Source: Blastocladiella emersonii ATCC 22665
Lineage: Eukaryota; Fungi; Blastocladiomycota
NCBI GenBank assembly: GCA_025594325.1
Contig: JANHCV010000001.1
Span: forward strand, 2,480,001 to 2,544,000
DNA length: 64,000 nucleotides
Direction of reading: 5' to 3'
Shown here: positions 1-64,000 of the stretch, piece after piece
Numbering within the stretch: the first letter of the stretch is position 1
Layout of the letters: each line of letters begins with the position of its first letter
Position numbers and translations under genes: made by a program
Notes under the pieces: model-generated
The model's input: only the letters and a program-made list of their open reading frames with translations
Told to the model about the DNA's origin: nothing
The model's database searches: none

Positions 1-2
1 TC

Positions 3-707
3 CTCTCCGACATCGCCGTCCTCGTCCGCCCCGGCACCGCCGATACCTTTGCGCCCTTCTGGCGCCTCAAGTACACGGACGGCAGCGCCGACGAGCCGCC
101 CGTGCACCCGGCGTACGCCGAGTTCGAGCACACCCAGCTCCAGCAGTCGATGCAGGAGCTCGGCCTCGTCCAGGCGCCCAAGAAGACGGCGGCCGGCGGT
201 ACCAAGGGCAAGAGCGCGTCGGCGGGGCTCGCGCGGGCCGCCTCGGGTACCGCGTCGTCCGGTGCCAGCGGCCCCGCCCTCGCGCGCGCGCCCGTGGCCA
301 ACGCGCAGCCCGTCGACCCGGTCCTCAAGTCGATTGCGACGGTCCTCGTCGAGCACGGCGTGGTCCTTGAGTCCGCGATGCTCGCGCACCTGCAGGCCGA
401 GCACCCGGACGTGGACAACGACGAGCTCCAGGCCAAGGTCGCCGAGACGTGCCGCGTCCTGCACGGGTCGGTCGTGCTCAAGGTGCGGCCCGACACCAAG
501 TTCGAGCAGTACCGGCAGGTCGTGCTCGACCTGTTCGAGAAGAAGACGTCGGTCAAGAAGAACGAGGTCATCATCGCCATCCAGAAGGCCACGGGCCAGA
601 ACGTCCCCGTCAAGGCGTTCATGGAGATCACGGCCGAGCTCGCGGTCCAGGCCGGGCCCAAGGCCCCGTTCGTGTGGAAAAGCGTGGCCAACGCTGAGTC
701 GTCTTGA
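3..707 (+). CDS. POLR3E: RNA polymerase III subunit RPC5 (POLR3E/Rpc37), 3' part; 5' end lies outside the window
   Basis: Frame is open from base 3 (LSDIAVLVRPGTADTFAPFWRLKY...VHPAYAEFEHTQLQQ) to TGA at 705-707. The C-terminal FEQYRQVVLDLFEKKTSVKKNEVIIAIQKATG resembles the winged-helix end of human RPC5 as recalled (DQHRQVLLEIFSKNYRVRRNMI). Confidence 0.65.
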   Translation, partial: LSDIAVLVRPGTADTFAPFWRLKYTDGSADEPPVHPAYAEFEHTQLQQSMQELGLVQAPKKTAAGGTKGKSASAGLARAASGTASSGASGPALARAPVANAQPVDPVLKSIATVLVEHGVVLESAMLAHLQAEHPDVDNDELQAKVAETCRVLHGSVVLKVRPDTKFEQYRQVVLDLFEKKTSVKKNEVIIAIQKATGQNVPVKAFMEITAELAVQAGPKAPFVWKSVANAESS

Positions 708-814
708 GTTGGTGGTGCTGGCGCAATACAATACACTTTGACTGTGAATAACGTAGATTTTTAGTGGTAGTCTGTACAGAGTCCCCTTCCCTCCCGTGTT
801 CGCATCGCACCGCA

Positions 815-3387
815 TCATGTCAACCGCCGCAGCGACATGAACCCCTCGACAGCGTGGTCGATCTTGCCGTGCCAGTGCAAGCACACGGTGCTCTTGGCGG
901 GGAGACACACGAAATCGAGCAGCGAGATGCCCGTGGCCGACCCCTCCTTGGCGCGGCCGTCGCCGTCCGTGACGACGCCCGACCCGTGGTGCACCGTGTA
1001 TGTCGGTGCGTGGATCGCCGACATGACCGACTCGCCGTTGATCACGATCTGGATCGACGGCTTGCTGCGCGTGAAGAAGCTGAAGGCGAGCTCGTACACC
1101 CCCGCCTCGGCCACCCGCACCACACACGCGTCGGGCTCCCACCGCAGGTTCGTCCGGTCCGTATTCTGCGCCTCGAGCGACCACGGAATCCCCGACCCGT
1201 GCTTGAGGCTCCCCGACTTCCACAGCCACACGCCGCCGCGCAGCCACGGGTGCGACTGCACTCCGGCAAACGTCGCCCGCAGCGTGCTGATCTCAGACGC
1301 CAGCAGGAACAGCTTCTCGTCCATGGCCGACGTCAGCTTGTGGTGCAGGATCTCGTAGTCCTCGGGCTGCAGGTGCACCGCGGGCGATCCGGCGCTGCCG
1401 CCACCAAGGACCGTCGACTCGTTGGCGGCGCTGTCGAGTGGCCGTGGCCGCGCCTCCCCGCGGTGATGATGGCCGAGGCCCGGGGCGGGCGACGCTGACG
1501 GCGCTGCGAACCCGCGAGGGTTCGGCACGAGCACCTGCAGCTGCGCGATGTTCGCCTCGACCTCGCCCACCTTGTTGGCGATACTCTGGACGCGCTGGAC
1601 GAGGTCGTCCTGCTCGGCGCCGCGCGTCAGGACCGCACGCTGCAGCGCCATGTGCTTGGCCTCGAGGTCGATGAGCCCCATCATCGGCCCCGACGCGACC
1701 ATGCCGTGCGGCGCCGGGTAGTAGCCCGCGGCGGCGGCCGTCGGCGAGGCCATGGACTCGTGCGAGCCCGACTTCGACCGCCGCTTACCCGCGCGGCGGC
1801 CCTCGGCCTTCGACGGCGACGTCGGGCCCGCGTGCTTGAGCCGCTTGTCGAGGTACTTTTTCATATCCTCGCGCGTAGCGACGTGGCGCATGAGCTCCTC
1901 GAGGGCGGCGGAGTCGGCCTTGGACTCGAGCTGCGCAGCGAGCGACTTGACGGCGTTAGCGCGCTCGGCGGCGTGGTCCTGGACCGACGCGCGCAGCGCG
2001 CGCACCGTGGACTGCAGGCGGTCGACGTCGGCGGCGAGCGCGTTGTGGACTGTGGTCAGGTCGACGGCCACCTGGTTCGCCTCGCGCTCCGCGTGCTCGC
2101 GCACCTCGCCCAGCGTCGCCTGCACCAGGTGCAGCTGTCCGCGCAGCTGCGCCACGGCGCCGCGCTCCGGCATCCCCGCGTGCAGCTGCGCCAGCGCGTC
2201 CGTCATCTCGCACAGCGTCTCCTCCATGTCCTTGGCGTGCTTGGACAAGCTGTCCAGCCGGTCGTGCCACGTGTCGTCGCGCGACGCGAGCATCAGCTCC
2301 ACGTCCAGCCGCGTCGCCCATGGCGCGCTCGCGGCGTCGGAAGTGGTGTTAGCGGCGGCATCGGCGGTCGCGCGAGTGTCCTTGAGCTCGGCCGCGATGA
2401 GCTTCTTGGTCTCGCCGAGAACGTGGGCCTTGACCTCGTCGATGGCGCGCGCGTCGAGCTGGACCGGCGCCGACTGGGTCTCGCGGTTCGCGGCCGACTG
2501 CTTGCGCGGCGACGTCGGTGTGCGGTCCGGGGATCCCGGGCGAGATGGTGGCGACGGCGCGGTCCCGTCGAGTTTCGCGATCTCGCGGCGGAGGTTACCG
2601 AGCTCGCCAGACGTCGACACCGCCGAAGCGTGGAGCGCGGCGAGCTGGGCGGCGTGCGCGGCAGCTGCCGCCTCGGACGCGGCGAGTCTGCGCCGCAGCA
2701 GGTCGCGCTCGCCCTCAGCCGCAGCGAGCGCGTCGCGCAGACTCTGCTCGCGCGAACGGGCCGCGGCCGCGTCCTCGCGCCGCGCTTGGTCGAGCGCCGC
2801 GAACTGGCCCTCGAGCCGCTCGAGGCGGCGGTCGAGCGCGCTCGACGACGGACGCGATTCGAGCTCACGCGTGTGCGCGTCGATCGTCGCCGCGTTGTCC
2901 TGCAGCGCTATCAGGATCTGCTTGACGGTGTCGCGCAGGACTACTCGAAACGTGGAGGGTCAGTCAAGTTTCCACTCGGATCCCGCAAACGCAGCGTACC
3001 CGGATGCACCTCGCGCCACGCCGTGGTGTCGGGGTCGAGGCTCGTCGAGGCCACCGTGTCGGCCACGGACTGCACCGACTGGCTCCGGCCATGGTCGCGA
3101 CCGGACAGCGGCTCGAGCGGCGCGTCGAAAGGCGACGGCGCTTGGCCCTCGAACACGGGCTCGAGCGGGTAGTTGGAGGAGGAGAATGGGTTGGTTGGTG
3201 GGAGGCCCAAGTCGTTGGTCAGGGGCAACGCCGCTGCGCCGCGGTACATGACGGGCGCGGCGGCGCCCTTGGCGGACGTGGTGGCGCCATGGTAGCCGGC
3301 CAGACTCGAGACAATGTCCTCGTGGACGGCGCCGAGCCGGGAGGATGCCGTGGGCGCGCGCCGTTGCGGGGTGGTGGCGACTGGCAT
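815..3387 (-). CDS. Long coiled-coil protein with C-terminal C1q/TNF-like beta-sandwich domain (~837 aa); exons 3387-3000 and 2940-815
   Basis: A 59-nt intron (2999-2941, GTACGC...CTGAC...GTAG) joins the two ORFs in frame (EVHP|VLRDTVKQ). There are heptad-rich helical stretches, then GVWLWKSGSLKHGSGIPWSLEAQNT...VRVAEAGVYELAFSFF...GFMSLRRL, with the C1q-like G-x-Y pattern. Confidence 0.75.
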
Positions 3388-3654
3388 GGTGGTGATTCGT
3401 GAAGTGAGCTTGCGCGATGGCGTTGGCGGCGCGGGCAGACGAAGCGCGATGCAGCTCCTGCCCGGCGGGCACGCAGGCGGCGAGGTTCGTGGTGCAGCAG
3501 CAGCGCGTGACGGCGATCTACGCGAGGGGTCCTTGCTCAGGAGTACGAGCTGCCGAGGACGAGGCTCGATCGGACTATTGTCGTTGCATTTAGTGTCTCC
3601 AACGCCAGGTGAGGGACGGGAGGCCTTTCAGAGCCGGGCACGCGAGCCGTGATC

Positions 3655-3674
3655 AGACGCGTCGCGACGCGTCT
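3655..3674. promoter_or_regulatory. 20-bp perfect palindrome AGACGCGTCGCGACGCGTCT (two MluI/MCB-like ACGCGT cores) between divergent genes
   Basis: Read directly; lies between the ATGs at 3387 (-) and 3844 (+). Regulatory function is inferred. Confidence 0.45.
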
Positions 3675-3843
3675 CAAACCCGTCATGTGATGTGTGCGTC
3701 GCGGGAGGAGACATTTTGCCGCCACGCGATATCACTGCGCCTCGAAAAAAAACGCAACGGTGAAGCACGTAGATCCCATGTAACTTGGACCAGACTCGCT
3801 GCAAGGAGCAGACATAGACCTAGATCGACTACCGCGTGTGACC

Positions 3844-5450
3844 ATGGCCGAGGACGCCCTGACCGGCGGCCCGTTCTCGGGCGTCGCCGGCGTCGCGGGC
3901 CTCGATAACATTGATTTCGGCCACTACACGAGCGCCCAGCTGCTGGCGCTCGCCGACGAGCTCGAGAAGAAGAACGAGTACCTGCGCCTCGAGAACCAGC
4001 TGTTCGAGTCCTTCTACCAGCGCTCCAACTCGGGCACGACTTCGTCGACCGCCGGCAAGTACGGCGCGGCTGGCGGCGGTGCAGGAGACGATGAACTCGC
4101 CGGAGCCGCGCCTCCTGGAACCGCTGCACGCGCTCTCGACGCGGGGGCGCCGGCCGTCGGGCTCGCCCTCGACGGGGCCGCAGGCGGTGCGCCTGGAGCG
4201 CCGGTCCTACCCGCCGCCGTCACGGTGCCCGCGCCCGCGCTCGTCCGCGCGCCCGCCAAGAAGAAAAAGGGCGACAAGGTCAAGCAGGCGGCGGATGTGA
4301 TCATCCTGCTGACGGCGGAGCAAAAGTCGGAGATCGCGACGCGCGAGCTGGAGGAGCTGCGCGACGAGCTCGAGCGCCGCCGCGCCGAGTGGTCGCGCGC
4401 CGTCGACAACCTGCGTGCCGAGATGGAGGAGATTGAGATCGGCCTGGCCGAGATCAAGAAGGCGCTGTACGAGTTCCGGCGCGACATTGTGGCGGGCGCG
4501 CTCAACGAGCGCACGGGCAAGGTCATGGCCGAGAAGGTGGTGCGGTACTTTGAGGACAAGATGCGTGCGCGCGACACGACGCTCGAGAAGATCCGGCTCA
4601 AGAACGCCACGCTCAAGACCCACAAGAACAAGCTCATGCTCCAGCTGCGCCAGAAGGAGGAGATGGGCGAGGTGCTCCACGCCATCGACTTTGACCAGCT
4701 CAAGATCGAGAACCACCAGTACCTCGCCAAGATCGAGGAGCGCAACGCCGAGCTGCTCAAGCTCAAGATGGTCGCCGGCAACATTGTCCAGGTCATGAAC
4801 GTGTTCAAGCGCCGGCTCGGCGGGCTCGAGGAGGAGTCGGCCAAGCTGCGCGCCGAGCTCGGCCTGCGCCGCGAGCTGCTCGAGCGGCTGCGCGTCGAGT
4901 CCGAGGCCGTGCGCAAGGAGACCAACAAGGCGCTCAAGGTGTGCAAGACGCTCGTCACGACGGGCCGCGAGTTTTCGGTCCCGTCGGTCATGGAGTACGT
5001 TATGCTCAAGGTACTGCTCATCTCGCTCGTCCGATCGAACTGCTCGGGTACTGACGCTGCGGCGGTGTAGGCCGAGCAGCAAGAAGTGCTCACCAAGGTG
5101 CGGTCCTGGCGCCGCAAGGTCGAGATTGCCCAGATGTCGCTGCAGCGGTACGGCGTACCGCATCATTTCGTACGATATCCCGAGCTCACCCAACTCTGAC
5201 GTGTAGGAGCCAACGGTTACTGGAGATGGAGGCGTCTATCCTCTCGCGCGGCCAGGACTCGGGCTCACGAAACGCAAGTCGGCTTCACCATCACGCTCGT
5301 GGGGGATACAGCCCATCGCAGGACCCACCACGCGGTGACTCGCCCAAGCTCAAGCGCGGCTCGATTGCAGCGTCACCCGCACCGCCACGAAACGGCGGGT
5401 CTCCTGCAACTCGACGCCTCGCCCCGCTCCAGCTTCAGGCGACAACCTAG
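3844..5450 (+). CDS. CCDC113: Cilia- and flagella-associated coiled-coil protein CCDC113/CFAP263 (DUF4201); exons 3844-5010, 5071-5147, 5207-5450
   Basis: Motifs LRLENQLFESFY, LTAEQKSEIATRELEE, EKIRLKNATLK and KEEMGEVLHAIDFDQLKIEN match the CCDC113/CCDC96 family. Two GT-AG introns preserve frame. Confidence 0.88.
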
Positions 5451-6391
5451 TCACACTCGCGGCTCTGATAATTTGATTTCCTTCACTTTGATTGAAAATT
5501 GCACCGAAAGCCCGAGAGAGCGTGCTGAGTGCCCGGGCGGTCGGATCTCGCGCGAAGTGTGGCGCAACGCGAGACGGTGAGACATCACGTGTTTACCGCA
5601 CGCGTTTCGCCGTCGCGTCTCTTTCATCGCATGCGATTTTTGTCCACGCACGCGTCTCAGGACATCTCCCGGGCGCGCTGAACTCGGCGCATTTGCCACC
5701 TCGCACGAATGGAACGGCGCGCGTGTTGTCTCGCCTGTCACCCATCAGTCCAGCGCAGCCCGCCTCCATTTCTCGCGCGCCTCGTGCTCCCTGCAAAGGT
5801 AAAAACCCGTGATTCCGCCGTCTTTACGACACGACGACCTTTGTCAGTGTTCCATGTAATCGTCTCACACACCCGCACCCGAACGCAAACCGCTATCGCC
5901 CACCTCGCCGCCCTCCTCGATCAGCTTTCCCCGCGCCGGATCCATCCGGATCCTGTTCGGCTTCCCTCGTCACTACACCGCCAAGACTAGACGCCGTGGA
6001 GCTCGTCCCGAGTCCCCGCCGACGCTGCGATTCCGCTGCACCCAGCCGCGTCCCGCCCCGACCGCCTCGCCGGGTCCTCCTCGCCCGCGCGACCACCGCC
6101 TTCCGCCTCGTACCCGAGCGCTTCGACCTCGCTACCATAGCGCTGCAACCGACGCTCGACAACACATGTATGACGACCGGCACCTTTATCTGCGCTCGAG
6201 GTCATGTCTCCTGACCGATCCTCCGTGGCCCTCATGTAGCCGTCGCCTTCGCCACCCCCGCTCGAGTACTCGACCGCACAACATCACCTACCGCACCTTC
6301 GCGACGCTCGGCATAGCTCTGGGTCATCCCTAACTCACCTCGTCGACCGACAGCCACTCGCTCGCCCGTCGCACTGCCCACCCTCGCGACC

Positions 6392-7946
6392 ATGTCGCTC
6401 AACACGAGCGGCACGCCCGCCGCCGGCGGCGACGCAGGCGGCTTCCTCCTCGAGCAACCGAACGCCTCCGCCCGCGTCACCGGCGTCCACGAGTCGCTGC
6501 TGCAGGAGTGCGAGCGCGACATTATCTGGTACCGCGACTACTTTTTCGGCAAGGCGCATATCAACTTTGTCGCCAAGGCCTCGGCCCGCGGCCCGCTCGC
6601 CGTGTCCCTCGTCCTCGACGGCGACAACTACAAGGGCCTCGTGCGCACCACCGAGGTACGGTATCTCGCGCTCAGCACTCGGCGTGGTCCATCCTCGCTC
6701 ATCGCGGCCGCCGCCGTCGTGTGTGTAGGGCTCCGAGCGGCTCACGGTCCCGCGCGACTCGGTCGTCACGGCGTGGTGGCGCAAGCTGTTCGGCATGCCA
6801 CCAACCCCGACCAGCATCATGCGCGCGCTCAGCCCGCAGATCCCGATCCAGTCACTCAAGCTGTGCAAGGACGTCGGCCTCCCGAACGAGCTGCTCGCCA
6901 TGGAGGAGCGCCAGGTTCGGTTCCGCCCCTCACCGCGGCCATGATGCACCGATGCTGACCGCTCGCTCGCCTCCAGGTCATCCGCAGCTACAAGTTCGGC
7001 CTCGGCTACCTCCGCGCCGGACAGAACTCGGAGGAGCACCTCTTCTCCAACACCGAGGGTACGGATCGCGACCGTGACCCCGCGATGACACTCTCGACTG
7101 ACCGCTTTCTTCGCCGCGTAGAGGACATGTCAGTCGAGTTCAAGGAGTTCCTCAACTTCATCGGCGAGACCATCGAGCTGAAGGGCTGGCGCGGGTACCG
7201 TGCCGGTCTCGATGTCTCGAGTACGTGTCCGCGCGCGCTGTACGATGATATCAACTCCGACTCTGACCTCCCGCGACGCTGTAGACGAGCAGACGGGCAA
7301 GCACTCCGTGTACACCAAGTGGCAAGGCTACGAGATCATGTTCCACGTCTCGACATACCTCCCGCACACGACACACGACAAGCAGCAGGTGCGATTCCGC
7401 TCACTCGCACTCGGACCGCCGTCCATGGCCATGGTGCTGACCTGGATGACCCGTGTAGCTCGAGAAGAAGCGCCACATCGGAAACGACATTGTGGTTCTG
7501 ATATTCCAGGACAGCGACACGGCGTTCGAGCTACCAACACTCACGTCCAAGCAGAACCGTACGGATCCATCTCATCGGCCGATCTGTACGACCCTCTTCT
7601 CACGCGCTCGCTCCCGCCTTGCGTAGACGTCGTCATTGCCGTGCGCCCAGACGGCGACAAGTACGTGATCGCGGCCAGCTACAAGAACGGCGTGCCGCAC
7701 TTCAACCCCGAGATCCCCGACCCGCCCCAGTTCAACCGCGACGCCGTCGGTCGTGACTTTTTGCTCCACAAACGTACGATCCCCTCGTGTCTCGCGCTTC
7801 CACGAGACACCAAACTGACTCGCCGTGCTCGTCTAGTGGTCAACGCCGAGCGCGCGAGTTACAAGAGCCCATCGTTCGCGCCCAAGATCTCGCGGACACG
7901 CAACGTGCTGCTTCTCGACGTCGCGGAGCGATTCGAGGGCAGCTAA
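6392..7946 (+). CDS. Rap/Ran-GAP domain protein (Rap1GAP-like), about 8 exons
   Basis: Spliced product contains YRDYFFGKAHINF, YKFGLGYLRAGQNSEEHLFSN, FKEFLNFIGETIELKGWRGYRAGLD, YEIMFHVST, EKKRHIGNDIV (catalytic Asn thumb) and LVNAERASY. Canonical short introns. Confidence 0.93.
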
Positions 7947-8173
7947 ACCTGGTCGTGTATCAGCGGAGACGCTGTGTCGACCACATCGGTGTACCGGAAA
8001 GCTCGCTTCGATCCTCCCTCCCTCCTTCCAAATCTAAGAAACCCATACACACGTGTGCTGTTGCTTTCTCTCTCTTCTCGATCTCGCCTTGCTCCCTCCT
8101 TGTCTGTACATTTATAAACGTTCCGTTCGCATCTCACACGAGTCATTCACGGCAAAGAGTACATTCCACGACT

Positions 8174-9196
8174 TCACTTGGTCCCCATGACCTGCGACAT
8201 CTTCGACTTGGGCACCTTGACCGCGAGTTGCTCCTCGTAGTCGGGCCGCTGCAGGAGCACGAACAGGTACTGGATCCCGTTCTTGTAGGCGTCCACGATG
8301 CACGGGTGCAGCGGGTTGCCGTAGATCTCGAGTGTCGAGAGTGCGGCGCACTTGCCTACACGAAATCCGAGGATCAGTCGCGAACGGGAGCGCAGCGAGC
8401 ACTCGGAGACGTACTGAGGCAGCGCGGAAGCGACTTGAACCGGTTGTTCTGGATCAGCAGCTTCTCGAGACTCGTCAGGTTGCCGAACGACTCGGGCAGC
8501 GTCTCGAGGTGGTTGTTGCGCAGAACGAGCTATGGCGATGATGCGCAGGTCAGCGAGGGGACGATCTGGTTGGAGCATGAGAACGTACGATGGTGAGGTC
8601 CTTGAGCTGGCCGATTTCGTCGGGAAGCGAGCCAAGCTTGTTGTCCGAGAGGTACAGCTCGCGCAAAGTCGCTATATGGTCTCGGAAACCAGTCAGTCGC
8701 GGAACAGTGAGCAGCCACGAGTCACACGTACACAAGCGGCAGATGTGTGGTCGAAGCTCTCGGAGGTAGTTCATGCTGAGGTCGAGTACACGGAGCTTGG
8801 GACACGAGCCGAAGCCGTGCGGAATGTCCTTGATCAGGTTGTTGCTCGCGACGAGGAACTCGAGCAGGGCCAGCTCGTTGATCTTCTGCGGCAGCTCCTT
8901 GAGCTTGTTGCCGAACAGGTTGAGCGACTGCAGCCGCGTGAGCTGCGTGATGTCGGCGTCATGGATCGACGTGAGCTTGTTGTTGGAGACGGTCAGCGCG
9001 CGAATGTTCGAGGGCGGGAACGACGCTAGTGGTGACCGCGGTGGCGGTCAGCACCCATCACATCCATGATCAAGTTAACTTCATGAGCGGTAGTACCGAG
9101 CTCCTTGGCCGGGAACTTTTTGATTCGCGCGTCCGACAGGTTCACCGTCTGCGTGCCGTCCTGGGCGCATTTCGCGAGATAGTCCGAGATACCCAT
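8174..9196 (-). CDS. RSU1: Leucine-rich repeat protein, Ras suppressor protein 1 (RSU1)-like, about 5 exons
   Basis: ATG at 9196 (MGISDYLAKCAQDGTQTVNLSDARI). Spliced LRRs include GFGSCPKLRVLDLSMNYL and TLRELYLSDNKLGSLPDEIGQLKDLTILVLRNNHL. The cap NPLHPCIVDAYKNGIQYLFVLLQRPDY resembles recalled human RSU1 (NPWVTPIADQFQLGVSHVFEYIRSETY). Confidence 0.7.
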
Positions 9197-9481
9197 CTTC
9201 CGTGTTCTATGATTTCATTGCACTAGGTCCTTGATTCGCACAGGTTACTCCGTGGGTATCGCAAGCAGCGCTCGTCTCGCGAACCGAGGCGCGGCCGGGT
9301 GCGAGACGCGTCGAGTTATCAGGTGACGCACAGTGCCGAGCCACCGCAGAGCGCCGCAGTTCCTCCCCTGCTCCTCAAACCTGTAGTTCGCACCGCGCGG
9401 CCCATGTAACGCTATCCGAGTTCTTGCAACGTTTTTGAATCGCTCAGCTCTTGCTCGACCTGCACTGCGCGACCCGGCACC

Positions 9482-11995
9482 ATGGCGTCCGTAGTCAAAG
9501 CCCTCATGGGCCTCGCGCGCCTTCGCATGACCATCTTCTCGGCCGTCACCTACTCGACCGCCGCGACGATCGGTGCCGCTATCGGTGCCTCTGCTCTTGG
9601 AAGCGGCCATGGCCTCGAGCTCCCCCGCTTCGTCCTCGGCTGGGCGTTCGTGCTCCTGTGCCAGCTCACTGCCCATTTCCTGGGCGAGTACCACGACCTG
9701 CCGTCCGACAAGTACAACTTCCTCGCGTCTCCCTTCACTGGCGGGAGCCAGGTGCTCATCTCGAGCCGCGCCGTGACTCCCGAGGCGTGCAAACGCGCCG
9801 GGCACATCTGCGCCGCTGCCGCCGCGGTCCTCCTCGTGTGGGGTCTACCGCTCGATGGCGGCCGCGAGGAAGCGCTGATCCCGCTCGGCTTCGCCATGAT
9901 CGCGCTGGCGCACCAGTACTCGGCCCCGCCGTTCCTCCTCAACCACCGCGCGTGGGGCGAGACGACCGCCGCCGTCGTCATGAACATCCTCTTGCCCTAC
10001 TTTGGCGCGCTGCTGCATATCCCGGCCGCCGTCTACGCCGACATGCCGTGGATCCAGCTCCACCGCCACCTGGCGCTCCTCGTGCTCCCCGCCGCGTGCT
10101 TCAAGTACGCGCTGTTCATTGTCCTCAACTGGGCCGACCGCCGCGCCGATTTCCTCGGCGGCAAGATCACGCTCGCGCTGGCGGTCAGCCCTAACGCCCT
10201 GTACGCCCGCTACGTCGCCGCCATGGTCTCCGGCTACGCCTGCGCCGCGGGCGCGTGGTACCTTCTCCCCGAGACGCGTGGACCGTACTTGCTGGCGTAC
10301 ATTGGCATCTTCCTGACGCTCCCGCTGGCGCACAAGCTGATTCTCGACCTGCACCCGCGCGCCCGCCAGCTTTCGGCATTCACCGTGTTCCTCTCCCTGC
10401 AGCACGCGCCGCTCCCGGTCCTCGTCATCTTTGCGTGCCAGGTCGTCAACGAGCTCCGCGCCGACCCGGCCATGACCTACCTCCCGACCATGTGGATTCG
10501 CCTCGTGCCCCTGCTCCCGTACATCCACATGCTCATCGTGCGCCGCCCGCCGCCCAAGGTCATGGTCGGCCTCGTCAAGCGCGAGCGAGCGCTGCACGCC
10601 GAGTCGCAGGTCGTCATCGTGGGTGCCGGTATCGCTGGCGTCGTGGCTGCGCTGGAGCTCCGCGCCGCCGGCGTCCCCTTCCTCGTCCTCGAGAAGCGCC
10701 CGCGCGGCCAGGCTGACCGCGGCGCGGACCTCGCCGTGTGGCCCGCGGCCGCCAAGGTCCTCCGCCGCTGGCTCCCCTCGGCCGCGTGGTGGCACAGCAA
10801 CTCGTTCCGCATCGACCGCGTGTTCATGGACCGCCTGTTCGGCCACGACGACGGCACCTGGTCGACGCGCCCGCTGCGCCAGGTCAACATGGCCGGCGTG
10901 ACGGCGCCGACCGGCGAGCAGTTCCGCCTCGTTGCGCGGTCGCCGCTCATGACCGCGCTCGCCGACCAGCTCGGCGACGACGACGTCCTGTACGGCGCGC
11001 GCGTGCTCGACCTCGACGAGCGCCAGGACCACATCCTCGTCCGGTACGCGTACCAGGACGTGGAGCACACGGTCCGCGCGCGGCTCGTCATTGGCGCCGA
11101 CGGCGTCCAGTCCGTGTGCCGCCGCGCCATGCTCGCGAACGCGGCCCGCCCGATCGTGTCCAACGACGACCACGTCGCGCCCGCCGCCTCGCTCAGTGCC
11201 GTTGGGAACTCGGAGCCCCGGTACGCCGGCGAGGTGTGCTACCGCGGGCTCATCGACTTCACGGACCCGGACCCGGCGGTGCAGGCGCTCCGCCGCGAGT
11301 TCGAGGCGGTCGACGAGCAGCGGCCGCACTCGATGCCGCTCCTGTACGGCGTCGGGCTCCGCGCGTCCTTCTCGTTCATCAACGAGACCAAGACGGTCGG
11401 GTGCTGGTGGGTCAAGGAGGCGTCCGACGAGCGGTACAGCGTGCAGGGCGTCGGCGGCTGGCGCGCCCGCCGCAAGGAGGTGTGCAACTGGCCCGAGCCG
11501 CTGCGCCAGTGCCACGATCTGACGCGCGACGAGGACCTGTACCTGCAGTATGTGCCGCTGATTCGACGAGTCCTGATCCAACATTGCTGACGCGTGCCGC
11601 CGCGAATTTGTAGAGACATTGTCGACCGCGAGCCGCAGACGTCGTGGTGCAGCTACCGGATCGTCCTGGTCGGCGACGCGGCACACCCGGTGACGCCGAA
11701 CATGGGCCAGGGCGCGAACATGGCCATCGAGGACGTGGCGTACCTCGTCAAGCTGCTCACGCGAATGCCCAACCACGTCGACGCCTTCATCGAGTACTGC
11801 AACCGGCGCATGCCGCACACCTCGGCCATCGCCAAGGAGTCGCACATCCAGGCCAAGCTCGGCCAGTTCAAGAACCCGGTCCTGGTCGAGCTGCGGTCGC
11901 TGCTGCTCTCGAGCGTGCCCGCGCGCATTTTCGAGCGCAAGCTGGCCGGCACCAACCTCTGGACCGAGCCGCCACTCCCGGACCAGGCCCTGTAG
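9482..11995 (+). CDS. Fusion of a MenA/UBIAD1-type UbiA prenyltransferase (N-term, multi-TM) and a class A FAD-dependent monooxygenase (C-term); ~815 aa; exons 9482-11547 and 11614-11995
   Basis: UbiA motifs GEYHDLPSD...FTGGSQVL and NWADRRADFLGGKITLA. FAD motifs VVIVGAGIAG (GxGxxG), LVIGADGVQS (DG) and IVLVGDAAHPVTPNMGQGANMAIED (GD). The two domains share one uninterrupted ORF, and a 66-nt intron joins the GD-motif exon in frame. Confidence 0.88.
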
Positions 11996-12294
11996 ACCTG
12001 TCGGACGCGTCCTGCAATATCATGATCATAGCCTTCCCGCCGCCCACGTGATGCGCAAAAGTCCTCGAAGATCCATCCGATCGCCGCGCCGGCGCCACGG
12101 CCGTCGACTCGCTGCCTCTCCCCGCCCGGCTCCGCTCCCCAACGCAGCCCACTGTACAACGTAGCGATTATTCTATCCCTCCTAATGCATCACTATGGAC
12201 TCGCCGAGGCGACCTCGACCCGTTGCACCAAGTGGAGTTACGCGCAGGGGCTGATCCTGAGGTCACCCCTCTCTCCCCGTCCCGGACATGTAGT

Positions 12295-12857
12295 ATGAGC
12301 TCGCTGCCGATGGACAGGCCGATGGACTCGCCTACCGGTATCCGCAAGAACGTCTCGCGCTCCTCGCGCGCTGGCCTCCAGGTACGCCCCTGGAGCACGC
12401 GCCCGCCGTCCGTGTCACCTCGCTGACCGACCTCGGCGGCGTACAGTTCCCAGTGGGCCGCATCCACCGCCTGCTCAAGCAGCAGTCGCACCACAACTCG
12501 CGCGTGGGCGCCAAGGCCGCCGTCTACGCGGCCGCCATCCTCGAGTACCTGACGGCCGAGGTGCTCGAGCTCGCGGGCAACGCTACCAAGGACCTCAACG
12601 TCAAGCGCATCACGCCGCGACACCTCCAGCTCGCGATTCGCGGCGACGAGGAGCTCGACACGCTGATTAAGGCGACGATCGCGGGTGGTGGTGTGATGCC
12701 CAACATGTGCGTCCCGCGAAGGCCGTCCGCGCGCGATAGGATGTGCTGCTAACATGCTCGCGGTGTGACCCTTTCCTCGTATAGTCAGCGTAGTCTCATC
12801 GTCAAGGACCCGGCACAGGCGTCGGGGAAGCCCAAGATCGGCGGCGGCAAGGACTAA
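12295..12857 (+). CDS. H2AZ: Histone H2A.Z-like variant (divergent tails); exons 12295-12381, 12447-12706, 12785-12857
   Basis: Spliced product reads SRSSRAGLQ|FPVGRIHR...[68 protein letters not shown]|[13 protein letters not shown] and [11 protein letters not shown] are H2A.Z-diagnostic. The start codon is uncertain. Confidence 0.9.
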
Positions 12858-13394
12858 CGTTCGCTTCTCGCAGTTTGTCGTTCCCGTCGTGGATACACAT
12901 CACCTCCCCCTCGTCTCGTCTCTCTATTTATTGGATAAAACCTTGTTTTGTGTACGTGCAAGCCCAAAACTATCCTCCCCAAGACGCCGGTGGGTGACTC
13001 CCAACCTGACTCGCAGCTCGATAACCAACGCGTCTCGCAGCCGCCGCGTGACCGCGTCGCGACGCGTGGCACTACCCGCTCATTCGCCTCGCATGTCTCG
13101 CGCGGCAAGTACCACGGCACATTTTGATGCCCAGCGCGTGGATCACATCGCACTCGCGGTAATTAAATGGCTCGGATCGGAGTAGCGGAAGTAGTCTGCG
13201 AGGCGCTGGGAGGCGACTGCGCCACCCCGACCCACACCACCTGGATTGAGCCGGCGTCTCCGCATCCTCCCTCCTGACCTCGCGCTTATGGATGCATCGA
13301 ATCCGGGTGCCACGATTTTTGGCGCACCCTTACGCAGCAGCCCGCCGTTTGCGCTCCACCCGACCACGCGCCATCGCGCTCTTCAACTTGCACG

Positions 13395-15991
13395 ATGCCA
13401 GACTTGCAGTCACCCTCGTCGTCGGGCATCCTGTCCGAAGACCAGCTCAACTGGTCGCTTCAAGAGCCCGGGAATGCATCGAGACAGCCGCCGGGCCCCG
13501 GTTCCGGTGCCGGGCCGCCACAATCAGACGGCAAAGCCGCCTCCACGAACCGTATCACACTTGGACGCGGCTCGGCCGTCTCGTTCCCGCTACAGGACTC
13601 TGTCGACGGGTGTGTACTACCCGCAGGCTGGCATACAGACATGGATGCATGTACTAACGCTGGCCCTCGCCATAGCCGAACTACCATGTCGCGCGGCAAC
13701 TCGGCCGTGGGGTCCGACGTAGACGTGCCCGGCGTCGACACGCCGCCGGGCGGCCGCACGCTGGAGCGGTTCAAGCACTCGCTCGAGCGAGCGCGGCGAC
13801 CTTCCGCATCGCGCCGGACCGTGTCCCGCCACGGCGGGAGCCGAGGCAGGTCGTTCATGTCCGTGGCCAGCATCGCGCACGGCGTCGACGAGCTGCGCGA
13901 CCGACGCAAACTTGCTGTATTTATCCTCGTCGTGTCTAGCGTGTGTGTCGTGACGTTTGTCTTTGCCGTCAACGTGCTCGGCTTCGTACGTTTCCCACGC
14001 TCGCCGACCGACAGCGACCATGTACGCTCACGCTCGCGACTGCACCGCCGTGCGTAGAGTTACTGGATCGCGGGCGCCTCGGCCATACCCGTCGGCATCA
14101 TCGCGTCGGGGTTCATCTTTCGATGGTTGTCGAACCGGCGTGTCCTGGGCAAACAGCGAGCATCAGCGCCGCTGGTCACGCACGTACGATACACCTCGTC
14201 CTCGCCCGAACCGAGACCTGCACCCTCTTCTGACGGTCGTCCCATCACCAGATCACGCTCGACCGCATCTCCAACCGCTCGGTGACCAGCCATCGACAAA
14301 CGACGGCGGCCATCAAGATCAACCTCGACAACATCGTGACCGTCGACAAGTACATGTACTCGTCCGCCGTGCTGCGGAGCTGCGAGCTCGACGCGAGCGA
14401 CCCGAGCATGAAGTCGGTCGAGACCGGCCAGCCTCGCGGCGCCATGGTACCATCGACCATGTCCCTCGACGGCCTGCCCAAGGTCACCACCTCGGCGGGC
14501 GTCGCGGCCGCGTCGTCGCCCGAGCTGCCCGGCCTCAAGTCCTCGTTTTCGCTTCCGCGCACCGGCCGGATACCCCTGCCGCGGCCAGTTTCGCCCTCGC
14601 CGCTGTCGAACATCGTGCAGGAGCAGTCCCCGTCTGAGTCGCTGTCTACATCCGTCCCACCATCGCCACGCGGGCTGCCCAAGTTTGGACATGATCGGCT
14701 CGGCCACAGTCTTCCTCGCGGCACGATCCACGGCGCTGACGAGACCCCGGCCAAGCTCCCAACCGCGGTCCGCACGCTGCCGTCGGCGTACAGCAACTCG
14801 AGCGTCACGAGCGATGCTGGCCGGCCGCCACCCTTTGCCGTCCCGACCTCGTCGATCACCTCGTCCATCAACTCGGTCGCATCGACAGGCAGCCGCCGCC
14901 CGCGGAGCTACTCGTCCGACAGCGCCCGCGCCAGAGCTAGCGGCAGCCGCGACCGCATCCCGCCGCCCCCGTCCGTCGGCGTCCGCACGCTGAACCGGAA
15001 CCGCGACACGCCCCTGCGCACGCGGATTCTGCAGCGCGCCGTGGCGTCCGGCATGCCGTCGCGATCCGGTAGCACCTCGACGTACGCTGGCGGCACGACC
15101 GCCGCGGGCACGGGCGCCTCGACGCCCGACCATTCCGCGGGCCCGTCGACTGCGCACGGGTCGCGGGCCGACCTGCCGCACGCCGATGCCTCCGTCGACG
15201 ATGTCGTGAAGCCGCCGCGCGGCGGCCTGCGCGATGGCGCCGGGCTCAATATGCCGCCGCGGCTCGGGACCATGACGCTCGGCCGGATCCCCGCGTCGCC
15301 CGTCGCCCCGCCGCGCCGCTTCGCGCCCGTTCCGGCCGACACGCTCCCGCTCAGCGATACCGTCACGTCGAGCGTGACGCTGCCCGGCGCCCACTCGCCC
15401 GAGCGGCCCGCTGATGCATCCATGCCGCTGATGTCCGGCGAAAGCTTCGGAATCCTGCCCGTCCCTGACGTTGCGGTCCCGCTCGAGATCCGGTACTCGT
15501 CGCTCCCCGTCATCCCGCCCCCGCCCCCGCCCTCGCTCCCGTCCGACGACCTCGAGCCCGCTACGGCGGCCGCCACCAACGACGACGAGCGCGCCTCGTT
15601 CCTCCTCAACCGCACCCGGCTCATCAGCGGGAGCAGCGACGGGCCCGTCCCGCTCGCGCCGTGGTCGAGCGAGTCGTCGTGGGCCAACGGGTCGCTCCGC
15701 GGTGGCGTCTCGTCGCTTCTGCGGTCTCTGCGCGACATCTCGAGCGAGCTCCGCCGGTCTGCGAGTAGAGGCTCGCCGACGGGCGGCGGGGGAGGCGGAG
15801 GGAGCTCCGGTGGCATGTCGGACGGGTCCGAGAAGAAGCAGGACTCGCCTGCGGCGCTCGTTCCCGCGGCAGGCCTCGACGCAGCTGACGACGGCGGCGA
15901 TGATGTGATGTATCCGCTCCGTGGGCTCACCTTGAGCGCAAGAACGGGTTCGCGGAACGCGGGGCTCGCCGAAGAGGTCGTCGCGGAGTGA
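13395..15991 (+). CDS. Hypothetical membrane protein: two TM helices near the N-terminus, then a long Ser/Pro/Thr-rich disordered tail; about 4 exons
   Basis: ORFs 13395-14057 and 14282-15991 link through GT-AG introns and a small exon. Hydrophobic segments are LAVFILVVSSVCVVTFVFAVNVLGF and YWIAGASAIPVGIIASGFIF. No family recognised. Confidence 0.55.
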
Positions 15992-16092
15992 GTGATGCGT
16001 GTAGTGATGGACCGGTGGCTGGGCCGCAATTTTGGAAAGAAAACGTCAGGCGCAACGGCACATCCACAAGAATACATTTTTCTGCCCCTCAA

Positions 16093-19000
16093 TCAGTCGC
16101 CGCGATTCTTAGAAGCTGGCCCGGAGCGCTTCGCACCAGAACCAGTAGCTCGAGACGGCGATGACGCGACCCGCGGCGGCGTGACCGCGGCCGCGGAGCC
16201 GTACCTGCCCGGGAACGTGAGCGCGAGGCAGCGCTCAACGGGATCGGCGTCGTCGGGGACTTGGGCCCGCGTCTCGCGCAGGTAGAACTTGGCGAGGTGG
16301 AGGGCGTGCTCGTGCCTAAGACGGAGAGCAACGTTAGCCACCAACGCGACCAAAGCGCGGCAGAGTTTGAGAGCGACGTACTGTCCCTCCTGCAGCAGCT
16401 CCTCGACAAGCGAGCCGATCAACCCACGGCGCAGCGCGTACCGGAGGCTGGGCTCGAGGAACGGCGTCCCGAGCAGCTGCGCGTACGCGCGCGACACATG
16501 CACGAACTCGAACAGCCAGTCCATGGCCGTGGCCATGCGGAACAGGTCGCGGGCGGCGTGCGCGCACTCGAGCGCGATGAGGATCGGCAGGTTGTGCTCG
16601 GCGAAGAACGCGACGGCGGCTGCCGGGTCGAGCGGCAGGCACCCGATCAGCAGCAGGTACGTCGCGAGCCCGTGCTGCGCCGCGGCGCCGAGGAACTTGA
16701 ACGCGAACGGCGCGAGGACGCGCCGCGCGGCGCCGTCGTGGGGCGACGTCGACACCTCGTAGACCATGTCGAGCAGGATCGGGCACCGGATCATGCTCTC
16801 GGCCACGGCGCGCGCCCACCGCGGGACCATGGCCGCGGCTCCGTCGGCGTCAGCAGGCGCGGCGGGGTGCTCGTGCGAGACCACGCCGAGAAGGTACCCG
16901 CGCCAGATCTCGGTCAGGTTCGGGATGTCGCGGAACGCGAGCGAGATGCGCGCGAGGTCTTGCGCGAGGTACTCGTAGTGCCCGGTCGCGACGAGCGACG
17001 CGAGCGCCTTGGACAGCAGGTCCGTGTCCTTGAGCTTGTAGTCGACGCACAGGTTGCACACGACTTGCAGCACCTACGCGCACGCGAGCGAGTCCGAGAA
17101 GTGTCAGTGTGAGGGCGCGGGCCGACGGACGGAGCGGCGGGACGCGAGCGCGGACCAGCGGGTTGTTGTGGTGCTTCATCCACAGCGTCTGGACCAGCTC
17201 CAGGCCGCCCTTGAGGAACACGTTCGGGAGGTAGTGGAGGCCAAGCGAGTCGAGGTCGCGGAGGTGGAGGTGCATGAGGGCGACGTCGGTCGCGTCTTTC
17301 GGACTGAGCTTGAGCGGGATCAGATCCCTGGGAAGCACCTTGCCCATGATGCTCAGGGCGCGCAGCTTCATGATCCGCGTCAGCTCCTTTTCCTCGCGCG
17401 ACTACAGCAGTCGTGAGGGAGATGTCAGTCACGTTCGCGTGCTGCGCGACAAAACGTGGAACCGTACAATCGTGGCCTCGAGGAACTTGCGAAGCCTACG
17501 GAGGTCGATGTTGCCATAGTCGACCATGTACTTGATGATGTGGTCGGACTCCCACGGGATGGAGGCGAACGCGGCCGAAGGAAGAAGGCCAGCTGGCGCG
17601 GGAACGTCGGTGCCGAAAATGGACTACAAACGAGGACGAACAACGATCAGTCAGCGTTCAAGGAAGACCAGAGCACGCCAAAATCGTACCTTGATGAGCT
17701 CGAGCTGGATATTCCGAAGGTTGAGCTCGAGGTCCGCGCCCACAAAATAGGCGACCAAATACGCGGGGACCTGGTTGGCGCCCTCGTACTGGAGCTCGCG
17801 GTAGCTCGTGTACAGGGTGACGATGAGGGCGCTCGGGTCGTCGAGCAGCGGGGTAAGCTGCGGGACCTGGTACGAGATGAGCGTTCGTGCCGCGCGAGCG
17901 CGGCGGAGCGCGTCGCGGGACTCGCTGAGGTGGTGCGCGATCGACGGGTCGTCCGACGCGCCCGGCAGGCTCTCGAGGCACCTGACGGCGAACTGGAGCG
18001 CCACGATCTTCTCATGGGCGTCGCAATGTTTCGCGATATTGGTCGCGATCGAGCGCGCGAGCATCTTGCCGGCGGCGCTGGCAGCGTCGTGGTCTGCCGC
18101 GGCGGGGCTCGCGTACTGCGCAGGCGCTCCGGTTGGGAACCCAGCAATGGCCTTGAGCGAGGGCATGACGTCGTTGAACTTGAAAGCCGAGCGGTTCTGC
18201 GCCTGCGCGTTGATGGCGAAGCTCGCGTGGATCTCGTTGGTTGACAGACCGATCATGGGCGCGAGCTGCAGCATCACCGCGAGCGACGTGGGCGAGATGA
18301 TGCGGCAGAGGTACTTGAGGGCGTCGAGCGGCGGCACCGAGACGATCTCGTGCAGGTTGAGCCGCGTGCGGGCACGCGCAGCGTCCCACCCGTTCGCCTC
18401 GGCGTCCTGCACCTCGCCGTCGACCAGCGGATGGTTGGGCTTGACAAATTTCTCGGCGACCGTGATCACCTCCTGGTACTTGCCGACGGCGGCGACGGTC
18501 GCGCGGTCGATCACGAACGGGTCCTTTTGGGCCAGGTTCTGGACCATGCCGCACAGGAACCCGATGCGCGCGTAGTTGTACGGGTCGGACTGGAACAGGG
18601 CCGTGCAGTACGTGTCGGCGAGCTGCGCCGTGTTCACGATGTCGTCGTGGACCGCGAGGATCGCGTCCTGGTACGAGAATGCCGAACTCGACAGCGCCGT
18701 GCCGCCACCGCCACCACTGCACGAGCCGGCAGTAGCGACGACGACAGCGTGGTTCGCCGAGCTTCCCGCGGGCGCCGCCGCGTCGAGCTCCATCGCGTCG
18801 GGCTGCTGCGTGTCGCCGGCGAGCTGTTGGCGCACGAACTCGAGCCGCACGAGGTCCTCGTTGAGGTGGAAGGCCTCGGCGAACTCGAGGGCGAGGACCA
18901 GGTCCATGTTCGACGCGCGCAGCAGCGGCCGGATATACGCGGCGAGTGCCGCGGTGCGCGCGTTCGGGTCGCTGTGGAAGCGCTGGAAGTCGGACTTGGC

Positions 19001-22000
19001 GGTGGGGATCCCGAGCAGCGCGAACTGCGACTGCCACGTTGCCGCAAGCGAGTGGTTGCGGAGCGTGTCGGCCGCGGCGTACTGCATGTCGTGTCGGGCG
19101 AGGAGCACGCCGAGCGCGCAGTACGCGTGGACCTTTCCGAGGTCGCCGTCCTTGAGCTCCTGCAGCGCGTTGATGATGGTCGGGCCCACCTTCTTGATCG
19201 AAACCCTGGCCAGGTAGCTGAAGGCGAGCTCGAGGTCGACGTGCGGCGAGCGGATCATGTCCTTGAGCAGGCCGAGGAGTCTCGCGCGCGTGCTGTCGGC
19301 GGTGAGCGCCCTGGTGGCTGGAGCAGGCTCGGTCGAGGCCACGGACGGGAGCGTTGTCGTGGTGGTATCGGAGACGATCCCCGCGACCAGGAGGGGGAGC
19401 TGGACGTGTTCCGCATCGAGAAGCGCGCGGACCAGCTCGTCGGACGCCTGCACGAGCTTGGCGAGCAGCGACGGACCGCTCCGCCCCTTGCCCTTGGACT
19501 TCTTCCGCGCGCGCATCGCGTGGAGCTCGTCCAAGAGAGCCCGCGGAGACGTGGCCGACGCGACATCGAGCCCAGCTAGCACCAGTCGGATGCACATGGG
19601 GAGGAAGATGTCTGACTTGAGGAGGAAGCCGTTGTCCTCGTAGTGGTGGTGCAGCTCGGAGGGGTTGGTGGACGGTCGAGTTTCCAGAATGCGATCGTGG
19701 CCGTTGGTCATGGCGGGCGCACTTGACGATGATGAGCTTGACGCAGCAGAAGCAGAAGCGAAGCTCGAAGCTTGCGGCGGACCCGACGCTGTCAGCGAGG
19801 TCCGGCCGACGACGGCGCGGTACTCGCCCTCGGTCGAGCGCGTGTGGACGGTGCACAGCAGGTGGGTGTACCTGAGGTGGTCGAGGATCTCGGGCGCGAG
19901 GTTCAGGTCGGCCAGCTGCATCGAGCGCTCGACAATGTTGAGCAGGCCGCTGGCGAGCCGCGACGAGAAGCGGGCGGGGTGCTCGGCAGCAACGTGCAGG
20001 AGATCGCGGAGGAGCGAAAGTAGCAGAGGAACGCTGCACCACAAACGCATCATCTCGGCGACGTGCACCAGCGACTCGGACACGTTCCCGCGCTGCAGCG
20101 CCTGCCTCGCCATGGTTGCGTACGCCTGCGGCATGTCGATGGCGAGCACGTTGGCGAGGCGGTGAACGTCGTAAGGGGCGCGACCTGCGGTGGCCGAGTG
20201 CTCGAGGAAGAAGGCCAGCCGAGATCCCGCGCAGTGAACCGAGGCCATTGTGGCCTGGGTGAGCTTGAGCTCGACGTGCAGGCGCTGCAGCATGGCGAGG
20301 CGCTCGATCATGGCGGTGACGCGCGCGTCGCCGCGTTCGAGGACCGTCTGCACGAACCGCGCGAGGGCGAGCGCGTTCGCGATCCGCTCGCTCGCAGCGA
20401 GGCCGCTGGTCAGGTTGCCCGGGCCGTGCCGGACCGCAAACGCGTTGTCCGCGATCTGCGCGATCAGACGACGCCCGACGGTAGCGAATTGGCGGGCGTG
20501 CGAGTGCTGCTGGAGCTGGCGGAGGTACTCGGTCCACTGGGCGTGGGGCATGGTCGAGCCGTGGTGCGTGAGGAACGACGACAGCACAGCGCCGAGCTTG
20601 ACGTCGGCCACGGCGTCGGCGATCTGGATCGCGTCGTTGATGGCGCGGATGGTGCTGATCGTCGCGAGGCGCCCAAAGACTCGACGGAGCTGAGCGGGCG
20701 AGAAGCCGACCGACGCGGGGAAGCGGTAGTCGAGGATGAGCATCTGGCGGAGCTGCGCCTTGCGCCACGCCAGCTCGAGCTTGTCGCGGTCGGCGGGGGC
20801 GAGCGACACCTCGTCGAGGACCGCGCGGACTGCGTCGGCCAGCTCGTCGCTGCACGGGACGGCGGCGTGGCTGACCAGGTTCAGGACAATGTTGCAGCGG
20901 ATGCCGATGTCGCCGATGAAGCTCTGGATGACGATGACGCGCTGCTCCCACGTCGCGGCGTACGCGGACCGGCGGAAGGTGGTGCAGACCTGGTCGCAGT
21001 GTTCCGCGAGCAGCAGGTCGCGGTTGAGCAGGTGCCGCTTGACGTACGGGTCGAACACGTTGGTGATGGTGTCGGGCAGCCGCTCGGGTGCGGCGATGCG
21101 CTCGAGCAGCAAGTGTGCGACCCGCGTGAGCGGAACGGTCGTCGCCTTGTAGTCATCTAGCCGGATCTTGAACCCGAGCTTCTCGTCGAGGAAGCACAGG
21201 TCGTCAAGATCCACCCCAAGTTGGACAACCTCGGGCTTGGGCTCGGCGATGGTGGCGTTGGCCATGTACGCCATCCACGCCGACGTGGACCCGACGCCCG
21301 CGACGCTGTTGACCTTGAGTGGGAAGCGGATGAGGTCGATCAGCTGCAGCGCCTCGCGGGCGCCGCGGCCGGGCAGCGCCTCGAGCTTGAGCGCGCGGCC
21401 GACCAGCCACTCGTTGATGGCGTATCGGATCTGCGGCTGGGCAAAGGGCAGCACGTCGTGGCGCAGCCACTGGACGAGCTCGGACGTCACAACCGACAGC
21501 GGCAGGTTCTTGACGAGCGCGCTGGCCGTGTCGGCGAGCGCGGGGTGGCGGCTCCACACGACGGCGAGGTCGCGGATCGCCCCCTCAGCGGCGAGCCGCT
21601 GGGCCATGTCGGCGAGGTCGCACTTGAGAAAGTCGCGCACGGCGACCGCGTCGTAGTCGCGGCCAAAGAGCTGCCACGTGCCGAGGCGCAGCATCGCGTC
21701 GCGGGCCGCGCGGAGCGACGCGGCGACGGACTCGGCGCTCGGGTCCTTGCGGTGCAGCTCGTCGAGCACGCGTTCCGCGTAGGCGAAGGCGGCGTGCTGG
21801 TCAGCGATGCACGCGAACTTGAGCTTGAAGCAGACGTTGGCGCGGTAGGCGCGGTCGTGCACGGCGTCGAGGAGCGGGACCACGGCGGGGAACGACGAGA
21901 TGGTCTCCCTGGCGACCGAGTTGAGGCGGGCCCTCCACACGAGCTGCGCGTCGAGCAAGTGCTCCTCGGCCAGCGCAAGGGCGTCGTCCCACGCGTGCGC

Positions 22001-23376
22001 GGCGAGGAGCGTGTCGAGCTGCGCCTGCGGGCTGGCCTCGTCGTAGCGCAAAAGTCGGATTGACCTGCCTCCCGCGGCCCGATAGCACACGAGCATGAGC
22101 GGGATCGGTGGAACGACGATGGGGCCGTCCGGCCGCGCATCGGCGAGTCCAGCAGCCGGAGCCACGAGCTCGACCGTCGACGCGGTCACAGCGAGTCGGG
22201 CAAAGGCGGGGTCCTCGACGGCGAGCTCGGCGAGGAGGTCCTTGGCGGCGCCGTCAATGACAGCGAACTTGTTGTCGGACGTCATGATGGCGACCGTGCC
22301 GCGCGAGCGCGGGCCAACCGTGGTGGGTGTCGGAGAGAAGGCGGCGACGTCGAGCACGGCCTCCATGTGGCGCAGCTGGATGAGGTGCGGCAAAGACCAG
22401 ATCGACATCCGCTGCTGGTCGTCGACAACGTAGAGCAGACGACCGTCGGCGGAGACCTGCGACTTGACGACGACGCGCGGCGCGGCGGTCGCGGACGCCG
22501 AGGTGAGCCACGACGCGCTGCGATGGAGCCGCGCGCGAACCATGGCGCGGTCGCGCAGCCAGAGGCTCACGGCGGGCTCGCCCGTCGAAAACGCAACAAT
22601 GGATGCCAGCGCCTTGCCGTCCTCGCCGACATGGCCAAAGCTTCGAGACGGCGGCGCGAGGGCAGAGGACGAGGTGAAGCACGGCGGCGGTACGTGGTTG
22701 CGGGAGCTCGCCGGAGCATGGCCGTTGCGGGGGAGCTGCAGCTGCTCCATGCGCACGGTCTTGCGGATCTCGGCGTCAATAGCCGGGAAGTCGGCCGTGG
22801 ACGAAGCTGCGGCGAAGGCGGCCAGCCGCAGGTGCGAGACGCGCAGGATCAGCTGCTCGCCGGTGACAATGAGCTCGTTGTCGTCGCTACGAGGCAGAAG
22901 CCGTGCGGGAGGGGGTGTATGCAACAAGCGGGATTCATAGTGAGCCATCGCCGTACGGGCCCATGGTAAGCGGCGGCGTCAGCGTACCCAGCGGCAGTGG
23001 CCGAGAACTCGAGTTTGACGATACGGAAGCCCGGGATCAGGGACCCGAGCTCGTAGCGGAGCAGGTACTCGCCCGACGGGACGTGGTAGAATGCGACTTT
23101 CCCGCCGGGGAACGCAGTCACAACAAAGTTGGAGCAGGGGGAGATGGCGACGCATGGTGGATCGTCTGGTCCAGAACTCGAGTGTGCAGCGCTGTCGGCG
23201 TCGGAGCACAGGGTGACGATGCCCTCGTGAGCGGACGCGAGCGGGACGAGGTGCACGGCATCCCCTGCGACGATGGCGGCGAGCTTGTCGGTGAAGACGC
23301 AGGCGAGGTGGCGCGGCGGCTCGGAGCACTCGATGCAAGCGAGCTCGCGCTGCTGGTAGAGTGAGCCGGCGGCCAT
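16093..23376 (-). CDS. KNTC1: Kinetochore-associated protein 1 / Rough deal (ROD, RZZ complex), about 5 exons
   Basis: N-terminal beta-propeller exon 23376-22988 (GSLYQQRELACI...CVAISPCSNFVVTAFPGGKVAFYHV). Then YDEASPQAQLDTLLAAHAWDDALALAEEHLLDAQLVWRAR and an alpha-solenoid. The C-terminal KLRALSIM...LVQTLWMKHHNNPLVLQVVCNLCVDYKLKD resembles the recalled ROD C-terminus (IKGLWKNHSHESMAVRLVTELCLEYKIYD). Confidence 0.8.
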
Positions 23377-24618
23377 GGGGACGGGCGGCCGAAGACGCAC
23401 GCGGAGGGCAGGCGGCGATCACGGGCGAGTCGTATACAGTGGAAGGTGGCCCGAGTCGCGCTGGGCGCGTTGCATGCAGTTGACGTCGGATTCGGTCCGT
23501 GATGGACTGCCGGCGCGGCATTGCTGGCGACGGAGAACGCTCGGCGGGACTCCGCCACCAAGGGAACTGCCGCCACCACCATCGCGACGTGACCGCGGCC
23601 CGTGACCCTCGGGACGCGTCTCTCCCTCCCTGCCTCGCGAACGTCTCTCCGCCGACGGGATCGGCGGCAATCCTGACGAGAGCCGACCAAACGTGCAACT
23701 GTGATGGAAGGTCCCGCCCTCAGGCCAACTCCGCAGTCTCGGGCCACCGCTACTTGAGCGCCCTCCGCGGCCGCGCTGCCGTGTTGTCGAGTACAGCAGC
23801 GCTGGTGGCCAGGACGGACTTGTGGAGAGCCCGTGCTGCACCTTTGGCTACGGCTCCAGCGGAGGCAGTTGAAGTGGACAAGCTTGATGGCGGAGGTTGC
23901 GTGCCGGATTGTGGAAAGCATGCAGGATGGCAAAAGTGGCGCTCAGGCTTGGTCGCTCGCAACCTCGGCCGACCTGCCCGCAGCCCTTCCTCTCTCCCCG
24001 TTCCCCGACCCGAGCTGTATTATACTCTAGACCATTCCCTCCCCGACTAGTTTGCTACCTGCGCCGTAGCATCCTCGTCTCCCTGCTGCCTCCGTCCGTC
24101 GCCTGCTCTTGCTGGTCGAGAACGCTCCTGCTGCCGCTACCGCCGCGCCGACGCTGTTCTCCCGCCCAGACGACTTGACCGAGCGCCAGCACTGGTCCTA
24201 GGCATCGAAACTCTATCCGCCTCGACTATCGTACGTCTGCACCACTTCTCGCTCGTTCGCTCGCTCAGGCCGGCGCGCTGGCCGGTGCGCCGCGCTCGTC
24301 GTCCGTCGCGAACGAGCTTCCGTCGAGCGCATCGACCAACAGCTGACGAACTTTGCCTTCCATTTCTGCTTCTCCTCATTTTCGTCGCGCTCTCGTTTTG
24401 GTGCTTGCTCGCTCGTTCGCGCTCGCTGTGGCTTTGCTCCTCGCCGTTTCGCTCACCTGGATCCCGCCGCCACCCAACTTCGCGACCGCGGCCACGCTAT
24501 TCTTGCTCTGCCCGCCGACCTCGGCCGTGATCCTCGCTGATCCAGTCTCTGCACCCTCTTCTTCTTCGCGTCAACACGACCGTCGCGACCTGTACAACAC
24601 ATCACCCAAGCTCAAATT

Positions 24619-27600
24619 ATGAGTACGTGTCGCAATGCGCGCGAAATCGACGGATGGCGTCGAACTGGACTGACCTTGGCCGCGTACCACCCGCCTACAG
24701 CTTCCACGGACCCCGAGTGCACCGAGACGTGCCAGGCGACGCCGCCGACCATCGACTGTCCGCCGCCCACCGAGGAGTGCCCCGCACCGCCCGCCGAGTG
24801 CGCTCCCTGCCCGCCGGCCGAGGACTGCCCCGCTCCTCCCGCCGAGTGCGCGCCCTGCCCGCCCTCCGACGAGTGCGCTCCCTGCCCGCCCGCCGAGGAG
24901 TGCCCGCCGGCAGACGAGTGCACCCCCTGCCCACCCGCCGACAAGTGTGCTCCGTGCCCGCCGGCCGACGAGTGCCCCGCTCCGCCGGCCGAGTGCGCTC
25001 CCTGCACGCCCGCCGAGGAGTGCGCTCCGTGCCCGCCCGCCGAGTGCATCGATACCTGCGAGGTCCCCGCCCCCGTCATCGCCGTGTGCCCGCCCTACTT
25101 CCCGCCGACCGACGAGACAGAGACGTGCCAAGAGCCCCCGGCTGGCTGGTCCACCGACGAGACCTGCACCGAGTCGGCCACGCTCGAGGAGCACGAGATA
25201 TCGGCCGAGACCGAGCTCACGACCCAGGTCATCGTCGAGGAGGCCGTCGTCAGCACTTACCTCACGGCCGACGGCCTCGTCGAAGTCGTCGAGGAGTCGA
25301 CCACCGACCAGGGCACGCTGGCGGTCGTCGACACGGTCGAGAACGTCGAGGCCGCCGAGGCGTGCTCCGCCAACGCGCGCGGCCACCAGACCGTCATCGT
25401 CGAGACCTCGGCCACCGAGGAGGTCCACGTCGAGGACTCGTTCGAAGAGTATATCGTCACGAGCGGCGCCAGCAGCGAGGCCGATGTCAGCAGCGGTCTC
25501 TCGGAGCAGTACGTCATCGTCGACGACAGCGCCGCCATCGTCTCGACGACGTCCGAGGAGCACCACTCGTCGGGCGCCACCGCCACCGTGGCTGCGGGCG
25601 CTGCGCTCGCCGTCGTTGCCGTGGGTGCGGCCATCACCGCCGCCGACGCGCTGCAGGTCATCAGCTCGACCGCGTCCGACTCGGGCATGTCGGTCCACTC
25701 GGACGCGACCAGCTACGGCGAGATCGAGCTCGGTCACGACACGTACACGCGCATCGAGTCGTCCAGCAGCACGACCGAGACCACCGTCGCCACCGCATCC
25801 AGCTGCGGGGTGGCCGAGCACCACGAGAAGGCCAACGCACTGCTCGACACGGCCATCGTGTCGACCGTGCAGGGCGAGCTTCTCGTCATGCCGACGCTCA
25901 CGCCGCTGCCGTCGTCGACGTCGACCACCACCACCGTCACCACCACCTCGACCTCGAGCTCCGCTCCCGTCGTCTCCTACACCGAACAGTCTGGTTCGAT
26001 CATCGATGTACGCTTTGCTTCGTGGAACCAAACGCTAAGTTCAGTTCACTGACCGCCCGCCCCACCTCGCCTACCAATGATAGGCCGCGGACGCCGGCAA
26101 GACCATCCACACCACGACCACCGTCGCCACCATTCCCGCTGCCTCGGCCGAGAACGTGTCGACGTCGACGTCCACCTCGACCAAGACGAGCACGGTCACG
26201 ACTCGCGTGCCGAAGGGCGAACCCATTGTTCCCGGCGTCACCGTCGAGAAATCCACGTCGACGCACTTCGACGGCCCGACCGAGGTCATCGTCGAGGTGA
26301 CAACCACCATCACGACCAAGGAGGACGGCAGCATCACCAAGAATGTTTCGACGCTGACGAAGCGCATCAACCGCATCATCACGTACCGCACCATCCCCGG
26401 CAAGTCCAGCTCCACCACGACGACCGCCGTCGTCAGCGAGCAGCCGATCGTCACCTCGTCGTCATCTTCCTCCTCCTCGTCCAGCACCACGTCGACCACG
26501 GTCAACCTGCACGGCGCCGGGTCCACAATTCCGCATTGTGTGATCGTGAGCGGCGAGATGGTTACGCACTCGTCGTCGATCGAGGGCAACGATACCGGTA
26601 AACTGGTCGAGTCCTCGTCGAGCACCCACGGCATCAACACCTCGTCTTCGAGTTCCACTGCCACCGAGTCCTCGTCGATCTGCGCTGGCGGGCACTCGGT
26701 CTCCGCAACGGAGTCGCACACCACGGTGTCCGCGGCGAGCGCCTCGGCAGCCGAGATCGCCCAGGCCTCGGACGACCTGTCCCAGGAGATTCTCAGCGTG
26801 CTCAGCTACGGTGGTTCGGGCTCGAGTGACTCGTTCGAGCTCGCGGAAGTCCACGTCACGTCCTCGATCATCGTCGCGGATGACGCTGCCGCCGCCACGG
26901 TCGTCGAGACCACCGAGACCACCGAGACCACCGAGACCACCGAGACCACCGAGGTCGTTTCGGAGGCCGTTTCCGAGCAGGTCGAGGTCCAGATCGTCGC
27001 CGAGTCGTCGACCGAGATCGTGTCCGAGGCCACCGAGACCCACGCCGAGTGCTCTTCGGCCGTTTCGGAGGTGGAAATCACCACCGAGACCACCGCCACG
27101 GCCACCGAGTCGACCGAGATCGTTTCGGAGGTCGTTTCGGAGCAGACCATTGCCACCGAGTCGACCGAGATCGTTTCGGAGGTCGTTTCGGAGCAGACCA
27201 TTGCCGTCGAGTCGACCGAGGTCGTTTCGGAGCAGGTCCAGGTCGAGATCGTTGCCGAGTGCACCGAGGCCTCCTCCTCGTCGTCGTCGTCGACCATTGA
27301 GACGACCGAGACCACCCAGATCGTCGAGACGACCGAGACGACCGAGACGACCGAGACCACCGCCTCGTACACCGAGTCGACCGAGATCGCCGTTTCGGAG
27401 CAGATCACCGCCGTCGAGTCCACCGAGATCGTTTCGGAGGTCGTGTCGGAGGCGTCCGAGGTCCAGATCGTTGCCGAGTGCACCGAGTCGTCGTCGTCGT
27501 CGTCGTCGACCATTGAGACGACCGAGACCGCGGCCGAGCTCGTTTCGGAGCAGATCATTGCCGTCGAGACGGCCGAGGTCGTTTCGGAGGTGTCCGAGCA

Positions 27601-30600
27601 GGTCGAGATCGTCGCCGAGTGCACCGAGGCCTCCTCCTCGTCGTCGTCTTCGACCATTGAGACGACCGAGATCACCACCGAGACCACCGAGACCACCACC
27701 ACGACGGTCGTCGAGTCCACGGCCGCCGCCGCCGAGCTCGAGTTCGAGTCGTCTTCCTCGTCCTCGATCCACTCGCACACCACCACGGCCGCGGTTGGCG
27801 TCGCCGCTGCTGCTGCTGCCGCCGCGATCGCTGCCGGCTCCATTGCCGCTGCGGTCATTGCCCACGGCCACCACGACGATGCTGCTTCGTCGTCGTCCGA
27901 CGAGGAGGAGCACGAGCACCACCACGCGACCACCACCATCGCCGCCGAGTGCTCCTCGTCCGAGACGGTCGAGTCCACGTTCGAGACGACTGAGACGACC
28001 GAGACCACCACCACCACGGTCGTCGAGACCACCGAGACCACCGAGACCACCGAGACCACCGAGACCACCGAGACCACCGAGACCACCGAGACCACCGAGA
28101 CCACCGAGACCACCGAGGTCGTTTCGGAGGCCGTTTCCGAGCAGGTCGAGGTCCAGATCGTCGCCGAGTCGTCGACCGAGATCGTGTCCGAGGCCACCGA
28201 GACCCACGCCGAGTGCTCTTCGGCCGTTTCGGAGGTGGAAATCACCACCGAGACCACCGCCACGGCCACCGAGTCGACCGAGATCGTTTCGGAGGTCGTT
28301 TCGGAGCAGACCATTGCCACCGAGTCGACCGAGATCGTTTCGGAGGTCGTTTCGGAGCAGACCATTGCCGTCGAGTCGACCGAGGTCGTTTCGGAGCAGG
28401 TCCAGGTCGAGATCGTTGCCGAGTGCACCGAGGCCTCCTCCTCGTCGTCGTCGTCGACCATTGAGACGACCGAGACCACCCAGATCGTCGAGACGACCGA
28501 GACGACCGAGACGACCGAGACCACCGCCTCGTACACCGAGTCGACCGAGATCGCCGTTTCGGAGCAGATCACCGCCGTCGAGTCCACCGAGATCGTTTCG
28601 GAGGTCGTGTCGGAGGCGTCCGAGGTCCAGATCGTTGCCGAGTGCACCGAGTCGTCGTCGTCGTCGTCGACCATTGAGACGACCGAGACCACGGCCGAGC
28701 TCGTTTCGGAGCAGATCATTGCCGTCGAGACGGCCGAGGTCGTTTCGGAGGTGTCCGAGCAGGTCGAGATCGTCGCCGAGTGCACCGAGGCCTCCTCCTC
28801 GTCGTCGTCTTCGACCATTGAGACGACCGAGATCACCACCGAGACCACCGAGACCACCACCACGACGGTCGTCGAGTCCACGGCCGCCGCCGCCGAGCTC
28901 GAGTTCGAGTCGTCTTCCTCGTCCTCGATCCACTCGCACACCACCACGGCCGCGGTTGGCGTCGCCGCTGCTGCTGCTGCCGCCGCGATCGCTGCCGGCT
29001 CCATTGCCGCTGCGGTCATTGCCCACGGCCACCACGACGATGCTGCTTCGTCGTCGTCCGACGAGGAGGAGCACGAGCACCACCACGCGACCACCACCAT
29101 CGCCGCCGAGTGCTCCTCGTCCGAGACGGTCGAGTCCACGTTCGAGACGACTGAGACGACCGAGACCACCACCACCACGGTCGTCGAGACCACCGAGACC
29201 ACCGAGACCACCGAGACCACCGAGACCACCGAGACCACCGAGACCACCGAGGTCGTTTCGGAGGCCGTTTCCGAGCAGGTCGAGGTCCAGATCGTCGCCG
29301 AGTCGTCGACCGAGATCGTGTCCGAGGCCACCGAGACCCACGCCGAGTGCTCTTCGGCCGTTTCGGAGGTGGAAATCACCACCGAGACCACCGCCACGGC
29401 CACCGAGTCGACCGAGATCGTTTCGGAGGTCGTTTCGGAGCAGACCATTGCCACCGAGTCGACCGAGATCGTTTCGGAGGTCGTTTCGGAGCAGACCATT
29501 GCCGTCGAGTCGACCGAGGTCGTTTCGGAGCAGGTCCAGGTCGAGATCGTTGCCGAGTGCACCGAGGCCTCCTCCTCGTCGTCGTCGTCGACCATTGAGA
29601 CGACCGAGACCACCCAGATCGTCGAGACGACCGAGACGACCGAGACGACCGAGACCACCGCCTCGTACACCGAGTCGACCGAGATCGCCGTTTCGGAGCA
29701 GATCACCGCCGTCGAGTCCACCGAGATCGTTTCGGAGGTCGTGTCGGAGGCGTCCGAGGTCCAGATCGTTGCCGAGTGCACCGAGTCGTCGTCGTCGTCG
29801 TCGACCATTGAGACGACCGAGACCACGGCCGAGCTCGTTTCGGAGCAGATCATTGCCGTCGAGACGGCCGAGGTCGTTTCGGAGGTGTCCGAGCAGGTCG
29901 AGATCGTCGCCGAGTGCACCGAGGCCTCCTCCTCGTCGTCGTCTTCGACCATTGAGACGACCGAGATCACCACCGAGACCACCGAGACCACCACCACGAC
30001 GGTCGTCGAGTCCACGGCCGCCGCCGCCGAGCTCGAGTTCGAGTCGTCTTCCTCGTCCTCGATCCACTCGCACACCACCACGGCCGCGGTTGGCGTCGCC
30101 GCTGCTGCTGCTGCCGCCGCGATCGCTGCCGGCTCCATTGCCGCTGCGGTCATTGCCCACGGCCACCACGACGATGCTGCTTCGTCGTCGTCCGACGAGG
30201 AGGAGCACGAGCACCACCACGCGACCACCACCATCGCCGCCGAGTGCTCCTCGTCCGAGACGGTCGAGTCCACGTTCGAGACGACTGAGACGACCGAGAC
30301 CACCACCACCACGGTCGTCGAGACCACCGAGACCACCGAGACCACCGAGACCACCGAGACCACCGAGACCACCGAGACCACCGAGACCACCGAGACCACC
30401 GAGACCACCGAGGTCGTTTCGGAGGCCGTTTCCGAGCAGGTCGAGGTCCAGATCGTCGCCGAGTCGTCGACCGAGATCGTGTCCGAGGCCACCGAGACCC
30501 ACGCCGAGTGCTCTTCGGCCGTTTCGGAGGTGGAAATCACCACCGAGACCACCGCCACGGCCACCGAGTCGACCGAGATCGTTTCGGAGGTCGTTTCGGA

Positions 30601-33600
30601 GCAGACCATTGCCACCGAGTCGACCGAGATCGTTTCGGAGGTCGTTTCGGAGCAGACCATTGCCGTCGAGTCGACCGAGGTCGTTTCGGAGCAGGTCCAG
30701 GTCGAGATCGTTGCCGAGTGCACCGAGGCCTCCTCCTCGTCGTCGTCGTCGACCATTGAGACGACCGAGACCACCCAGATCGTCGAGACGACCGAGACGA
30801 CCGAGACGACCGAGACCACCGCCTCGTACACCGAGTCGACCGAGATCGCCGTTTCGGAGCAGATCACCGCCGTCGAGTCCACCGAGATCGTTTCGGAGGT
30901 CGTGTCGGAGGCGTCCGAGGTCCAGATCGTTGCCGAGTGCACCGAGTCGTCGTCGTCGTCGTCGTCGACCATTGAGACGACCGAGACCGCGGCCGAGCTC
31001 GTTTCGGAGCAGATCATTGCCGTCGAGACGGCCGAGGTCGTTTCGGAGGTGTCCGAGCAGGTCGAGATCGTCGCCGAGTGCACCGAGGCCTCCTCCTCGT
31101 CGTCGTCTTCGACCATTGAGACGACCGAGATCACCACCGAGACCACCGAGACCACCACCACGACGGTCGTCGAGTCCACGGCCGCCGCCGCCGAGCTCGA
31201 GTTCGAGTCGTCTTCCTCGTCCTCGATCCACTCGCACACCACCACGGCCGCGGTTGGCGTCGCCGCTGCTGCTGCTGCCGCCGCGATCGCTGCCGGCTCC
31301 ATTGCCGCTGCGGTCATTGCCCACGGCCACCACGACGATGCTGCTTCGTCGTCGTCCGACGAGGAGGAGCACGAGCACCACCACGCGACCACCACCATCG
31401 CCGCCGAGTGCTCCTCGTCCGAGACGGTCGAGTCCACGTTCGAGACGACTGAGACGACCGAGACCACCACCACCACGGTCGTCGAGACCACCGAGACCAC
31501 CGAGACCACCGAGACCACCGAGACCACCGAGACCACCGAGACCACCGAGACCACCGAGACCACCGAGACCACCGAGGTCGTTTCGGAGGCCGTTTCCGAG
31601 CAGGTCGAGGTCCAGATCGTCGCCGAGTCGTCGACCGAGATCGTGTCCGAGGCCACCGAGACCCACGCCGAGTGCTCTTCGGCCGTTTCGGAGGTGGAAA
31701 TCACCACCGAGACCACCGCCACGGCCACCGAGTCGACCGAGATCGTTTCGGAGGTCGTTTCGGAGCAGACCATTGCCACCGAGTCGACCGAGATCGTTTC
31801 GGAGGTCGTTTCGGAGCAGACCATTGCCGTCGAGTCGACCGAGGTCGTTTCGGAGCAGGTCCAGGTCGAGATCGTTGCCGAGTGCACCGAGGCCTCCTCC
31901 TCGTCGTCGTCGTCGACCATTGAGACGACCGAGACCACCCAGATCGTCGAGACGACCGAGACGACCGAGACGACCGAGACCACCGCCTCGTACACCGAGT
32001 CGACCGAGATCGCCGTTTCGGAGCAGATCACCGCCGTCGAGTCCACCGAGATCGTTTCGGAGGTCGTGTCGGAGGCGTCCGAGGTCCAGATCGTTGCCGA
32101 GTGCACCGAGTCGTCGTCGTCGTCGTCGACCATTGAGACGACCGAGACCACGGCCGAGCTCGTTTCGGAGCAGATCATTGCCGTCGAGACGGCCGAGGTC
32201 GTTTCGGAGGTGTCCGAGCAGGTCGAGATCGTCGCCGAGTGCACCGAGGCCTCCTCCTCGTCGTCGTCTTCGACCATTGAGACGACCGAGATCACCACCG
32301 AGACCACCGAGACCACCACCACGACGGTCGTCGAGTCCACGGCCGCCGCCGCCGAGCTCGAGTTCGAGTCGTCTTCCTCGTCCTCGATCCACTCGCACAC
32401 CACCACGGCCGCGGTTGGCGTCGCCGCTGCTGCTGCTGCCGCCGCGATCGCTGCCGGCTCCATTGCCGCTGCGGTCATTGCCCACGGCCACCACGACGAT
32501 GCTGCTTCGTCGTCGTCCGACGAGGAGGAGCACGAGCACCACCACGCGACCACCACCATCGCCGCCGAGTGCTCCTCGTCCGAGACGGTCGAGTCCACGT
32601 TCGAGACGACTGAGACGACCGAGACCACCACCACCACGGTCGTCGAGACCACCGAGACCACCGAGACCACCGAGACCACCGAGACCACCGAGACCACCGA
32701 GACCACCGAGACCACCGAGACCACCGAGACCACCGAGGTCGTTTCGGAGGCCGTTTCCGAGCAGGTCGAGGTCCAGATCGTCGCCGAGTCGTCGACCGAG
32801 ATCGTGTCCGAGGCCACCGAGACCCACGCCGAGTGCTCTTCGGCCGTTTCGGAGGTGGAAATCACCACCGAGACCACCGCCACGGCCACCGAGTCGACCG
32901 AGATCGTTTCGGAGGTCGTTTCGGAGCAGACCATTGCCACCGAGTCGACCGAGATCGTTTCGGAGGTCGTTTCGGAGCAGACCATTGCCGTCGAGTCGAC
33001 CGAGGTCGTTTCGGAGCAGGTCCAGGTCGAGATCGTTGCCGAGTGCACCGAGGCCTCCTCCTCGTCGTCGTCGTCGACCATTGAGACGACCGAGACCACC
33101 CAGATCGTCGAGACGACCGAGACGACCGAGACGACCGAGACCACCGCCTCGTACACCGAGTCGACCGAGATCGCCGTTTCGGAGCAGATCACCGCCGTCG
33201 AGTCCACCGAGATCGTTTCGGAGGTCGTGTCGGAGGCGTCCGAGGTCCAGATCGTTGCCGAGTGCACCGAGTCGTCGTCGTCGTCGTCGACCATTGAGAC
33301 GACCGAGACCACGGCCGAGCTCGTTTCGGAGCAGATCATTGCCGTCGAGACGGCCGAGGTCGTTTCGGAGGTGTCCGAGCAGGTCGAGATCGTCGCCGAG
33401 TGCACCGAGGCCTCCTCCTCGTCGTCGTCTTCGACCATTGAGACGACCGAGATCACCACCGAGACCACCGAGACCACCACCACGACGGTCGTCGAGTCCA
33501 CGGCCGCCGCCGCCGAGCTCGAGTTCGAGTCGTCTTCCTCGTCCTCGATCCACTCGCACACCACCACGGCCGCGGTTGGCGTCGCCGCTGCTGCTGCTGC

Positions 33601-36600
33601 CGCCGCGATCGCTGCCGGCTCCATTGCCGCTGCGGTCATTGCCCACGGCCACCACGACGATGCTGCTTCGTCGTCGTCCGACGAGGAGGAGCACGAGCAC
33701 CACCACGCGACCACCACCATCGCCGCCGAGTGCTCCTCGTCCGAGACGGTCGAGTCCACGTTCGAGACGACTGAGACGACCGAGACCACCACCACCACGG
33801 TCGTCGAGACCACCGAGACCACCGAGACCACCGAGACCACCGAGACCACCGAGACCACCGAGACCACCGAGACCACCGAGACCACCGAGACCACCGAGGT
33901 CGTTTCGGAGGCCGTTTCCGAGCAGGTCGAGGTCCAGATCGTCGCCGAGTCGTCGACCGAGATCGTGTCCGAGGCCACCGAGACCCACGCCGAGTGCTCT
34001 TCGGCCGTTTCGGAGGTGGAAATCACCACCGAGACCACCGCCACGGCCACCGAGTCGACCGAGATCGTTTCGGAGGTCGTTTCGGAGCAGACCATTGCCA
34101 CCGAGTCGACCGAGATCGTTTCGGAGGTCGTTTCGGAGCAGACCATTGCCGTCGAGTCGACCGAGGTCGTTTCGGAGCAGGTCCAGGTCGAGATCGTTGC
34201 CGAGTGCACCGAGGCCTCCTCCTCGTCGTCGTCGTCGACCATTGAGACGACCGAGACCACCCAGATCGTCGAGACGACCGAGACGACCGAGACGACCGAG
34301 ACCACCGCCTCGTACACCGAGTCGACCGAGATCGCCGTTTCGGAGCAGATCACCGCCGTCGAGTCCACCGAGATCGTTTCGGAGGTCGTGTCGGAGGCGT
34401 CCGAGGTCCAGATCGTTGCCGAGTGCACCGAGTCGTCGTCGTCGTCGTCGACCATTGAGACGACCGAGACCACGGCCGAGCTCGTTTCGGAGCAGATCAT
34501 TGCCGTCGAGACGGCCGAGGTCGTTTCGGAGGTGTCCGAGCAGGTCGAGATCGTCGCCGAGTGCACCGAGGCCTCCTCCTCGTCGTCGTCTTCGACCATT
34601 GAGACGACCGAGATCACCACCGAGACCACCGAGACCACCACCACGACGGTCGTCGAGTCCACGGCCGCCGCCGCCGAGCTCGAGTTCGAGTCGTCTTCCT
34701 CGTCCTCGATCCACTCGCACACCACCACGGCCGCGGTTGGCGTCGCCGCTGCTGCTGCTGCCGCCGCGATCGCTGCCGGCTCCATTGCCGCTGCGGTCAT
34801 TGCCCACGGCCACCACGACGATGCTGCTTCGTCGTCGTCCGACGAGGAGGAGCACGAGCACCACCACGCGACCACCACCATCGCCGCCGAGTGCTCCTCG
34901 TCCGAGACGGTCGAGTCCACGTTCGAGACGACTGAGACGACCGAGACCACCACCACCACGGTCGTCGAGACCACCGAGACCACCGAGACCACCGAGACCA
35001 CCGAGACCACCGAGACCACCGAGACCACCGAGACCACCGAGACCACCGAGACCACCGAGGTCGTTTCGGAGGCCGTTTCCGAGCAGGTCGAGGTCCAGAT
35101 CGTCGCCGAGTCGTCGACCGAGATCGTGTCCGAGGCCACCGAGACCCACGCCGAGTGCTCTTCGGCCGTTTCGGAGGTGGAAATCACCACCGAGACCACC
35201 GCCACGGCCACCGAGTCGACCGAGATCGTTTCGGAGGTCGTTTCGGAGCAGACCATTGCCACCGAGTCGACCGAGATCGTTTCGGAGGTCGTTTCGGAGC
35301 AGACCATTGCCGTCGAGTCGACCGAGGTCGTTTCGGAGCAGGTCCAGGTCGAGATCGTTGCCGAGTGCACCGAGGCCTCCTCCTCGTCGTCGTCGTCGAC
35401 CATTGAGACGACCGAGACCACCCAGATCGTCGAGACGACCGAGACGACCGAGACGACCGAGACCACCGCCTCGTACACCGAGTCGACCGAGATCGCCGTT
35501 TCGGAGCAGATCACCGCCGTCGAGTCCACCGAGATCGTTTCGGAGGTCGTGTCGGAGGCGTCCGAGGTCCAGATCGTTGCCGAGTGCACCGAGTCGTCGT
35601 CGTCGTCGTCGACCATTGAGACGACCGAGACCACGGCCGAGCTCGTTTCGGAGCAGATCATTGCCGTCGAGACGGCCGAGGTCGTTTCGGAGGTGTCCGA
35701 GCAGGTCGAGATCGTCGCCGAGTGCACCGAGGCCTCCTCCTCGTCGTCGTCTTCGACCATTGAGACGACCGAGATCACCACCGAGACCACCGAGACCACC
35801 ACCACGACGGTCGTCGAGTCCACGGCCGCCGCCGCCGAGCTCGAGTTCGAGTCGTCTTCCTCGTCCTCGATCCACTCGCACACCACCACGGCCGCGGTTG
35901 GCGTCGCCGCTGCTGCTGCTGCCGCCGCGATCGCTGCCGGCTCCATTGCCGCTGCGGTCATTGCCCACGGCCACCACGACGATGCTGCTTCGTCGTCGTC
36001 CGACGAGGAGGAGCACGAGCACCACCACGCGACCACCACCATCGCCGCCGAGTGCTCCTCGTCCGAGACGGTCGAGTCCACGTTCGAGACGACTGAGACG
36101 ACCGAGACCACCACCACCACGGTCGTCGAGACCACCGAGACCACCGAGACCACCGAGACCACCGAGACCACCGAGACCACCGAGACCACCGAGACCACCG
36201 AGACCACCGAGACCACCGAGGTCGTTTCGGAGGCCGTTTCCGAGCAGGTCGAGGTCCAGATCGTCGCCGAGTCGTCGACCGAGATCGTGTCCGAGGCCAC
36301 CGAGACCCACGCCGAGTGCTCTTCGGCCGTTTCGGAGGTGGAAATCACCACCGAGACCACCGCCACGGCCACCGAGTCGACCGAGATCGTTTCGGAGGTC
36401 GTTTCGGAGCAGACCATTGCCACCGAGTCGACCGAGATCGTTTCGGAGGTCGTTTCGGAGCAGACCATTGCCGTCGAGTCGACCGAGGTCGTTTCGGAGC
36501 AGGTCCAGGTCGAGATCGTTGCCGAGTGCACCGAGGCCTCCTCCTCGTCGTCGTCGTCGACCATTGAGACGACCGAGACCACCCAGATCGTCGAGACGAC

Positions 36601-39600
36601 CGAGACGACCGAGACGACCGAGACCACCGCCTCGTACACCGAGTCGACCGAGATCGCCGTTTCGGAGCAGATCACCGCCGTCGAGTCCACCGAGATCGTT
36701 TCGGAGGTCGTGTCGGAGGCGTCCGAGGTCCAGATCGTTGCCGAGTGCACCGAGTCGTCGTCGTCGTCGTCGACCATTGAGACGACCGAGACCACGGCCG
36801 AGCTCGTTTCGGAGCAGATCATTGCCGTCGAGACGGCCGAGGTCGTTTCGGAGGTGTCCGAGCAGGTCGAGATCGTCGCCGAGTGCACCGAGGCCTCCTC
36901 CTCGTCGTCGTCTTCGACCATTGAGACGACCGAGATCACCACCGAGACCACCGAGACCACCACCACGACGGTCGTCGAGTCCACGGCCGCCGCCGCCGAG
37001 CTCGAGTTCGAGTCGTCTTCCTCGTCCTCGATCCACTCGCACACCACCACGGCCGCGGTTGGCGTCGCCGCTGCTGCTGCTGCCGCCGCGATCGCTGCCG
37101 GCTCCATTGCCGCTGCGGTCATTGCCCACGGCCACCACGACGATGCTGCTTCGTCGTCGTCCGACGAGGAGGAGCACGAGCACCACCACGCGACCACCAC
37201 CATCGCCGCCGAGTGCTCCTCGTCCGAGACGGTCGAGTCCACGTTCGAGACGACTGAGACGACCGAGACCACCACCACCACGGTCGTCGAGACCACCGAG
37301 ACCACCGAGACCACCGAGACCACCGAGACCACCGAGACCACCGAGACCACCGAGACCACCGAGACCACCGAGACCACCGAGGTCGTTTCGGAGGCCGTTT
37401 CCGAGCAGGTCGAGGTCCAGATCGTCGCCGAGTCGTCGACCGAGATCGTGTCCGAGGCCACCGAGACCCACGCCGAGTGCTCTTCGGCCGTTTCGGAGGT
37501 GGAAATCACCACCGAGACCACCGCCACGGCCACCGAGTCGACCGAGATCGTTTCGGAGGTCGTTTCGGAGCAGACCATTGCCACCGAGTCGACCGAGATC
37601 GTTTCGGAGGTCGTTTCGGAGCAGACCATTGCCGTCGAGTCGACCGAGGTCGTTTCGGAGCAGGTCCAGGTCGAGATCGTTGCCGAGTGCACCGAGGCCT
37701 CCTCCTCGTCGTCGTCGTCGACCATTGAGACGACCGAGACCACCCAGATCGTCGAGACGACCGAGACGACCGAGACGACCGAGACCACCGCCTCGTACAC
37801 CGAGTCGACCGAGATCGCCGTTTCGGAGCAGATCACCGCCGTCGAGTCCACCGAGATCGTTTCGGAGGTCGTGTCGGAGGCGTCCGAGGTCCAGATCGTT
37901 GCCGAGTGCACCGAGTCGTCGTCGTCGTCGTCGACCATTGAGACGACCGAGACCACGGCCGAGCTCGTTTCGGAGCAGATCATTGCCGTCGAGACGGCCG
38001 AGGTCGTTTCGGAGGTGTCCGAGCAGGTCGAGATCGTCGCCGAGTGCACCGAGGCCTCCTCCTCGTCGTCGTCTTCGACCATTGAGACGACCGAGATCAC
38101 CACCGAGACCACCGAGACCACCACCACGACGGTCGTCGAGTCCACGGCCGCCGCCGCCGAGCTCGAGTTCGAGTCGTCTTCCTCGTCCTCGATCCACTCG
38201 CACACCACCACGGCCGCGGTTGGCGTCGCCGCTGCTGCTGCTGCCGCCGCGATCGCTGCCGGCTCCATTGCCGCTGCGGTCATTGCCCACGGCCACCACG
38301 ACGATGCTGCTTCGTCGTCGTCCGACGAGGAGGAGCACGAGCACCACCACGCGACCACCACCATCGCCGCCGAGTGCTCCTCGTCCGAGACGGTCGAGTC
38401 CACGTTCGAGACGACTGAGACGACCGAGACCACCACCACCACGGTCGTCGAGACCACCGAGACCACCGAGACCACCGAGACCACCGAGACCACCGAGACC
38501 ACCGAGACCACCGAGACCACCGAGACCACCGAGACCACCGAGGTCGTTTCGGAGGCCGTTTCCGAGCAGGTCGAGGTCCAGATCGTCGCCGAGTCGTCGA
38601 CCGAGATCGTGTCCGAGGCCACCGAGACCCACGCCGAGTGCTCTTCGGCCGTTTCGGAAACTTCAGCCGCCAAGGCGGCTGATTCTTCTCTTTCGGCGAC
38701 CGTTGTCCCGGCTGTCCCTGTGGTCGCCGCCACGGTCACCGTGCTCGCTTCTCAGCTCGCATCGTCGTCTGACGACGAAGCGCGCATTGAGGTTGAGCAC
38801 ACGTTCAAGCCCGAGGTGTCGCTTCGCCAGCGTCTCGTCACGAATGTGACTGACTCAGGCGCTGACCTGATCGACTCCGCTGTTGATGTTGCAACGACCC
38901 TTGCTTCCTCCGCGGCCGACACGCTCGATAGTGTTGAACGCGAAATCGAGAACGAGCTGCGCGAGTCCAGCGAGCAGATCACCCGCTCCCTCTTTGAGGC
39001 CGAGACGACCGTACGTGTCATCCATCTACTCCCTCAACATATGCCTAGTGGCATACTCACTTTTTCACGTCTTCTCTTTGTACCTGCAGTTCAAGGCCAG
39101 CACCATGGACGTCCTTGTCAAGTCGGTGACTGATACCTCGAAACCGCTTCCAATCAAGCGCATTGTCCACTGGTCGTTCGTGACGCTCATCACGATCCTG
39201 CTGTTCGTCTCCATCTTCACGTTCGGCTCCGAGGGCAACCTGTACATGTGGTTCCTCGTGGTCGTCAACCTTTCGCTCTGGTACTCGGTTCGCCGCCTCA
39301 TCGCTTTCCAGGAGGTCGCCCACGACCGCGACCTTGGCGCGCACGAGGACTATGAGGATCACAGCCACCTCACCGCGACCCTGCGCGCGCTGTCGGACGT
39401 TTCGGCCCAGTCGTTCGACTCGGTCGCCACGACCGTGATCACCCGCGCCACGTCCACGACCGAGGTGACCCACAAGCACCTCCGCATCGCCCGCCTCGTC
39501 TCGCTGCTCATCTTCGTTGCCATTGCCTTCACGTTCATGTCCTGGTTCTGGCTCATCTTCTCGACTGCTGTGTTCGCGCTGTGGACCTTCCGCCGCTCCG

Positions 39601-40115
39601 TCGCTCGCCAGGTCACCATGCGCTACGTCGTCGCTACCCGCAGCACGGCCAACCTGCGCGTCACCATCCGCATCGCCCACCTCGCGTTCGCCGCGCTGAC
39701 GGCCGTCTTCGCCGTGACCACCATGCTCACGTGGAGTACCTACGCGCTGTTCCTGACCATTGTCATGGCCATGACGTGGGCGTATGCTTCGCACCTCGCC
39801 GTTGTCGTTCTCCGCCACGACGTCGCGTCTTCCGCTGCCGCCCGCCTCGCGTCCGAGGTGTCGAGCGCCGCCACTGTGACGACCTCGTCGTCGGCTTCGT
39901 CCCTGTCCATGGCCGCCGCCGCCGAGTCTGCATCCGCCGCCACCAAGGAGACGTCCGCGACCACGACGTACACGACCACCACCTACACGACCACCACGTC
40001 CAAGGTCGTGAACGAGGTCGGCACAGAGACCATCGTGTCCTCCTCGACTTCGGCCGCTCGCGCCGAGCCGGTCGTTGTCACCACGACGACGATCGAGACC
40101 TCCTCCTCCGCCTAA
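24619..40115 (+). CDS. Giant (~5,087 aa) acidic Glu/Thr/Ser-rich repeat protein with N-terminal Cys-Pro repeats and a C-terminal multi-pass membrane domain; exons 24619-24622, 24701-26007, 26084-39010, 39090-40115
   Basis: Three GTACG...AG introns join the ORFs in frame (437+4309+342 codons). Codon usage matches neighbouring genes. No family recognised. Confidence 0.75.
24730..25110 (+). repeat. Cys-Pro-Glu short-period coding repeats (CPPA[DE]EC / CAP)
   Basis: Translation CPPPTEECPAPPAECAPCPPAEDCPAPPAECAPCPPSDECAPCPPAEEC...; DNA units such as GAGTGCGCTCCCTGCCCGCC recur. Confidence 0.85.
26900..38658 (+). repeat. Intragenic tandem array of ~10.1 near-identical units of ~1,161 bp (387 aa), each with nested 9-bp (ACCGAGACC)n and (TCG)n runs
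   Basis: An identical marker segment recurs at 27049, 28213, 29347, 30508, 31672, 32833, 33994, 35155, 36316 and 37477 (spacings 1164, 1134, 1161, 1164, then 1161 five times). Homology stops at ~38658. Confidence 0.97.
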
Positions 40116-40931
40116 GCCATCTCTCGTGCACCCGTGTCGCTCATTGCCAAGCATCGGCTCAGTTGGACGCTCGTTTTGCGCAACTGTGTCAACGCCAGCC
40201 CTGGGCTCAAGCTGTACTTCGTTCCCCCGAATCGCCCCGCCAAACCCCCTCCTGCTCCGTACTCTCCCTGGACCACGCGAGCCACCGTCATTTTCCGCGG
40301 CCCTCGACGCTCTCTCCGCATCCCGACGTCGTTCCTGCTCGCCTGCAGATGTCACGTCGCTGCGCAAGAAGCTCGGGTGTCGCCTACCCTCGCGCGGTCC
40401 AGTTCCGTTTGTCATCCCCTCCTCTTTGCTCTCGCGGAGCAGCTTGGTGCAGGCCTTCTTTTCCTCTCGTCTTTTGTGTTTTTGCTGTACCACCACCGTT
40501 TTTGTTTGCCGTATTGCAAGCTGTATCTGTTAATCCCACCTTGTTCCTCTCCACATCGCTCATCTTGTGGAGCAGCTTTGAAAAGTCTTAAGGACTTCAA
40601 TCGTTCCTGACGCCTCATGTCTGCACAGCTCGCGAGCAAATGACGGTGGCCTGCTTCGCGTCGATGCGAGAGTAACGGTCATTTGGTGTTGTAATGCTTC
40701 CGGACAAGGTTCTAGTTGGCGGTGGCCGTGGCCGTCGCTGCGGGTCATGGCCGTGACCGCAGCGACTGACCTTGGCCACCCCGTCCCTCATCGATCTGCT
40801 CACCGCTGCTCCTCGCAAACCGCCGCGAAGTGGAAGACAAATAAGATTCTGATTCACGCCAAGTACGAGTATAACTAGGTAAGAACTAAACCGAATAAGA
40901 GCGAGTGACAAAAGTAAACCGTCCATCCGGC

Positions 40932-43900
40932 TCACTCATTGCCGCCCTCACCATTCCCGCCGCGCGACCGGTGATGCCCGTGGTGCCCGATCGCATTCGA
41001 AAACAAGCTATCGAGTGCGAGCGCGTCGGGGTCAAGCGGGTCGAGCGTGGATCCGGCACTGCTGCTCCCCGCGCCGCCGCCGTCGCCCGCGGCCGGAACC
41101 TGCGTGAGGTCGAGCGGCGAGCCGTGCGCGTGGCCGAACGGCGCGTCGAGGTCGACCGTGAACCCGTGGTGGTGCACGAGCCCGGCGCCGTCGAGGTCCA
41201 TGAACTCGTTGAGCGCGAGCGCCATCTCCATCATGGACGCGGCGCCGGCGCCCGGGGCCGCCGAGCCGGGGAACGCGGACGACGACAACGACGACGAGAG
41301 CGACGGGCGGCGCCCGTTCCTTGGACCAGTCGGGCCGCCGAGCCGCTGGCTGGTCTTGCGCGAGCGCGGCGGGAGCCCGCGACCGCTGCCCGGGATCGAG
41401 GTGCGGCGACCGGCGTTGAACGCGGGCCCGCCCATGGTGAGCGGCGGGGCGAGCGGGTCGGCGGCGCCGGGGCCCGAGGTGGGCGGGAGCATGGGCGAGC
41501 GCATGGGCCCGAACGTCGGGGAGAGCGGGACGAGCGAGAGCGACAGGGCGCCGGGCGCCGCGTGGCCCTTGAGTGCGCGCAGCGGGTTGGACGCGACGGC
41601 GTTGGCCTGCGCGTGGTGCGGGTCCTGCGCGCGGAACGCGGCGAAGGCCTGCGACGTGGCCGAGATGCGGCGGAACCGGTGCCCGTGGTGCAGCGCGTTG
41701 CTGCCGAGGCCCGAGGCGGCGGACGCGGTCCGCGCCGAGCTGAGGCCGGGCGATAAGAGGTCGCCGAACGCGCGGGCCGCGGCGCTCGATGCGCCCGAGT
41801 GGCCGACCAGGTCGAGTCCGATCGACGCGGATGTGCTGCGCCCGTCGTCGTCGTCCTCGTCCTCGGTCTCGCTGCCGCCTGTCGCGGCAGGCCCGTCGGT
41901 CTCGCCGTCCGACTCATCCGTGGACGCGAACAGGTCGATCTCGAGCACCTGGTCGAGCGCGACGGTCGCGGGCGTCGTGGGCGTGGGTGGCGGCGGGGGC
42001 GTACCTGGCCCGGTTCCCGTGGCGCTGAGCGGCGGCTTCTGGAACGTGTAGGGCGACATGGCCATGTACGTGGCGAGCTGCGTGAGCGGACGCTGGCCCG
42101 TGCTGCTGGACAGGCGGCGCTGGCGCTTCGGGGCCGGGCTGAGGTGCAGGAGCGGCTTGCCGTGCAGGTGCGCACTCGTGAGGAGCGGGTTGGTGGTGGA
42201 GCCGGTGCCGAGGTCCGCCGACTTGCCGCCCTCGCCGTCGTCGAGCCCGCCGGGCCCGTCGCTGAGCGTCTCGAGCGGCGCGGGGAGCCACTCGTCGCGG
42301 TGCCGCTTGGACGGCGGCGCGAGGTACCCGAGGCCAAAGTCCTTGAGACTGATCTTGCGCGCGCGGTTCGATGCGCTGCCGCTCGATCCGCCATGGTGGT
42401 GATGGTGGTGGTGGTGCGACGAGCTGCGGCCGTACCCGGCGCCGGGCGAAGACGCGGCGACGACGCCCTGGACGAAGCTCGGGTACGCCGGGATCGCGTG
42501 GGCGGCGCCGTGGTGATGGTGGTGGTGGTGGTGACCGTTCCCGTTGGCCGACGCGGCCTTGACCGCGTTGACGGCGAGCTGGTGCGGCGACGCGGGCGCG
42601 ACGAGGTCCACGACATCCATGTCGTCGTCGTCGCTGGTCCACTCGACGTCGGGCCGCAGGGTGCCGGGCGGGGAGATGCCGTGGTCGCTCTCGTCCGAGT
42701 ACGGGTACGCCGTGTACGTGACGAGGGCGCCGACGTCGTCATCGTCGTCCTCGTCCTCGTCCGCATCCACGGCCATGGCGTCGGCGAGCGGCGCGGCAGC
42801 GGCGGCGGCGGCCACGCGGCGCTTGAGCTCCGTCTCGAAGTCCTCCTCCTCGTCGTCGGTGGACTCGTCGTCCGAGTCTGTGTCCGACTTGTGGGTGGTG
42901 GCCGGCGGCGCAGGCGCCGCAGCAGCAGGAACGACGCCCTTGCTCGCGAGCACCGCATTGACGACCTCGGCGACGTCGTCGGGCGAGAGCTCGTCCTCGG
43001 TCTCGTCCGCGTCCTGGTTCGCCGACACCGGTGCGGGTGGTGGCGGAGCCGATGCCGCTGCGGCGGCGTCGGCCGCAGCATCGGCGCGGCGCTGGAACTG
43101 GAGCTGCTGGCGGAGGTGCAGGCGGCGTCGGTGACGCGCCTGGGTCTCGCGCTCCGAGTCGGACCCGGACCCGGAATCGGTGTCGGACTCCTCCGAGTCC
43201 GTGTCCGAGTCGTCGAGGTACGACAGGTTACGGATCGAGGCGGCGGCCGAGAGTTTCGGCGGCGGCGCGGTCGGGAGCGCGACGAGGCCGGGCGCTGGCG
43301 CCCTTGGCGGGGCCGGCTGCGCGCGGCGCGCGGGCGGCGGGGGCGGTGGGGACGACAGCGTGTCGATGGCGAGCTCGCCGTCCTCGTCCTCGTCGTCGTC
43401 GTCGCTCATGGTCCCGTCATCGGACGCGGCGTCGTCGGCGCGCCGCTGCTGCTTCACAATCGCCGTTTTGCGCGCGGTCGAGGGCGCAGGGCGGCCCGAC
43501 TTGACGACAGGCGCCGCGGGACCGCGCACGGGCAGCGGGCGGATCGGGAGCGGCGGTGGCGCGGTGCGTGGTGCGCGCGGCGGCGAGTCGAACTCGTCGA
43601 GCGTGTCGTCGTCCTCGCTCTCGGTGTCGTCGGCGCCGCGGTGAACGACTGGCGCGGGCGCGGGGCGTGTCGGGAGCGGGCGCGAGTTGGCCGCGGCGGG
43701 CATGGGTGCACGGGGAGGGAGGGGTAACGGTTTGTTGCGCTGCATTTCGGCGGCGGCGGCAGCCTCGGCCGCGCTGCTCTGCTTCCGCGAGCGCTGCGCG
43801 CCGTCACGGCCAGCAGCGGCAGTAGCAGCGGCGCGTTTTGGCGGCGGTGAGAGAAGGTTGCCGGGCGCCATGGGCCGCATCGGCGGCGACTTGAAGTTCT

Positions 43901-46479
43901 GCGCCGCGGCGCGCGGGGGCAGCGCGGCGGCCTTGGGGAACGGCGGGGCCGGGTCCGCGGCGGCGGCAGACTTGCGGCGGCCGTTCCCGGCGAGCGGGAT
44001 GGTGGGCACGCTCTCGGCCGACGCGCGCGACGAGGACGAGGAGGCAGCAGCCCCGGGCCCCATGGCGCCCGCACGAGGCGCGCCGCGCGCCTTACTGCCC
44101 GCCGCGGGCGCCGATGTGGGCAAGGGTATTGGCGGGTCGGTTTTGACGGACGCGCCGCGCGCCTTGGCCGACGACGACGACGAGGACCGCGGGCCGCGCG
44201 CGGCGGAGCCACTGCTCGGCGGCGCGGCGGGGGCAGCGGGCGGCTCCGGGTCGCCGGGTGCAGCGGCCGCGTCCTTGCACGTGCACACGAGGTCGCAGAC
44301 GGGGCACAGGTCGTCCTCGTCCATGGCGTCGTCGGTCTCGTCGGACGCGGCGGGGGCGACGGCGGCCGCGGGCGCGCTGGCGGGGCGGGCGGCGATGGGG
44401 AGTGGCGCGAGTGGGAGTGGGTCCGGTTTCGGTGCCGCGCGTTTCGCGCTGCTGTTGCCGGCGGCGCGCTGCGACTTTGGTGGCGCGGGCGGCGCGGCCT
44501 TGGCCGGCTTGGGCGCGGGTGGTACAGCCTTGCGCTCTGTGGCCTTGACCGACTTCGGCTTCGCGACGGGCGGCGGCGGCGCCGTCCCGCGCGAGCTCGA
44601 CCCGCGCGACGACCCACCACCATTACTGCTGCCGATCGACCCCGTATCCGAGTCGTCGGCGAGCGACGGGAGCGCGGCCGAGTGGACGACGTGGCCGAGG
44701 ACGTTTTTGGGCGGCGGCTGGCGGCGGTTGGACGACGACTGCGCGAGCATGTTCTGGAAGTCGGACTCGAACGAGCCGTTCTGTGCGGAGGGGGGTTTCC
44801 GACTCGCCGAGGCCGCGCTAGAGCTACCGGCCTTGCGCTGGCCGGCCGCCGGCGCGGTCGGGAGCGGCGCCATGGGGAGCGGCGGCGGGGGCGGCGCTGC
44901 GTCGTTGGCGCGGGACCGGGCGGTGTTGGCGCGCGAGGCGGCGGCACTGTTCTTGCGCTGGCGCGGAGCCGGTGCCTGTGCAGACACGGGTGCTGGAGGC
45001 GCGCTCGCGGGAGCGGAGGCCGGCGCTCCGCGCAGCTGCTTGCGCGGTGGCAGCGGGAGCGCGGGAGCAGGAGCACGCGGAGCAGCGGGCGCCGGGGCGG
45101 CGGGGGGAAGCGGCTGTTGCGCCGCGGCCGAGGTCGCGGATGGCGGGACAGGGACGCGCGGCTGCTTGGGCGGGCGCGGGCGCGGTGCCGGCGGCGGTGG
45201 CGGGGCGTTGTGCCGGGACCGCGCGCCGCGGCCGAGCGCGATGAGGGTAGGGACCATGGGTGGTGGTTGGGCGGGGAAGGCAGCAGCAGCGGGCGGGGCC
45301 GAGGTCGACGTGGTTGCCGGTGCAGCAGGAGCCGGAGCAGCAGGTGCGGCGGCGACCTGGGGCTGGATCGGCAGCGGGATCGCGGGGCAGAAGGGTGCGG
45401 GGATGGCGGGTCCAGGGACCGCGGGGAAGGAGGCAGCAGCGGCGGTCGGAGCACCGCGGCCACGGCCAGCGGCACCACCGCCGCGTCCACCGCGGCGAGA
45501 CGGCGCGGGCAACGGCGGGCGCGGGAGCGGTGCGGAGACGACGAGCGACGCGTCGAGCGAGGTGACCATGGCGGCGGCGGCAAAGTCGTCAAACGACGCG
45601 AACGACTGCTGCTGTGGCTGAGGCGGGGGCGGGGGCGGCGGGGCGGGCATGGCGTAGTCAAAGTCGTCCTCGTCGTCCTCGTCATCTTCGTCCTCATCGT
45701 CGTCGTCATCATCCGAGTCCTCCTCGGTCGACGAAGCCTCGGTGACCATGTGCTGGAACAGGGCCTTTTTGGCGGCGACGGGCGCGCCGCCGCCGTGCTT
45801 GCCGCCAGTGGACGCAGCGGCCGCGGCGCGCGGGAACTTGGCGGGGGCCTTGGACACGCCGGAACGGGGCGCCTTGAAGGCGACGCTGCCGCCCAGCGCG
45901 GTCCCCTTGCGTCCGGGCGCGGGCATGGCCGACTTGCCCTTGCCGGGGCGCGGGGCGGGGACGGGGGCGGGGAAGTCAAAGTCGGACGTGTCGAGGTCCG
46001 CGTCCTCGTCCATGGCGTCGAGGTCGTAGTCGTCGTCGGTCGAGGCGGCGGTGGCCGGTGGCCGGTGGCCGGCCTTGCCGCTGCGACTGTGCCCGCCGCC
46101 GCTGGGAACGTAAGACGAGTGGGCGGCGCCGGGCAGGTGGTGGTGGTAGTCGAGGTGGTTCTTCTTGGCGCACGCGACGCACACGTACTCGGTGACGCGG
46201 TCGGCGTCGCGGGCGTCGAGGCCGATGCACCGGCCGTGGAACCAGACTAGATGTGGTGGGCGGGGACGATGAGTGGCCCGGCTGAGCAAGAGGAGAAGCG
46301 GCGGAGACCCGAGGCGTACCCTCGCAGAGCTCGCACGAGATCATAAACTCCTTGCCGTCGTAGGGCCCGCGGCAGTGGCAGTGCAGGCCGCCCGTGGCGC
46401 CCGACGTGACGGCGACGGTGCTGGAGCTGTTGCCGTTGCTGGCGGCGAAGGCGCCGTCGTGGCCGTTGGCGCTCACCAT
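40932..46479 (-). CDS. PHD-finger protein with a very long low-complexity tail (~1,824 aa); exons 46479-46320 and 46246-40932
   Basis: Intron 46319-46247 joins CHCRGPYDGKEFMISCELCE to VWFHGRCIGLDARDADRVTEYVCVAC, giving a Cys4-His-Cys3 PHD. The rest is Pro/Ala/Ser/Asp-rich with poly-His tracts and one CPVCDLVCTC motif. Confidence 0.82.
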
Positions 46480-47265
46480 GGCGGTTGGGTGGTCGGTTCA
46501 GGGACGGATCGGTGGCGGACGCGTCCGAGGGGAAGTCGGGCAGCGGATGCGCCGGCGAGGGGAGGGAGGAGGAGCAAGTCGGCAGCGATGGAAGGGGACC
46601 GGCGGCGGCGCGGTTACTCGTCGTCAGGCTGCTGCTGCCTCGGCGAAAGTGCTGGGATGGTCAACGTCGTCGGAATGCGTGGTGTGTGCCGGTGATGTGC
46701 AACGAGAGATCCATACAAGAGCGAAGGGGCAGGGGAAGGGGAGAATCCGAGGAGCGAGGGACGTCAGCTAGCGAACCACAAGCGAACGAGCGAGCGGGCT
46801 GAACCGAGGCCGCGCACGGCATGCCCGAATCCTCGCCCAGCGATGGGCCCAGGATGAATGCGTACAGTCGTGGGTCGGCGGGCCGGACCCGGCAGGGGCG
46901 TAGGGGACGCCCGGAAGGCTCAGTGGACGGCGGCAGCGGGGGATCGCCTCGGCGGGTGCGGGGGCGGGAGCGCGGCGGACGACACGGGCGGCGCGGGCAC
47001 GGGCAGGGCGGGATGGCGGGGTCCGTGGGCGAGCAGGGCCATGCATGCACCAGCGGCGTGGTCGTCGTGGTCGCTGCCGAGGTCGAAGTCGGGGGTGCGC
47101 AGGAGGGGGAGGAGGGGGAAGCAGCAGCCTGAGCGGCAGCAGGCTCGACCCGTCACCCCGGCGGCACGAGTCGGCCGGTGGCTTGCCCGCGCCTTGTTTC
47201 ATCAGCCGGCCGCCCACGCCGACGTGAACGACGCGGTCGCCCTCTCCCCTCGCACACGCACCAGA

Positions 47266-48757
47266 ATGAAGCCCATGAACCAGACGCGGGAAACAGACTC
47301 GATGCATCGAGCTGCAGATGGCAGCGGCAAGACCTGGGCCCGGCTCCACGCCGGCGCCGCCTGGGTCGCGGCCGTGGCCGAGCAGCACACCTGGGCCTGC
47401 ATCGCCCTCCTTGTGCTCGCCGAGGCCGCTTTCAACGTCCTGCTCATCTCGAGGGTTCCCTGTGCGTGCTCTACCTACTTCGACTGTCCGCGGCACCCGC
47501 TGATGGGCGCCCCAGTGAGTAGACACGGAGATCGACTGGTCGACGTACATGCAGCAGGTTGCCCTCGTCGCTGCCGGGGAGACCGACTACTCCAAGATTG
47601 AAGGCGACACTGGCCCGCTCGTGTACGTGGCTCCGTTTCGGCTACTCTGGCGCACACTCGGAACTGACGCCCGCCGACCAGCTACCCCGCAGGCCACGTC
47701 TGGATCTACCGCCTGCTCAGCGCTCTGACGCAAGGCGGCCGCGACATTCGGCTCGGCCAGTACATTTTCGCCGGCGTGTACTGCCTGAACCTGGCCGCGA
47801 CGCTCGCGCTGTACCGCGCGTGCCGCGTACCCGTGCTCGTGTACCCGCTGCTGTCGCTGTCCAAGCGGATCCACTCGATCCACGTCCTGCGCCTGTTCAA
47901 CGACCCGTTCGCGACACTCCTGACCACGCTCGCCGTCCTGGCCCTCGTCCACCGGCGCCGCGTCGCCGCAACCGCGCTCCTCAGCCTCGGCGTGTCGGTC
48001 AAGATGAACGTGCTGCTCGTCGCGCCCGCGCTGCTCTACACGCTCGTCATGGAGTGCAATCTGCTCGCCTTCCTCACCCACCTCGTGCTGGCCGGCTCGG
48101 TCCAGGCCCTCGTCGCGTTCCCCTTCCTCCTCGCCCACCCGGCCGCCTACCTCGCCCGCGCCTTTGACCTCTCGCGCGTGTTCGAGTTCAAGTGGACTGT
48201 CAACTGGCGCTTCCTTCCCGAGTCCCTCTTCGTCTCGCGGGCCTGGGGCCTCGTCCTGCTCGGCACTTGGCTCGCTTGCGTCATTGTGATCCTCGTCATG
48301 TGGAACGCCCGCTTCCACGGCGGCCTTTCGCGTTTGCTGCACCGCTGGTTCCTGCGCCTCCTGGCCGCGTCGGGGGCGCGGTCACGGCCGATCGACATCG
48401 CCACGTTGTGCTACACCATCAACCTCGTCGGTATCATCACGGCCCGCAGCCTGCACTACCAGTTCTACGTCTGGTACTGGTTCTCGCTGCCGCTGCTCCT
48501 CACGCGCATGCCCGAGTCCGTGCCATGGCTCGCTCGGTACTCTCGCTCCACGAATCACGAGCGATTGGGTTCAGTTCTCTAACTCGTTCGTTCGTCGGTG
48601 TAGCCTGGCGGTCCTCGCCACCATCGAGGTGTGCTGGAACGTGTTCCCGTCGACCAACGCCTCGTCCGCCGCGCTCCTCGCTGCCAACTGCTTCCTCCTC
48701 TGCAGCGTGCTGGCCGGCGTTCTCGCTCCCGCGCCGAGCAAGGTCAAGTCCGAATGA
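47266..48757 (+). CDS. ALG3: Dol-P-Man:Man5GlcNAc2-PP-Dol alpha-1,3-mannosyltransferase ALG3, 4 exons; start uncertain (in-frame ATGs at 47041, 47266, 47302)
   Basis: Spliced VP|[13 protein letters not shown]...GDTGPLV|[55 protein letters not shown] and [11 protein letters not shown] are all ALG3 hallmarks. Confidence 0.95.
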
Positions 48758-48815
48758 GCGATTGCAAGTGTATCATTACCGGTCGCGCCGTGCACGCAAT
48801 ACAATCAGTAGTAGT

Positions 48816-50054
48816 CTAACCAAACGACTGCGACCCAACACTCGTCGCCCCGCTCCCCTGCCCGCGGCGCACGCCGCGGCGGTCGTGGTGGTGGCCGTGG
48901 TACCCGCCCATGGTGTACCGGTTCAGCAGTGCCGTGACGTTGGCCACCTCGTCGTCTTCTTCTTCCGCGCGCCAGCTGGCCGCCGTAGACGGACCCGGGT
49001 CGCTGCGCACCGAGAGCCGGCTCACGGACGCGCTGGTACTCGCCGTGGACCGCGGCGGCGGACGGGCCGAATCGCGCCGCCGACGCCGTTCGCGTGATGT
49101 CGGCGGTGGTGGCGATGGCGAGCGGGATGTGGCGATGGACGGCCGGTTGCGCAGGTACGTCTCGATGGCGCTCGTGGACGGGCGCCGCGGAGCTGCAGGT
49201 GCGGGCGAATCGTGTCTGTCGAGTCGTGACGCGTCCGCAGTGGGTCCGGTCAGCGTCGATGGTTCGGCCGAGAGCGCGAGCGAGCCGTGCAGCGTCGACA
49301 TGTCAAAGTCGAGCGGGTGCGGAGCCTGCACCGGGGCCCGCAGAGATGGTGGGCGGTTGAGCTGGATGTACGAGACGTCGTGGTGCGACAAGGCGGTCGG
49401 GAACGCGGCGGACGGCAGCGGATCGACTGCTGCGACGGCGCGAGGAGCGAGCAGGCCAGCGACTCGGTCGATCTCAGCCTACATGACCGTTGTGAGACAC
49501 GCGGGGTAGGGACGCGGTGTAGCCGGAGTACCTGGAGCGTAGGCGAGACCGTACGTCCAGCGACAGTTGGTACAGCAACGGGAACGAGAGGCCGTTGCGG
49601 TCGCGGTGGACTCGCCGCCCTGTTCTCGACCTCGGCGACGGGCGGTGGAGCCGCGCCTCGAGTCGCGGCGGCGGCGGCTTCCCTCATCATCTCGACGCGC
49701 TCGCGCTCGAGCAGGCGGATGTGTTCCTGGGACGTCTTGAGCCGGATAAGCGCCTTCTTGAGTTTCCGCTTCATCGCGACGGCTACGAGCGTGACGAGTG
49801 AGCCCGACGTCCGCGAAGCACCAGTAAAGCCTGAATGCACCCTGTTCATCGTTCACGGCAGCCCGCTGAACCGACTCAGCTTCCTTCGCCGCCCTCACAG
49901 CAGCTAGCTCGGCCTCGAGCTCCTTGCGCCTCGCCTCGGCCGACGCGAGCTCGCGGACGAGCCGGAGCAGGCCGGCCGGGTCGCCGACCGTTGGCAGCAC
50001 GGGTAGCGGGCCAGGACCAGCGTCTCCCGCCCTCCGCGATGCAGCATGATGCAT
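48816..50054 (-). CDS. Hypothetical protein: N-terminal coiled coil plus Ser/Pro/Arg-rich tail, about 3 exons
   Basis: MHHAASRR...ELASAEARRKELEAELAAV|AVAMKRKLKKALIRLKTSQEHIRLLERERVEMMREA...|AEIDRVAGLL..., linked by plausible GT-AG introns. No family recognised. Confidence 0.5.
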
Positions 50055-50110
50055 GGGTGCCCTCCGAGTCTTCATTGCAAGCGTGCGATGTGCGGGCAGC
50101 GCGAGTGGCG

Positions 50111-50130
50111 CGCGTCGCGCGACGCGTCTC
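50111..50130. promoter_or_regulatory. Palindrome CGCGTCGCGCGACGCG plus ACGCGTCTC in a ~185-bp divergent promoter
   Basis: Read directly; lies between the ATGs at 50054 (-) and 50239 (+). Same motif family as at 3655 and 13053. Confidence 0.4.
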
Positions 50131-50238
50131 ACGTCCCACGTGGCGGCGCGGCGATCGGCTGTTCCGGCCCGCTGACATCGTGCCGCCGGCTTTGGCGGAG
50201 CGCTCTCTCTCCCCACGCAACCTTGAAAGACGAATCGC

Positions 50239-51882
50239 ATGCACCGCGCTCTGGCCGTCCTCTTGCGGCTCCCTGCTCGACGCGCGCTCGCTGCTGCTGC
50301 TGCTGCCCGACCTCACCTCCCACCTCTCCGCCCGCACCGCCTGACGATGTCGACCTCTGCTACCACCCAGAACCCGCTCGGCCCAGACCCGCCGTCGCCG
50401 CCGTCGCCCGACGCATTCGAGAACGCGGCGTCGGGCCACGCGCTCGCCGTCGCCGACCAGGTGAACCGCGACCGGTCGCTGCTGTCGCGGACCAACGCGC
50501 AGGGCTGGGCGCTGCTGCACCTCGCCGCGCGGTACGGCCACGCGCGCGTCGTGCGCGCGCTGCTCGATGCGGGCGCCGACCCCGCCGTGCGGTCGGCCGA
50601 GGGCAAGACGGCCGCCGAGATCGCCGCGTTCTGGGGCCACGCGGACGTCGCGGCGCTGCTCTCGGCCAAGGCCGAGGTCCTTCTGCCAGGTGGCGCGCGC
50701 CGCGCTGTCAAGAACGGGCCCGATGTCACGCTGCCCATCACGTTCGCCGGGACGGGGACGATCGACCGCGTGGCGCCGCTGCGCGGGAAGCCCGACGCTG
50801 TCGACGCCATGTACCGCGACCCGCGCGCCCTGATCGTCGCGTTCGCTGGGCCGCAGGTCCTGTGGCACGCTCGCGGGAGTGGCACCGGCGACCGTGCCTC
50901 CTCGCTCAACCAGCAGCCGCTGCGCTACGTGACGCGCGACGACCTGACCTCGTGGGTCGCTGGCGGTGCGTTCGCCGGGTACCCGCCGACGGCCGCGAGC
51001 GCCGACGCGAACGCGAAACTGCCGCCGCCGCTCATGGTCCTCCTCGGCGTCGACACGGCCGACTCGGCGCGCCCGTACTTTGCCGTCGACCTGCTCAGCT
51101 CCGGCGCCTTCGAGTCGCCCGACGCCGTCCTCATCAGCTTCCCCGACGCGCGGCTCACGGACATGCGCATGGCCGCCGCGAAGCTGTACGCGGCCGGCGC
51201 GCACTTTGACGCGGGCCTGCTCGCGCAAGCGCGCAGCGTGCTCGACTGGCACGCGCGGCACGGGTTCTGCGCGGGCTGCGGGGCGCGCACCACGGCCGAC
51301 GAGGCCGGGTACCGCCGCGTGTGCCCGAACCAGCCCGCCAAGGGCAGCGCTGGCCCGCACAAGTGTCTCAGCGGGGTGCAGAACTTTGCGTACCCGCGCA
51401 CCGACCCCGTCGCCATGGCGTGCGTGATCCACCCGGCGGGCGACCGTATCCTGCTCGGCCGCAACCCAGCGTGGCCGCGCGGCATGTACAGCTGCACCGC
51501 GGGGTTCGTGGAGCCCGGCGAGTCGCTCGAGGCCGCGGCGCGCCGCGAGGTGTACGAGGAGACGGGCGTCGAGGTGCGCGAGGTCGAGTACGTCATGTCG
51601 CAGCCGTGGCCCATGCCCAACTCGCTCATGCTCGGGTGCATGGCCCAGGCGCAGAGCGAGCGCGTGGTGCTGCATGATGACGAGCTTGAGGAGGCGCGCT
51701 GGTTCACGGCTGACGAGGTGCGCGGGATGGTCGCGGCGTCGGACGCGCGGTTCATGGGAGCGGGAACTGCGGGCGCGGGTGCTGGTGCGACGTTTGTGCC
51801 GCCGGCCAGCAGCATCGCGGGCATCTTGATCCGCGAGTGGGTCGGGCGGTGGGCGCCGACGATGCCCGCTGCGCGGATGTGA
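50239..51882 (+). CDS. NUDT12: NAD(H) diphosphatase / deNADding Nudix hydrolase, NUDT12/NudC family with N-terminal ankyrin repeats
   Basis: Single exon. Ankyrin repeats GWALLHLAARYGH and GKTAAEIAAFWGH, zinc motif FCAGCG...RVCPN...KC, YPRTDPVA, Nudix box GFVEPGESLEAAARREVYEETG and the NudC signature SQPWP. Confidence 0.92.
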   Translation: MHRALAVLLRLPARRALAAAAAARPHLPPLRPHRLTMSTSATTQNPLGPDPPSPPSPDAFENAASGHALAVADQVNRDRSLLSRTNAQGWALLHLAARYGHARVVRALLDAGADPAVRSAEGKTAAEIAAFWGHADVAALLSAKAEVLLPGGARRAVKNGPDVTLPITFAGTGTIDRVAPLRGKPDAVDAMYRDPRALIVAFAGPQVLWHARGSGTGDRASSLNQQPLRYVTRDDLTSWVAGGAFAGYPPTAASADANAKLPPPLMVLLGVDTADSARPYFAVDLLSSGAFESPDAVLISFPDARLTDMRMAAAKLYAAGAHFDAGLLAQARSVLDWHARHGFCAGCGARTTADEAGYRRVCPNQPAKGSAGPHKCLSGVQNFAYPRTDPVAMACVIHPAGDRILLGRNPAWPRGMYSCTAGFVEPGESLEAAARREVYEETGVEVREVEYVMSQPWPMPNSLMLGCMAQAQSERVVLHDDELEEARWFTADEVRGMVAASDARFMGAGTAGAGAGATFVPPASSIAGILIREWVGRWAPTMPAARM

Positions 51883-52349
51883 TCCTCACTCGGCCACTCA
51901 TAGTATACATGGTCTCGTTTCTTCCTCGTTCGTGTTTGATGCCCGAGTTCCAACGTGGGAGCAGCATGGTGTGTGGAAGAGAAGAGCTCGGTGACGCGCG
52001 CAAACAAGGGAGTCGTCGGCTCGGGTCCGCCGTGCCGCGTGGCCGTTTCAGCGTCACGCGCGGATGAAGGACGCGTCGAATCCTTGATCGGATCAGCGCA
52101 CCACCACCACCTACATATTCACTCGCAGTGGGCGGCCAGGAAACCAATCCTGAAAGACTGTCAAACTTCCGAAGATGACAGCTCGGCTCGAAGGAGTGAT
52201 AGAAGGGAGACTCGGCGTCGCGAGCGAGCGACACGTCGGCGCTCACAACACACGAAGATAATTACGATGAGAAAGCGAGCTTGCATCTATATTTTTTTTC
52301 GTGCTCGAACGAACACACAAAACAAGACTCCCTCCACGTCACAACGATC

Positions 52350-54844
52350 TTACTCGATGTGGCACCAGTCACCGTAGCCGCAGTACTTTTGCTCGTCCGT
52401 GTCGACGCAGTTGAGGAACCAGGCGGGGAAGGCGATGCCCTGGTCCTCGATGACGAGCGTGATGAAGAGCGAGGTGAGGGCCGAGCCGACGTCGAACGCC
52501 GTGGCGAGGACGTAGTTGTACTTTTTCCACCACGCCGAGCGGTAGCGGTACACGTAGAACTGGAAAAAGGCCGAGACGAGGAAACCCGTAAAGTGGTAGG
52601 CCTGGTTGCCCGAGGGACCCTGGGGCTGGAGCAGAATGGGCGCGTAGATGAGCTGCCACGGGATCGGGCCGCCGACGAACAGGTAGCACAGGCGCAGCAC
52701 GATCGGGAGGGAGATGCCGAGGGCGACGCCGACGTAGATGACGGGCGCGTACGACGACTCGAAGAAGAAGCGCTTGGGCCCGACGGCGCCCCAGATGAGC
52801 GAGGCCGAGTAGTACGTGTTGAGCGTCTGCGACGTCCACTGGTTGCTGGTCGCGGCCTTGGACCCGAACAGCGTGACCCACTCGCGGTGCGCGGGGTTCT
52901 GCATCCAGAACTTGTACGTGATGTAGCAGAAGAAGACGGCCATGATCTGCGACAGCAGCTGCGACAGGAACACGTGGCGAGGCGGGACCTAAATATGAAC
53001 GAGATCGCGGTCAGTGTGCCTGGCTTCGTCGCACAAGCTGCGCAAGCTGCGCGAGCAAGCTGCCACATACCTTCATGTAGTGACCCAGCTTCAGGTCGGA
53101 GAGAAGGGTCAGGCACTGGAGCGACACCGTGACGCCGAGGCACTTGAAGGCCATCATGACAATGGGCTGGCCGGGCAGGATGAGGCCGATGAGGAACTGC
53201 GAGACCACGTTCATGTAGAGCGAGATGCCCGAGGTGGCGAGCACAATGGCGATCGGGACCGTGCCGAACGCCGACAGGGCGACGGCGAAGAAGGTGGCCC
53301 ACCACGGCGTGTTGAGGCCCGAGAACTGGCCGACGATGGTCGTCAGGATGCCCGTCACGATGAAGAAGCCGTAGTACCACGTGTTGGGAACCTCGTCGTA
53401 CTTGTCGATGAGCTGGCAGTGGATGTCGTTCTTGTCGGCCTTGCCGCCCGCGCGCCACTGGCGGGCAATGTCCTTGCCGTGCCACACGATGGTGTTGGTG
53501 ACCGACGAGGTGAGCGACGCGAAATGGCCCATGTACGCGAACGCAAACAGGCTCGACATGTGGATCGGCTTGACCTTCTCGTACAGCGAGTCGACGACGC
53601 GCTTCGTGTTCTTGTCGACAATCATGGCGCCCTTGAACGACTTGCCGTCCTTCTTGAACAGGCCCGTCGTGTTGAGCGGCAGGGCCGTCGCGGGCTGGTT
53701 GAACCAGTTGCCCTGCCACGCGAGCGGGGTCACGATCCACAGGAAGATGATGGACGAGATGAGCTGGTTGACGGCGACCCAGAAGGGGACCGACATGGGG
53801 CCCGACCCAATAATCGTCCAGTCGAGCGACAGCGACGCGATGCCGGGACCCCACGTCGGCGAGCCGAGCTTCTGCATGACCGAGTCCGACGGCGAGAAGA
53901 AGCACAGCAGCGGGATGAAGCGCAGCATGGGCGCAATGAACGACGGGAAGAAGGTGTAGATGGCCATGGCCAGCGTGCCGACGCCGAACATCTTGAGCTG
54001 CGACCACGAGTGCTTGCCCTCCGACTCGGCCTTGACCTCCTCCTCGATGGCCGAGTGCAGGTCGCCCTGGTGGAACGCCATGAACATGGCGACCGACGGC
54101 AGGATCGACGGCCAGATCATGGCCTTGGGCCGGATGATGAACGAGCGGCACATGCCGGCGATACCGAAACCGAGCGTGGCCGAGCAGAACAGGAACGCGA
54201 TGCCCCAGAAGTGGCCAATGTCGAGGTCGTAGAAGATCTCCTGCACGCCGAGGTTGTCGATGCCGTAGATGGACGAGGCGCCCGTCGACGCGAAGATGTT
54301 GATGAGCACGTGCTCCTTGACCGAGAAGGGGCCCGGGTTGGTGTCGACCTCGATGCCGAACAGGTTGAACTTGACCGACGGCATCGTCTTGGCCATGAAC
54401 ACGCCCATGGGGTACGCGAGCAGGATGGCGACGTAGCTGGACACGCCGAACGCGACCGAGCGGAACAGGAAGAGCGTGTTGATGGCTATATGGTTTTGGT
54501 TTGGGGTACGTGAGTGGTGCTGTTCGTTGGTTTGTGATCGAGGCGGTGGTCGTCGTGGTCGCGCGTCGTCGTGATCGCGGTCATGATGCGGCCGCGGAAC
54601 GAGCAACGACGCGGAACGAGTCCGCGCCGAGAAAGAAACAAAAGGTGATCGTACCGCCGAGAATGAAGCAGAAAAAGGTGCCGATGATCCACACACGCAG
54701 CGTGAACGACGGCAGCGACGTGTCGTCGGTGGTGGGCACGACCTTGGAGATCATCTCCTCGAAGTCGGCGTCCATGACGAGACTCGACTCGCCGCCCTCG
54801 ACCTCGGCGGCCTTCTCGTTGACGTGCTTCTCGTCAGCCGTCAT
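52350..54844 (-). CDS. OPT-family oligopeptide/glutathione transporter, 3 exons
   Basis: VVPTTDDTSLPSFTLRVW, NPGPFSVKEH, AMIWPSILP, LSDLKLGHYMK|VPPRHVF, YYSASLIWGAVGP and WWKKYNYVLATAFDVG are typical OPT motifs. Confidence 0.95.
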
Positions 54845-57709
54845 GGTGGTGATGGTTGTTGGTTGGTGGTGGCGTGGGTGACGGAGCGAGGATGTGCGCG
54901 GTGGGCAGGATCGGGGTCCGTCGTCTATGAGGTTGGGTGGTTCGTTGGTCGGTCGAAAGGGGGAAACAGCGCAGCTGAACACTCTCTACGAGGGAACAGA
55001 AACCAGGAGGTGGTCGGGGGGATCGACGAGTATTTGAACGGGCGGCGAGCGAGGGACGCGGGCGCGATCGTCGTCGTACGCACGAGGGCAGGCATCCCCG
55101 CCCATATTCCGGCGGGGTACCTCCATATGGGCCGCTGTGGTCCCTCACGCGGGTGTGAGCGTGTGGGCCGGCGAGCAAGCACGGTCAGGCGCCGCCGCCA
55201 GAGACTGCCAGAAGAGAGGTCACGGACGCCCGGCGCCACACACACGCGCGCGCGCGTGCGGGCTCTCTCTGCGATGTCGGATCAGAATTGCCATCAGCGG
55301 TCGCCGTCACCCTCACGCGCGCTCGCTCACTCCCATATTGCCGGGGGTACGTGGGCTGGCTGTGGCGTTGTCATGCGGCGGCGCCGCAACACCACACACC
55401 CCCGCAAACCGCCGCTGCCGCCGCCACGACGCCGCTCGCTTGCACCGCGTGATTCGAGACGCGCCGGCAGAATCCTTCCAGCACACTGCTCTTTCAGTGT
55501 CAGTGGCGGCGGCATCCCAGTTCGCCATCTCATCGTTCCATCGCGTCGGCGACAATGGCGACGATCTCACTCTCACATGGCCGCCGCTGCTCGCGCTCGG
55601 ATCCAGTTGAGGGAGCCTCGGGCTAGACACCCTCAGCGATATGGACGCGCTTCGCCCAGCGTTCGAAGGTGGAGCGGTCCAGGTTCTCGGTTGGTCGCCC
55701 GTCGCCGCTGCTCGTCGTGCGGTGAGGAAGCACCGCCGCCCTCGCCCTCGCCCTCGCGCTCGCTCGCATGACACGGCCGCGAGCTTGCATGAGAGCAAAC
55801 ACAAGCGCCTGGCGTCGCACTGTGCTCGACGCCAGACGCCAGCTGGCGTCGTCGAAGCACCGCCAGTCCAGAAGTTGGCGCACACACGGACTGCCCGCGT
55901 GAGGCACCACCAACCAACCACACGACCAACGAGCCGACAGAGCGTGTGTGGCGCTGGCGCAGCTGGCGTCGAGAAGCTGGCGTCGTGCAGCAAACGGCCG
56001 TCGTGACCACGACCAGAAGCGTTCGCTCTCCGCTCTCCGCAGTGCAAACGATGGGATCAACCGATGACCGGTGAGGTTGGAGCGCCGCCGCCGTCGCGAA
56101 GGTCCGTCGCCCTCTCTCTCCCTCGCGCTCCTTCGCGGCGCGTTGCCCTCGAGATGGAACCTCGGCAGCGGGGAACGTTTAACGGGACGAGTTGGCGACG
56201 CGGAAGCGCGACACGCGTCTGACCGAGTCGTTGCTGTTGTGGTTTCGCGCGGCGAGACGGCGATCCGCGTTGCGACGGCGGTGACGCTTCGGGATCCTTG
56301 CTCAACTTGACGACGAGGGTCCAAAGTTGCGGCGCCGAAGCGCGTCGTGCCGCCACTGGTTGCGGCCCCGCGTTCGCTGAAGTTGGGCGCGCTACGAGCT
56401 CGGCCGTGTCATGTATACGCGCAAGCGATGGAATTGGATCACTTTTCGTCATTGAGAATGAGGCTGGCTTTGGACTAGAGTGAGGAGTCGCGTCACGATC
56501 TCGCTCAACAGCCGCGGCAACGGCGGCTTTTGGCGACGCGGTAAGCAAGCTTGCTCGACTCGCAAGGCGGGTCTTGCATGCAGGCGAGAGACTTCTAGTA
56601 ATGCAGATAATGCTAAAGCGTTGACCCTATGATCAGGTTTTTCCGTGCAAGCGCTGGAACCTCGGGCGGGAGTGGTCGTCGAGCGCGACGCGTCTCGAGG
56701 GATGAACGTCGCGATCAACTTCCCAATCAAAACGCGTCGCGTCACTTTTCTAAACTCCGTGCGCGACTTCACGGGCTGAAAACTGGTTGTCGAGCAGGGA
56801 GTCAACTCTCGGGTTGTGATCGGCACAACGATCCAGCGTGCGCGGTCGCGTCGTGATCGATGCGGGATTGGCGTCCATGGTCAATGACGCTTCAGTTCGG
56901 CCCCGTGGCCAGCGAGCGCACGAGAGACATGATCCGCATCACTCGTGGTAGTGGTTGGCTGCAACAGGACTTTGTTTCGAGCGCGACGTCGCCGTGGTGT
57001 TGCACATCGGTAGTCATTGCCGACGTATCAAGCTTGCTGCTTTCTTGGGTCTCGCACATGTGTAACTCTCCAATCGATGCGGCACGAAGGGAGTGTGTTG
57101 GCCGTGCGACTATCTCCCCGACGGAGGGCAGTGCGGTTGCAAACACGTAGGTGACGAAGGCTTGCGATAGCGACGACAAGCCTCGAGGGAACCCCGCGAT
57201 CAAGGTTTCGATCAAAAGCGTCGCGACGCAGGCTGCGTTCCGTCGCTTCTCGCGGCTCCGAGAGCATCTGCGCGGGCTAAATGCACGCTTCTAAGCAGTG
57301 AACGATCGCTCAGATTTAAACCAATACAAAGAGTCTGTCGCAAGCGTTGGGACTGATTCGGGTCCACTGTCGTTGGACAGGGACGCGTTTTCAGCGTGGC
57401 CGCGCACCACCAACGTGCGAGGCTTGGAACCTCGTTGCTTGGGAGCAGTGCTCGCGGTCCAGGTCGTGCTGCCTCTACCTACCGTTTGCTCTTGAGCAGC
57501 CGTGTGTCGCGGTGGGCGCGATCAACTTTCCCATCAAGAAGAGCACGGTGCGTCGCGTCGCGTCGCTTGTCGGACTGTGCAAGTCGAGCAAAGTCAAGAC
57601 TCGCCGAGGAACAAACACGAAGACGTTACCGAGAAAGAGCTAGTGTTGATTCCAAAACGGTCACAAAACGCGCACAAGATAACGGATACAGAACAAGAAC
57701 GCAGAGCAC

Positions 57710-60700
57710 CTAGTGCCCGCCGCCGAGCTTCTGGCTGTTGACGAGCGACGTGTACAGCCCGTTCATGGCGTACAGCTCGTCGTGCGTGCCCTGCTCGGCG
57801 ACCACGCCGTCGCGCATGCACAGGATGAGGTCGGCGTCCTGGATCGTCGAGAGACTACGTTTCGGACGCAAAAGGGGAGGGAGGGTCAGCAACTGGGTCG
57901 TCGACACGAGGCGGACGAGCTCAAAAAAAGACGTACCGGTGCGCAATCGTGATGGTCGTGCGGCCCGCCGACACGCGGTCGAGCGCCTCCTGCACAACCT
58001 TCTCGGACGCGGAGTCCAGCGCCGCAGTACTTTCGTCGAGCAGCAGGATCTTGGGCGACTTGAGAATGGCCCGAGCTACAGGGTCGGGGAGCGGAAGGGA
58101 GCGAGGGAAGGCGTCAGTTAGCGGTCGAACTCGCGAGGGCGCGGGCGCGGGCGTGAGCGCAAAGCCGTACCAATGGCGATGCGCTGCTTCTGGCCACCCG
58201 AAACCTGCGCGCCCGTGATCAGCGTGTCGTAGCCGTCGGGCAGCGACGTGATGAACTTGTGGATGTTGGACACCTCGGCCGCCGCGTGCACCTCGGCCAT
58301 GGTCGCGTCGGGCTTCGAGTACCGGATGTTGTCGGCGATCGACATGGAGAAGAGCTGCGGCTCCTGCCCGACCAGCGCCATGTGCGACCGCACGTTGGGC
58401 AGGTTCCACTGCCGCACGTCGAGCGCGTCCACCTCGACCCGACCCGAGCCCACGTCGTACCAGCGCAGCAGCAGTCCGATCAATGTGCTCTTGCCTCCCC
58501 CTGACCCGCCGCAGATCGCAATCTTCTTGCCGTAGGGGAAGCTGGCGGTGAGGCCGCGGAGGATGGGGGCGTCGGGACGCGTCGGGTACGCGAACTCGAC
58601 CTGGTGCGCGTCGACGCGGCCGTCAATGGTCGGGCGCGTCTCGCCGGCGGGCGACAGCGTGTCGATGGGCGGCGTGCGGTCGATGAGCTCGAAGAAGGAC
58701 GCGGCGGCGATCTTGGCCTTGGCCGCGTTCGGCCCGAACGCCGACATCTGGCCGGCACCCATGGCGGCGAACACGACCGAGAACATGGTCGTGAACATGT
58801 CCGACACGTCGAGCCCGTCGTCGAACACGAGGCGGTAGCCTGCGTAGAACGACGCGCCGTAGATGAAGAAGGGCGCGCCCTGCGCGAAGCCCGTGCCGAG
58901 CGAGCCGACCAGCGCCTTGCGCATCGAGATCTTGTGCGGCGCTAGGATGTTGGTTTTGAACTCGTCGAGGAAGTACTGCTGGCGCGTGAGGGAGTGTACG
59001 GTGCGGATGTTGGACAGGGCGTCGCACGTCACCTGCGCGGCCTTGGCGTACGCCTTGGTGATCTTGGCGCCGCTGCCGCTGAGCACCTTGACCTGGAGCG
59101 CGCCCGCGATCGCCATGAGCGGAGCGCACGCGAGGATGATGAGCGTGAGCTTGTACGAGTAGATGAAGGCGATCACGAGGCCGCCGACGACGTTGAACAC
59201 GAGCTGCACGATCGAGCCCATGTACGCGCCCGTGAGACCCTGGATGCGGTCCGCCTCGTCGCTGAGCTGGTACGTGAGCGCGCCCGTGCCGTGGGCCTTG
59301 TCGTCGAACCAGCCAATGTTCTGGCGCAGCATCGCGCGGAACGCCATGGACCGCACGCGGCGCGTGAGGCGCTCGCCTGCGACACCGAACAGGCCGACCT
59401 GAAGCGAGTTGACGATGAAGGCCGCAGCCGCGAGCACGAGGAACATGAGCGCCCAGAAGTTGGCGTCGGTGCGCATCTTCTCGCGGTCGGCCGTCGCGAA
59501 CACACCGAGGATCTTGGAGAATATGACCGAGAACAGCGGCATGATGATGCCGTTGATGCCCGCGGCGAGGACCGCGACCGAGAGCATGCCGGCCTCGGGC
59601 GCCTGCATCTTGAACACGCGCATGAGGCTGACGTTGACCTGCTTGGCCTTGGCCGCGAGCACGTCGGGGTCCTCGTCCTCGCTCTTGCGCGGCGAGTCGG
59701 CGGCAGCGTCAGGGACCGAGGCCGAACTCTTGCCGCCAGCCGCGAGCGACTTCTTGCTGCCGAGCGCCGCCGGACCCGAGCCATTGAGCGGCGTCTTCTC
59801 GTTGGCGCCGACCGAGGGCTCGAGGTCGAGGACCGTGGAGCGGTTGCCGCTGGCGTCGAGGTGGTTCTGCGCCATGAACACCTTGTCGACGTCGATGGCG
59901 TCGGGGTCCGTGGGCGCCGAACCGCCGCCGAGATCGCCGTCGTCGGCCGTGGTGCGCACCTCCTGCGCGCGGACGAGCTCGGCGTAGTAGCCGTTGCGCG
60001 CGATGAGCTCGTTGTGGGAGCCCATCTCGACGATCTCGCCCTGGCGCATGCACACGATCTTGTCGGCGTCGCGAATCGTGGAGAGACTATCGATACGAAG
60101 ACGAATCGTAAGCGAAACTGTTCGAGTATTGCGAGAAGGAGTTCAGAATCGTACCGGTGAGCGATGGTGACGGTGGTGCGGCCCTCGGAGACGCGGTCGA
60201 GCGCGTCCTGGACGATCTTTTCGGATTCGCTGTCAAGCGCAGAAGTACTTTCGTCGAGCAGCAGAACGTTGGGCGACTTGAGAATAGCACGCGCTAGATG
60301 CGAGGGAGGGAGGGGAAGTGAGTCGGCCGGGTCGCGCGAGCGTGACGAGGTGAAGGAACCGTACCGATTGCAATGCGCTGCTTCTGGCCACCCGAGAGGA
60401 GCGCGCCGCCGCCGCCGACACGCGTCTCGTAACCATCGGGGAGCTTGGCGATGAAGGCCGCGGCGTTGCTGAGCTTGCACGCCTTCTCGATGTCGGAGCG
60501 CGACGGCGTGGTGCCCTCGGGGGCGCCGAGCGCAATGTTCTCGGCAATGGTCGAGTCGAAGAGGATGGGCTCCTGCGAAACGAGGCCGAGGCAGCGGCGG
60601 TACGACTCGAGGTGGTACTCCTTGATGTTGACGCCGTCGACAAGCACCTCGCCCTCGACCGGATCGTAGAAGCGCAGGATGAGCTGCAGGACGGTCGACT

Positions 60701-62338
60701 TTCCAGACCCGCTCGCGCCGGCCATGGCATATGTCGTGGCATTGGGGATGGTCAGGGAGAAGTTCTTGAGGATCGGGACGTCCGGGCGCGACGGGTAGTG
60801 GAACGACACGTTGCGGAACTCGATGTCGCCGCGCAGCTTCTCGACGCGGATACCCTCGGGCGACGACGCGTCAATGGCGGGAACACGGTCGATCACGTCG
60901 AAGATCTTGGCCGCAGCGCCGCCGGCAGTGGCGATGGCCTGGAAGTTGGGCGCGGCCTGGCCGAGCATCATGGCGCCGATGATGACCGAGAAGAACACGT
61001 TGAGCACGGTACCGCCCTGGATCTCGTTGTCGTAGACGAGCGTCGACCCATACCAGAAGGCGAGCGCGTAGACCGAGTACATGATGGCCATGAAGATGCC
61101 CATGAAGACGCCCGAGATGGCGGCCTTGCGGCGGTTGAGCTGGTACGACTTCTCGAGCTTGGCCTCGTAGCGGGTCGCGAGGCGCTCCTCGCCGCCGAAC
61201 GACACGACGGTGCGGATGTAGGCGAGCGCCTCCTGCGCGACGGCACCGGCCTCGGCGTAGGTGGCCTGGGACTTGTTGGTCGCGTCGCCGACCATCTTGG
61301 CCATGAGGCCACCGGCGGCACCCAGGAGCGGCGTGACGGCGAGCAGGACGAGCGTGAGCTTCCAACTCTTTAAAAAGGCAATCACAAAGCCGGAGATGAA
61401 TGTGATGCCGTACTGAGCCGTGAGGCTCACCTTCTCCGAGATGCCCTCCTGGACGAGCGAGATGTCGCCCGTGAGACGCGTCGTGATGTCGCCGGCCGCG
61501 TGCTTGTCGAAAAACGCACAGTCCTGCTTGAGAACCGACTCGAGGAAGGACTCGCGCATGCGCTTGGCCTGGCGCTCGGCCGAGGCCATCCAGAAGGCCT
61601 GCGACGCGTACGCGGCCACGAACGCGGCGGCACCGATGATGACGAAGTAGACGATGTTGAGGATGATCTGGTCCTCGAGCGTCTTGCGCGCGACAGCGAG
61701 CTCGGCGGGCGAGGTGGCCGTGGCCGACTTGATGGCCGTCTCGGTGAAGGCCGTGATGATGTCGCCGAAAATGATAGTCATGATGGGCATTCCGACGCCT
61801 AGACACGCGTAATCGAGGGAAACGAAGGTTAGTATTTCGTCATAGTCAGCGAAGTGCTCTCGAATCGTGCGAGATCCGGGGGGAGGTGGGGAAGGTGCTG
61901 TGCCACCACGAAGCCGCGCGCCACTTTGGCTCGGCCACCGCATGGCGCGGTGGGAGACATCGGCAGTGACGCGCCAGCGGCGGCAGGCAGAGCGGCAGGT
62001 GGCGCGGCCAGCAGGCGCGGACGGAAGGGTGCGAATGGACCACCGTCATGCGATCGTACCAAAGACGGCAGCGCCGATGAGGCCGAAGAACATGAGCAGC
62101 TTGTCGGTGGTGTCGGCAAAGCTACGCGAGCGAGCGAGAGTGTCAGTGTGGGATGAGGCACGACACCACGGAGATCCGCGCACCGGAAGAGCTTGTGGAA
62201 GGGGACGGGCGGCAGCGTCGGCGGCGTGACGGGCGCGTAGTCGACGCCCTTGTCAGCACCGTCAACGGCGGCGGACTCGGTCATCTCGACGTCGTCGCCG
62301 TGCTTGCCTTCGGGGTCGGCCGTGGTCGTGGCGGCCAT
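57710..62338 (-). CDS. Full-size ABCB (P-glycoprotein/MDR1-type) ABC transporter, TMD-NBD-TMD-NBD, multi-exon
   Basis: NBD1 has [20 protein letters not shown] and [14 protein letters not shown]2 has [20 protein letters not shown] and [14 protein letters not shown] motifs include [14 protein letters not shown] and [16 protein letters not shown] at 62338, stop at 57710-57712. Confidence 0.95.
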
Positions 62339-63055
62339 GGCGGTGTAGGTTGCAGTTGAGCGGGACGGCTCGGAGCGGGAGAGAGAGCTCTCCGAGGGGG
62401 ACGAGGTCGCCGCCATGTTGGTGCTTGCCTTGGCAATCCAGTGGCAGGGCGGGCGAAAGTGGGAGACAGCGAGGGGAGGGCCGTCGGGCCGAGATCGAGG
62501 CCAGGAAGTCGAGGCCGCGGGTCGGTGGCCGAGGGTTATTCAGAAACCGCTGCGGGCAGAGTGCGATGATGCAAGAGGGCCTCGGGCGAGAACTGGAGGC
62601 GTTGCTCGGCGATTGCGTAGAGTGCGGACGATGGCCGCGGTCCGTGTGCGGGGGCCTTGGCCTTTATGAAGAGAAAGAGAGAGGCGTCAACAGGGTGTGG
62701 CCGGCCCTGCCACCAACTGAGCTCGGTGGCCAGGGAACCAGGGTCCCAGGGAACCTTCCTTGAAGATCGGACGTCCGCCGGATCAACACTCGACACCGCT
62801 TTCGGCGGCCGCAGGGAATGAATCATTCTTCCGACCCGCCGCGGCCCCGCGCGAGCCGCCGGCTGGGAAGTCGCTTCACGTGTGGGCTGACGCCATAACG
62901 TTTGCGCCACGTTGAACGCGGCCGGAGTGATTGTCTCGCGTGCGAGACATTTCCAGCGCCACTGCCCGCGTGACCTGACGCGTGATCACTTACACGCGTC
63001 GCGAAATTCCGCACCGGTCTATGACCACAACCAGTGCCGACACCACTACGCTGGC

Positions 63056-63825
63056 TCGGACTCCTGCTGCGCTGGTACGACGTGGGCTCGGGTCGGGTCG
63101 AGGTGGACGCGCTCGACGTGCGGCAGTGGAACCTGCCCAACGTGCGGTCGCACATGGCGCTGGTCGGGCAGGAGCCGCAGCTCTTCTCCATGTCGATCGC
63201 CGACAACATCCGGTACTCGAAGCCCGACGCGACCATGGCCGAGGTGCACGCGGCGGCCGAGGTGTCCAACATCCACAAGTTCATCACGTCGCTGCCCGAC
63301 GGCTACGACACGCTGATCACGGGCGCGCAGGTTTCGGGTGGCCAGAAGCAGCGCATCGCCATTGGTACGGCTTTGCGCTCACGCCCGCGCCCGCGCCCTC
63401 GCGAGTTCGACCGCTAACTGACGCCTTCCCTCGCTCCCTTCCGCTCCCCGACCCTGTAGCTCGGGCCATTCTCAAGTCGCCCAAGATCCTGCTGCTCGAC
63501 GAAAGTACTGCGGCGCTGGACTCCGCGTCCGAGAAGGTTGTGCAGGAGGCGCTCGACCGCGTGTCGGCGGGCCGCACGACCATCACGATTGCGCACCGGT
63601 ACGTCTTTTTTTGAGCTCGTCCGCCTCGTGTCGACGACCCAGTTGCTGACCCTCCCTCCCCTTTTGCGTCCGAAACGTAGTCTCTCGACGATCCAGGACG
63701 CCGACCTCATCCTGTGCATGCGCGACGGCGTGGTCGCCGAGCAGGGCACGCACGACGAGCTGTACGCCATGAACGGGCTGTACACGTCGCTCGTCAACAG
63801 CCAGAAGCTCGGCGGCGGGCACTAG
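63056..63825 (+). pseudogene. 5'-truncated, intron-containing inverted copy of the ABCB 3' end (NBD2 without Walker A)
   Basis: Reverse complement of 57710-58479 including two introns. It starts abruptly at G-L-L-L-R-W-Y-D with no upstream TMD or Walker A. Confidence 0.85.
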
Positions 63826-64000
63826 GTGCTCTGCGTTCTTGTTCTGTATCCGTTATCTTGTGCGCGTTTTGTGACCGTTTTGGAATCAACACTAGCTCTT
63901 TCTCGGTAACGTCTTCGTGTTTGTTCCTCGGCGAGTCTTGACTTTGCTCGACTTGCACAGTCCGACAAGCGACGCGACGCGACGCACCGTGCTCTTCTTG

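Follow-up and report, generated by a model that had tools for sequence, protein, structure and literature searches.

A UbiA-type prenyltransferase fused to a group A flavin monooxygenase in Blastocladiella emersonii and other distantly related eukaryotes

Prenyltransferases and flavin monooxygenases that act on the same lipid

Prenylated quinones serve as key redox and antioxidant lipids, and the prenyltransferases of the known eukaryotic prenylquinone routes (COQ2, UBIAD1, HPT/HST, and MenA) are, to our knowledge, all stand-alone proteins. In the COQ2/COQ6 and UbiA/UbiH pairs, a prenyltransferase and a group A ring hydroxylase act on one prenyl-phenol lipid. VibMO1, another such partner, decarboxylatively hydroxylates prenyl-4-hydroxybenzoate. 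The pathway to which it belongs, vibralactone biosynthesis in Boreostereum vibrans, involves a UbiA enzyme (VibP1 or VibP2) that prenylates 4-hydroxybenzoate, followed by an NADPH/FAD monooxygenase (VibO or VibMO1) that oxygenates the prenyl-phenol, the enzymes being separate proteins (PMC10257657).

The gene described here combines both kinds of enzyme in one chain, a pairing that resembles those of COQ2/COQ6 and UbiA/UbiH. VibMO1 (8gsm) is a sequence and structure neighbour of its C-terminal half; however, the vibralactone enzymes are separate proteins of a lineage-specific secondary pathway of a basidiomycete, whereas the present type is a single polypeptide found in several eukaryotic supergroups. 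An identity with COQ2/COQ6 was considered and rejected, as the relevant models score far under their cut-offs (32-47 bits versus 224.65 for TIGR01988, UbiH/UbiF/COQ6; 47 versus 489 for TIGR01989, COQ6; 33 versus 392 for the UbiH model) and another gene of the same genome matches the UbiA family strongly (202 bits) and is probably COQ2.

A single gene encodes both domains

The window, i.e., the whole stretch of DNA that was analysed, spans 64,000 nucleotides and comes from Blastocladiella emersonii ATCC 22665, a water mould-like, zoosporic fungus, in agreement with the host type given in a preliminary description of this DNA. The gene lies on the plus strand (9482-11547 joined to 11614-11995) and encodes the 815-aa protein H9P43_000928. 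The reading frame that starts at the ATG at 9482 is stop-free up to 11590 in the ORF listing; a GT donor at 11548 (CA/GTATGT) and an AG acceptor ending at 11613 delimit the sole intron (11548-11613, 66 nt, phase 2), and splicing leads into the frame that carries the stop codon at 11993-11995. Exon 1 (9482-11547) comprises residues 1-688 plus two bases of codon 689, and thereby the entire prenyltransferase domain, the linker, and the greater part of the monooxygenase. Exon 2 (11614-11995) comprises residues 689-815 and the stop codon, and encodes the C-terminal part of the monooxygenase with GDAAHP...GQGANMAIED. Translation of the joined exons by a local script matches the NCBI protein exactly. 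The observation of a real, single fusion gene is confirmed: the reading frame is continuous, a UbiA-type prenyltransferase is directly followed by a class A flavin monooxygenase in one polypeptide, and the one intron of the gene does not fall between the domains, all of which had been claimed beforehand.

A 666-aa ORF on the opposite strand was rejected as a shadow ORF of GC-rich DNA (GC3 of 0.70, versus 0.935 in the plus frame). The genomic neighbours are an RSU1-like LRR gene and H2A.Z, and no pathway genes clustered beside the fusion gene were found among them.

The membrane half belongs to the UbiA superfamily

Residues 1-355 (9482-10546) form a UbiA-superfamily prenyltransferase domain with ten predicted membrane helices. 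Its score against Pfam UbiA (PF01040), 31.5 bits, is just under the gathering cut-off of 34.2, with profile positions 5-247 of 250 covered; three relatives reach 69-97 bits. The AF2 model of this half (pLDDT of 94.6) confirms the all-helical intramembrane UbiA fold: UBIAD1, DGGGPS (DGGGP synthase), AfUbiA, and ApUbiA make up the first 14 Foldseek matches, with a probability of 1.0 and TM-scores by target of 0.63-0.74. Sequence searches of the PDB with the UbiA half, as a single sequence or as a profile, gave no meaningful match. The tenth membrane helix (residues 335-353, 10484-10540; hydropathy of 1.34) is among the helices of the AF2 model, and is predicted to bring the chain back to the cytosolic side, with the acidic motifs and both termini facing the cytosol; with ten hydrophobic helices, 16 Lys and Arg residues fall on the inferred inside loops versus two on the outside loops.

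The first acidic motif (residues 68-76, 9683-9709) reads G68-E-Y-H-D72-L-P-S-D76, or GEYHDLPSD. It has the form GExxDxxxD in every row of the fusion clade, with one GDxxDxxxD, versus N(E/D)xxDxxxD in every stand-alone row; with Gly replacing the canonical Asn of N(D/E)xxDxxxD throughout the clade, the donor may be bound differently than in classical members. The subfamily-specific P-x-TGGS-x-VL loop lies between helices 2 and 3 (residues 84-92, 9731-9757), and its residues G87, G88, S89, and L92 are invariant in the fusions as well as in bacterial stand-alone relatives. The second acidic motif, NWADRRADFLGGKITL, spans residues 216-231 and runs from N216 through D219, D223, and K228 to T230 at 10127-10171. 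The acidic residues E69, D72, D76, D219, and D223 are all present; none of the four Asp, nor K228, varies among 44 sequences, and N216 and T230 are invariant in 20 fusions.

The preliminary description called this half MenA/UBIAD1-type, a label that only describes its nearest neighbours. UBIAD1 (8djk_B) is the first Foldseek match (E = 2.2e-5), the best NCBIfam matches are MenA models, and the UbiA half has in common with both proteins the membrane fold and the two acidic motifs, the second of them in the form N..D...D....K.T. A true MenA/UBIAD1 orthologue, which would make a menaquinone-type naphthoquinone for the flavoenzyme to oxidise or reduce, is nonetheless quite improbable, given that the MenA models are matched at about one tenth of their cut-offs (23.7 bits versus 264 for the equivalog NF004751), that TIGR00751 gives no match at E <= 0.01, and that all nine of the nearest stand-alone relatives scanned stay below every MenA cut-off. 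Identity to UBIAD1 is only 18%, and in the bacterial relatives it is HPPD, rather than men genes, that is linked to the prenyltransferase gene (see below). The Gly-led first motif, the extra tenth helix, the conserved TGGS loop, and the fusion to a flavoenzyme further distinguish the UbiA half from UBIAD1 and MenA. Judged by sequence, it belongs to a separate, uncharacterised subfamily of the UbiA superfamily.

A linker and a group A flavin monooxygenase follow

The membrane half is followed by a basic, disordered linker (RRPPPKV..., residues 356-375, 10547-10606) with six Lys and Arg residues and a pLDDT below 50 over residues 360-374 of the AF2 model. The group A flavin monooxygenase domain (residues 376-815, 10607-11992) is interrupted by the intron, and each of the two exons separately exceeds the gathering cut-off of 22 for Pfam FAD_binding_3 (PF01494), with 45.7 bits for exon 1 and 39.1 bits for exon 2, the latter also scoring 87 bits with NCBIfam PRK06753. 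The GxGxxG fingerprint of FAD binding (G381-A-G-I-A-G386, 10622-10639), the DG motif (D540-G541, 11099-11104), and the GD motif (G709-D710, within GDAAHP, 11672-11677) are invariant in 20 full-length fusion homologues, and score, fingerprints, and fold agree in assigning this half to FAD_binding_3. The motifs that had been quoted for the two domains at the outset are likewise all present and invariant in this set.

Matches to the monooxygenase half in PDB sequences are TrlE, NicC, CtdE, VibMO1, PhzS, and HpxO, while Foldseek matches have E-values of 1e-19 to 1e-17 (4e-19 to 1e-17 for TrlE, HpxO, PhzS, and 3HB6H), with TM-scores by target of 0.76-0.84. The best neighbours in sequence and structure, namely NicC, PhzS, vanillate 1-hydroxylase, salicylate hydroxylase, 4-hydroxybenzoate 1-hydroxylase, and VibMO1, hydroxylate phenols and aromatic acids, and several of these enzymes act decarboxylatively. 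The fold and FAD motifs are common to HpxO, 3HB6H, NicC, PhzS, and TrlE, but identity to these enzymes is 18-24%, and the fused monooxygenase differs from them by a clade-specific GADLxxWP signature and by its tether to a membrane enzyme. The best NCBIfam matches (HpxO, PRK06753, PRK06847, and 3HB6H) all miss their equivalog cut-offs, and a feature search of the ESM Atlas returned generic FAD_binding_3 clusters only (score of 0.84). As the catalytic His47 of NicC aligns with an Ala in the B. emersonii protein, no specific hydroxylase mechanism can be transferred. The full-length AF2 model has a pLDDT of 85.9 and a pTM of 0.85, the latter implying a defined arrangement of both domains.

The fusion is widespread among eukaryotes and arose once

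The preliminary description did not recognise the architecture, which proves to be no rarity. An exhaustive search of cluster representatives recovered both domains in one chain in about 30 clusters at 50% identity, distributed over several eukaryotic supergroups, and a word-based protein search gave at least five fusions. Carriers are blastoclads (all four named genera: Blastocladiella, Catenaria, Paraphysoderma, and Sorochytrium), a monoblepharid chytrid, Planoprotostelium, Plasmodiophora, red algae, and ochrophytes; every member of the fusion clade with a known source is a eukaryote. A full-text literature search found no paper on the fusion, and a paper on the ebo operon (PMC5133447) was set aside as unrelated to it. 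The fusion is an uncharacterised combination of known kinds of enzyme.

These homologues also bear on the proposal that the gene model is an annotation artefact, made either of two adjacent genes or of a reading frame with an internal start at Met362 that would give a free monooxygenase. Met362 does lie 19 residues ahead of the GxGxxG motif, and the B. emersonii genome has two monooxygenase-only paralogues, a sign that the flavoenzyme can exist without a membrane domain. Nevertheless, the junction of the domains has neither a stop codon nor a splice signal, the fusion is collinear throughout the clusters, a Rhodosorus homologue is represented by a complete 776-codon MMETSP transcript (same 90% cluster), and the whole-chain pTM is high; such an artefact is hardly credible.

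In separate trees of the UbiA and the monooxygenase domain, a check put forward with the preliminary description, the fusions form one clade (SH-aLRT of 100) with matching sub-clades; at the level of sequence, these trees show that the fusion arose once and that its halves co-evolved. The nearest stand-alone relatives of the UbiA half are bacterial. Among its best-scoring relatives, fusions score 180-550 bits and bacterial stand-alones about 110-160.

From the low number of introns, a horizontal origin of the gene had been suspected. A recent transfer into B. emersonii would be in keeping with a single intron in 2.5 kb, with the patchy eukaryotic distribution, and with the position of the blastoclads in the UbiA tree, where they adjoin ochrophyte sequences with weak support (81). 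It is made highly unlikely by a GC3 of 0.935 in the plus frame, like that of the neighbouring coding frames (0.86-0.92) and indicative of native codon usage, by orthologues from four genera of blastoclads, which cluster with one another in both domain trees, and by the conservation of the intron site and phase in a relative on a eukaryotic metagenome contig whose UbiA half is 41% identical to that of the B. emersonii protein. In addition, the 150 best representatives include no fusion from bacteria. The suspicion is therefore not borne out for the blastoclad lineage.

Bacterial relatives point to an aromatic acid as prenyl acceptor

The closest stand-alone prenyltransferases come from bacteria (Pleurocapsa, Nostoc, Flexithrix, Nannocystis, and others); their identity is 22-30%, and a long branch sets them apart in the UbiA tree. 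An HPPD gene is immediately beside the prenyltransferase gene in 8 of the 15 loci examined (in cyanobacteria, Bacteroidota, and a Nannocystis), and the same bacterial loci also carry genes for an O-methyltransferase, DAHP synthase, and prephenate dehydrogenase. By analogy, a gene neighbourhood of this make-up (HPPD, O-methyltransferase, and the shikimate pathway) suggests that the prenyl chain is accepted by a phenolic acid resembling homogentisate. An HPPD gene is also present in B. emersonii itself. The HPT/HST model NF009525 does not match the B. emersonii protein, and relatives score at most 26 bits versus a cut-off of 226; the link of the fusion to homogentisate comes solely from the bacterial gene neighbourhood.

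The cassette prenyltransferases have the TGGS loop, both acidic motifs, a length of about 350 aa, and hydrophobic C-terminal segments in common with the fusion and, by analogy, probably act on an aromatic acid. They differ from it in standing alone, in keeping the canonical Asn, and in having no adjacent monooxygenase of the fusion clade, none being present beside the bacterial prenyltransferase genes at the loci examined. The FAD enzyme encoded next to the Pleurocapsa gene is a halogenase-like protein, unrelated to the fused monooxygenase. A query of the B. emersonii genome with the O-methyltransferase of the bacterial cassettes found nothing with this query.

The same gene neighbourhoods help to weigh whether the membrane half might be a UbiA-type terpene cyclase, like Fma-TC, coupled to a terpene-oxidising monooxygenase. 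UbiA-fold cyclases retain the acidic motifs, so that the presence of these motifs would suit a cyclase too, and the change from Asn to Gly in the first motif departs from classical transferases. However, the nearest relatives sit with genes for aromatic-acid supply and the neighbours of the monooxygenase act on activated aromatic rings, which makes a cyclase very improbable.

A bifunctional enzyme of prenylquinone-type lipids is proposed

The fusion is, on balance, likely to be a bifunctional membrane enzyme that couples prenyl transfer to a phenolic acid with hydroxylation of the ring, yielding a prenylated hydroquinone or quinone. The membrane domain would move the prenyl chain from a prenyl diphosphate onto a phenolic acid of shikimate or tyrosine origin, for example homogentisate or 4-hydroxybenzoate. 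The monooxygenase, using NAD(P)H and FAD, would hydroxylate the phenolic ring either in the free acceptor or once it has been prenylated, and the carboxyl group may be lost in the process; the outcome would be a prenylated hydroquinone or quinone. Because a short, basic linker joins it to a UbiA domain whose acidic motifs and ends are predicted to face the cytosol, the monooxygenase would sit at the cytosolic membrane surface, beside the active site of the prenyltransferase. We infer the catalytic activity, the substrates, the order of the steps, and the product; the earlier reading of the protein as one that prenylates and oxidises is a reasonable one, its step order and substrates being of the same inferred kind.

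A meroterpenoid-type route has also been considered, in which the UbiA half would prenylate an aromatic acceptor and the monooxygenase would epoxidise the terminal double bond of the prenyl chain for a separate cyclase. Group A flavin monooxygenases include olefin epoxidases, and Pyr5, AusM, and Trt8 of Dikarya epoxidise precisely this terminal bond. Such a route would moreover account for the fungal indole- or olefin-epoxidising enzymes CtdE, PhqK, FqzB, and AfoD among the structural neighbours, and a monooxygenase tethered at the membrane surface would be well placed to act on a lipid tail. It is unlikely all the same: the best neighbours of the monooxygenase half are ring hydroxylases, no Pyr4-like cyclase or other cluster gene lies nearby, and the wide conservation of the fusion in distant protists looks more like core lipid metabolism than like lineage-specific secondary metabolism.

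Under the preferred reading of prenyl transfer coupled to ring hydroxylation, the product of the fusion is probably an unknown prenylated quinone-type lipid. That five or more distant lineages of eukaryotes, not all of them photosynthetic, have kept the fusion likewise suggests an unidentified lipid product.

Implications for prenyl-lipid metabolism in zoosporic fungi and protists

As a compact two-step enzyme, the fusion is directly assayable, and it reveals an uncharacterised UbiA-superfamily branch that in bacteria occurs in HPPD/O-methyltransferase cassettes. With it, zoosporic fungi once more retain protist-type genes that are missing from Dikarya. The crop pathogen Plasmodiophora brassicae has the same enzyme, so that the pathway may hold applied interest, be it as a marker or as ordinary biochemistry to be described.

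More speculatively, and as a possibility that we entertain with considerable reserve, the fusion may belong to an ancient, previously unrecognised eukaryotic pathway leading from a homogentisate-like phenolic acid to a prenylated hydroquinone, quinone, or chromanol lipid. If so, this pathway would be distinct from the routes to ubiquinone, plastoquinone/tocopherol, and vitamin K, and would have been kept in zoosporic fungi, Amoebozoa, plasmodiophorids, red algae, and ochrophytes, whereas animals, Dikarya, and land plants would have lost it; by way of the covalent tether, the lipid would then go straight from the intramembrane prenyltransferase to the flavoenzyme.

Gene structure, domains, and predicted architecture

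The fusion gene of Blastocladiella emersonii occupies positions 9482-11995 of the plus strand. In the ORF listing, its open frame runs on the plus strand from the ATG at 9482 to 11590, and it is interrupted by an only intron of 66 nt in phase 2, read from the sequence at 11548-11613 (splice sites CTGCA/GTATGT at 11548 and TTTGTAG/A at 11613, the slash marking the boundary), whose removal joins the ORF to a frame with a stop at 11993-11995. The joined exons (9482-11547 and 11614-11995) total 2448 nt and, by script comparison, their translation is identical to P0001, the 815-aa "hypothetical protein H9P43_000928" of B. emersonii ATCC 22665, retrieved by word search. The coordinates and the single intron of the preliminary description are thus confirmed, all the motifs that it quoted lie where it placed them, and its guess of a zoosporic fungus was right. 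A 666-aa antisense ORF (9845-11845, minus strand) has a GC3 of 0.70, versus 0.935 for the coding frame of the fusion gene, and is thus a shadow ORF cast by GC-rich coding sequence, not a gene.

The Pfam UbiA profile scores 31.5 bits on the protein, slightly below its cut-off of 34.2, with profile positions 5-247 of 250 matched. No PDB match was obtained by sequence for the UbiA half, whether the query was a single sequence or a profile. An AF2 model of this half, built on an alignment of 44 sequences, is very confident (pLDDT 94.6, pTM 0.93) and is matched by Foldseek, with a probability of 1.0, to UBIAD1 (8djk_B), archaeal DGGGP synthases, AfUbiA, and ApUbiA. As to the C-terminal half, Pfam FAD_binding_3 exceeds its cut-off in each exon, and PDB sequence and fold searches match group A flavoprotein monooxygenases, among them TrlE, HpxO, PhzS, 3HB6H, vanillate 1-hydroxylase, NicC, salicylate hydroxylase, SorC, CtdE, TropB, and VibMO1. 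The best NCBIfam models for this half (HpxO, PRK07236, PRK07538, PRK06847, PRK06753, and 3-hydroxybenzoate 6-monooxygenase) all score far below their cut-offs, and COQ6 and UbiH rank lower still.

The full-length AF2 model (pLDDT 85.9, pTM 0.85) is of low confidence only in the linker (360-374) and two surface loops. Because domains of 355 and 440 residues without confident mutual placement could not give a pTM of 0.85, the two halves are predicted to pack in a defined arrangement. Ten membrane helices are found from the model and a hydropathy scan. Under an N-in orientation, the loops counted as cytosolic (the N-terminus, 72-99 with motif 1, 146-158, 219-236 with motif 2, 290-298, and the linker 354-375) carry 16 Lys and Arg residues, versus 2 on the opposite loops. 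With this charge bias, helix ten would return the chain to the membrane side of both acidic motifs, where the flavoenzyme is predicted to lie. Stand-alone UbiA relatives (about 340-360 aa) likewise have two hydrophobic segments past residue 280, so that the even helix count is probably older than the fusion, and may have been what allowed a cytosolic domain to be added at the C-terminus.

Distribution and origin of the fusion

When searched against 1.84 billion representatives, the UbiA-half profile recovered 57 proteins at E <= 1e-30. About 30 among the best 150 representatives also match the monooxygenase-half profile; they are mostly 560-960 aa long, a few being truncated. Roughly one in three fusion clusters has a taxon name; besides B. 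emersonii, the named members are the Blastocladiomycota Catenaria anguillulae, Paraphysoderma sedebokerense, and Sorochytrium milnesiophthora, the monoblepharid chytrid Hyaloraphidium curvatum, Planoprotostelium fungivorum (Amoebozoa), Plasmodiophora brassicae (Rhizaria), the red alga Rhodosorus marinus, and the ochrophytes Choristocarpus tenellus and Phaeothamnion confervicola; a Palmaria fragment clusters with one sub-clade. The other contigs inspected are also eukaryotic, with either ATP-citrate lyase and proteasome genes containing introns, or NSRP1, CCT/B-box, ABC1, and JmjC genes. A complete MMETSP transcript shares the 90% cluster of the Rhodosorus protein and places both halves of this homologue on one mRNA, which speaks against an artefact of two adjacent genes. 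Of note, an NSRP1_N gene adjoins the fusion gene in two separate 50% clusters (L015/L016 and L013/L014, from algal metagenome and Logan contigs), and an ABC1/UbiB-family kinase gene, a candidate link to quinone metabolism, lies ~5 kb from it in L015; these adjacencies may be mere synteny of related algae.

Trees of both halves were built by fast searches without outgroup rooting, SH-aLRT being their sole measure of support. In the UbiA-half tree, the fusion rows and two truncated fragments form a single clade (SH-aLRT 100), separated by a long branch from 36 stand-alone sequences. The fusions again form one clade (support 100) in the monooxygenase-half tree, where the nearest stand-alone proteins are bacterial (~100 bits, 24-30% identity) and far off. 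Several sub-clades are common to both trees, namely Blastocladiella with Catenaria (and Sorochytrium and Paraphysoderma), Choristocarpus with Phaeothamnion, Rhodosorus and Planoprotostelium with the homologues P0018 and P0004, respectively, and a large algal group. This agreement supports one fusion event followed by joint inheritance of the halves. A horizontal origin, hinted at in the preliminary description, is not supported for the blastoclad lineage: recent acquisition by B. emersonii is at odds with the native codon usage of the gene, its presence in four blastoclad genera, and an intron of matching codon position and phase (CA/GTACGT ... CAG/A) in a relative on the eukaryotic contig L001. 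The patchy spread over supergroups may reflect either ancient descent with losses or eukaryote-to-eukaryote transfers.

Clues to function

A true MenA/UBIAD1 function is an unlikely rival reading. MenA equivalogs are the best NCBIfam models for residues 1-350, with just 22-24 bits as compared to cut-offs of 239-264, and none of nine stand-alone relatives scanned reached any MenA, ChlG, DGGGPS, or HPT cut-off. The whole group is thus an uncharacterised UbiA subfamily, whose hallmarks are a P-x-TGGS-x-VL loop without variation and two motifs, N[ED]xxDxxxD and N..D...D....K.T, the fusion clade showing a fixed Asn-to-Gly change at the opening of motif 1. The fusion-type UbiA domain is encoded by one gene only in B. 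emersonii. A fourth UbiA-family gene of this genome (L011, G000:C2:114170-114793; ORF L011:1099-2694) encodes 531 aa with a Pfam UbiA score of 53.9 bits; the only NCBIfam models that match it, and these weakly, are an archaeal-type "prenyltransferase" and a GGGP geranylgeranyltransferase kind, and an assignment to COQ2, COX10, or UBIAD1 is not obvious.

Seventeen bacterial loci of the stand-alone clade were fetched and 15 of them examined. In eight (L017-L021, L023, L024, and L026, from Pleurocapsa, cyanobacterium SU3, two Thermosynechococcaceae contigs, Nostoc, Flexithrix, a Flammeovirgaceae MAG, and a Nannocystis), an HPPD-type dioxygenase gene directly adjoins the prenyltransferase gene. 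O-methyltransferase, UbiE-like methyltransferase, DAHP synthase, and prephenate dehydrogenase genes are frequent companions of this pair, and chorismate mutase and EPSP synthase genes also occur near the prenyltransferases; other loci carry a TPP-dependent decarboxylase with an aldehyde dehydrogenase, a dehydroquinase, or an HMG-CoA reductase. Such neighbours indicate that the compound prenylated is a phenolic acid made from tyrosine or shikimate, homogentisate being the simplest case. The bacterial cassette, which occurs in cyanobacteria, Bacteroidota, and a Nannocystis, probably converts homogentisate into a prenyl-quinone or meroterpenoid by an undescribed route. For the fusion enzyme itself, homogentisate as the specific acceptor is a tentative and rather unlikely assignment. 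B. emersonii has its own HPPD (L034, G000:C10:56009-57130), with 49% identity to the HPPD of the cyanobacterial cassette. Its reported open frame of 761 aa is an upstream read-through in GC-rich DNA, and translation probably starts at the Met of MTSYSDKGPKPE.

The nearest kin of the fused monooxygenase, by PDB sequence and Foldseek searches, are ring hydroxylases of phenols or aromatic acids, several of them decarboxylative. The fusion protein has Ala where NicC has His47 in the alignment, so that no mechanism can be transferred residue by residue. In vibralactone biosynthesis, it is established that a UbiA prenyltransferase and, after it, an NADPH/FAD monooxygenase with the prenyl-phenol as its substrate work as separate proteins (PMC10257657). 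Beyond its demonstrated anatomy, conservation, and single origin, the fusion is more likely than not a bifunctional membrane enzyme making a prenyl-phenol or prenyl-quinone, a general model in which activities, substrates, and order of steps are inferred. The membrane domain would move a prenyl group onto a phenolic acid, and the tethered flavoenzyme would hydroxylate the ring at the cytosolic face, possibly with decarboxylation, earlier or later than prenyl transfer. Competing, less likely proposals are that the monooxygenase epoxidises the prenyl chain, or that the membrane domain is a terpene cyclase.

The two families, and the pairing of their chemistries, are well known. What is new is their covalent union in one chain, the conservation of this union over distant eukaryotes, and the membership of the prenyltransferase half in a UbiA branch without a characterised member. 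A full-text literature search found no description of the fusion, and public records label these proteins "hypothetical" or "FAD-binding domain-containing". An ESM Atlas shape search with the UbiA-domain model recovered bacterial UbiA domains joined to Flavodoxin_2/FMN_red (flavodoxin-like or FMN reductase), PNPOx, PAS, luciferase-like monooxygenase, or COX15/CtaA domains, and prenyltransferase-redox fusions thus appear to be a recurrent, little-studied theme, of which the present fusion is another form.

B. emersonii additionally encodes two monooxygenase-only paralogues without a UbiA domain, L036 (G000:C11:2761409-2762944, minus strand; 314 bits against the fusion-clade profile) and L037 (G000:C18:1143727-1145258, plus strand; 277 bits), which share 79% identity and have long, low-complexity tails rich in Ser, Pro, and Arg. 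In the monooxygenase tree, both nest on a long branch among the blastoclad members of the fusion clade (support 92), and they probably derive from the fusion gene through duplication and then loss of the membrane domain. If so, the flavoenzyme would be able to work untethered as well.
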